Below, piece by piece: positions 1 to 32,000 of a stretch of DNA of 32,000 bases; within the stretch, counting starts at the first letter, position 1, and every line of letters starts with the position of its first letter. The notes under the pieces were generated by a model. That model was not told the DNA's origin. It saw nothing but the letters and a program-made list of their open reading frames with translations, and made no database searches. The stretch is from Candidatus Omnitrophota bacterium (lineage in GTDB: Bacteria > Omnitrophota > Gorgyraeia > Zapsychrales > JANLHA01), in NCBI GenBank assembly GCA_963662715.1, contig OY759724.1, positions 1,770,001 through 1,802,000 on the forward strand, in the 5' to 3' direction. Both the position numbers and the translations under genes were made by a program.

Positions 1-1
1 G

Positions 2-217
2 CTCATTCATTGCGAACAGGGCGCTGACCGGACAGGAATGATTGCCGCCATGTACCGTGTTCTTGTTCAAGGATGGTCACAGGAGGAAGCTTTGGAAGAA
101 ATGAAGTGGGGCGGTTTTGGAGCGCATAAAATATGGATACACTTGCCCCCTTGGATTAAGAATTTGGATATCGATGAATTAAAAGAAGAAATTCAAGAAG
201 AAATCAAAGATGATTAA
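2..217 (+). CDS. C-terminal fragment of a Cys-based (CX5R) protein phosphatase, tyrosine/dual-specificity-like; the 5' end lies outside the window
   Basis: Frame 2 is open from the window edge to TAA at 215-217. It reads LIHCEQGADRTGMIAAMYRV..., and the HCxxGxxR(T) P-loop signature sits at the very start. Confidence 0.6.
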   Translation, partial: LIHCEQGADRTGMIAAMYRVLVQGWSQEEALEEMKWGGFGAHKIWIHLPPWIKNLDIDELKEEIQEEIKDD

Positions 218-308
218 CAGCTGACAAATCCCTGCCGCGGGTCAGCCTGCACCGCCGACGCCACCGTTGGCAGCCTCGAGGCCCGCGGAGGTCCTTGCGT
301 TAGGAGAG

Positions 309-725
309 ATGATGAAAAGAATTTTTATATTAATATTATTCATTGCGACTTCATGGATTGTCCCGGCGCAGGGAAGTGTCTTCCCGGGAATAAAAGAAGA
401 AGATGCTGCGAAATTGGCAGAAGGCCTGTCGGAAATTTCGAATGATGCAACGTACGGATTTGACTCTTCCAATCCCATTCAAGTGGGAGGAGGCCCTTCT
501 AATGAAAGAAAATATTTGATGATGATATGTGGCCCTGAAGGGCAAGACTTGAGCTTCTCGAGAATTGGCAGTTTTGGCGGCTTTGAAGTTATTGTCGATG
601 GGTATATGGTTTCCTATGACGGGATCGAGGAGCCGGTTATTCTTTATGTTGATATGTATAATTACGTTAATCCCAAAGCGCCAAAAGGTTTCCGTATCAA
701 GGATAAATATAAAAAAGTAAAATAA
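309..725 (+). CDS. exported hypothetical protein
   Basis: AGGAGA lies just upstream of tandem ATGs at 309 and 312. The N-terminus MMKRIFILILFIATSWIVPAQG looks like a signal peptide. The longer ORF from 267 has no SD. No family recognised. Confidence 0.6.
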   Translation: MMKRIFILILFIATSWIVPAQGSVFPGIKEEDAAKLAEGLSEISNDATYGFDSSNPIQVGGGPSNERKYLMMICGPEGQDLSFSRIGSFGGFEVIVDGYMVSYDGIEEPVILYVDMYNYVNPKAPKGFRIKDKYKKVK

Positions 726-818
726 TGACTCCTAAGGAGGCGCTTTGTCGTCCCCGCCTCGCCACAGTGCGGTTTCGGCAGGGGCCGATGAGGACATCTG
801 TTTTAACTTCGAGGCTTT

Positions 819-2078
819 ATGAAGATTCCCGGAAAAAAGTTTCTTTTTGACATTCTTACCTTTTGTCTGGTTATAACACTGCTTGAATTGTTTCTTACCA
901 TAGTGTGTTTCTTCTCCCCCATGGTCAACGTGCTTTTAACCATGGATTCCATCTCGCCCAGCGTCCCGGATGAACGCCTCGGGCATCGTCCTAATCCTGC
1001 CCTGCCGGGGCACGACGATAAAGGATTCCGCAACGCCTCAGTGCCGGACGAGGCTAAAATAGTAGCCCTGGGGGATTCGCAGACTTATGGCGACGGTGTC
1101 TTTTGGCAGGATGCCTGGCCCAGCAAGCTGGAAGAATTATCCGGAGACACAGTCTACAGCATGGCCTTCGGGGGCTATGGGCCCGCCCACAGTCTTATCC
1201 TGTGGGAAGAGGCGGCCCTTTTCAACCCGCGGATATATATAGAGGCCTTCTACTCCGGCAATGATTTGTTTGATTCCTTTAACTTGGTTTACAATTTAGG
1301 ACAGCTGCCAGAGTTGAAGACAGCAAATAAAGAAATAGAGTTAGAGATAAGAGAGATGGAAAAGGCGGAATCCGTCGCGCAACATGTTTCGAACCTGTAT
1401 AAAATGGGGAAAAATAAAAAAGGAACCCTGGGGTATTATTTATCCCTGGGCGATGATTTTTTTTCGTCCCATTCGAATATATACGTATTGCTGCGCCGGG
1501 CTAAGCGCGAATTGTTCCGGCTTATTGAATCGGGGAAGACTGAATCGGATTGGGGTAAGGCAAGGACATTTGCCGAAGAGAATTCCGATTACTGTCAGGC
1601 TTTTGAGGACGGGCCGTTTAAGACAATCTTTACACCGGACTACCGGCTTACGGCCCTCGACTTAGAAGACAGGCGGATTGCCGAAGGGTATCGTATTTCC
1701 CTTGAGGCTATAAAGCGTATGAACGAACTTGCTTTGCAGCAGGAAAGACAGTTTTTGGTCGTTCTCATCCCCACGAAAGAATTGGTTTTTAAAGAGCTTA
1801 TACGGAATCCTTCTGAAAAACACCTCGCCCTGATCAGGAATGAGGAGCTGTTATGGAAAAAGGCGAAGGAGTTTTTCCGGGCGCATGACATTGATTTCGT
1901 GGACGGGTTGGCGGCCTTCCGGGAGATGCTCAGCCAGGGCATTCAACCCTACCTGGTGTCGCATGACGGACATCCCAACGAATACGGTCATTACGCTATT
2001 GCGGGATTGATTTATACAAAGCTGCTAAAAAACCGCGGAGATGGCGAGGCTGGCATCCGCGGGTTTCAAGATGAGTGA
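819..2078 (+). CDS. membrane-anchored SGNH/GDSL-family hydrolase (esterase/acyltransferase-like)
   Basis: 419-aa ORF with an N-terminal TM segment (FLFDILTFCLVITLLELFLTIVCFF). SGNH-like blocks are present: ALGDSQTYG (block I GDS), GGYGP (II), YSGNDLFD (III GxND) and HDGHPNEYGH (V-like). Confidence 0.7.
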   Translation: MKIPGKKFLFDILTFCLVITLLELFLTIVCFFSPMVNVLLTMDSISPSVPDERLGHRPNPALPGHDDKGFRNASVPDEAKIVALGDSQTYGDGVFWQDAWPSKLEELSGDTVYSMAFGGYGPAHSLILWEEAALFNPRIYIEAFYSGNDLFDSFNLVYNLGQLPELKTANKEIELEIREMEKAESVAQHVSNLYKMGKNKKGTLGYYLSLGDDFFSSHSNIYVLLRRAKRELFRLIESGKTESDWGKARTFAEENSDYCQAFEDGPFKTIFTPDYRLTALDLEDRRIAEGYRISLEAIKRMNELALQQERQFLVVLIPTKELVFKELIRNPSEKHLALIRNEELLWKKAKEFFRAHDIDFVDGLAAFREMLSQGIQPYLVSHDGHPNEYGHYAIAGLIYTKLLKNRGDGEAGIRGFQDE

Positions 2079-2229
2079 AGGGGATAAAATGAGTTTGGAG
2101 CAAGAGGTGTCTTGGGCAAAGACTGACCGGAGATATCTTTGGGTGGCGGTGATATCCGGAAATTTTCCGTCGTTTGCGGCGGAAGATGCAACGCCGGCGG
2201 ATGTGTCTGTTCTAAAAGCCTAAAAAAGC

Positions 2230-2625
2230 ATGATTTTAACCCGCTGTCTCATATTGCTGCTTATCCTTTCCGGGGGCATGAAATCCGCCAGCGCAAAAGA
2301 AGCCGTCTCCTGTCATAAAGATTATCTCAGGAAAATCACTTTTGATATTAACAAAATCAACGATGACGGTTTGACCGGGCCGCCGGAGGGGTTGGTCTCC
2401 GTAGACTATGAGTTTTGCATACCTGCCGGCAAAGATTATGCTGAAGAAGTCAAGAGGATTGACCCCAGTGCCGTCATCCATGAAAGTTCTTCGGGCAGGA
2501 TAGGCTGCTCCCCGGAAGAATATCTCTGTATCGGAAACACGCACCAAAAAGACTTTAGAGCGGTTTTATGCCGGTTGGCCGGCTTGACGTATGTCCGGCG
2601 CATTGATATGTGCTTCTGGGAATAA
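2230..2625 (+). CDS. exported cysteine-containing hypothetical protein
   Basis: 131-aa ORF with the signal peptide MILTRCLILLLILSGGMKSASA/KE. The mature part contains several Cys residues. No family recognised. Confidence 0.55.
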   Translation: MILTRCLILLLILSGGMKSASAKEAVSCHKDYLRKITFDINKINDDGLTGPPEGLVSVDYEFCIPAGKDYAEEVKRIDPSAVIHESSSGRIGCSPEEYLCIGNTHQKDFRAVLCRLAGLTYVRRIDMCFWE

Positions 2626-2752
2626 GCTTGCCAATCCGTGAGGACGGGCTTTTCGTCGTTCTTATCCTCCCTCTGTGCCCCTTCGGAGCGCTATTTCGTT
2701 TTTAAAAACAAGAATACATTAAGAAATGTCAGTTTTTGGGCGAGTCTGGCCA

Positions 2753-2781
2753 TTGACAGTTCTTTAAGAGAAGACAATAAT
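2753..2781 (+). promoter_or_regulatory. candidate sigma70-type promoter for the HExxH/gasdermin-like gene pair
   Basis: TTGACA (2753-2758), a 17-nt spacer, then AATAAT (2776-2781). It lies about 85 nt upstream of the ATG at 2864, in a 240-nt intergenic gap. Confidence 0.4.
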
Positions 2782-2863
2782 AGCCGTAATGTGCTTTCCC
2801 CGAAACTGAAACCGCCTTTTAATGAATTCTAATGATTTGAAACGTTTCAAGGGAGGAGTATTT

Positions 2864-3904
2864 ATGAATTCATTTGGAAAGATATTTGAAACTTATGAAG
2901 TCCCGGAAAATGTGGGAGGATATCTGGAATGGGTTTCAGGTATTCTTTATATCAATGCATCAAAACAGCAGTGGAAAGAATACCTGAACGTCCAGGCGGG
3001 TGAGACACGTTCAGCCTCTCAACGTGAGTTGTGTCAAACCGTCACCCATGAAACCTATCATTTCCTGCAGATCGCCATGACCGGCTATCTTTACAGGTTT
3101 GCGTGCAGGCTTTTTACAGGTTTCCGGTCACTTTTGTCCCCGCTATTGAGCAGTTCAAAAATAGAGCAGCTGCTCTGCGATCCGCCGCCGCTTCCGCAGA
3201 ATCTTATCGAACTGGTGAGAGCTTTGGACAGCCCTGGCCCGGAGGGGCTGACTGTCCGCGATATCGTGGAATCCTCGGCCTACCTGTACGAACACTTAAT
3301 GCATTATCCGGATATGAACAAATCCTTTTATGACGAAATTTTAGCTTCGTCTCATATCGGCCCGGAGTATAAAAAGGCATATTCTATGGCGGAGGATATC
3401 CTTGGCCCGCATGTCATGGACACATTTCTGACGGCATCTTTTATTTCTCTTTGTTTTGAGCAACCTGCCGGATGTTTTTTAGATGTCCTGAAGGCGATAT
3501 CTGAAGCGGGGCCCGAAGAATTGGCATCAGGCTGTGATTTCAGCCGGATATTTTCGATCACACAGGAAGTCTCCCAAAGGCATAAGCCTTTAGGGCCGTC
3601 CGAAGAAGTCGCGGCAGGGGGGATGTCTCATCCTGTCTATACGCTGTCTTTGGAACTTATGAACGAGTCTTTGGGTCGGGAGCAGGCCATCCTGATGTTG
3701 CTTGCCCCCCGGAGCATGAACTTGTACGGTGCCGTTCTGGCCGTGCGGCCGGCCTTGTTTAAAGACCCCGCCCTTTGGGTCCCTGAAAATTTCAGGCAGA
3801 AAATGCCGGAACAGGATGATGCTAAACTTTTTATTGTCGCTCTTCTGGGGGCTTTTGCCCTCACCCTGCTTAACAAAGGGCAGGACCTTTCAAGATATAG
3901 ATAA
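2864..3904 (+). CDS. uncharacterised HExxH-motif protein (putative zinc metallopeptidase), gasdermin-associated
   Basis: GGGAGGAG SD lies 7 nt before the ATG at 2864; the ORF-track start at 2822 has no SD. A single HETYH motif is encoded at 3047-3061 (H62-H66 of the 346-aa product). There is no signal peptide. A hydrophobic stretch LFIVALLGAFALTLL sits near the C-terminus. No family recognised beyond the motif. Confidence 0.55.
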   Translation: MNSFGKIFETYEVPENVGGYLEWVSGILYINASKQQWKEYLNVQAGETRSASQRELCQTVTHETYHFLQIAMTGYLYRFACRLFTGFRSLLSPLLSSSKIEQLLCDPPPLPQNLIELVRALDSPGPEGLTVRDIVESSAYLYEHLMHYPDMNKSFYDEILASSHIGPEYKKAYSMAEDILGPHVMDTFLTASFISLCFEQPAGCFLDVLKAISEAGPEELASGCDFSRIFSITQEVSQRHKPLGPSEEVAAGGMSHPVYTLSLELMNESLGREQAILMLLAPRSMNLYGAVLAVRPALFKDPALWVPENFRQKMPEQDDAKLFIVALLGAFALTLLNKGQDLSRYR

Positions 3905-3993
3905 ACCGGGCACGAAGAAGTCTGCCCCGCCAGACCGGGGGCTGGCATGAAAAATTTTAACGTTGATGACAAATAAAAACAAAGGAGGGGGAT

Positions 3994-4833
3994 ATGTCAT
4001 TTTTAGGTCTTTGTGATGGGGATCCTTTAGTCACGGTTCTGAAGGATTTGTTCGGCTCAAATATCGTCAAGGTCCCGGAAGAACGCATCAAACCTTTGTG
4101 CGTGGTTGCCAGTTCCGGCCGCCGGACAGCTTTCCGCGGAAAGTTATCCCCTTTGTTGGTCGGTAATCCGGAGTTGAATATTCAGATAAGTTCATCCAGA
4201 ATGGCGGATTTGTCCGGTAAAAGTTCAAGGAAAGTCAACCTTGCTTTAGGGCTGGAAATACTTGAGGGTTTTTTAAAAGGCTTTGGAATCCCGTCTGCCG
4301 GAATAAATTTAAAACTTCAAGGGGCTGAAAAAGTTTCGTTCCATTTTAAGAATGTTGTAAGAGATTTCCTTGATGTCAATGTCCTGGGAAAAATGTTGAG
4401 CGAGCAAATAGTTGATGAAGACAGTCCTGCGGCAAGTATATTTTTCGGAGAAACGGCTTATGCCTTTTTGGTCATTGATTCTGTGATAACCAGCAGTGAT
4501 TTTGCGATAAACCTTGAAAAGGGGCATGATCATAGTTTTAAATTAGATGTCCCGGCCATTCAGACTCTGGTTGCGCAAGCCAATGCCGGGATGGAGGTCA
4601 ACACGACTACGGGCTATGACTTGATATTTAAAGGTCCGGAACAGCTGGCTTTTGCTTTTTCTTGCGTTAAATTGTATTTAGATCAGGCTGGGAGAATTAC
4701 CTCCATGCCGCCGGCCGGTGAGATCCCGACCTTAAGGGTTTATTTCGGGAGAACCAAAGAACATAAAATTGATTATTCTCCGGATAGGGTTCTGTTGAAC
4801 CCTGAGCCAGCCATGCTTGCCTGGGATGAATAA
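3994..4833 (+). CDS. bacterial gasdermin-like (bGSDM) pore-forming protein candidate
   Basis: AAGGAGGGGG SD lies 5 nt before the ATG. The product is 279 aa with no signal peptide or TM helix. The N-terminal ...NIVKVPEERIKPLCVV... segment matches the (V/L)P..I.PL signature I associate with bGSDMs. The central part reads GLEILEGFLKGFG...VSFHFKNVVRDFLD, followed by beta-strand-like alternating segments and a roughly 35-aa C-terminal tail. This is by-eye recognition only; no alignment was run. Confidence 0.55.
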   Translation: MSFLGLCDGDPLVTVLKDLFGSNIVKVPEERIKPLCVVASSGRRTAFRGKLSPLLVGNPELNIQISSSRMADLSGKSSRKVNLALGLEILEGFLKGFGIPSAGINLKLQGAEKVSFHFKNVVRDFLDVNVLGKMLSEQIVDEDSPAASIFFGETAYAFLVIDSVITSSDFAINLEKGHDHSFKLDVPAIQTLVAQANAGMEVNTTTGYDLIFKGPEQLAFAFSCVKLYLDQAGRITSMPPAGEIPTLRVYFGRTKEHKIDYSPDRVLLNPEPAMLAWDE

Positions 4834-4859
4834 ACCCTGTCGGGCATTTTAGCCTTTGT

Positions 4860-4891
4860 CCGGGATATAAGGTCTCCCCGGGATATCCCGG
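4860..4891. promoter_or_regulatory. perfect 14-bp palindrome CCGGGATATCCCGG (4878-4891), with an extra CCGGGATAT half-site at 4860-4868
   Basis: Read directly from the sequence. It lies about 30-60 nt downstream of the gasdermin-like stop codon. Confidence 0.4.
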
Positions 4892-5178
4892 AAACCAGGC
4901 AGACAGCCGTTGGGATCTTCAGGTTCTGCGCGGGTTTTCCGTTATTTTTATGGCCTGAAACATTTTGTCGGCAGCGGAAGGCCCTTATCCGCAGCAAGCC
5001 CTCCGACATTGAATCTTAAATTTACCTCTTACCAGAAGACCTTGTGCAGGGGGAGTTCCCTGAGTTTTTAACGCCCCGGAATATCCTCCGGGGAATAGTG
5101 TTTGTTATTGGTCGGCTTTCTGGTATATTAATTCTGTCTGTTATAAAAAAGGAAAATAAGAAACAAAAGGAGGAAATT

Positions 5179-5586
5179 GTGCCTCTATTAATATGGCAGG
5201 AAGATTTTAGTGTTGATGTTAAGGAGATTGATGAACAGCATAAAAAATGGGTGGGATTTATCAATAGATTATACGATGCCATGATGGAAAAGAAGGCGAA
5301 TAATATTCTGGGAGATCTTTTGAATGATTTTCTTGATTATTCAGGCACGCATTTTAAAACCGAAGAGAATTATTTCGATCAGTTTGGATACGCAGAGGCC
5401 GCCGAACACAAAGAGGCCCACGCCGCCTTTACCCGGAAGGTCCTTGGTTATAAACAGGAAGTCAAGGATAAGAATGTGTTTATTTCCATTGAAGTTTTGA
5501 ATTTTATCAAAGAATGGCTCGTAAAGCATATTTGTCACACGGATCGGAAATATGCCGAATGTTTTCACGAGCATGGTTTGAGATAG
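5179..5586 (+). CDS. bacteriohemerythrin (hemerythrin-like metal-binding protein)
   Basis: AAGGAGG lies 5 nt before the GTG at 5179. The product is 135 aa with hemerythrin ligand motifs: IDEQHKKW, GTHFKTEENYF, AEHKEAHAAF and WLVKHICHTDRKY. Confidence 0.8.
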   Translation: MPLLIWQEDFSVDVKEIDEQHKKWVGFINRLYDAMMEKKANNILGDLLNDFLDYSGTHFKTEENYFDQFGYAEAAEHKEAHAAFTRKVLGYKQEVKDKNVFISIEVLNFIKEWLVKHICHTDRKYAECFHEHGLR

Positions 5587-5688
5587 GTCTTTTAGCACTT
5601 TGCCCTGCGAATCCGGAATCGCGTACGGACTTGACAGCTTTAGCCGTTTTGTGTTTTACCGCCGCCGGGATGGCTTCGGGGAGGAAAG

Positions 5689-5931
5689 ATGAAAAGGATA
5701 TCCATAGATACTTTTGATAAGCTCAGTTTGTTGTTGATCGGATTTGTGTTTGGGTTCAGTTTCGGAGTGGCATTATCTGAATGGCATTGGTTCCCTGTTG
5801 AGGATGAATGGACCCGCATGGCCAATATCCCCCAGACGAAATTGAATTATGTGGCCCTGCTTTCTCCCGGGGTTGCGCTGTTGATGCTTTTATGGCTGCG
5901 CAGAAGATTTTTTGGGGGGAGGCCCATCTGA
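5689..5931 (+). CDS. small two-TM membrane protein, hypothetical
   Basis: GGGGAGGA SD precedes the ATG. The product is 80 aa with two hydrophobic helices (LSLLLIGFVFGFSFGVAL and YVALLSPGVALLMLLWL). Confidence 0.5.
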   Translation: MKRISIDTFDKLSLLLIGFVFGFSFGVALSEWHWFPVEDEWTRMANIPQTKLNYVALLSPGVALLMLLWLRRRFFGGRPI

Positions 5932-6055
5932 TTTCCTGATGCTCCGTCAGGGAAAGCGGAACATGCCCCGCGCGCGAAAGGGCTGGTAAACAGCAAGGGG
6001 GAGGCCAGGATGTCCGGTTATGGATAATTTAAATGATTAAGAAGGGAGTTTTTTT

Positions 6056-6631
6056 ATGCGACATGGTGTCAAAATTCAAGTTGTTTTATTTTCCTTGATC
6101 CTCGGGGCCATGGCTGTTTTTCCGCTGTCTGCCGTGTCTCAGGATAATGAGAAATCTTTGAAGATCAGCGGATTTACTAATAAGAACATTGTTGAAAATG
6201 GTCAACCGAACGGCCCGTTAACCATGGTTTTTGAAAGCCATTCCGGTTCTGCGTTCATTGCCCAAAAAGACATTGCCGCGAGTGCGGAAGGGCAGCCGAT
6301 GTCAGGGACGGTCGCCATCGCTGAACCCGATAAAGAGTCGCAGGAAATTGTTGTCCTTGATCTGGATGCCGGGAAACTGTCCGGGACGAAATACGCTGAT
6401 GTCAAACTGGTCATTCAATCGGACGGCCGAAACGGCAGACCGCTCGTTGGAGAAGGAGCCACCTATATTATAAAAATAAACAAAGAGAAAGTCCGTCTGG
6501 GCGACTACTTTCTGAGTTCGTCAGGGGCAGAACAATGGGTGCGGGTCAAAATGCGCGGCCCGTCCGCACCCCCGGAGGTTGATTCTGATCAGGTCACCGT
6601 AACAAAGCGGGAAGAAACAGAGAATCTCTAA
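6056..6631 (+). CDS. exported hypothetical protein
   Basis: GAAGGGAG SD. The signal peptide reads MRHGVKIQVVLFSLILGAMAVFPLSAVSQ. 191 aa, no family recognised. Confidence 0.6.
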   Translation: MRHGVKIQVVLFSLILGAMAVFPLSAVSQDNEKSLKISGFTNKNIVENGQPNGPLTMVFESHSGSAFIAQKDIAASAEGQPMSGTVAIAEPDKESQEIVVLDLDAGKLSGTKYADVKLVIQSDGRNGRPLVGEGATYIIKINKEKVRLGDYFLSSSGAEQWVRVKMRGPSAPPEVDSDQVTVTKREETENL

Positions 6632-6718
6632 ATAATGCAGGAAAAACAGAAACGATAAATAATGGAGAAGCGGCAGTTGATCCGGGGTCCCGGATGCCGC
6701 TTTTACAAGGAGACTGTT

Positions 6719-7081
6719 ATGGCCAAATTCATTGAGACTCCTTCGGAAATAAAAGCCTGCGGAAACAAAGAAAAAGTCATTAAAGAGTTTATCGGGAACG
6801 TTAACAGCGGGACAGCAACAATAAGTATCGCTAAAATGGACAGCCCCCAGGGGTGGGAAGAGCCGGGGCAGACACCCCAATTCGATGAATATGCAGTTGT
6901 ATTAAAGGGGGTTTTAAAGGCGGAAACGCAAAAGGAATCATTTGACATTAAAGCCGGACAGGCGTTTATTGCAGAAAAAAATGAATGGGTCAGGTACAGC
7001 ACTCCTTATGAAGGAGGGGCGGAATATCTTGCCGTTTGTCTTCCTGCCTTTAGTCCCGGACTGGTTAGTCGAGATAGATGA
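6719..7081 (+). CDS. cupin-fold domain protein
   Basis: AAGGAG lies 7 nt before the ATG at 6719. The sequence MAKFIETPSEIKACGNKEKVIKEFIG...EPGQTPQFDEYAVVLKGVLKAE...WVRYSTPYEGGAEYLAVCLPAFSP matches, from memory, a widespread small cupin-domain family. Confidence 0.6.
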   Translation: MAKFIETPSEIKACGNKEKVIKEFIGNVNSGTATISIAKMDSPQGWEEPGQTPQFDEYAVVLKGVLKAETQKESFDIKAGQAFIAEKNEWVRYSTPYEGGAEYLAVCLPAFSPGLVSRDR

Positions 7082-7197
7082 TAGAAATATCCTGAGGGCC
7101 GGGAAATTTTGATATATAAATAAATTCTGCGCTAATTTGCGCTTTTAACAGCGCAGGGCTGATGCGTTTTTGTGTCAGAATAACGAAGGAGAATTTT

Positions 7198-7890
7198 ATG
7201 AAAAAACAAACGACGCTGATATTGAGTTTGCTGGCGGTCATCTGTTTATTAAACCCGGCCTTTGCGCAAGACCCGGAACAGCCTTTACGGGAAGACGGGG
7301 TTTGCTTGGCCCGGATATTGAAGAGTCCCGGAGCAGTGCTTGTCCGGGAATCCCATGAATTGGACAGGATCGTTCCTGTTAATGGGGAAACTATTAAATC
7401 GGAAATTTTGATCGTCAGGCGTCTCTTGGATCCGTCAACCGAAAACGAGGATTGTTGTGCCGGTCTTGTCTTTGAAATAGAGGAAAAACACCAGATACGC
7501 AGAATTTCTTTGGAAGGGGATGAAATAAATGCCTTTTTGGCGGCATTGGCTCTGTTGGAAAAGGAGGGTGAGAAAATTATGACGTCTCCCAAGCTCACTC
7601 TCCCGGAAGAATTGTCCCATGATATGGAAGTCCATTTTTTAACCAGAGAGGGGCTGATGCTGGGGGTATTTGCGAGCGGAGACTCATGGAAATATGCCGT
7701 AAAGACGTCCGCGGTTTCTGATTGGTCTTTTTTAAATAAAACGGCCATGAAAACTCTTGTTGAAAATTTGAAAGTGGCCAAACAGGTCATAGAGGCCTTG
7801 GGCCCCAAAGATGCCGGTGAGGCTGCCGTCGGGCAACAGGAGCCGGCGCCGGCAGACAGTGGCGGTCTGCCCGAGACAGGGGAAGAATAG
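7198..7890 (+). CDS. exported hypothetical protein
   Basis: GAAGGAGA SD precedes the ATG at 7198. The signal peptide reads MKKQTTLILSLLAVICLLNPAFA/QD. The C-terminus is a low-complexity acidic/Pro tail. Confidence 0.6.
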   Translation: MKKQTTLILSLLAVICLLNPAFAQDPEQPLREDGVCLARILKSPGAVLVRESHELDRIVPVNGETIKSEILIVRRLLDPSTENEDCCAGLVFEIEEKHQIRRISLEGDEINAFLAALALLEKEGEKIMTSPKLTLPEELSHDMEVHFLTREGLMLGVFASGDSWKYAVKTSAVSDWSFLNKTAMKTLVENLKVAKQVIEALGPKDAGEAAVGQQEPAPADSGGLPETGEE

Positions 7891-7994
7891 CGGTTCGCTG
7901 GCTGTGCTTTAAAACTCCGCGCCTCATAATCATCGGAGAAAGTCCGTCCGGGCGGACTGTTCGTATAAGATATCTGTCCGTGGGTGAGGCGTAT

Positions 7995-8030
7995 ATGAAA
8001 GGATTTGCGTCGTTAAAAGAACCTTGGTGA
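7995..8030 (+). promoter_or_regulatory. candidate 11-codon leader ORF (MKGFASLKEPW) translationally coupled to the lspA paralog
   Basis: GAGG lies 5 nt upstream of the ATG at 7995. Its TGA stop (8028-8030) overlaps the TTG (8024) and GTG (8027) candidate starts of the downstream gene, which has no SD of its own. Confidence 0.3.
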
Positions 8031-8494
8031 TATTATTTATTTTGTTTTCCTGCGTAGGCTGCGATCAGCTGACAAAAGCCATTGCCAGACAAAATGTCCC
8101 CAAAACAGGATGTATAAGCCTGGCCAATGATCTGTTCAGGTTTCAGTACGCAGAAAATCCGGGAGCGTTCTTAAGTGTCGGGGCGGATATCCCCGAAACG
8201 TTACGTTTCTCGGTTTTTATCCTTTTGCTGGGAACAGCTCTTCTGGGCATGTTGGTCTATATTTTGAGAACCCGTCATTTTTCTGAAGCACAAGTTATAG
8301 CCCTGGCTTTTATCCTCAGCGGCGGTTTCGGTAACTTGCTCGACCGGATTTATAACGAAGGGCGGGTCATTGATTTTATGAATTGCGGGATCGGCCAGCT
8401 GCGAACGGGCGTTTTTAACGTGGCTGACATGGCCATTACATTTGGTGCTGTTGGTTTCTTTGTCGTTTCCCTCAAGACGCCAAAAGAAGAGTGA
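8024..8494 (+). CDS. lspA: signal peptidase II (lipoprotein signal peptidase), second/paralogous copy
   Basis: LspA motifs are present: CDQLTK, AENPGAF, GGFGNLLDRI, VIDFM and FNVADMAITFGA. The start is non-ATG (TTG 8024 or GTG 8027) and the N-terminus is short. Confidence 0.75.
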   Translation: MVILFILFSCVGCDQLTKAIARQNVPKTGCISLANDLFRFQYAENPGAFLSVGADIPETLRFSVFILLLGTALLGMLVYILRTRHFSEAQVIALAFILSGGFGNLLDRIYNEGRVIDFMNCGIGQLRTGVFNVADMAITFGAVGFFVVSLKTPKEE

Positions 8495-8543
8495 TGTTCC
8501 CTGTCCCGGATCACTACGGCATTTGTCCTTGGAGGAATAATGT

Positions 8544-9098
8544 ATGGAAAAACATATCTGTCCCGTATGGATCGGTTATCTTCTCTTGAGTCCCTTGAGA
8601 AAGCTGTCCCAGAATCCCGAGAAAATTCTGCGGCCGTATATCCGCGAAAACATGACGGTCCTTGATGCCGGGTGCGCCATGGGTTTTTTTAGCCTGCCGG
8701 CAGCCAGAATGGTGGGGGCCGCCGGGAAGGTTGTCTGTGTTGATCTGCAGGAAGGGATGATTAAAGGCCTCAGAAAACGGGCGGCAAAATCCGGCTTGTT
8801 ACCGCGTGTTGAAACCCGTCTGTGCCGGGAAAGTTCCCTGGGGCTTGATGACCTGCAAGAAAAGGTTGACTTCGCTTTTGCTGTCGCCGTAGTGCATGAA
8901 GTTCCAGATGCCGCGGCTTTCTTTTCGGAAATATATTCCGCCTTGAAGCCGGGAGGCCGTTTGTTGATGATCGAACCCAAACGTCACGTCCCGGAAGAAG
9001 AATTCGAAAGAAGCATACAGACCGCTCAGGAGCAGGGTTTTGTTGTCATGGAAAATTCAAGGGCGCGGGAGGGCAGCGTGGCGGTCTTTAAGAAATAG
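8544..9098 (+). CDS. class I SAM-dependent methyltransferase
   Basis: GGAGGA SD. Motif I is VLDAGCAMGFF, the acidic loop is VVCVDLQE, and the post-II region is LKPGGRLLMIE. Confidence 0.75.
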   Translation: MEKHICPVWIGYLLLSPLRKLSQNPEKILRPYIRENMTVLDAGCAMGFFSLPAARMVGAAGKVVCVDLQEGMIKGLRKRAAKSGLLPRVETRLCRESSLGLDDLQEKVDFAFAVAVVHEVPDAAAFFSEIYSALKPGGRLLMIEPKRHVPEEEFERSIQTAQEQGFVVMENSRAREGSVAVFKK

Positions 9099-9327
9099 AT
9101 TTTTTTGTTCCTGTGGCGGACTAAGGATGAATTGTCTGAAAAGTTTCAGCGATGGCCTTGGAAAAAATCACTAATCATTATTGACGAATATGCCGGGGGA
9201 ATAGTATTTTAAATAAAGGTGTTTTGGGAATGCCGGAAATTTTTCCGGAAGGTTTCCTGCCTTTTGGCCCCATATGTCAGGAGGGTTGACGAGGAGTGTT
9301 AACCCTAAATTTTGAGGAGGAGAGCGT

Positions 9328-9729
9328 ATGATTTTGTCAGAGAATGATTATGTCCTTATCTCGATTGATGAAAGCGTTCCCTGCTTGGAATGGATAGGCA
9401 AGAAAGGGTTTGTCCCTTCGGAAGAATTCCGTTTGTCTGAAGAGGAGAGCCTGAAATTTTATCGTCAATATAAAAAACAATACCCTGCAATACAATGGTT
9501 TGTTGATGCCCGTTTTATCGAGACGGTCTCCCCGCATGACACTCAATGGTTGATTGATGAGATCCTGCCGCTATTCGCCGCCGCTGGTCTGACCAAAGAA
9601 GCTTTTGTGGCTCCTGCCAGTGCTTTAGGAAAAATGACGGTTAACCACTATAAAACAACGGCTGGCCAGGTCATAGAAATCCAGACATTTGATTCCGTGG
9701 ATGCCGCAAAAGCCTGGCTGAAAGCTTAA
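9328..9729 (+). CDS. hypothetical cytoplasmic protein
   Basis: A strong GAGGAGGAG SD precedes the ATG. 133-aa ORF with protein-like composition. No family confidently recognised. Confidence 0.6.
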   Translation: MILSENDYVLISIDESVPCLEWIGKKGFVPSEEFRLSEEESLKFYRQYKKQYPAIQWFVDARFIETVSPHDTQWLIDEILPLFAAAGLTKEAFVAPASALGKMTVNHYKTTAGQVIEIQTFDSVDAAKAWLKA

Positions 9730-10168
9730 CAGGATTGCGCGCTTGCCGCCTAGCTGTCGCTGGTCGCGGAAGGCGTCCTTTGTTACAGGGGCCCCCGCAG
9801 GGCCGAAAGAGCCGAGCGATGCCTGTATGGAGCGGAGGATAGCTTTGTTTTATGCTCCGCGGGCCGGCTAATTTTGTGAAAAGAAGAAAGGGTCGAAAAA
9901 AATGGCAGGACAACGTATAATAAAAAGGTAAAAGGAGCAGGATTTGCCTCCCGCTTAGGCGGGGCCTTTGAGGTTTTCCCCCTGGCTTTATCTCGGGGTT
10001 TAAGGATGGGAATGCTATTTAAAAATATCCGAACTTTATGCCTGAGACCGGCTCCAAGAAGAATAAATGAGGCGGCCTGTCCCGTGTCGGTTTCGGAAAG
10101 TTCAGTATATATATCTAAAAATAGCCTGTTCCCCCTGCGCTTGTCCGGTGCAGGGGGGGAAATAAGAG

Positions 10169-10519
10169 GTGATGAAAATGCTCTTTTCCCCTTGTTCTTG
10201 TCCCCGGGCCGTCTCCGGCTGTTTCATGATTGGGTTTGTCCTGACGCTTTTTTTGAATTTGTTCTCATCCCATGCCTTTGCGCAGTCAACCACGGAGTAT
10301 CTTATGTTACAAAGTCAAGTGGCGGGGGGCCTCCAGCAGGAGGCTTCTCAAAGGGGGAGAGTTTACGCCGGGCCGCAAGATATTCGAGAGTCGGGCCGGA
10401 TGGATTCGAGAAACCAAGTTCATCATTCCTTTAAAAATATTTTAGAACAATTGACTCCCGTGCAGATTTGTGTGGCATTGGTTTTGCTGGCGTTTTTGTG
10501 GCTGTTTTTGCACAAATAA
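10169..10519 (+). CDS. possible small exported/membrane-anchored protein
   Basis: AAGAGG precedes ATGs at 10169, 10172 and 10178. The N-terminus is signal-like (...FVLTLFLNLFSSHAFA/QS) and the C-terminus is hydrophobic (ICVALVLLAFLWLFL). It sits in an otherwise coding-poor 1.2-kb gap and overlaps another ORF in a different frame. Confidence 0.35.
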   Translation: MMKMLFSPCSCPRAVSGCFMIGFVLTLFLNLFSSHAFAQSTTEYLMLQSQVAGGLQQEASQRGRVYAGPQDIRESGRMDSRNQVHHSFKNILEQLTPVQICVALVLLAFLWLFLHK

Positions 10520-10911
10520 TGTTGACAGCGTCAGCGCAATATTATGCGTACGAATGATAAAAATTAAAGCCAAGCGCCCGGCCGTATGTTATGATGAGTT
10601 TTATCGTTAACGACTCGGGAAGCACTTTTGGGAGACAGCTCCCGCCTTTTACGGAGCTGGCACGCCGGACTTCGTGAAACAAGAAGAGTCATGCAGAATT
10701 GCGGGATAAACGAAGTTATCAAGGTTGTTATATTGTTTGCCGTTGCTTATCTTCCGGGATTGTGGGTTGTGAAGAAATGATTCTTCTGCTTTGCATTGCC
10801 TTTATGACAGAGCCCTGCAGAAGAAGATCAAAAATTTTAGCCACCGCCTTTGCCGCTGTTGATAGACCGGAAGACAGACTTTTTTTAACTTAAACATTTC
10901 AATTATGGAAA

Positions 10912-12222
10912 ATGACCAACATGATGAACTCAAGCCGTCCGGCTTCCGGCCGTAATTTGCTGTGTTGTTTTGTCCTCGTCCTGAGCTTGGCCTTGTTCCC
11001 GGGGAATGATGCCGGAGCCATCACAGACGAGGGCGCCGATATTTTTGAACAGTCAAAAAAGAGCGTCTTTCAAATTCGTGTTATTGATTTGGCCAGTGAT
11101 GAAAAATCAACAACGGGGTCAGGGTTTTATATCAGTCCCCAGGGGCATATGATTACAAACTACCATGTCGTTTCAGAATATGTCATGAAACCTGACCGCT
11201 ACAGCATCAAATTTATTAATGAGGACGGGACTTCCGGAGATCTGAGCCTTCTGGGGATTGATGTTATTCATGATTTGGCCATTTTGACCACCGGCCAAGA
11301 GACGGATTTTTTTCTCCGCCTGGGCAATTCCCAAATATTCAAAGGGGAACGTATTTTCAGCATGGGCAACCCGCATGATCTCGGCATGTCTATTATTGAG
11401 GGCACATTCAACGGTTTGATGGAGAAATCCATGTACCGCAAGATTCTTTTTTCCGCGTCTTTGAACCCCGGGATGAGCGGCGGCCCGGCATTAAACCGCA
11501 ACGGGGAGGTTGTCGGGATTAATGTTTCAACGATGGGCAACGATGTCAGTTTTTTAGTGCCGGTGGAATTCTTGACAGCTCTTTATCATGATGTCAAGGC
11601 GCAGGTGGCAAGTCCTGTCGCAGAATGGGAAAGCATTATAGAAAAACAGCTTTTGTCCCAGCAGGACCAGTTTATTGCGGATCTGTTGGCGTCTGAATGG
11701 GAGCATTTGACTCTGGGGGATATGTTCATCCCGGGAGAAATTGCTGTCCCGATCAAGTGCTGGGGGAATTCGATGGACAAGGAAAAAGAATTGATGGTCA
11801 AAGTCCGAACGTCCTGCAGCAGTGAGGACAGCGTATATCTGAATCATGAGGTGTACACGGCTTATTATTCTTTTTGGTTCCTGCATCATACCAGCAAGGG
11901 GATGAACACGTTCCGTTTTTATAATCATCTTGTTGATGATTATGTGGGCGCTTTTTCCTATTATGATGAAGATGATGAGTTTTTCACCAAATTCCAATGC
12001 CGTAATGATTTTGTGAAAATAGCCGGCAGGAATTGGAAGGCGGCTTTATGCGTCAGGAAGTATAAAAAATTCCAGCAGCTTTTTGACCTTAACCTGGTCA
12101 TGAGTACCGTTGATGAATTTGATAATGGTTTGATGGGGGCCTTCGTGGTGAGGGGCGTCGGGAAGAAAGCCGGGCAAGCTTTGATCCGGAGGTTTATGGA
12201 GGAAATACAGTGCCAAAAATAA
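10912..12222 (+). CDS. exported trypsin-like (S1/DegP-type fold) serine protease with an uncharacterised roughly 200-aa C-terminal domain
   Basis: The signal peptide reads LLCCFVLVLSLALFPGNDAGA. The catalytic triad contexts are ITNYHVV (His), DLAIL (Asp) and NPGMSGGPAL (Ser). No PDZ-like sequence recognised in the C-terminal half. Confidence 0.75.
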   Translation: MTNMMNSSRPASGRNLLCCFVLVLSLALFPGNDAGAITDEGADIFEQSKKSVFQIRVIDLASDEKSTTGSGFYISPQGHMITNYHVVSEYVMKPDRYSIKFINEDGTSGDLSLLGIDVIHDLAILTTGQETDFFLRLGNSQIFKGERIFSMGNPHDLGMSIIEGTFNGLMEKSMYRKILFSASLNPGMSGGPALNRNGEVVGINVSTMGNDVSFLVPVEFLTALYHDVKAQVASPVAEWESIIEKQLLSQQDQFIADLLASEWEHLTLGDMFIPGEIAVPIKCWGNSMDKEKELMVKVRTSCSSEDSVYLNHEVYTAYYSFWFLHHTSKGMNTFRFYNHLVDDYVGAFSYYDEDDEFFTKFQCRNDFVKIAGRNWKAALCVRKYKKFQQLFDLNLVMSTVDEFDNGLMGAFVVRGVGKKAGQALIRRFMEEIQCQK

Positions 12223-13172
12223 TTGTCGAAATCACCCCGGATTCCAAGTCTGTGAGAGAATATAAGGTTTTTGACTCCGAAGAAGTGTGTGTCGGCAGGG
12301 GCTTTGATTGTGACGTTATCCTTCAGGATGTTTATGTCGCGGCACGACATCTGCTCATCACCCGTACCGGGGACAGCATCAAAGTCAAAGACCTTGGTTC
12401 CGAGAACGGGACGTTTCTGCCCCCAGCAGAGCGGGTTAATCCCGAGGCCACGCTTTTATCAGGGGATGAGGTGACTTTGGGGAAAACCAGGCTGCGGATT
12501 TATCTTGACTCCCATCCTGTCCCGGCTGCCCGTATCTTATATGAACGTCATAAATTTTTAAAGCTCGCAGGAAAACCTCTGGTGGCTTGGGGCTGGGTGG
12601 GGGTCATGATGGGCTTTACCTTGCTGGAAGTGTATTGCCACACAACGAAAAATGAGGATTTTATTAAACTGCTTTCCACCCCGATTGTGGTCTTCTGCAC
12701 GATTTTGCTGTGGGGAGGGTTTTGGGCTTTTATCGGGCGATTGCTTCGGCATAAAGTTTATTTTTATGAACACCTTTCGGTGTGTTGCGCCTGGCTTTTT
12801 TCCAGCGCGGTGCTGGAAAATATCATTGACTATATGAGTTTCTATGCCAACAGCAAGTTGCTGAACACGATTTGCGCTTATATCCTCAACAGCGGGCTTT
12901 TTATCATCACATTGTTTGCGAGTTTGACGTTCTCGACGAATATGAGCAGAGCGAAGAAGATCACGTTTGCCAGTATTTTTACTTTTGTCCTGGTTGCCTC
13001 TTTTGCCGGCCTGAAGTTGTCGGCTTCAAAGTATTATACATGGGCGCCCCCCTACGATACGATCCTTAAACCGCCTGTTTTAGGGTCCCGGAACGGACGC
13101 CCCATTGAAGAGTTCATTGAGAATACAGATCCTTTGTTTATATTTAAGGAAGAAGAAAAAACCGTTAAATAA
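12210..13172 (+). CDS. FHA-domain protein with a multi-pass membrane C-terminal region
   Basis: The GTG start at 12210 is preceded by GGAGGA and overlaps the protease stop by 13 nt. The FHA signature reads VCVGRGFDCDVILQDVYVAARHLLI...VKDLGSENGTFL. About 5-6 hydrophobic helices follow. Confidence 0.75.
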   Translation: MPKIIVEITPDSKSVREYKVFDSEEVCVGRGFDCDVILQDVYVAARHLLITRTGDSIKVKDLGSENGTFLPPAERVNPEATLLSGDEVTLGKTRLRIYLDSHPVPAARILYERHKFLKLAGKPLVAWGWVGVMMGFTLLEVYCHTTKNEDFIKLLSTPIVVFCTILLWGGFWAFIGRLLRHKVYFYEHLSVCCAWLFSSAVLENIIDYMSFYANSKLLNTICAYILNSGLFIITLFASLTFSTNMSRAKKITFASIFTFVLVASFAGLKLSASKYYTWAPPYDTILKPPVLGSRNGRPIEEFIENTDPLFIFKEEEKTVK

Positions 13173-13272
13173 CCTCCCCAGGGAACATAACGTATGCGTT
13201 GCCTGCCACCGCGGAACGTCCTGTGCCGGTTTGAGCCTTCACCCTGGGGGCAAAAAAACAGGAGGTGTTGCC

Positions 13273-13518
13273 ATGTCTATTCCGGTCATTCGTGATGTGT
13301 TGTTTGTGTGCTTTATGATTAATTTTGGACTATTGCTGTGGTGGTTCTGTATGTTTATTTTTGCGCATGATTTGATATATAAGATGCACAGCCGGTGGTT
13401 CAAAATTTCTGCGGAGAAATTTGATGCGATTCATTATGCCGGGATTGCTTGCTATAAAATAGGCATCTTTTTTTTCAACGTCGTCCCTTTTTTCGCCCTG
13501 CAAGTGGTCGGCGATTAG
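13273..13518 (+). CDS. small membrane protein (DUF6868-like by memory)
   Basis: CAGGAGG SD precedes the ATG at 13273. The product is 81 aa: MSIPVIRDVLFVCFMINFGLLLWWF...YKIGIFFFNVVPFFALQVV. The longer ORF from 13105 overlaps the FHA gene and lacks an SD. Confidence 0.5.
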   Translation: MSIPVIRDVLFVCFMINFGLLLWWFCMFIFAHDLIYKMHSRWFKISAEKFDAIHYAGIACYKIGIFFFNVVPFFALQVVGD

Positions 13519-13536
13519 AAATAATGAATAACGGAC

Positions 13537-14184
13537 GTGGGTTATCCCCGCATGAAATTTTTTGATCATCCCCGGATTCGGGATTTGGGGCAGGCATCAG
13601 CTCCTTATTGGGCTGTTTTCATAGGATTGTATTGTTTCCGGAACGCCTGGTTCAGTTTGCTTTTATATCATTTCCAAATTGTTCTATACGCATGTTTTTT
13701 AAAGCCGGACATTAAGAAGATATTGTGCTCCGGGTTTTCCGGAAAAGAATTTTTACGCTTTGTCCTGCCGGTTGCGCTGCTCGGGCCATTTCTTTTTTAT
13801 TTTCTGCCCGTGATGATGTGTGAACACGTTTCTCTGGCCGGGTGGTTGCAGTCGTACGGCCTGACCGAGAAAACGTTTTTTTGGCTCTTCCCGTATTTCG
13901 GAGGCATTCATCCCGTCCTGGAGGAAATTCACTGGTCGCGGTTCCGGGGAAGGGGACGTTTTTCCTGGATGATGTATGTCCTGTTTGCCGGATACCATGT
14001 CCTGGTCCTCGGCGATGTATTAAAGCCCCTGGGGCTGGCGGCCTGTTTTTTTGTCCTTGTTGCAGCCGCTTGTGTTTGGGATTTTCTTTATGTCAAATTG
14101 AAAGGGGGCTGTATCCCTTTTTTGTCGCACCTTGCCGGAGATCTCGGGATTATCGGAGCGGCGGTTGTCCTCCTTCGCGGGTAA
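13537..14184 (+). CDS. CPBP (CAAX protease / bacteriocin-processing, Abi-type) family intramembrane protease-like protein
   Basis: Polytopic membrane ORF with CPBP-like motifs: LEEIHWSRFRG (EExxxR-like), FAGYHVL and LSHLAGDL. The start is uncertain (GTG 13537 or ATG 13552) and there is no clear SD. Confidence 0.45.
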   Translation: MGYPRMKFFDHPRIRDLGQASAPYWAVFIGLYCFRNAWFSLLLYHFQIVLYACFLKPDIKKILCSGFSGKEFLRFVLPVALLGPFLFYFLPVMMCEHVSLAGWLQSYGLTEKTFFWLFPYFGGIHPVLEEIHWSRFRGRGRFSWMMYVLFAGYHVLVLGDVLKPLGLAACFFVLVAAACVWDFLYVKLKGGCIPFLSHLAGDLGIIGAAVVLLRG

Positions 14185-14283
14185 TACAACAGGGCCGGCG
14201 AGAGAAATGAGGCCCTGTTTCGTCATTTTGGGAAAATGTCGGCGGGAACGCCAATAAAATAAAAGAAGACGGCATCGGCGGGG

Positions 14284-14925
14284 ATGCCGGATATAATATC
14301 ACTCCCTGTTTATGTGCTTATGAACCAAATGCAAGATATTCTCCGGTCGTTTTACCATCCGACAGTGAATTCTTTTTTTTCTGCGGAAATTTTTCATATC
14401 AATATTAATATTGTATTGCTCTGCCTGTTTTTGCTTGTAACCATCAGTTTCTATGTGGGGCAGTCTGTATTATCCCGCAAATGGCCCCGGATGTTCCTGT
14501 CTCCCTGGATGTTTAAGGGGCTGTTTGGCATTTTTATTTTGTATTCCTGCTGTCAGCTGCCCGGAATGCATTATTATTTTAAGAAAGGCCTGGCCTTTTC
14601 CGAAAAGCCGGAAAGAGAAAGGACCGCCGCTCTTTTTGGGGACAGGTACCTGTTCCCGGAGAAAGCCCGGGAGATGCTCCCTGACGGATGCCGCGCGGAT
14701 TTGGAGACGGATTTAAATGTCTCTGCCGACCCGGGCATGCTGCATCACCGCGTTTTAAGCTATTTTCTTTATCCGATTGATATCCGGGGTGTTCAGGACG
14801 GGCCGAAAAACTGTATGATATTTTTTCAGAAAGAAGGGGCTGCTGCCCGGGTGCCCGAAGATTATGACGTCCTGTTTATGTATAACTCTGAGAATCTGCT
14901 GGCTGTTAAGAAGGAAAACCGTTAA
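14284..14925 (+). CDS. hypothetical membrane protein
   Basis: 213-aa ORF with two hydrophobic helices followed by a soluble C-terminal domain. The stop lies 3 nt before the next gene. No family recognised. Confidence 0.5.
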   Translation: MPDIISLPVYVLMNQMQDILRSFYHPTVNSFFSAEIFHININIVLLCLFLLVTISFYVGQSVLSRKWPRMFLSPWMFKGLFGIFILYSCCQLPGMHYYFKKGLAFSEKPERERTAALFGDRYLFPEKAREMLPDGCRADLETDLNVSADPGMLHHRVLSYFLYPIDIRGVQDGPKNCMIFFQKEGAAARVPEDYDVLFMYNSENLLAVKKENR

Positions 14926-14928
14926 ATT

Positions 14929-16305
14929 ATGTTTTTTGCCGCATTCAAAGCCTTTATAATCGTCTATGCTTTTGGTTTATCCTTGACCCGTTTTCTGCTC
15001 GGCCGCCTCCGGGTCGGACGCTTGCTGGAATGGAGCCTGGCTTACGGCCTCGGTCTGGGATTATTTTCTTACTGGATGTTTGCGGTCGGAGTCCTTCGGA
15101 TTCCGTATTCTTTCTCGGTCCTTGCGTTCCCTGTTCTGACGCTTACAGTCTTTATCTTTTTTTTCTCGTGGAGAAAACCGGCCGGGGCTGTCCCTGCCGT
15201 TCCCCCGGAAAAAGACAAAAACGGCTGTCGTGATATCTTGTGCCTGCTGGGAGTCCTTTATATATGCTGGAATTTGGCTTATGTTTTCAACCTGGCTTTG
15301 AACACCCCTGTTAAAAGCTGGGATGAATTGGCGACAGTGGCTTTTAAGGCCAAGGTTGTTTTTTTTGATCATTCGCTGAGATACCTGAAAAATTTGCCGC
15401 ACACCGCTTATCCGCTTCATGTCCCGCTGTCGGAAGCATGGGTGGCCCTTTGTGCGGGGCAGTGGAATGATTATGTTATCAAGCTTTTTTTCCCGTTAGC
15501 GTATGTCTCTTTTCTGGGCATTCATTTTAGTTTTTTAAAAGAATTGACGAACACCCGCTGGGCCGTGCTTGGCGTTGTTCTGCTGATTTCTTCCAATTTA
15601 TTCACTTTGCATGCCACAATATCTTACCGTGATTTTTTTGTCGCTTATTACAATTGCACGGCTGTTTATGTTTTGCTTCTATGGAGAAGGCGTAATGACG
15701 TTCCTTTATTGATCCTGTCCTCTGTCTTTGCGGCGCTCGCGGCCTGGACAAAAATTGAAGGGACGATATATTTATTTATTGTTCTGTTTGTTCTTCTAGC
15801 CATCGTGGCAGAGAAGAAAGCGGGCTTTCGGCCTGTAAGGCTGCGGCCCCTGATGCGTTTTGTCCCTGTCCCGTTGTTTTTGGTGGGAGGGCATCATTTA
15901 TACCGCATTTTACTGGCTATTGAAATTGAAAAGAAATCCCGGCTGGTTTTTCAAGGCCCGGTGCTGGAGAGATTCCTGGATTTCTGGGAGAAGTTTGCCT
16001 TGGACATTTTCGGTTCGGCTAACTGGAATATCGTTTGGATTTTATTGTTGGTCAGTCTGCCGAATATCCGGGCATGGAGGAGCTGTAAAGAGATCAGATT
16101 CCTTTTTCTTGCACTTTGTTTGTTCATCGGAAATTTGGCTTTTCTTTCCACGTTCACAGAAAGTTATGTTTATATCGGAGGCCATCAGTGGATCACAGGC
16201 CTGCCGCGCCTGATCCTGCATTTTTATCCCCTGGCCCCGGCCTTGATCGTCTTGCTGAATGCCCCGTTGAAACCGTTGGCCTCCGCTCAAGGAAGCAGGT
16301 CATGA
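14929..16305 (+). CDS. polytopic membrane protein, possibly a GT-C-type (ArnT/PMT-like) glycosyltransferase
   Basis: 458 aa with at least 10 hydrophobic helices. A loop sequence PVKSWDELATVAF resembles the acidic loop motif of GT-C enzymes. The functional call is weak. Confidence 0.4.
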   Translation: MFFAAFKAFIIVYAFGLSLTRFLLGRLRVGRLLEWSLAYGLGLGLFSYWMFAVGVLRIPYSFSVLAFPVLTLTVFIFFFSWRKPAGAVPAVPPEKDKNGCRDILCLLGVLYICWNLAYVFNLALNTPVKSWDELATVAFKAKVVFFDHSLRYLKNLPHTAYPLHVPLSEAWVALCAGQWNDYVIKLFFPLAYVSFLGIHFSFLKELTNTRWAVLGVVLLISSNLFTLHATISYRDFFVAYYNCTAVYVLLLWRRRNDVPLLILSSVFAALAAWTKIEGTIYLFIVLFVLLAIVAEKKAGFRPVRLRPLMRFVPVPLFLVGGHHLYRILLAIEIEKKSRLVFQGPVLERFLDFWEKFALDIFGSANWNIVWILLLVSLPNIRAWRSCKEIRFLFLALCLFIGNLAFLSTFTESYVYIGGHQWITGLPRLILHFYPLAPALIVLLNAPLKPLASAQGSRS

Positions 16306-16520
16306 TTGACAGGGAGACGGCTGCGGCAAGAAATGTCCGGGGGCCTGAAGTGTTGTGGAGATGGTGGACCCGGGCGGTGAAGCCGGGACGAAACCGGGTT
16401 ATAAAAACATATGGGTGCGGATTCTGAATTACCGGTGTTATCCTTAAACAGGTTTTAGCTGTAAAGACAGCGGAGCTTTGGTCCGGTTCCGCCGGAGGAA
16501 ATAATAGGAGATGATTTCTT

Positions 16521-17219
16521 GTGACTTTTCAGTATAATAATATTGTGCCTTGGGGGCGGAATTTTGATGAATATGTCCGTATGTTTGATTTGCAGGAACA
16601 TGAATGCCGCCTGAAAATTTTAGGATGCGGGGACGGACCGGCCAGTTTCAATCACGAATGTCGTCAGCGGGGCGGCCGTGTTGTGTCGGTCGACCCGATT
16701 TACGCTTGTTCGCGGGCGGAAATCGAGCAGCGTATCCGGGACGTTTTTCCGGATGTCTTAAAACAGGCGGAAAGCCGGAAAGAAAAATTTGTCTGGACCA
16801 CAATCAGATCCGTTGAAGAATTAGGCGCCGTCCGCATGGCGGCCATGACAGTGTTCTTGAATTCTTATGAGGAGGGAAAGAAAGATAAAAGGTACATCCC
16901 GGCGTCTTTGCCGGAGCTGCCTTTTGCCGACAATTCCTTTGATCTTGCGTTAAGCTCCCATTTCCTTTTTTTGTATTCAGAGAACCTGTCTTATGAATTT
17001 CACGAACAGGCGGTGCGGGAGATGCTCCGGGTAGCCCGGGAAGCGAGGATTTTTCCTCTGCTGGATATGGAGGGGCGAAAGTCTCCTTACGTGGACAGAC
17101 TTTTGACAGATTTCAAGGATTACGATATTGAGATAAGAAAAGTGAATTATGAATTTCAGGCCGGCGGGAATGAAGTGTTTGTTGTGAGGAAAGCCCGGCA
17201 GGCTATCAGAGATAAATAA
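16521..17219 (+). CDS. class I SAM-dependent methyltransferase
   Basis: GTG start downstream of GGAGGAAATAATAGGAG. Motif I is ILGCGDGPASF, and the later motif reads LPFADNSFDLALSSHFLFLY. Confidence 0.7.
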   Translation: MTFQYNNIVPWGRNFDEYVRMFDLQEHECRLKILGCGDGPASFNHECRQRGGRVVSVDPIYACSRAEIEQRIRDVFPDVLKQAESRKEKFVWTTIRSVEELGAVRMAAMTVFLNSYEEGKKDKRYIPASLPELPFADNSFDLALSSHFLFLYSENLSYEFHEQAVREMLRVAREARIFPLLDMEGRKSPYVDRLLTDFKDYDIEIRKVNYEFQAGGNEVFVVRKARQAIRDK

Positions 17220-17256
17220 TAGAGGTCCGTTCAGCCTTGATGAGGAGGGATGAGGA

Positions 17257-18012
17257 ATGAAAAAGAAATATTTCTTTGGCATTAAAAATCAGCAGGTGGG
17301 CCCGTTGGACGCGGATTTGATCAAGAAGCATATTGTCGAAGGCGCCATTACCGAAGATACGCTGGCCTGGTGCAAGGGCATGAAGACCTGGCAGCCGGTC
17401 CGCAACATCCCGGAACTCGTCGAAACATTCGGGGCATTATTGGACGAACATATTAAGCCTCCGCCTTTGCCGAAGACGCCTCTTCCGGAAAAGCCTCCGG
17501 TTCCTCCGCCTTTACCCAAGAGTCCCGAGGTTAGGACGGCCGGCGTCGTGCCGGAAAAGCCGGCTGCGGCGACAGAAAATCAGGATGACGGGGAACCGGA
17601 AGGATTGAGTCCTCTTCACCAAAACGCGTACCGTTTTGTCACCTGGTGTTTCCGCAGGGGGAAAGGCCGCTCGGTGATCCTGGACTATGTTGATAAAGAC
17701 CCGCGCCGGGCCCTTTCGGTCGCCGTGCTGACGGTGTTTTGTTTGACGACTCTTTTGCTGTTTTCTGTAACGGTTGTCATGGAATCCGTGGAAGAAGGCC
17801 AGGATTATGAGCGCATGCCGGTCCTGCAGCAGGGGGGGGCGCCGCAGGGCTCGGGAGACTGGCAGCGCAGATACCAGATCTGGCAGGAACAGCAGCGGGA
17901 CTCGCAGCGTGTTATGGATGATGTGTATCAGTATAAACGTGATTCACAGGACAGGATGGATGAGACTTACCGTCGGGCCAATTATGACTGGTATCAGGAC
18001 AAAAATGATTGA
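17257..18012 (+). CDS. GYF_2 (DUF4339) domain protein with a Pro-rich linker, one TM helix and a Q/R/D/Y-rich tail
   Basis: GAGGAGGGA SD. The sequence YFFGIKNQQVGPLDADLIKKHIVEGAITEDTLAWCKGMKTWQPVRNIPEL fits the GYF_2 pattern. The linker reads PPPLPKTPLPEKPPVPPPLPK and the TM helix reads LSVAVLTVFCLTTLLLFSVTVV. Confidence 0.7.
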   Translation: MKKKYFFGIKNQQVGPLDADLIKKHIVEGAITEDTLAWCKGMKTWQPVRNIPELVETFGALLDEHIKPPPLPKTPLPEKPPVPPPLPKSPEVRTAGVVPEKPAAATENQDDGEPEGLSPLHQNAYRFVTWCFRRGKGRSVILDYVDKDPRRALSVAVLTVFCLTTLLLFSVTVVMESVEEGQDYERMPVLQQGGAPQGSGDWQRRYQIWQEQQRDSQRVMDDVYQYKRDSQDRMDETYRRANYDWYQDKND

Positions 18013-18063
18013 GCCGGGCGCCGGATATGTCCCTCGTCCCGAAATGATTCAAGGACAGCCGTC

Positions 18064-18762
18064 ATGACAAATCTTATGGAATATGATATCGCTGTGGGGC
18101 CCACGTTTGCTCCCTTGCCGTTTTATGATCAGATATTTTTTAAAGGGTTGATTTCCAATCATGTCCAGCTGTTTGAAGCCTTGAAAGAGGGGGAGGTTGA
18201 TTCCGTTTTTGCCGTCAATATTATACGCCAGGATGAAAAATTTGTCTGGGAATCGTGCCTGGACCTGCTGAACGTCAGCATAGAATCCGGGTCACAGCTT
18301 GTCCGGGGTGTTTATCATTTTAATTTGCTGAATTTTGATGTCCATAAGGAATTGCAAACCTTTAATACTCAGGAACTGACTCATTTGCTGGTCAGCCGGT
18401 CCAGGCGTTTGGCTCCGGGGCAACAAAAGCTCATCAAGTACAGTTCCCTTTACGGATTGCTGCAAAAGCTGGTTGAAGAGGAGTGGGGAAAGATTATTTT
18501 TAAAGCTGCGGTCGAAGTTTTTCCTCATCCTGCGGAGAAACTGGACCTGTATATCAAGAAAATTTATAAACTTATGGAAGCGGTCGACACAAGAAAAATT
18601 GCGGTCATTAACGATTTGAGTCAAACGCCGCTTTATGATCAGACGAATACCGTTCAGCAGGACAGATTAGCTAAAGAAATCCGTCAAGGAGATCTCTTCC
18701 ATTCCGTACCGGATATTATTATTCATGACAAAAACGGGCATAGGGTTTTAAACCACGCATAA
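18064..18762 (+). CDS. hypothetical cytoplasmic protein
   Basis: 232-aa ORF with protein-like composition and a weak AAGGA SD. No family recognised. Confidence 0.55.
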   Translation: MTNLMEYDIAVGPTFAPLPFYDQIFFKGLISNHVQLFEALKEGEVDSVFAVNIIRQDEKFVWESCLDLLNVSIESGSQLVRGVYHFNLLNFDVHKELQTFNTQELTHLLVSRSRRLAPGQQKLIKYSSLYGLLQKLVEEEWGKIIFKAAVEVFPHPAEKLDLYIKKIYKLMEAVDTRKIAVINDLSQTPLYDQTNTVQQDRLAKEIRQGDLFHSVPDIIIHDKNGHRVLNHA

Positions 18763-18783
18763 GCCGTCGCCCCTTGTTAAAAA

Positions 18784-19728
18784 ATGAAACTGTCCGATTC
18801 ATCGAAGTCACAATATTTCCCCTGGATTTTTTTCTGGTTGGCTTTACTCGGGCCCGGCCTTGGCTGGTTCGGGCGCTGGCACTGGTTTCTTGATTTGTTC
18901 AGCCATTTCCGCCTCCAGCAGCTCGGTATGCTGATTTTCAGTATCCCTTTTTTGATCCTTTGGAAAAAACGCCTGCTACTGGTTATGGCCCTGGCCGTTA
19001 TTTTTTCTGCGGGATGGCCTCTGCAGGCGTACTGGCCTAAGCCCGATAGCAAAAGGGCCGCCCCGGCCCGACAGCTTAAGATCGTATATGCTAATGTCAA
19101 TGTCGCGAATCTCCGGTATGAAAGCATAGGGGATTTTTTCGAACGGGAAACGGCTGATATCCTGGTCATTTCGGAGATCAGCCAGAAGCTTTTTGAGGCT
19201 TTGACTCCGATATTGAAAGATTACCCTTTCCGGGAGGTCATTCCCCGGGAAGATTGTTTCGGTTTGGCCGTATTCTCCCGCCTCCCGGTGAAGAGCATGC
19301 AGGCCAGGTATTTGGGAGAGGCGCAACTTCCTTCCATTAAATGTGTTATTGCCCGGGAGCCTCAGGATATCGTCCTCTGGGCAACGCATCCGGTTCCGCC
19401 TATGGGGCAAAGAGGCTGGGAAATGAGGAATGAACAGCTGCTCATTCTGGCTGAAGAGATCAAGGGGGACAGCCGTCCGCATATCGTGGTCGGTGATCTG
19501 AACACCGCGCCTTGGTGCTATTGGTTTGATGTCCTGCTCAACAAGACCATGAAGGATTCTTCTTTAGCCCGGGGCATCATTCCTACCTGGCCGGCCTATT
19601 TCCCGTTCTTTTTAAGAATTCCTCTGGACCATATTTTAATCGGCCGGGACATCGGGGTTTTGGAGCGTAACGTTTTGCCGGTGTCCGGCTCTGACCATCA
19701 TTCGGTTTCTCTTGTAATAGGACTATAA
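18784..19728 (+). CDS. endonuclease/exonuclease/phosphatase (EEP) family protein with an N-terminal membrane region
   Basis: EEP motifs are present: IVYANVNV, ADILVISEI, VVGDLNTAPW, PLDHILIG and GSDHHSV. N-terminal hydrophobic helices. Confidence 0.7.
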   Translation: MKLSDSSKSQYFPWIFFWLALLGPGLGWFGRWHWFLDLFSHFRLQQLGMLIFSIPFLILWKKRLLLVMALAVIFSAGWPLQAYWPKPDSKRAAPARQLKIVYANVNVANLRYESIGDFFERETADILVISEISQKLFEALTPILKDYPFREVIPREDCFGLAVFSRLPVKSMQARYLGEAQLPSIKCVIAREPQDIVLWATHPVPPMGQRGWEMRNEQLLILAEEIKGDSRPHIVVGDLNTAPWCYWFDVLLNKTMKDSSLARGIIPTWPAYFPFFLRIPLDHILIGRDIGVLERNVLPVSGSDHHSVSLVIGL

Positions 19729-19805
19729 CTATAATTAATATCAAATATTATAGCATTTGCCGATACGCTTTATTCATTGACGCTTTTCTTCATTTATGAT
19801 AGTTT

Positions 19806-20501
19806 ATGGCAATGATTCAGGAAAATCTTTCAGCTCTGCGAGCTGATATTATGAAAATTTGCCAGGCCTGCGGACGGAATCCGGAAGATATCACTCTGGT
19901 GGGTGTCACTAAGTTTGCGACAGGCGAAGATATCCGTGAAGCCATCCAGGCCGGATTAACCGATATCGGTGAAAATAAGGCCCAGGTGGCGCGGGATAAG
20001 TTTTTGACGTTAAAAGATTTAACCGCCAGGGTGAAGAAACATATGATCGGGCACCTGCAGACGAACAAGGTGAAACTGGTGCTGGATCTTTTTGATATGA
20101 TTCAGTCTGTTGACAGCCTGCATCTGGCGCAGGAAATTCAGAAACAAGCGGAGAAAAGGCAGCACCGCACGGACATTCTGATTCAAGTGGATTGTGCCGG
20201 CGAAGAGCAAAAATTCGGTGTTCCGGAACAGGAAGCTATGGGGCTGATAGAGCAGGTCTCCCGGATGAACCGCATCAGGATTTGCGGTTTAATGACGATC
20301 GCGCCCTTTACGGAAGATACAGAAGTGATCCGGAACTGTTTCAGGAAAGCAAAGGCCCTTTACGATAAAGCCGGGACGGAATTCCGTCCGGTTCCTCATG
20401 TTGAGCTGAGATATTTATCGATGGGCATGACCCATGATTATACGATTGCCATTCAGGAAGGGAGCAATATGCTACGGATCGGGACAGCCATATTCCGTTG
20501 A
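19806..20501 (+). CDS. yggS: YggS-family pyridoxal-phosphate homeostasis protein
   Basis: Family motifs are present: LVGVTKF, IGENKAQ, HMIGHLQTNKVK and LSMGMTHDYTIAIQEGSNMLRIGTAIF. Confidence 0.85.
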   Translation: MAMIQENLSALRADIMKICQACGRNPEDITLVGVTKFATGEDIREAIQAGLTDIGENKAQVARDKFLTLKDLTARVKKHMIGHLQTNKVKLVLDLFDMIQSVDSLHLAQEIQKQAEKRQHRTDILIQVDCAGEEQKFGVPEQEAMGLIEQVSRMNRIRICGLMTIAPFTEDTEVIRNCFRKAKALYDKAGTEFRPVPHVELRYLSMGMTHDYTIAIQEGSNMLRIGTAIFR

Positions 20502-20560
20502 CAGCCGCATACCCGGAAATCATTTTATTTAATTTACCGCGATAAGGGGATGGAGGAAGC

Positions 20561-21346
20561 ATGAAAAAGATCGGTTTTATAGGCGGGGGGAATATGGGTT
20601 CCGCCATTATGAGCCGCATTTATCAGCACTATTCGGTCTGCGTCTGCGAAAAAGACAAAAAAAAAGTTCAGCAGCTGCGGAGGAAATACCGCATTAAAAA
20701 CATGGAGCTTCCTGACCTGGTTCGCCACGCTCAGGTGATCGTCCTGGCTGTGAAGCCGCAGGACAGCGGGGCCGTTCTGAAAGATGTCCGCAGGGATTTT
20801 GGCCGGGACAAGCTTCTCATTTCCATTGCCGCCGGCTTAACAACAGGATTCCTGGAAAAGAGGCTGCCGCCCCAAGCCAGGGTTGTCCGCACCATGCCCA
20901 ACATGCCGGCGCTTATTGCCGAAGGCGTAACAGCTATTTGTCCGGGTAAGCAGGCTAAAGCCGCGGATATCCTTACGGCCCGGCGTATTTTTAAATATAT
21001 CGGCGCCACGGAAATCGTTCAGGAGAAATGGATGAATGCGGTGACGGCTGTTTCCGGCAGCGGGCCGGCTTATGTTTTTTTGTTTGCTGAATGTTTCATG
21101 AAAGCGGCGCAGTCTTTAGGGCTGAGCCGGGACCTGAGCCGGCTTTTGGTCTCGGAAACACTGAAAGGGAGCGTTGATCTTCTTCTGCAGTCGCAGGACG
21201 ACGCGGCGCAGTTGAGGGCCAAAGTCACGTCAAAGGGCGGGACGACCCAGGCTGCGACGGAAGTTTTTATGAAACATCGGTTGGACAAGATATATGACCA
21301 GGCTTTAAAAGCTGCCGAAAAAAGAGCCCGGCAGCTGAGCCAATAG
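20561..21346 (+). CDS. proC: pyrroline-5-carboxylate reductase
   Basis: GGAGGA SD. Family motifs are present: IGFIGGGNMGSAI, VRTMPNMPALI, AVSGSGPAYVF and VTSKGGTTQAA. Confidence 0.9.
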   Translation: MKKIGFIGGGNMGSAIMSRIYQHYSVCVCEKDKKKVQQLRRKYRIKNMELPDLVRHAQVIVLAVKPQDSGAVLKDVRRDFGRDKLLISIAAGLTTGFLEKRLPPQARVVRTMPNMPALIAEGVTAICPGKQAKAADILTARRIFKYIGATEIVQEKWMNAVTAVSGSGPAYVFLFAECFMKAAQSLGLSRDLSRLLVSETLKGSVDLLLQSQDDAAQLRAKVTSKGGTTQAATEVFMKHRLDKIYDQALKAAEKRARQLSQ

Positions 21347-21399
21347 AACTGTTTGATTTAATTGTATCCTTTACTATTTTATTCCATGAGGAGGCCCCT

Positions 21400-22257
21400 A
21401 TGGCTAAAGTCGGCATTATCGGTGGCAGCGGTCTGTACCAGTTAGACGGGATGGAAACGGTTGATGAACGCTCAATGTTGACCCCTTTCGGTGAGCCGTC
21501 CTGCAATTTCGTTTTAGGGCGCTTTAACGATGTGGAGGTTGTTTTCCTGCCCCGGCACGGAAAAGGCCACCGGATATCCCCCAGCGAGATTAATTACCGG
21601 GCGAACATCTGGGCGATGAAGAAACTGGGCGTGGATGCTGTTGTCGCTGTTTCTGCCGTCGGCAGTCTTAAGGAAGAGTTGCAGCCGCAACACTTTGTTG
21701 TCCCTGACCAGCTTTTTGACCGGACCAAGGGGAAACGGGCCGACACATTCTTTTCGGACGGCATTGTCGCGCATATCCCTTTTGCGGAGCCTTTCTCCCC
21801 GGAGATACGGGATGTCCTGATTCGCAGCGGACAAGAGGCCGGAGTCACGATTCATGACGGAGGCACTTATATTAATATTGAAGGCCCGCAGTTTTCCACG
21901 AAAGCGGAATCGAATGTTTATCGAGGCTGGGGCATGGATATTATCGGCATGACCAACCTTACGGAAGCCAAACTGGCCAGGGAGGCGGAAATATCCTATG
22001 CCACGCTGGCGGCGGTCACCGATTACGATTGCTGGCATCCGTCCCATGAATCGGTCACTGTTGAAATGATCCTTGAGAACCTGAACAGCAATGTGAGCAA
22101 CGCCAGAAAAATACTGGAAAAGGCGATCCCGCTTATCGGCGCACTGACGGAATTCAGCGCCGTCGGAACACTGAAATATTCTGTCGTGACGGACCGGGAG
22201 ATGATCCCGGAGGAGAAAAAGAAGCAACTGGAGATTTTTACCCAGGAAAAAGTCTGA
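21400..22257 (+). CDS. mtnP: S-methyl-5'-thioadenosine phosphorylase
   Basis: GAGGAGG SD. Family motifs are present: VGIIGGSGLY, FLPRHGKGHRISPSEINYRANIWAMKKLGV and GMTNLTEAKLAREAEISYATLAAVTDYDCW. Confidence 0.85.
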   Translation: MAKVGIIGGSGLYQLDGMETVDERSMLTPFGEPSCNFVLGRFNDVEVVFLPRHGKGHRISPSEINYRANIWAMKKLGVDAVVAVSAVGSLKEELQPQHFVVPDQLFDRTKGKRADTFFSDGIVAHIPFAEPFSPEIRDVLIRSGQEAGVTIHDGGTYINIEGPQFSTKAESNVYRGWGMDIIGMTNLTEAKLAREAEISYATLAAVTDYDCWHPSHESVTVEMILENLNSNVSNARKILEKAIPLIGALTEFSAVGTLKYSVVTDREMIPEEKKKQLEIFTQEKV

Positions 22258-22348
22258 AAAGAGGGCGGGATGCTTTTTAAAACAGTATTTTATTAAATGT
22301 GAAATTAAAAAATTTTTATAAAATATAAAATAAGGAACATATTTTCAA

Positions 22349-25171
22349 ATGGATTATCAAAAAACACTCAACTTGCCCAAGACTGAATTTTCAATGCGGG
22401 CCGGCCTGGCCCAAAAAGAACCGCGGTGGCTTGAACGCTGGGAAGAGCAGGGGCTGCACGAAGCCATCCGCCGGAAGAGCGCCCGGCAAAAACCCTATGT
22501 TTTGCACGACGGGCCTCCTTATGCCAACGGGAATATTCATATCGGACATGCCCTGAATAAAATTTTAAAAGATATCATTGTCAAAATGAAGACCATGCAG
22601 GGATACGATGCGCTTTATGTCCCGGGGTGGGACTGCCACGGCCTGCCGATCGAGCATCAATTGTTTAAGGAGCTGAAGAAAAGGAAAGCGGACGTCGATA
22701 CGGTTGATTTTCGGAAGAAAGCCCATGATTATGCCATGAAATATGTGGGGATTCAGAGAGACCAGTTTAAGAGACTGGGGATTTTCGGCCAGTGGGACGA
22801 GCCTTATTTGACTCTGTCCTCACAGTATGAGTACTGGATTTTATGGTCTTTTGCCCGTTTGGTCCGGGAGGGATATGTTTATCGGGGGCTGAAACCGGTC
22901 AACTGGTGCGCTAATTGTGAGACAGCTTTGGCCGAGGCGGAAGTCGAGTATGAAGATCATGTTTCCCCATCCATTTATGTTAAATTCAAAGTCAATAATC
23001 CTCAGGCCATCCCGGGGCTTCCGCAGGAGAAGCCGCTGTATTTAATGATATGGACGACCACGCCCTGGACCCTGCTGGCGAATGTCGCGGTGGCTGTGCA
23101 TCACGCCTTTCGGTATGTTTTTGTCGATACCGGCTCCGAGATTGTGGTCCTGGAAAAGACGCTTCATCAGAATGTCCTGGAAAAAGTCGGACTGAAAAAT
23201 GGCGGTGTTCTTAAAGAAGTTGCCGGAGATGCCCTGCAGACCCTGGTGTATACTCATCCTTTTGATCTTAAGCAGGATTGCCGGGTTGTGGCGGTGGATT
23301 ATGTTTCCCAGGAAGACGGGACGGGGTTGGTTCATACCGCGCCGGGACATGGGCAGGAGGACTATGAAGCCGGTTTGCAGCACAACCTGGATATTATTAT
23401 GCCGGTTGACGACCGGGGGCTGTTTACCGGCGAAGCCGGTGCGTTCGCCGGTCAGCATGTCTTTAAAGCTAATGACAATATTGTTGCTGATTTAAAATCC
23501 CGGAACATATTGGCCGGGGTGGAATCCATTAGCCATTCCTATCCGCACTGCTGGCGCTGTAAGAAGCCTATCATTTTTCGTGCGACCTGTCAGTGGTTCA
23601 TGCGGATTGATCATAAAGAATTGCGCGCAAAGTTGAAACAGAACGTTCAGCAGCAGGTTCAGTGGATTCCGCCTTCGGGGCAGGAGCGGATTTCCGGCAT
23701 GATTGCGTCCCGTCCCGACTGGTGTCTGTCCAGGCAGCGTCATTGGGGTGTTCCTATCCCGGCCTTAGAGTGTGCGGGCTGCGGGGGAGAACATAAACTT
23801 TTTTATGACGTAGTGGCTCATTTCGCGGAAATTGTCAAGACAGAAGGGACGGATGTCTGGTTTCAGAAAGAACTGGCCGCTTTGCTGCCGGAAGGTTTCC
23901 AATGTCCGGACTGCGGACAGAAAGATTTTAAAAAGACGCATGATATCCTGGATGTCTGGTTTGATTCCGGGGTCAGCCACCAGGCTGTTGTGGGCCCGAT
24001 GCTTCACCAGGACATCCCCGTGGATCTTTACCTGGAAGGGTCCGACCAGCACCGGGGCTGGTTTCAGTCTTCTTTAATCCCGGCCGTCGCGCTTGAAGGG
24101 AAACCGCCGTTTAAGGCTGTTTTGACGCATGGTTTTGTCGTTGACGGACAGGGAAGAAAGATGTCCAAATCCCTGGGAAATGTGATCTCCCCTCAGGACG
24201 TCATAAAAACAAACGGGGCCGACATCCTGCGTTTGTGGGTGGCCTCAAGCAATTATCACGATGATATCCGTCTTTCTAAAGAGATTATGGAAAGAATTAT
24301 TGACGCGTACCGTAAAATCCGCAATACGATCCGTTTCCTCCTGTCCAATCTGAACGGTTTTGCCCCGGAGAAGGAGATTCTGCCTTATGAGCAATTGATC
24401 GAGATCGATCAATGGGCGTTACACCGGCTTTCGCAGATGAGTTCCGAACTGAAAGACGCCTATAACCTTTTCGAGTTTGCAAAAGTCTATAAAATTATTT
24501 ACGCCTATTGTAATGAAAACTTGTCGGGATTTTATCTTGACATTCTTAAAGATAGACTGTATACTTCACACACTTTTTCGCGGGAGAGAAAATCAGCGCA
24601 GACCGTTCTTTACCATATTCTTAATCATTTGGTCCGTTTTATTGCTCCTATCCTGTCATTTACAGCAGAAGAGGTCTTTCACCTGATGCCCGGGAAGGAG
24701 CAGGGAGACGATGTCCAGAGCGTGCATTTGCTGTCGTGGGGTGATATCCCTGATGATTGGGACAATAAAAACCTGGAGAAAAAGTTTCAATTTCTGGAAA
24801 CATTAAGGCCGAATGTTCTTAAGGCTCTAGAAGATAAGCGGCGTGATAACGAAATCGGCAGTTCTTTGGAAGCCAAGGTCATCTTCAGAACAGCCAGTTC
24901 AGGAGACGCCGAACATTTAAAAACCTTAGAACCTATTTTGCCCCAAGTGTTTATTGTGTCTCAGGTTGAGATCCAAACAGTGTCAGAGGTTGGCCAGGGA
25001 GTTAACGAGGCGTTCCCTCAAACGGAGATCATTATCCGGAAAGCAGACGGAGATAAATGTGTCCGTTGCTGGAATTACAGCCCGAACGTCGGACAGAACC
25101 AGGAGCACCCGCAGTTGTGCGAACGGTGTCTGCCGGTTGTGGAATCCCTGCAGAGAGAGGGGTTGGTTTGA
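22349..25171 (+). CDS. ileS: isoleucine--tRNA ligase
   Basis: 940 aa. The HIGH motif is PPYANGNIHIGHALN and the KMSKS motif is GRKMSKSLGN. A CP1 editing-domain-sized insertion is present, along with a C-terminal zinc finger (CVRCWNY...CERC). Confidence 0.97.
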   Translation: MDYQKTLNLPKTEFSMRAGLAQKEPRWLERWEEQGLHEAIRRKSARQKPYVLHDGPPYANGNIHIGHALNKILKDIIVKMKTMQGYDALYVPGWDCHGLPIEHQLFKELKKRKADVDTVDFRKKAHDYAMKYVGIQRDQFKRLGIFGQWDEPYLTLSSQYEYWILWSFARLVREGYVYRGLKPVNWCANCETALAEAEVEYEDHVSPSIYVKFKVNNPQAIPGLPQEKPLYLMIWTTTPWTLLANVAVAVHHAFRYVFVDTGSEIVVLEKTLHQNVLEKVGLKNGGVLKEVAGDALQTLVYTHPFDLKQDCRVVAVDYVSQEDGTGLVHTAPGHGQEDYEAGLQHNLDIIMPVDDRGLFTGEAGAFAGQHVFKANDNIVADLKSRNILAGVESISHSYPHCWRCKKPIIFRATCQWFMRIDHKELRAKLKQNVQQQVQWIPPSGQERISGMIASRPDWCLSRQRHWGVPIPALECAGCGGEHKLFYDVVAHFAEIVKTEGTDVWFQKELAALLPEGFQCPDCGQKDFKKTHDILDVWFDSGVSHQAVVGPMLHQDIPVDLYLEGSDQHRGWFQSSLIPAVALEGKPPFKAVLTHGFVVDGQGRKMSKSLGNVISPQDVIKTNGADILRLWVASSNYHDDIRLSKEIMERIIDAYRKIRNTIRFLLSNLNGFAPEKEILPYEQLIEIDQWALHRLSQMSSELKDAYNLFEFAKVYKIIYAYCNENLSGFYLDILKDRLYTSHTFSRERKSAQTVLYHILNHLVRFIAPILSFTAEEVFHLMPGKEQGDDVQSVHLLSWGDIPDDWDNKNLEKKFQFLETLRPNVLKALEDKRRDNEIGSSLEAKVIFRTASSGDAEHLKTLEPILPQVFIVSQVEIQTVSEVGQGVNEAFPQTEIIIRKADGDKCVRCWNYSPNVGQNQEHPQLCERCLPVVESLQREGLV

Positions 25172-25205
25172 CATCCAAGCTGGAGCGGGCTTCAAAATTT
25201 AAATT

Positions 25206-25233
25206 TTGATCTTGCTCTTGAATCATGTATACT
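25206..25233 (+). promoter_or_regulatory. candidate sigma70-type promoter upstream of the DksA/TraR-like gene
   Basis: TTGATC (25206-25211), a 16-nt spacer, then TATACT (25228-25233). It lies immediately after the 16-bp perfect palindrome CAAAATTTAAATTTTG (25193-25208). Confidence 0.35.
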
Positions 25234-25322
25234 TGGCTATGGGTTTATTTTTGAGTATGAGATTTAGGCAAATTCTTCTCCCTAAGAAATAATTGTGGGA
25301 AGCTAGAAAAGGAGAGAGGGGA

Positions 25323-25712
25323 ATGACGGAAAAGAAGTTAGGAAAACGGCAAAAAGATCAGTTTAAAAAGGTTCTGATAGAGATTAAAGAGAATATCCTT
25401 CATGATATTAAGAACATGACAGGAAGCAACGGAGAGTCCTCGGAACCATCTGAAGAATTGTCAGGCGGGCATGGTTTGCATATGGCGGATTTTGCCACTG
25501 ATATGTATGACCGGGAATTCAACTTGGGGCTTGCTTCTAATGACAGAGAGCTGTTGCAGAAGGTGGATAATGCCCTAAAACGCATGGAAGATGATAATTA
25601 TGGAATTTGTGTGGAGTGCCAGGAAGTTATTCCTGCGGCTCGTTTGGAAGCCATCCCTTATGTAGAGACTTGCCTTAAGTGTCAGGAGAAGCTGGAACAG
25701 CAACGCCGATGA
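25323..25712 (+). CDS. DksA/TraR-family C4-type zinc-finger protein
   Basis: AAAGGAGAGAGGGG SD precedes the ATG at 25323. The C-terminal motif is YGICVECQEVIPAARLEAIPYVETCLKCQ (CxxC-17-CxxC). Confidence 0.75.
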   Translation: MTEKKLGKRQKDQFKKVLIEIKENILHDIKNMTGSNGESSEPSEELSGGHGLHMADFATDMYDREFNLGLASNDRELLQKVDNALKRMEDDNYGICVECQEVIPAARLEAIPYVETCLKCQEKLEQQRR

Positions 25713-25817
25713 TTTTGCTCCCAGTTGCATGATCTCAATATTTTAGATATCCGTAATTTTGATCATCGCGGGTTATCTTCTGGCAAATCATAGTATTTTT
25801 TTAAAAAACGATACAAC

Positions 25818-26306
25818 ATGAAAAATGCTGTACGCTCCCAGATAGATATTTTTCTTTCCCTCATTACTGTTTTCTCTATTGTTTTTGTTGATCGCATCAC
25901 GAAAATTTTCTTTTCCAATATTTTGTCTGAAGGGGAATCCTGGCCTGTTATCCGCAATGTCCTGCATATGACCCTTGTTCACAACAGCGGGATCGCTTTC
26001 GGTTTGTTTAAGGACCAGGGGATTGTTTTTATTATCGTTCCGTTGATTGCGATTGTTCTGCTTATCTATAATATTTATTACTATAAATATAATGACGAAA
26101 AATTGAGCCGTCTTTATATTATTGCTTTTTCTATGATTTTGGCCGGTGCGATTGGGAATCTTATTGACCGTATTTATTTTGGTTACGTCATTGATTTTAT
26201 TGATTTCCAGGTCTGGCCGGTTTTCAATATCGCCGACAGCGCTATTACCATAGGGGCCCTGATTATCGCTTTTAAATGTATTCCCCGGGCAGATATCCAT
26301 AAATAG
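25818..26306 (+). CDS. lspA: signal peptidase II (lipoprotein signal peptidase), canonical copy downstream of ileS
   Basis: LspA motifs are present: DRITK, VHNSGIAFGLF, GAIGNLIDRIYFGYVIDFIDF and PVFNIADSAITIGA. Confidence 0.9.
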   Translation: MKNAVRSQIDIFLSLITVFSIVFVDRITKIFFSNILSEGESWPVIRNVLHMTLVHNSGIAFGLFKDQGIVFIIVPLIAIVLLIYNIYYYKYNDEKLSRLYIIAFSMILAGAIGNLIDRIYFGYVIDFIDFQVWPVFNIADSAITIGALIIAFKCIPRADIHK

Positions 26307-26451
26307 GAATTTTCTCGGAGATTTTTGGCACGGCGGGCTGCTGTGGCAGGCAGAATAGCGCGTCAGGAATAACCTTCATGATTAAGGAGCTCGGGAGCCC
26401 GATGAGGGACACCGTCCTGCGGTGTCGACCGGGTTTTACCGTGATTGTGTT

Positions 26452-27177
26452 ATGCACCCTGTTATTTGTTCCATTGGCCCTTTGCAGATCTATTCCTACG
26501 GTTTGATGCTGGCCGTTGCGATTGTTGTTTGCTCGCTGCTCCTCAGCCGCGACGCCCGGGTTTATCATATCCCGGCAGATACGGTTTATGACCTGGTGTT
26601 TTGGACGGTTCTGGGGGGCATTGCCGGAGCCCGGGTTTTTTTCGTTGTATTGCATCTGGAATTATTCCAGGATAACCCGATTGAAATGGTGATGCTTCAT
26701 CAGGGCGGCTTATCCTGGCAGGGGGGGCTGTTTCTCGGAGCGCTCGCCGCTGGAATTTTTATCCGCCGCAAAAACCTTTCGTTCCGTACGACCGTAGACC
26801 TTATTGCTCCTTATCTGGCGCTGGGACAGTCTATCGGACGAATAGGCTGTTTTCTTAACGGATGCTGTTTTGGCCGGGAAGTTTCCTGGGGGATTTATTT
26901 CCCTGTTCACCATGCCCGTCTTCATCCCACACAACTTTATGCCAGCGGGGCCCTGTTTTTGATTTTTTGGGCTTTAAAGGTATATCAGAAAAGACCTCAT
27001 CGGTCCGGCCAGATTTTAGCCATGTATTTTATGCTGGCCGGGACGCAAAGATTTATTATCGAATTCTTTCGGGGGGATCACGTGATGACCCCGTGGGGTG
27101 TCAGTGTTTTTCAGCTTGTGAGTCTGGCTATTTTTGTGACAGGCTTCGGATTAATGGTTTATTTTAAGAAAACATGA
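26452..27177 (+). CDS. lgt: prolipoprotein (phosphatidylglycerol) diacylglyceryl transferase
   Basis: The N-terminus MHPVICSIGPLQIYSYGLMLAV is typical, so the ATG at 26452 is preferred over the GTG at 26422. Further motifs are GGLSWQGGLFLG, GRIGCFLNGCCFGRE and HPTQLYAS. Confidence 0.9.
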   Translation: MHPVICSIGPLQIYSYGLMLAVAIVVCSLLLSRDARVYHIPADTVYDLVFWTVLGGIAGARVFFVVLHLELFQDNPIEMVMLHQGGLSWQGGLFLGALAAGIFIRRKNLSFRTTVDLIAPYLALGQSIGRIGCFLNGCCFGREVSWGIYFPVHHARLHPTQLYASGALFLIFWALKVYQKRPHRSGQILAMYFMLAGTQRFIIEFFRGDHVMTPWGVSVFQLVSLAIFVTGFGLMVYFKKT

Positions 27178-27264
27178 GGCCGATGTAAGCAAAACGTCCC
27201 TGCACGTTAAGGCCGTGGCCCAGACAGTCCGCGCAGTTCTTTAACCTGCGGTTTTTTTATTTTT

Positions 27265-28191
27265 ATGACAAAAAAGAGTTTTATCATTGATGAAGAACAC
27301 CATTTTTTGAGGATTGACCTGTTCCTTTCCCGGGAACTTGCCGGAGAACTGTCCCGCACCGCTATACAAAAGTTGATAGAGGCGGGGCAGGTAACCCTCA
27401 ATCAAAAGACAGTCAAGGCCAACCATAAAGTCCAGGCCGGTGATGAAGTTATGGTTGATTTGGATGCCTTGGCGGGGCCGGACTCGTCACATATTCATCC
27501 CGAAAATATTAGATTAGATGTCTTTTATGAAGATAAGGCTATTTTGGTCCTGCGGAAGCCGGCCGGCATGGTCGTGCATCCGGCGCAGGGGTGTTATTCC
27601 GGAACATTAGTCAATGCCCTGCTTTATTATTGCCGGCAGACCGGACAGACGCTTTCCGACGTTAATACCGCGGAGCGTCCGGGCATTGTTCACCGTTTGG
27701 ACAAAGAGACATCGGGCCTTTTGGTCGTGGCCAAAAGCAACACGTATCATATCCGGCTGGCCAGGCAGTTTGAAAAGCATAAAGTCCGGAAAAAGTATAT
27801 AGCCTGGGTGCAGGGATCCGTGGCGTTCGATGAAGGGCAGATCGATGCTCCGGTGGGGCGGCATCCGATTCACCGGGAGAAAAAAGCCGTTACGTATGAG
27901 AAGGGCAGCCGGGAAGCTAAAACATATTATAAAGTCTTGAAGCGTGTTGGGAAGGAAGCATCCTTAATGGCTTTGTTCCCGCAAAGCGGCCGGACGCATC
28001 AATTAAGAGTTCATATGGCCCATTTGGGGCACCCGATACTGGGAGACAGCAAATACGGGGATCAGAGACGTTTTCCCCGGCTTGCCCTGCATGCACAGGG
28101 GCTGGGCTTTTTTCACCCGGAGACAAAGGCCTGGGTGGAGTTCTCCTCTCCTCCTCCGGACATCTTTTTTCAGGAAGACCTTTTGAGGTAA
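27265..28191 (+). CDS. rluD: RluA-family (RluD-type) 23S rRNA pseudouridine synthase
   Basis: The N-terminus is S4-like (LRIDLFLSRELAGELSRTAIQKLIEAGQVTLN). The catalytic motif is HRLDKETSGLLVVAK, and the later motif is GRTHQLRVHMAHLGHPILGD. Confidence 0.9.
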   Translation: MTKKSFIIDEEHHFLRIDLFLSRELAGELSRTAIQKLIEAGQVTLNQKTVKANHKVQAGDEVMVDLDALAGPDSSHIHPENIRLDVFYEDKAILVLRKPAGMVVHPAQGCYSGTLVNALLYYCRQTGQTLSDVNTAERPGIVHRLDKETSGLLVVAKSNTYHIRLARQFEKHKVRKKYIAWVQGSVAFDEGQIDAPVGRHPIHREKKAVTYEKGSREAKTYYKVLKRVGKEASLMALFPQSGRTHQLRVHMAHLGHPILGDSKYGDQRRFPRLALHAQGLGFFHPETKAWVEFSSPPPDIFFQEDLLR

Positions 28192-28221
28192 AGCCGGACG
28201 TGAAGATTTCCGGAGAAAGTC

Positions 28222-28249
28222 TTTACTTCCTTAAGATTTGCCATATAAT
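28222..28249 (+). promoter_or_regulatory. candidate sigma70-type promoter in the rluD-downstream spacer
   Basis: TTTACT (28222-28227), a 16-nt spacer, then a perfect TATAAT (28244-28249). Confidence 0.35.
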
Positions 28250-28283
28250 AAGTTATAGTTTATCGGGCCATAGATAACAAAAG

Positions 28284-28327
28284 GCTTCTGCTGTCTGTGA
28301 AATTATAGAACGGCGGCAGGCTTTTTT
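28284..28327 (+). terminator. candidate intrinsic terminator
   Basis: The stem pairs 28284-28294 with 28310-28321. It has 11 pairs including three G-U pairs and one bulged C, with a 15-nt loop. A T6 run follows at 28322-28327 and an A4 run sits upstream. Confidence 0.35.
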
Positions 28328-28422
28328 CTCATGCCCTTTTCTTATATACTATATAGAGAATTAAGGAAAGGGGCGTAATTTATTTCAGGAAGAGAGTTTA
28401 TTTTTAAAAGGAGAAAAGGACA

Positions 28423-29271
28423 ATGAATAATACTGGTAAAACATTAACTATTTTCTTGGTCGTTATTGCCGTTCTTCTGTTGTGTTTAACCGGGATATCC
28501 GTTTTTTTCTTTGTGAAGGAAATAGATCTGCGGAAATCGGCGGAAGTGAACCTGGAGCAGCTTCGCATTGTGGAGGCGAGCCTCCGGGCTGATTTGCAGG
28601 AAGCGGAAAAGCAGATTCAGCTGCTTGGAGAAAAAAATAAAGAGGCAAATGGCAGAGTGGAAGACCTGATTGAAGAGAAGGCTTTGGAACAGGAATTAAA
28701 GGAAGAGCTGAAGCGGGAAGTGCGGCAACTGAAGGACAAGTTGAGTACGGAGGAAAAAGCCAAAGAAGAGATACGTCAGGAATTGATGGCTGAATTGGAT
28801 TCTGCCCAGGAAAAAGTTTCTCAGATAGAAGCGGAATTGAACACCACCAAAACGAGAAATACGGAATTAGAAACGATCCGTCAGAATTTAGAAACACAAG
28901 TGACCGATCTGCAGAATCAAATTGATACTTTAACTCAAAAATTAACAATCTCGGGCGATGCGGATGTTCCCTCCGACGATTCTTCGGCCGTCAAAGATAG
29001 TGTGAATCTTGACCCTATTGTTATTAATCCGGGGGACAGTCATAAGGGAGTCGTTATCAGCGTGGACCGGGAAGCTGATTTTATTATTGTGAGTTTGGGG
29101 GAAAAACACGGAATTAAAAAAGGAATGTTGCTTTCGGTTTATCGTGGTGATAAGCACCTCGGGGATGTAGAGGTGTCCCGGGTTCTCCCCGAAATGTCCG
29201 CGGCTGACTTTATCCCCCCTTTAAAAAGTAAGAAAGTCCAGAAAGACGACCAAGTGGTTCTTCAAGAATGA
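28423..29271 (+). CDS. membrane-anchored long coiled-coil protein with a small beta-rich C-terminal domain (MreC-like pattern by eye)
   Basis: AAAAGGAGAAAAGGA SD. The TM helix reads LTIFLVVIAVLLLCLTGISVFFFV. About 150 aa of E/K/Q/L heptad-like sequence follow. The C-terminus reads GVVISVDREADFIIVSLGEKHGIKKGMLLSVYRGDKHLGDVEVSRV. The stop overlaps the aroA start (ATGA). Confidence 0.65.
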   Translation: MNNTGKTLTIFLVVIAVLLLCLTGISVFFFVKEIDLRKSAEVNLEQLRIVEASLRADLQEAEKQIQLLGEKNKEANGRVEDLIEEKALEQELKEELKREVRQLKDKLSTEEKAKEEIRQELMAELDSAQEKVSQIEAELNTTKTRNTELETIRQNLETQVTDLQNQIDTLTQKLTISGDADVPSDDSSAVKDSVNLDPIVINPGDSHKGVVISVDREADFIIVSLGEKHGIKKGMLLSVYRGDKHLGDVEVSRVLPEMSAADFIPPLKSKKVQKDDQVVLQE

Positions 29272-30557
29272 AATTAGTCCTCCATCCTGTCGCTGCTCTC
29301 CGTGGCCCAATCCTTCTTCCTGCCTCCAAGTCTTATTCGATCCGTGCTTTTATCATAGCGGCTTGCGGCGGGGCTTCTGTTATTGTCCGCCCTTCGGATT
29401 GCGATGATGCTAAAGTGGCCATGAAAGCGGCCCGTTTCCTCGGCGCCCGCGTTAAACGGGTCGCGGATAATACCTGGGCCGTGCAGGCCGGACCGATGAA
29501 AAAAGGGATCAGAGATATTGATGTCCAGGAATCCGGAACGGTGTTGAGATTTTTGTTGCCGTTGTTGTCGGTAAAAAGTGAAGCCATAAAAGTGAACGGA
29601 CAGGGGACATTGATCGGCCGGCCCAATGCGCATTTGACCGCGGTTTTGCGAAAGCAGGGCGTTTCCATCCGGGGACAGGGCCGGAATGAATCCGTTCCTA
29701 TTCATTTGCGGGGCGGAAAATTTCGGGGCGGCAAAATTGTTATTGACGGGACAATGAGTTCTCAATTTATCTCCGCTTTGTGTATCGCCTGCCCGCAGCT
29801 GCTGGAAGATACGTGGTTGCTTGTTAAGGGCAAACGCATGGTTTCAGTCGATTATATTGAAATGACACGGTTGGTCCTGGCCCAGAGCGGGGTTCATATT
29901 AAAAAGGTCAGCAGCCGTTCTTTCTCCATCGCGGCCTCTCAGAAATTTCAAGGCTTAAAAAGGTTTGTGGTCCCTTCAGACTACGGCCTGGCGGCTTTCT
30001 TAATAGCCGCGGGACTTTTGACGGAATCTTCTTTGGTTTTAAAGGGTGAATTCAGCCGCACATTTATTCAGGCGGACGGAAAAATTCTTGAATTTTTGAA
30101 AAAGATGGGCGTCCGGATAATCTTGACGAAAAATACGTTAAAATGGCAGAGGAAAGGCCCCTTGCGGGGAGGGGATTTTTCTCTGAAGGATTGTCCGGAT
30201 CTGGTCCCGATTATGGCCGTGCTGGCGCTTTTCGCCAAAGGGACGACGCGCCTGAAGAACATTAAACATGCCCGCGTGAAAGAGTCCAACCGGATTTCAG
30301 ATTTGCGAAGGGAATTGCTCAAGGCCGGGGCGCGATTAACGGAGACATCCGATACTCTGACAATTCACCCGCAAGCCCAGTATAAGACCTCCGCGTGCCT
30401 TAATCCGCATCATGATCACCGTTTAGCCATGGCCTTTTGTGTTTTAGGTTTGAAACTCGGGGCGGTCATTGAAGATATTGAATGTGTTTCAAAATCTTAC
30501 CCGGGATTTGTGCGGGATATTAAAAAGCTTGGGGCCAAGGTCAGATTCTGTTCCTAG
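29268..30557 (+). CDS. aroA: 3-phosphoshikimate 1-carboxyvinyltransferase (EPSP synthase)
   Basis: Family motifs are present: LPASKSYSIRAFIIAA, ESGTVLRFLLPL, GRPNAHL, SSQFISAL, ARVKESNRISDL and HHDHRLAMAF. Confidence 0.9.
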   Translation: MKLVLHPVAALRGPILLPASKSYSIRAFIIAACGGASVIVRPSDCDDAKVAMKAARFLGARVKRVADNTWAVQAGPMKKGIRDIDVQESGTVLRFLLPLLSVKSEAIKVNGQGTLIGRPNAHLTAVLRKQGVSIRGQGRNESVPIHLRGGKFRGGKIVIDGTMSSQFISALCIACPQLLEDTWLLVKGKRMVSVDYIEMTRLVLAQSGVHIKKVSSRSFSIAASQKFQGLKRFVVPSDYGLAAFLIAAGLLTESSLVLKGEFSRTFIQADGKILEFLKKMGVRIILTKNTLKWQRKGPLRGGDFSLKDCPDLVPIMAVLALFAKGTTRLKNIKHARVKESNRISDLRRELLKAGARLTETSDTLTIHPQAQYKTSACLNPHHDHRLAMAFCVLGLKLGAVIEDIECVSKSYPGFVRDIKKLGAKVRFCS

Positions 30558-30676
30558 CCGTTTTTCCCTTTTGCACGGTATGCCTGAGATTATCTATTTT
30601 TTTCTGGAATAGGGGTCTTAAATGGAGTATAAAATAGAATAATAGATAATAATAGACTAAATAAAATGATTATTCG

Positions 30677-30705
30677 TTGACAGTAAATTTCTTTTCATAT
30701 ATGAT
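30677..30705 (+). promoter_or_regulatory. candidate sigma70-type promoter for mreB
   Basis: TTGACA (30677-30682), a 17-nt spacer, then TATGAT (30700-30705), in an AT-rich 230-nt intergenic region about 80 nt upstream of the mreB start. Confidence 0.5.
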
Positions 30706-30786
30706 GTTTCCTGTTGCATAGCAACTAGTTACTAGTTATTTCTCCTCGAGAAATATTCCATTAATATAAAAAAAGGAAGGACTCAG

Positions 30787-31857
30787 TTGCTAAAATTTAT
30801 CCGATATATCCAAAGAACCATCAATTATGTCTTAGGTTTGTTTTCCAATGACATGGGCATTGATTTGGGGACCGCCACGACGCTTGTTTATGTGAAGGGC
30901 GAAGGCGTCGTCCTGTGCGAGCCTTCGGTTGTTGCCATTGAAAAAGAAACGAACCGGGTCGTGGCCGTGGGGGATGAAGCCAAGAAAATGTTGGGCCGTA
31001 CTCCGGGAAATATTGTCGCGATCCGGCCGATGAAAGACGGGGTTATTTCAGATTTTGAAATCACCGAAGCGATGTTGAAATATTTTATCAAGAAGGTCCA
31101 TAAACGTCAGGTTCTGGTTCGGCCGGCGATGGTCATTGCTATTCCTTCGGGCATTACCGAAGTGGAAAAGCGCGCCGTAAAAGATTCTGCGGAAAGAGCC
31201 AGCGCCCGGTCCGTGGAGCTGATTGAAGAGCCCAAAGCCGCTGCGGTCGGAGTCGGGCTTCCGGTCGAAGAAGCCGCAGGGAATATGATTATTGACATCG
31301 GTGGTGGAACGACGGAATTTGCTGTTATTTCATTGGGAGGACTCGTTTATTCCAAGTCGATCCGGATTGCCGGTGATGAAATGGACCAGGCGATTATGGA
31401 GTATTTAAAGAAAACTTATAATCTGATGATCGGAGAACGAACAGCGGAGGAGATTAAGATCCGGATCGGATCCGCTTATCCGCTGGAGGAAGAACTGACA
31501 ATGGACGTGCGGGGCCGGGATCTTATTGCCGGGCTGCCAAAGACAATTACAATTTCATCTGAAGAAATTCGGGAGGCACTGCAGGAACCGATTCAGGCCA
31601 TTGTTGATGCTTCAAAAATCACTTTGGAAAATACTCCCCCGGAACTTGCTGCGGATTTGATTGATCGAGGGATTGTTATGGCTGGCGGCGGCTCCCTCTT
31701 GCGGGGATTAGACAAGAGAATTGCCGAAGAGACAGGCCTTCCTGTTCACATTGCCGATGATCCTTTAACGGCTGTCGTCTTGGGAACGGGGCAGGTTCTT
31801 AACATGCCCGTGAAGCTTAGAAGACGTGTTGTTGTCCCGACCAAATTGGATTTTTAA
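30787..31857 (+). CDS. mreB: rod-shape-determining actin homologue MreB
   Basis: A TTG start at 30787 after GGAAGGA is needed to keep the conserved [22 protein letters not shown]-terminus. Further motifs are [16 protein letters not shown] and [36 protein letters not shown]. Confidence 0.93.
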
Positions 31858-31924
31858 GTTCGTGCTTTCTCATTCTTGCGAGAGGTTCGTTTTTTTCCTC
31901 TTGTGGCCGGAACAACGAGGCGCC

Positions 31925-31964
31925 AATCCCTCCCGATGTCTACGGGGAGGGATTTACTTTTTTT
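31925..31964 (+). terminator. rho-independent terminator after mreB
   Basis: A perfect 10-bp stem pairs AATCCCTCCC (31925-31934) with GGGAGGGATT (31945-31954) around a 10-nt loop. The sequence TAC plus a T7 run (31958-31964) follows. Confidence 0.7.
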
Positions 31965-32000
31965 AAAATGATTATTTAATATTTACGTGAGTGTCTAGAT

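Follow-up and report, generated by a model that had tools for sequence, protein, structure and literature searches.

Within the 32,000-nucleotide stretch of DNA that we analyzed (the window), a gene for a bacterial gasdermin (bGSDM) directly follows a gene for an HExxH-motif protein that belongs to an unannotated family. We propose that the two genes form a cell-death module in which the HExxH protein cleaves and thereby activates the gasdermin, plausibly as the result of a protease swap. We give this reading a probability of about 45%, somewhat short of even odds. The identity of the gasdermin, the operon-like layout, and the invariance of the motif residues are direct observations, while metal binding, peptidase activity, the gasdermin as the substrate, the trigger, and any part in defense are predictions.

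An HExxH protein gene and a gasdermin gene in an operon-like arrangement

The two genes are co-oriented, separated by only 89 nt, and each is preceded by a strong ribosome-binding site (Table 1), in agreement with the tight linkage noted in a preliminary description of this DNA. The open reading frame of the first gene spans 2822-3904; we placed the start at 2864, which yields a protein of 346 amino acids and agrees with the N termini of its homologues. The pair had also been credited with its own promoter, and the sigma-70-like site upstream of the first gene indeed obtained the top score within 2000-5800, though the total number of such sites in this region was not above that in shuffled sequence. 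We found no terminator-like site in the spacer between the genes (3905-3993), and its predicted RNA fold was no more stable than that of shuffled sequence (z = -0.39). A single transcript from the promoter-like site at 2753 probably covers both the HExxH and the gasdermin gene.

Table 1. Features of the HExxH-gasdermin locus (window coordinates)
Feature	Position	Strand	Remarks
Sigma-70-like promoter candidate, TTGACA-17-AATAAT	2753..2781	+	Score 11/12; a consensus match, putative function
Ribosome-binding site AGGGAGGAG	2850-2858	+	Strong; precedes the gene of the 346-aa HExxH protein
HExxH-family protein gene, 346 aa	2864..3904	+	Open reading frame with ribosome-binding site; putative zinc metallohydrolase/peptidase of an unannotated family
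HETYH motif, residues 62-66 (H62, E63, H66)	3047..3061	+	Invariant in 99 aligned homologues
E136	3269..3271	+	Present in >=90% of 99 sequences; candidate third metal ligand
Y169	3368..3370	+	Tyrosine invariant in 99 sequences; putative functional residue
Spacer, 89 nt	3905..3993	+	Includes the gasdermin ribosome-binding site AAAGGAGGGGG (3981-3991; strong)
Bacterial gasdermin (bGSDM) gene, 279 aa	3994..4833	+	PADLOC, NCBIfam, and PDB matches
Cys7 of the gasdermin	4012..4014	+	Shared by all 25 clade members compared; same alignment column as the N-terminal Cys of 7n51
Gasdermin C-terminal tail, about residues 237-279	4702..4830	+	Variable linker, then conserved YSPDRVLL..P..L.WD(E)

The downstream gene encodes a complete bacterial gasdermin

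Three independent libraries identified the product of the second gene as a true bacterial gasdermin, as the preliminary description had suspected. The 279-aa protein matched the PADLOC bGSDM profile over residues 6-244 (E = 3.9e-66), scored 192.1 bits against NCBIfam prok_gasdermin (NF051890; cutoff 100), and aligned with the Vitiosangium bGSDM structures 7n51/8sl0 in the PDB (E = 1.8e-27). Furthermore, 70 of its homologues carry the Bact_GSDM domain PF26164.

The protein is complete, with an N-terminal cysteine and a short C-terminal tail in place of a large C-terminal domain. Judged by alignment, Cys7 occupies the position of the N-terminal cysteine that is palmitoylated in bGSDMs (Johnson et al.). 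At the other end, the PADLOC match stops at residue 244, and an alignment of clade members showed a variable linker leading into a conserved tail. By analogy with the characterized proteins (Johnson et al.), this tail is likely to be the autoinhibitory peptide and to harbor the site of activating cleavage.

The pair lies in housekeeping DNA

Most genes of the window have housekeeping functions, including those for MreB, an IleS-type tRNA synthetase, EPSP synthase, Lgt, signal peptidase II, and P5C reductase, and we detected no step in composition along the window. The genes flanking the pair encode an SGNH/GDSL-like protein, a 131-aa protein with a signal-like N terminus, a hemerythrin, a cupin, and proteins without database hits, all unrelated to the pair. 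Within about five genes of it, we found no NLR, ATPase, or repeat-type sensor. The setting is thus ordinary housekeeping DNA and not a defense island or mobile element. On both the unrelated flanks and the missing sensor, our results bear out the preliminary description.

A trypsin-like protein (Trypsin_2; 10912-12222), which that description did not list, is encoded 6 kb downstream of the pair and has a signal peptide. It is the only recognized protease near the gasdermin and looks exported; because of its signal-peptide-like N terminus, it is probably not cytoplasmic. With at least eight genes in between and a signal peptide, we consider it an unlikely activator of the gasdermin.

The upstream gene encodes a member of an unannotated HExxH family

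Among the 32 open reading frames of the window that were checked for an HExxH motif, only the neighbor of the gasdermin contained one. This protein belongs to a family of 378 homologous clusters, and the motif is present in all full-length family representatives. Conservation was assessed in an alignment of 99 homologues with identities down to about 19%. Apart from the HExxH histidines and glutamate, two residues stood out, E136, which is located on a predicted helix (residues 131-147 of the AF2 model), and Y169. Together they form a signature that resembles that of gluzincins: an HExxH, a glutamate about 70 residues later on a separate helix, and an invariant tyrosine, in a spacing like that of gluzincins of the M48 family. 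We found no signal peptide in the protein. A candidate C-terminal membrane helix (residues 318-336) was rejected, as its hydrophobicity is not conserved across the family.

A third protein search, with the broad alignment as the query, added only two further usable proteins, and scanning a genome collection with the family alignment returned only three loci. Viral scans with both alignments and a plasmid tblastn search with four family members as queries gave no matches. The 346-aa protein itself had no match in PADLOC, NCBIfam, or Pfam, and even with E values of up to 1 allowed, no peptidase profile of Pfam came up; PDB sequence searches with either the single protein or the 99-sequence profile returned only spurious vinculin matches in extension columns. 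From 11 sequences, AF2 gave a poor model (pLDDT 69), while the model from the 99 sequences was confident (pLDDT 94.3, pTM 0.93). Foldseek found no neighbor for either model in the PDB or BFVD (for the confident model, top E = 0.59 and 0.16, respectively; TM below 0.2). Thus, the protein has the invariant HExxH expected of a zinc metallopeptidase but matched neither a zincin fold nor the profile of a known peptidase family, and the peptidase assignment that had been suggested from the motif found no support in these searches. A small zincin core within a larger helical protein could, however, escape both fold and profile searches.

These results bear on the possibility that the family consists of non-peptidase metal-dependent hydrolases, or that its HExxH serves another function, in which case the link to the gasdermin would be metabolic or coincidental. 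HExxH zincin-like proteins with non-peptidase activities do exist, for example, those of the DUF45/YgjP type, and a confident model without a zincin or any other structural neighbor, together with the absence of peptidase profile matches, fits such a function. Against it, the combination of the HExxH with a glutamate about 70 residues downstream and an invariant tyrosine resembles the spacing of gluzincins such as M48 enzymes, and the family recurs next to proteolysis-based death modules. We regard a non-peptidase function as very unlikely.

Metallopeptidases of the Lit/U49 type adjoin other gasdermins

In the survey of Johnson et al., 43 of 50 bacterial gasdermins had an adjacent protease and 7 had none nearby. 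Because most surveyed gasdermins adjoin a protease, a neighbor with a protease-type motif is the default expectation. In six of the 50, the neighbor was a Peptidase U49 (Johnson et al. 2021/2022, Table S1), and Fig 2 of Johnson & Kranzusch 2022 depicts an operon of this bGSDM-U49 type. The preliminary description knew of no characterized metallopeptidase-activated gasdermin. Its claim of novelty goes too far, as pairs of this kind were already catalogued; the literature searched contained, to our reading, no functional test of any U49-gasdermin pair.

One locus that we found (L008) is of this type. It encodes a gasdermin 57% identical to that of the window and, in the same slot 5 nt upstream, a different HExxH protein (L008_395) that is Lit/U49-like. 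The pattern HExxHxxxxH...ExEAD...HP....R occurs in L008_395 as well as in Lit of E. coli and in a protein that Pfam assigns to U49. The 346-aa protein does not belong to this group: its motif reads HETYHFLQIAM, and it has no ExEAD. Comparisons by hhalign of the HExxH family with Lit, with L008_395, and with a three-sequence U49-like alignment were all negative (U49 probability 0.3%). No member of a recognized adjacent protease class (C14, CHAT, S8, trypsin-like, or U49) thus lies beside the window gasdermin.

The pairing is not conserved at the other loci sampled

If the HExxH protein and the gasdermin acted together, their homologues might be expected side by side elsewhere, and the preliminary description named the lack of such linkage as evidence against its proposal. 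We found no gasdermin at eight other distinct loci of the HExxH family within the available flanks, and no HExxH-family member at 35 other loci of the same gasdermin clade; many contigs were short and the sample is limited. Fusions between the HExxH family and gasdermins were not found either. The closest homologue of the HExxH protein (P0002, 53% identity) had no gasdermin on its 4.8-kb contig, the closest homologue of the gasdermin (P0013, 63%) is a solitary gasdermin, and the locus of another relative (L007, 59%) contains no recognizable protease. Conserved co-occurrence, as would be expected of a gasdermin-protease defense system, was thus absent from this limited sample. On this point, the result went against the earlier proposal. 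Of the idea of a metallopeptidase-gated gasdermin, what has held up is a real gasdermin, the lack of a canonical protease within several genes, and a partner with an invariant HExxH; conserved linkage has not.

The same data raise the possibility that the two genes are adjacent without any enzyme-substrate relation. The gasdermin would then be solitary, activated by a protease encoded at a distance or never, the two genes would share no more than a transcript, and the HExxH protein would work with another partner, the X domain described below. The solitary closest homologue of the gasdermin, the relative at L007 with no recognizable protease, the absence of co-occurrence in both sets of loci, and the surveyed gasdermins with no protease nearby are all compatible with this scenario, as are the recurrence of X, and not of a gasdermin, beside the family and the presence of a trypsin-like protease in the same window. 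It accounts less well for the tight co-oriented layout, in which one promoter-like site precedes the pair and nothing resembling a terminator separates the genes, or for the fact that the sole HExxH protein of the window adjoins the gasdermin. Furthermore, the trypsin-like protein is remote and probably not cytoplasmic, and we found no X domain in the 32-kb window. Taken together, we consider mere adjacency somewhat unlikely.

Elsewhere the HExxH family recurs with an X domain and near death modules

The recurrent partner of the HExxH family is a distinct domain of ~160-220 amino acids, which we call X. It is fused to the family in 26 of 157 representatives, adjoins a family member at two loci (L004 and L012), and is divergently encoded beside a third (L001). 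At this third locus and at L049, on two diverged metagenomic contigs, a family member is the last gene of an overlapping four-gene operon, which also encodes a weakly alpha/beta-hydrolase-like protein (an assignment resting on sub-threshold Pfam matches), a caspase-like C14 protease, and a Y4kD_C protein. Because this operon has its own caspase-like protease, the family member is not needed there to cleave the effector. Another family locus lies in a defense island, where it adjoins type I restriction-modification genes and a U49 peptidase, and one family protein is fused to TPR repeats. The genes next to family members at L002, L005, and L047 resisted assignment.

These contexts suggest a further explanation, that the HExxH protein does not itself cut the effector but serves proteolysis-gated death modules as an accessory sensor or a regulator. 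It might process or restrain another component, or degrade the effector once activated, and would act on the gasdermin only indirectly. An operon that already has its caspase-like protease, along with a candidate effector resembling a hydrolase, leaves room for such a role, the TPR and X-domain fusions look like regulatory or sensing additions, and many different sensors are known to couple to protease-effector pairs. At the window locus, however, no other protease adjoins the gasdermin as a target for a regulator, and the invariant catalytic-type residues favor an enzyme over a scaffold. An accessory role thus appears quite unlikely. Our main proposal also has a wider version, which we hold to be less probable than the proposal itself. 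In it, the family would be a new zinc-peptidase clan of prokaryotic death and conflict systems, serving here as the sole activator of the gasdermin, with X as a regulator or an alternative substrate; the gasdermin would then be the first to be gated by a metallopeptidase with a new fold.

A proposed model for gasdermin activation by the HExxH protein

In the reading that we prefer, direct activation by cleavage, the 279-aa gasdermin would be made as an autoinhibited and probably lipid-modified precursor, kept inactive by its C-terminal tail of ~35-40 residues. The 346-aa protein would be a cytoplasmic zinc-dependent hydrolase with a catalytic center formed by the HExxH, E136, and Y169. Upon some trigger, it would cut within the variable linker that precedes the conserved tail (YSPDRVLL), and the freed gasdermin would oligomerize into membrane pores and kill the cell, possibly in defense. 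The HExxH family would thereby fill the slot that is taken elsewhere by CHAT, caspase-like, subtilase, or Lit/U49-type proteases.

Among the reconstituted bacterial gasdermin-protease pairs that we found described, all use a caspase-like/CHAT protease, while surveys tabulate trypsin-like, subtilase, C1-like, and U49 partners as well. If the model is correct, the known gasdermin activators would come to include a metallopeptidase, and one with a fold not yet described, in a compact two-gene system that should be easy to reconstitute. The HExxH family and the X domain are an uncharacterized pair with homologues near caspase-type death modules and restriction systems, and a function for them would help to annotate several hundred orphan protein clusters.

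Comparison with known systems

The stand-alone HExxH protein Lit of E. coli e14, annotated as "cell death peptidase Lit," resembles the 346-aa protein in its organization, but homology between the two was not detectable with hhalign. Lit is a zinc protease that stays latent until it is triggered in phage infection, and its substrate is EF-Tu, not a pore former. The bGSDM-U49 operons are similar to the window pair in that the gasdermin adjoins a single small HExxH protein without a fused sensor; they differ in the class of that protein, as the 346-aa protein is not a U49 peptidase by either Pfam or hhalign.

The gasdermin of the window has the same architecture as those of the Runella CHAT and Lysobacter trypsin-like/NACHT systems (Johnson et al. 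2022), and the expected logic, release of the pore former by cleavage of its tail, would be shared. In contrast to these systems, the putative protease of the window is of a different, unannotated class. The window locus also lacks a sensor of the repeat or NTPase type, lies among housekeeping genes, and has a gene pairing that did not recur at the other loci sampled. The caspase/alpha-beta-hydrolase modules (Evans et al., bioRxiv 2025, PMC12642450) resemble the four-gene operon that ends with an HExxH homologue. That operon has its own protease and no gasdermin, whereas the window has a gasdermin and neither a caspase nor a hydrolase-like gene. Free recombination is known for protease-effector modules (PMC12642450), and a swap that placed an HExxH protein beside a gasdermin would be one plausible instance of it.

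The HExxH gene is followed by a gasdermin gene in an operon-like layout

The preliminary description had reported a pair of ORFs and taken the second for a bacterial gasdermin (bGSDM), and both points were borne out. The 279-aa product matched the PADLOC bGSDM model over residues 6-244 (E = 3.9e-66), NCBIfam prok_gasdermin (192 bits; cutoff 100), and Vitiosangium bGSDM in the PDB (7n51 and 8sl0; E = 1.8e-27), while PF26164 (Bact_GSDM) was carried by 70 of its homologues. Judged by these sequence matches, the gene encodes a genuine bacterial gasdermin. An alignment of 25 clade members showed that Cys7 is invariant, and this residue aligns with the N-terminal cysteine of the Vitiosangium protein; palmitoylation of an N-terminal cysteine in bGSDMs has been described (Johnson et al.). 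The C terminus runs in the same alignment from a conserved ITSMPP through a variable linker to a conserved YSPDRVLL..P..L.WD, the layout to be expected where cleavage removes a short autoinhibitory peptide.

The upstream gene encodes the 346-aa HExxH protein, whose HETYH motif (residues 62-66) was the sole HExxH among 32 window ORFs examined. Its start codon agrees with the N termini of homologues, and 89 nt separate the two genes. The promoter candidate is the top promoter-like match in 2000-5800, where the total count of such matches was not above that of shuffled sequence. We found no terminator-like element between the two genes, and the spacer folded no better than shuffles. Thus, with a promoter-like site upstream and a spacer free of terminator-like elements, the two genes are likely to be co-transcribed. 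Past the gasdermin stop codon, we observed a perfect 10-bp hairpin (CCGGGATAT...ATATCCCGG region); it lacks a following T-run and is not a canonical intrinsic terminator. GC content across the window showed no step at the two genes.

Elsewhere in the window, a trypsin-like serine protease gene (Trypsin_2, GMSGGP) overlaps that of an FHA-domain protein by 13 nt; the protease accounts for the PADLOC 'RT-Protease_XI' matches. It is an unlikely gasdermin activator, being at least eight genes away and having a signal-peptide-like N terminus. One ORF matched the PADLOC mad2 model (2e-24), and others gave weak LmuA, LmuB, and JetC matches (1e-5 to 1e-3), all probably reflecting generic methyltransferase or ATPase similarity. 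Two ORFs matched signal peptidase II (Peptidase_A8).

Features of the window and of related loci
Locus	Position	Strand	Feature
Window	2753-2781	+	Sigma-70-like promoter candidate TTGACA-17-AATAAT (consensus match, score 11/12)
Window	2850-2858		AGGGAGGAG, preceding ATG 2864
Window	2822-3904	+	HExxH ORF; ATG 2864 gives 346 aa
Window	3047-3061		HETYH
Window	3994-4833	+	Gasdermin ORF, 279 aa, preceded by AAAGGAGGGGG
Window	4859-4892		Hairpin, 26 nt past gasdermin stop
Window	8024-8494		Probably one of the Peptidase_A8 ORFs
Window	10912-12222		Trypsin-like protease
Window	10912-13172		Trypsin_2/FHA pair
L001 (= L013)	4413-9056		Four overlapping genes, HExxH gene last
L001	3726-4370	-	X-domain gene, 214 aa, divergent
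L049	4431-9042		Same four-gene operon
L047	8001-9053		Distant HExxH-family member
L011	7135-11077		Reverse transcriptase/maturase, kinase, HExxH gene
L002 (= L003)			HExxH gene; small proteins without assignment
L005 (= L006)			HExxH gene; small proteins without assignment, TPR protein
L004	1088-1753	+	X-domain gene directly 3' of HExxH gene
L012	1876-2361	+	X-domain gene directly 3' of HExxH gene
L023-L033, L039, L044, L046	e.g. L024 3308-8876		CHAT, Amidase_2, FtsZ-like, gasdermin operon
L008	7706-10846		PP2C phosphatase, Lit/U49-like HExxH protein, gasdermin
L042	1-852		Partial ORF with HEVAH
L041	1-504		Partial ORF with HEVAH

The HExxH proteins form a constrained family outside described peptidases

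By sequence, the 346-aa protein had no match in Pfam, PADLOC, NCBIfam, or the PDB, and a word-indexed search returned 11 relatives only. A profile search covering 1.84 billion cluster representatives detected 378 family clusters at E ≤ 0.001, 116 of these at E ≤ 1e-30. Across 99 aligned members (identity down to 19%), H62, E63, H66, Y169, L196, and P201 are invariant and W23, G26, Q69, and E136 at least 90% conserved; HExxH is present in every full-length representative. The AlphaFold2 model built from this alignment (pLDDT 94.3, pTM 0.93) has an N-terminal β-hairpin (19-30), a long helix bearing HExxH (51-72), and E136 on helix 131-147. Thus, the invariant motif residues and the confident model indicate a real, folded family, strongly constrained at a metalloprotease-type motif.

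Foldseek with the model gave no neighbor (best E = 0.59 in the PDB and 0.16 in BFVD; TM < 0.2), and comparisons of the family profile with the PDB and, by hhalign, of the family with Lit/U49-type sequences were negative. The family lies outside every described peptidase family, and no paper describing it was found in the literature searched. The invariance of catalytic-type residues supports a cleaving role; the structural and profile searches gave no peptidase evidence. That the protein is a hydrolase but not a peptidase seems improbable. No signal peptide was found in the protein, and helix 318-336 was ruled out as a hydrophobic family feature, as its hydrophobicity is not conserved.

A C-terminal extension of ~180 aa was seen in 26 of 157 family representatives (including P0102, P0104, and P0111). 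In L004 and L012, the gene immediately 3' of the HExxH gene (221 and 161 aa, respectively) is a stand-alone homologue of this extension, and so is a divergent 214-aa gene flanking the L001 operon. Sequence searches of the PDB returned no relative of this X domain (~160-220 aa; consensus including L.FP..........DP.VRRF.R.L....P.L.YFL). In a single family member, the fusion is to TPR repeats and not to X. As X is fused to or adjoins the HExxH domain, gene architecture identifies it as the normal working partner of the family. None of the six reading frames of the 32-kb window encodes X.

The HExxH-gasdermin pairing is unique among the loci examined

The preliminary description had made its possible metallopeptidase-gated gasdermin module turn in part on linkage of HExxH homologues to gasdermins. 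None of 8 other distinct family loci contained a gasdermin (HMM built from 70 gasdermin homologues), and the family HMM found no member in 35 gasdermin loci, 3 with close homologues (57-63% identity) and 32 metagenomic ones from the same clade. No fusion of the two occurred among the proteins collected. Thus, the pairing is unique within these loci.

The L001 operon encodes a weakly alpha/beta-hydrolase-like protein (412 aa), a Peptidase_C14 caspase-like protease (377 aa), a Y4kD_C protein (400 aa), and the HExxH protein. L049 repeats it at 46-66% identity, but there the last two genes (Y4kD_C and HExxH-family) are both present as two fragments, possibly a sign of frameshifts or decay. The L047 member, a distant one at 22% identity, is part of a cluster of six unknown genes; next to this cluster are a Peptidase_U49 gene and the type I restriction-modification genes HsdR, HsdM, and HsdS, a defence-island-like setting. 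In L011, from a Pseudomonadota MAG, the HExxH-family gene directly follows genes for a group II intron reverse transcriptase/maturase and for a Ser/Thr protein kinase of 301 aa. Since the L001 operon has its own caspase-like protease, the HExxH protein could be a regulator or sensor and not the cleaving enzyme, although we consider this rather unlikely.

Among gasdermin loci, 13 metagenomic ones carry a CHAT protease, Amidase_2, FtsZ/tubulin-like, and gasdermin operon with overlapping stop/start codons, the type drawn in Johnson & Kranzusch 2022 (Fig 2). S8 subtilases adjoin the gasdermin in L017, L019, and L022; in L045 its neighbor is a C14 caspase-like multidomain protein. No recognizable protease was present at several loci. 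Given the unique pairing, the HExxH gene might be a coincidental or merely co-transcribed neighbor of a solitary gasdermin, an unlikely but weightier alternative than the regulatory one, against which the operon-like layout argues.

The L008 gasdermin is 57% identical to that of the window, and the gene before it, for a 395-aa protein, stops 5 nt short of the gasdermin gene. This protein shares HExxHxxxxH...ExEAD...HP....R with Escherichia coli Lit and a Pfam-assigned U49 protein (its own motifs being HEYGHIIKGH...QEIEAD), and its Pfam M48 match was sub-threshold (19.7 versus 20.3 bits). Thus, the slot 5' of this gasdermin lineage holds different HExxH proteins from one genome to another. In L042 and L041, a distant gasdermin (33% identity) is preceded, at 29 nt, by the end of a partial ORF with HEVAH; this ORF had no Pfam or PDB match and may be another HExxH neighbor without family assignment.

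Comparison with known gasdermin-protease pairs

Lit, a zinc protease, belongs to U49, carries HEISH, and bears the RefSeq name 'cell death peptidase Lit'. An adjacent protease was reported at 43 of 50 bacterial gasdermins (Johnson et al.); U49 is listed for six (Ideonella, Streptomyces fulvoviolaceus, Rhodoplanes, Mesorhizobium, Geodermatophilus, and Sinorhizobium) and no protease for seven (Johnson et al., Table S1). Thus, a metallopeptidase-type gasdermin neighbor is already on the survey record, and the novelty claimed for such a pairing is overstated. No paper testing a U49-type protease-gasdermin pair was found in the literature searched. Pairs of protease and effector, among them caspase with alpha/beta-hydrolase, behave as modules that recombine with numerous sensors (Evans et al., PMC12642450).

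The most likely reading, to which we assign a probability of roughly 45%, is a gasdermin module in which the protease has been swapped. In this module, cleavage of the variable linker before the conserved gasdermin tail by the HExxH protein would release the pore former. A swapped protease is favored by the strong prior that gasdermins adjoin their own protease, the operon-like layout, the invariant catalytic-type residues, the U49-like gene that occupies the corresponding position in L008, and the occurrence of family members in conflict-type settings at other loci. The unique pairing, the negative structural and profile searches, the usual partnership with X, and the housekeeping surroundings in the window speak against it. 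Of the module first proposed, the observation was confirmed and the interpretation partly supported, but the pairing was not conserved elsewhere. Judged from this single genomic instance, the putative module is of the gasdermin-protease type with a new candidate protease family, rather than a categorically new system.

Follow-up and report, generated by a model that had tools for sequence, protein, structure and literature searches.

The whole stretch of DNA analysed here, 32,000 nucleotides long and referred to below as the window, carries a pair of genes on its forward strand, the second of which encodes a protein of the bacterial gasdermin (bGSDM) family and the first an uncharacterised protein with an HExxH motif (Table 1). 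Around them the window holds genes for signal peptidase II (lspA), methyltransferases, proC, IleRS (ileS), a pseudouridine synthase and an enzyme of the EPSP-synthase family. Neither tRNA genes nor flanking repeats suggesting a mobile island were found in it, and no gene of the C14, CHAT, S8 or trypsin type flanks the bGSDM gene there. Judged by the predicted gene content, the neighbourhood is a housekeeping one with no recognisable defence-island character.

The gene pair and its transcription signals

The open reading frame for a 279-residue protein, which an earlier note on this DNA had singled out, was found with the extent, strand and length given there, and every one of the peptide segments that the note had cited is present in its translation. 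At the 3′ end of the spacer, 6 nt upstream of the ATG, lies a strong ribosome-binding site (AGGAGG), and the annotated start of the bGSDM gene is therefore credible. For the HExxH gene the likely start is ATG 2864, served by the ribosome-binding site GGGAGGAG, rather than ATG 2822. The consensus scan of the spacer between the two genes returned neither promoter-like nor terminator-like matches. Signals of these kinds lie on the flanks of the pair: a sigma-70-like match ahead of the HExxH gene, which is a candidate promoter for both genes in a region where the total of promoter-like sites does not exceed shuffle expectation, and terminator-like hairpins behind the bGSDM gene and ahead of the pair. 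With both genes on the same strand, a short gap between them and signals confined to the flanks, the arrangement is compatible with a two-gene operon, and the pair appears, as far as consensus matches can tell, to form one transcription unit. GC3 is 0.446 for the bGSDM gene versus 0.527 for the HExxH gene.

Table 1. Features of the locus, with positions counted from the first letter of the window
Feature	Position	Strand	Remarks
Terminator-like hairpin	2635-2657		Ahead of the gene pair; consensus scan
Sigma-70-like promoter match	2753..2781	+	TTGACA-17-AATAAT, 11/12; consensus match only
HExxH gene	2864..3904	+	346 aa; uncharacterised family; 89 nt upstream of the bGSDM gene
HExxH motif	3047-3061	+	H62-E63-T-Y-H66 (HETYH)
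E136 codon	3269-3271	+	Near-invariant Glu
Spacer between the two genes	3905..3993	+	89 nt
bGSDM gene	3994..4833	+	279 aa plus stop; ATG start, TAA stop
Cys7 codon	4012..4014	+	Equivalent of palmitoylated Cys4 of Vitiosangium bGSDM (alignment)
Linker, residues 241-254	4714..4755	+	AGEIPTLRVYFGRT; pLDDT <50; variable in length and sequence across the alignment
C-terminal tail, residues 255-279	4756..4830	+	KEHKIDYSPDRVLLNPEPAMLAWDE; 25 aa, ordered, conserved
Terminator-like hairpin plus T-run	4930..4952	+	GCGGGTTTTCCGT TATTTTTATG; ~100 nt past the bGSDM stop; consensus match only
Trypsin-like protease	10912-12222		Trypsin_2 domain, E=5.6e-25; N-terminal hydrophobic signal-like segment
FHA-domain protein	12210-13172		After the trypsin-like protease

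The 279-residue protein is a bacterial gasdermin

The earlier note had regarded the product of this gene as a candidate gasdermin-like pore-former lacking a transmembrane helix, and had proposed to search it against bGSDM profiles and to compare its AlphaFold model with bGSDM crystal structures; the results of both searches bear this assignment out, and no 19-residue window of the protein looks transmembrane (maximal Kyte-Doolittle value 1.50). The PADLOC bGSDM model PDLC02986 was matched with E=3.9e-66 and 221 bits, residues 6-244 being aligned to profile positions 1-232 of 257, while the NCBIfam equivalog model NF051890 (prok_gasdermin) scored 192 bits, its curated cutoff being 100, and was covered over its entire length (1-203 of 203); profile E-values in the range of 1e-57 to 1e-66 are well past chance. 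An identical protein in the database (P0012) bears the precomputed assignment PF26164, labelled Bact_GSDM in the loci of relatives. The scan with a local copy of Pfam returned no family, a result not counted against membership because this copy probably predates PF26164. Among PDB sequences, phmmer retrieved the Vitiosangium bGSDM (7N51 and 8SL0, E~2e-27) and that of Runella (7N52, E=2.7e-5). The AlphaFold2 model, built with 64 homologs (pLDDT 85, pTM 0.84), has the fold of the gasdermin N-terminal domain: its best Foldseek match was 7N51 (E=2.9e-19, TM 0.77/0.81), followed by 7N50 and 7N52 (E~4e-13) and then by the active Vitiosangium oligomers, with the eukaryotic gasdermins of Trichoplax, GSDME, GSDMD and GSDMA3 at lower ranks. 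The gene thus encodes a bona fide bacterial gasdermin, and its family and fold are settled. The idea that the protein has some other fold or stems from a chance reading frame could draw on the empty Pfam scan, but it has practically no chance and is effectively refuted by four independent lines that agree (two profile models, PDB sequence and fold search) and by 70 homologs with conserved motifs. Taken by itself, the gene is an ordinary addition to a well-characterised family, with nothing unexpected for a specialist; as one more divergent member, it helps annotation.

Sequence elements that the note had picked out can be placed on the alignment of 64 bGSDM homologs (33-63% identity) and on the model. 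Cys7, suggested there as the counterpart of the palmitoylated bGSDM cysteine, falls residue for residue on Cys4 of the Vitiosangium protein: in the phmmer alignment GLCDGDPLVTVLKDL of the query pairs with GLC-SDPAITYLKRL of 7N51, GLCDGDP standing opposite GLC-SDP, and Cys7 therefore occupies the position of Cys4. Of the 64 homologs at least 90% have this cysteine, as do all of the 16 closest. A palmitoyl thioester was described on Cys4 of the Vitiosangium and Cys3 of the Bradyrhizobium bGSDM, and the N-terminal cysteine was found to be required for toxicity and efficient pore formation (Johnson et al.). Conservation of at least 90% extends to D10, F20, N23, E29 and R31. The N-terminal signature given in the note, (V/L)P-xx-I-x-PL, is both present as VP..I.PL and constrained, since its two prolines, P28 and P34 (VPEERIKPL), are the same in every aligned sequence. 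The glycine-rich stretch coincides with the predicted helices 83-96 and 102-107, and the segments described as strands of alternating polarity with the predicted beta-strands 111-119, 122-126, 157-176 and 209-229.

The C-terminal tail of about 35 residues, for which the note had offered the role of an autoinhibitory peptide, is made up of two parts, a linker predicted to be disordered and the conserved terminal tail of 25 residues that it sets off from the core. The linker is a putative protease-accessible cleavage region. The tail has the motif YSPDRVLL..P.M..WDE conserved across the 64-homolog alignment; in the model it forms three short strands (258-260, 265-267 and 273-275) lying against the core. 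Ending 25 residues past the linker, the protein has the short C-terminal peptide of bGSDMs rather than a large C-terminal domain. By analogy, this layout would represent an autoinhibitory C-terminal peptide carried on a protease-accessible linker, with the tail probably serving as the inhibitory part. That both the tail and Cys7 are kept across the 64 homologs speaks for purifying selection having preserved the means of autoinhibition.

The Vitiosangium bGSDM (7N51 in the inactive state, 8SL0 and 9A84 as active oligomer or pore) is the best match in both sequence and structure, and its identity to the window protein is about 27% over the Foldseek alignment, this being the nearest solved structure. 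The two have in common the N-terminal GLC motif, the (V/L)P..I.PL segment and a short C-terminal peptide (the C-terminal domain of the Vitiosangium protein comprises 29 residues). The window protein differs in three extra N-terminal residues, which shift the cysteine from position 4 to 7, in a slightly longer linker and tail and in its own conserved tail motif, and a canonical adjacent protease was not found at its locus. With the Runella zeae system the family and the presumed logic are shared and the sequence similarity is weaker; there an adjacent protease of the Peptidase_C14 type (caspase-like), which has no equivalent at the window locus, cuts off the C-terminal peptide after Leu247, and toxicity requires the N-terminal cysteine. 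The pore-forming N-terminal-domain fold is common to the eukaryotic gasdermins GSDMD, GSDMA3, GSDME and TrichoGSDM as well (Foldseek E from 1e-3 to 4e-6), and the principle of protease-gated activation unites bGSDMs with them and with the fungal HET-Q1/HET-Q2 proteins, whereas mammalian gasdermins possess an autoinhibitory C-terminal domain of ~200 residues in place of a peptide of 25-40 and are only 8-12% identical.

Family, fold, gene arrangement and the conservation of Cys7 and of the tail follow directly from the analysis, whereas lipidation, cleavage, pore formation, a role in defence and the identity of a partner are inferred. We consider it highly probable that the window bGSDM follows the family-typical course of tail cleavage, membrane insertion, oligomerisation and cell death. 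The protein would be synthesised in a soluble, autoinhibited, cytoplasmic form in which, by homology to the Vitiosangium and Bradyrhizobium bGSDMs, the tail (~255-279) packs on the gasdermin core and a palmitoyl group, which the protein would attach to itself, is probably linked to Cys7 and hidden in a hydrophobic groove. Activation would come with a protease cutting the disordered linker (~241-254) and freeing the tail. In favour of an adjacent protease as activator of such proteins, 43 of 50 published bGSDMs adjoin a protease gene, and close relatives of the window protein have proteases as neighbours too. After the loss of this C-terminal segment of ~25-38 residues the core would refold, helices ~83-107 and the neighbouring strands turning into membrane-spanning hairpins, and the refolded protein would oligomerise into large inner-membrane pores leading to cell death, presumably as abortive infection.

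The HExxH family and the neighbours of related gasdermins

What is unusual at this locus is the wiring, for the sole candidate partner of the gasdermin belongs to an unannotated HExxH family and not to the caspase-like or serine proteases. A word-indexed search with the HExxH protein yielded 11 relatives, and an exhaustive profile search about 378 representative clusters (defined at 50% identity) at E<=1e-3; re-querying the word-indexed protein database with the profile added no further members on long contigs, and searches of plasmids and of IMG/VR viral contigs found no member of the family. An alignment of 99 members, the most distant at 17% identity, shows no exchange at H62, E63 or H66 and at least 90% conservation at E136, the number of HExxH motifs expected by composition being 0.015 per protein. 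The structural model of the protein is of moderate quality (pLDDT 69, pTM 0.75) and almost all-alpha, with a small N-terminal beta-hairpin, a long helix bearing HExxH and a later helix (131-147) bearing E136, 70 residues past the motif. This predicted order of hairpin, HExxH helix and later Glu is reminiscent of gluzincins.

The gluzincin-type zinc metallopeptidases (thermolysin-like, M48) share HExxH with the window's protein, in which the downstream Glu is a candidate third metal ligand; unlike them, it has no profile, sequence or fold match and is predicted to be almost all-alpha. No match was obtained in Pfam (run on the 99 members), NCBIfam, PADLOC or PHROGs. The family profile reached no better than E=0.47 against PDB sequences, and the best Foldseek values of the model were 0.32 against PDB and 0.52 against BFVD, so that neither a zincin fold, as far as a model of pLDDT 69 can display it, nor a peptidase profile was found. 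For this protein the term "metalloprotease" is therefore one derived from the motif. Within the family, C-terminal TPR repeats occur in 2 of the 99 members, and some members reach ~530 residues owing to an unannotated extension; residues 318-336 of the window's protein form a hydrophobic C-terminal helix (Kyte-Doolittle 1.70).

Among the loci collected, the pairing of the two genes is not conserved. For this comparison the loci of bGSDM relatives were fetched (45 from genomes, 37 from metagenomes and five contexts by exact look-up). Neither tblastn nor the family HMM, applied to 92 fetched loci including all those with a bGSDM, placed a member of the HExxH family beside another bGSDM, all matches of the HMM lying in the window or in the loci of the family itself. 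Reciprocally, the contexts of the HExxH homologs (L001-L004, L092-L094) contain no bGSDM and no neighbour family in common. In one of them (L003) the HExxH gene ends a same-strand array, being preceded by genes for an alpha/beta-hydrolase-like protein (AHSLGG), a Peptidase_C14 caspase and Y4kD_C; the hydrolase and C14 pair is suggestive of the protease-effector death modules described recently (bioRxiv 10.1101/2025.11.14.688446).

The relatives of the window bGSDM stand next to proteases of diverse families. In the Chloroflexaceae loci the order is CHAT - Amidase_2 - FtsZ - bGSDM, and in the more distant relatives from Cytophagales and Chitinophaga a Peptidase_C14 carries a fused GDSL lipase domain. 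Peptidase_S8 is found in L089, L052/L053, L084 and L007, the last of which also has a papain-like C1 domain and the bGSDM within one long open reading frame; a CHAT protein of 1140 residues occurs in L090 and a C25-like protein in L091. A GDSL-like reading frame of the window (819-2078) was considered as kin of the caspase-fused GDSL proteins of Cytophagales and rejected, as no similarity appeared at E=1e-3.

Closest in layout to the window are L087 and L088, whose bGSDMs have 57% and 59% identity, respectively, with the window protein. In both, as in the window, an HExxH protein of ~350-400 residues is encoded immediately upstream on the same strand, here a 395-residue M48-like one (HEYAH...ELEAD; Pfam M48 with 28 bits, U49 weak; 69% mutual identity) separated from the bGSDM gene by 5-28 nt versus 89 nt in the window. 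Metalloprotease-type neighbours therefore do occur within this bGSDM clade, while the word "metallo" was not found in the bGSDM literature searched. The M48-like proteins and the window's HExxH family gave no match to each other (BLASTP E >0.3, hhalign probability 0.2%). In L005 and L006, the two closest genome relatives, a recognisable protease next door was not found. With M48-like, S8, CHAT, C25-like and C1 proteases all represented, partner swapping is common, and, C14 included, it is evident that this clade exchanges its activating proteases freely.

Candidate activators

Two readings of which protease would cut the linker of the window bGSDM have most weight, the other options being minor. 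It is a serious possibility, though somewhat short of probable, that the gasdermin is an orphan: the HExxH gene would be a mere neighbour, unrelated or regulatory in function, and cleavage would be performed by a protease encoded in trans in the 3.36-Mb genome or brought in by a phage. The profile search of the 92 loci, which put no member of the family (378 clusters) beside another bGSDM, agrees with this, as do the unrelated contexts of the HExxH homologs, with no neighbour in common, and the failure of the protein to match any known peptidase family or fold. Of the 50 published bGSDMs, 7 have no protease gene next to them, in L005 and L006 none is recognisable there either, and the difference in GC3 is a weak hint at separate histories of the two genes. 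Against an orphan gasdermin stand the position of both genes on one strand with an 89-nt gap free of internal promoter- or terminator-like signals, the invariant HExxH plus Glu as a protease-type catalytic signature, the presence of an unrelated M48-like HExxH gene at the identical upstream position in close bGSDM relatives and the protease swapping evident in the clade. Should the HExxH protein turn out not to be the activator, the locus would exemplify an orphan bGSDM with its trigger encoded in trans.

The alternative is that the HExxH protein, the sole activator candidate at this locus, is the protease that cleaves the bGSDM, an assignment that is plausible but less likely than not. The more far-reaching proposal, that it founds an undescribed gluzincin-like metalloprotease family recruited here as a dedicated gasdermin activator within a core-chromosomal pyroptosis module, has to be regarded as rather unlikely. 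If the HExxH protein does act as activator, the unrelated M48-like genes at L087/L088 would imply that the coupling of a gasdermin to a zinc protease arose at least 2 times, independently. The classes of gasdermin-licensing proteases would then extend to zinc metalloproteases, several hundred "hypothetical proteins" would get a function, and a compact two-gene system would be at hand in which to examine pyroptosis-like death set off by a non-caspase sensor-protease. The locus could bring to light a class of protease new to gasdermin activation, but nothing yet requires that.

It is quite improbable that the gasdermin fold is employed here with no protease gating or outside defence, be it in developmental or stress lysis, in response to other cues or as a decaying gene. 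The core-chromosomal housekeeping context with no marks of a mobile element (no tRNA, no flanking repeats) and the absence of a canonical protease speak for such a use, but the reading frame is intact and has a strong ribosome-binding site, the tail and Cys7 are conserved through homologs of 33-63% identity, and the relatives are overwhelmingly protease-linked.

Trypsin-like proteases have been reported among bGSDM systems, and the window holds one, identified by its Trypsin_2 domain and adjoined by an FHA-domain protein. That this protease is the cognate activator is very improbable: it lies 6 kb off, with at least 7 unrelated genes in between, including lspA and a methyltransferase, its signal-like N-terminus suggests the periplasm, whereas the bGSDM would be cytoplasmic, and no ATPase/NLR-like component was found. 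The trypsin/FHA pair was accordingly dropped as a partner on the grounds of distance and likely periplasmic location.

Protein partners encoded beside gasdermin relatives

Among the close relatives of the bacterial gasdermin (bGSDM) of the window (3994-4833), the adjoining genes belong to several kinds, and their coordinates are collected in the table. At two metagenomic loci, L087 and L088, whose bGSDMs have 57-59% identity to that of the window, the gene located 5-28 nt upstream of bGSDM encodes an M48-like protein of the zinc-metalloprotease type; this pairing is seen repeatedly, on two metagenomic contigs, and the bGSDM papers searched make no mention of metalloproteases as partners.

Coordinates of genes and arrays
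Feature	Location	Remarks
M48-like zinc-metalloprotease-type protein, 395 aa	L087:5808-6995; L088:4303-5490	motif HEYAH/HEYGH...ELEAD
Chloroflexaceae bGSDM array	L009:5506-10843	also L010-L019, L047, L049 and others
Peptidase_C14-GDSL lipase fusion	L038:6808-9816	homologs in L039-L046
Array holding the HExxH-family member P0011	L003:4413-9056	all genes same strand
Trypsin_2 (trypsin-like) protease with signal-like N-terminus and FHA-domain protein	window 10912-13172	(+)

A same-strand array ending in bGSDM is conserved across at least 15 Chloroflexus and Chloroflexaceae genomes, where a CHAT protease (~450 aa) is followed by an Amidase_2 protein (~640 aa), an FtsZ homolog and bGSDM, the start of the latter being overlapped by the FtsZ stop. 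This FtsZ homolog is full-length (Tubulin, E=1e-38, together with FtsZ_C), and one would not expect an FtsZ and a cell-wall amidase inside an operon with a gasdermin.

In Larkinella, Spirosoma, Fibrisoma and Chitinophaga, the Peptidase_C14 caspase adjoining bGSDM carries a fused C-terminal GDSL lipase domain, and a 7TMR-DISM guanylate/adenylate cyclase is often found alongside this fusion (L038-L046). A GDSL-like ORF is also located in the window (819-2078), two genes upstream of bGSDM; no sequence similarity was detected between it and the GDSL domain of the bGSDM-adjacent fusions. Among close bGSDM relatives, other partners include a PLD-like gene with Peptidase_S8, a patatin-like phospholipase and a C25-like protein (L052/L053, L055 and L091), while at L007:10009-12870 a papain-like C1 domain and bGSDM share one long ORF, which could be either a fusion or an artefact of ORF calling, the DNA being 70% GC.

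The HExxH gene upstream of the window gasdermin

For the HExxH gene preceding bGSDM, the mechanical ORF begins at ATG 2822; since the strong RBS GGGAGGAG belongs to ATG 2864 and the alignment of homologs begins there, leaving 2822-2863 as an extra segment, the protein probably comprises 346 rather than 360 aa. Its homolog P0011 is encoded last in the L003 array, after an alpha/beta-hydrolase-like protein (AHSLGG motif), Peptidase_C14 and Y4kD_C, a hint of a possible accessory role for this family in protease-effector conflict systems.

Annotation and composition of the window genes

No family was matched by the window bGSDM in the live Pfam scan, yet PF26164 (Bact_GSDM) is listed in the precomputed annotation of an identical database protein, so the Pfam copy scanned appears to be older than this model. 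Within window 3994-5586, GC3 is 0.446 for bGSDM and 0.42 for the downstream hemerythrin-domain gene, as compared to ~0.53-0.62 for the neighbouring genes, including the HExxH gene (0.527); the AT-richer third codon positions are a weak hint at separate acquisition of bGSDM. Farther downstream, the FHA-domain gene overlaps the preceding trypsin-like protease gene by 13 nt, and the two probably represent a periplasmic or signalling pair without relation to gasdermin.
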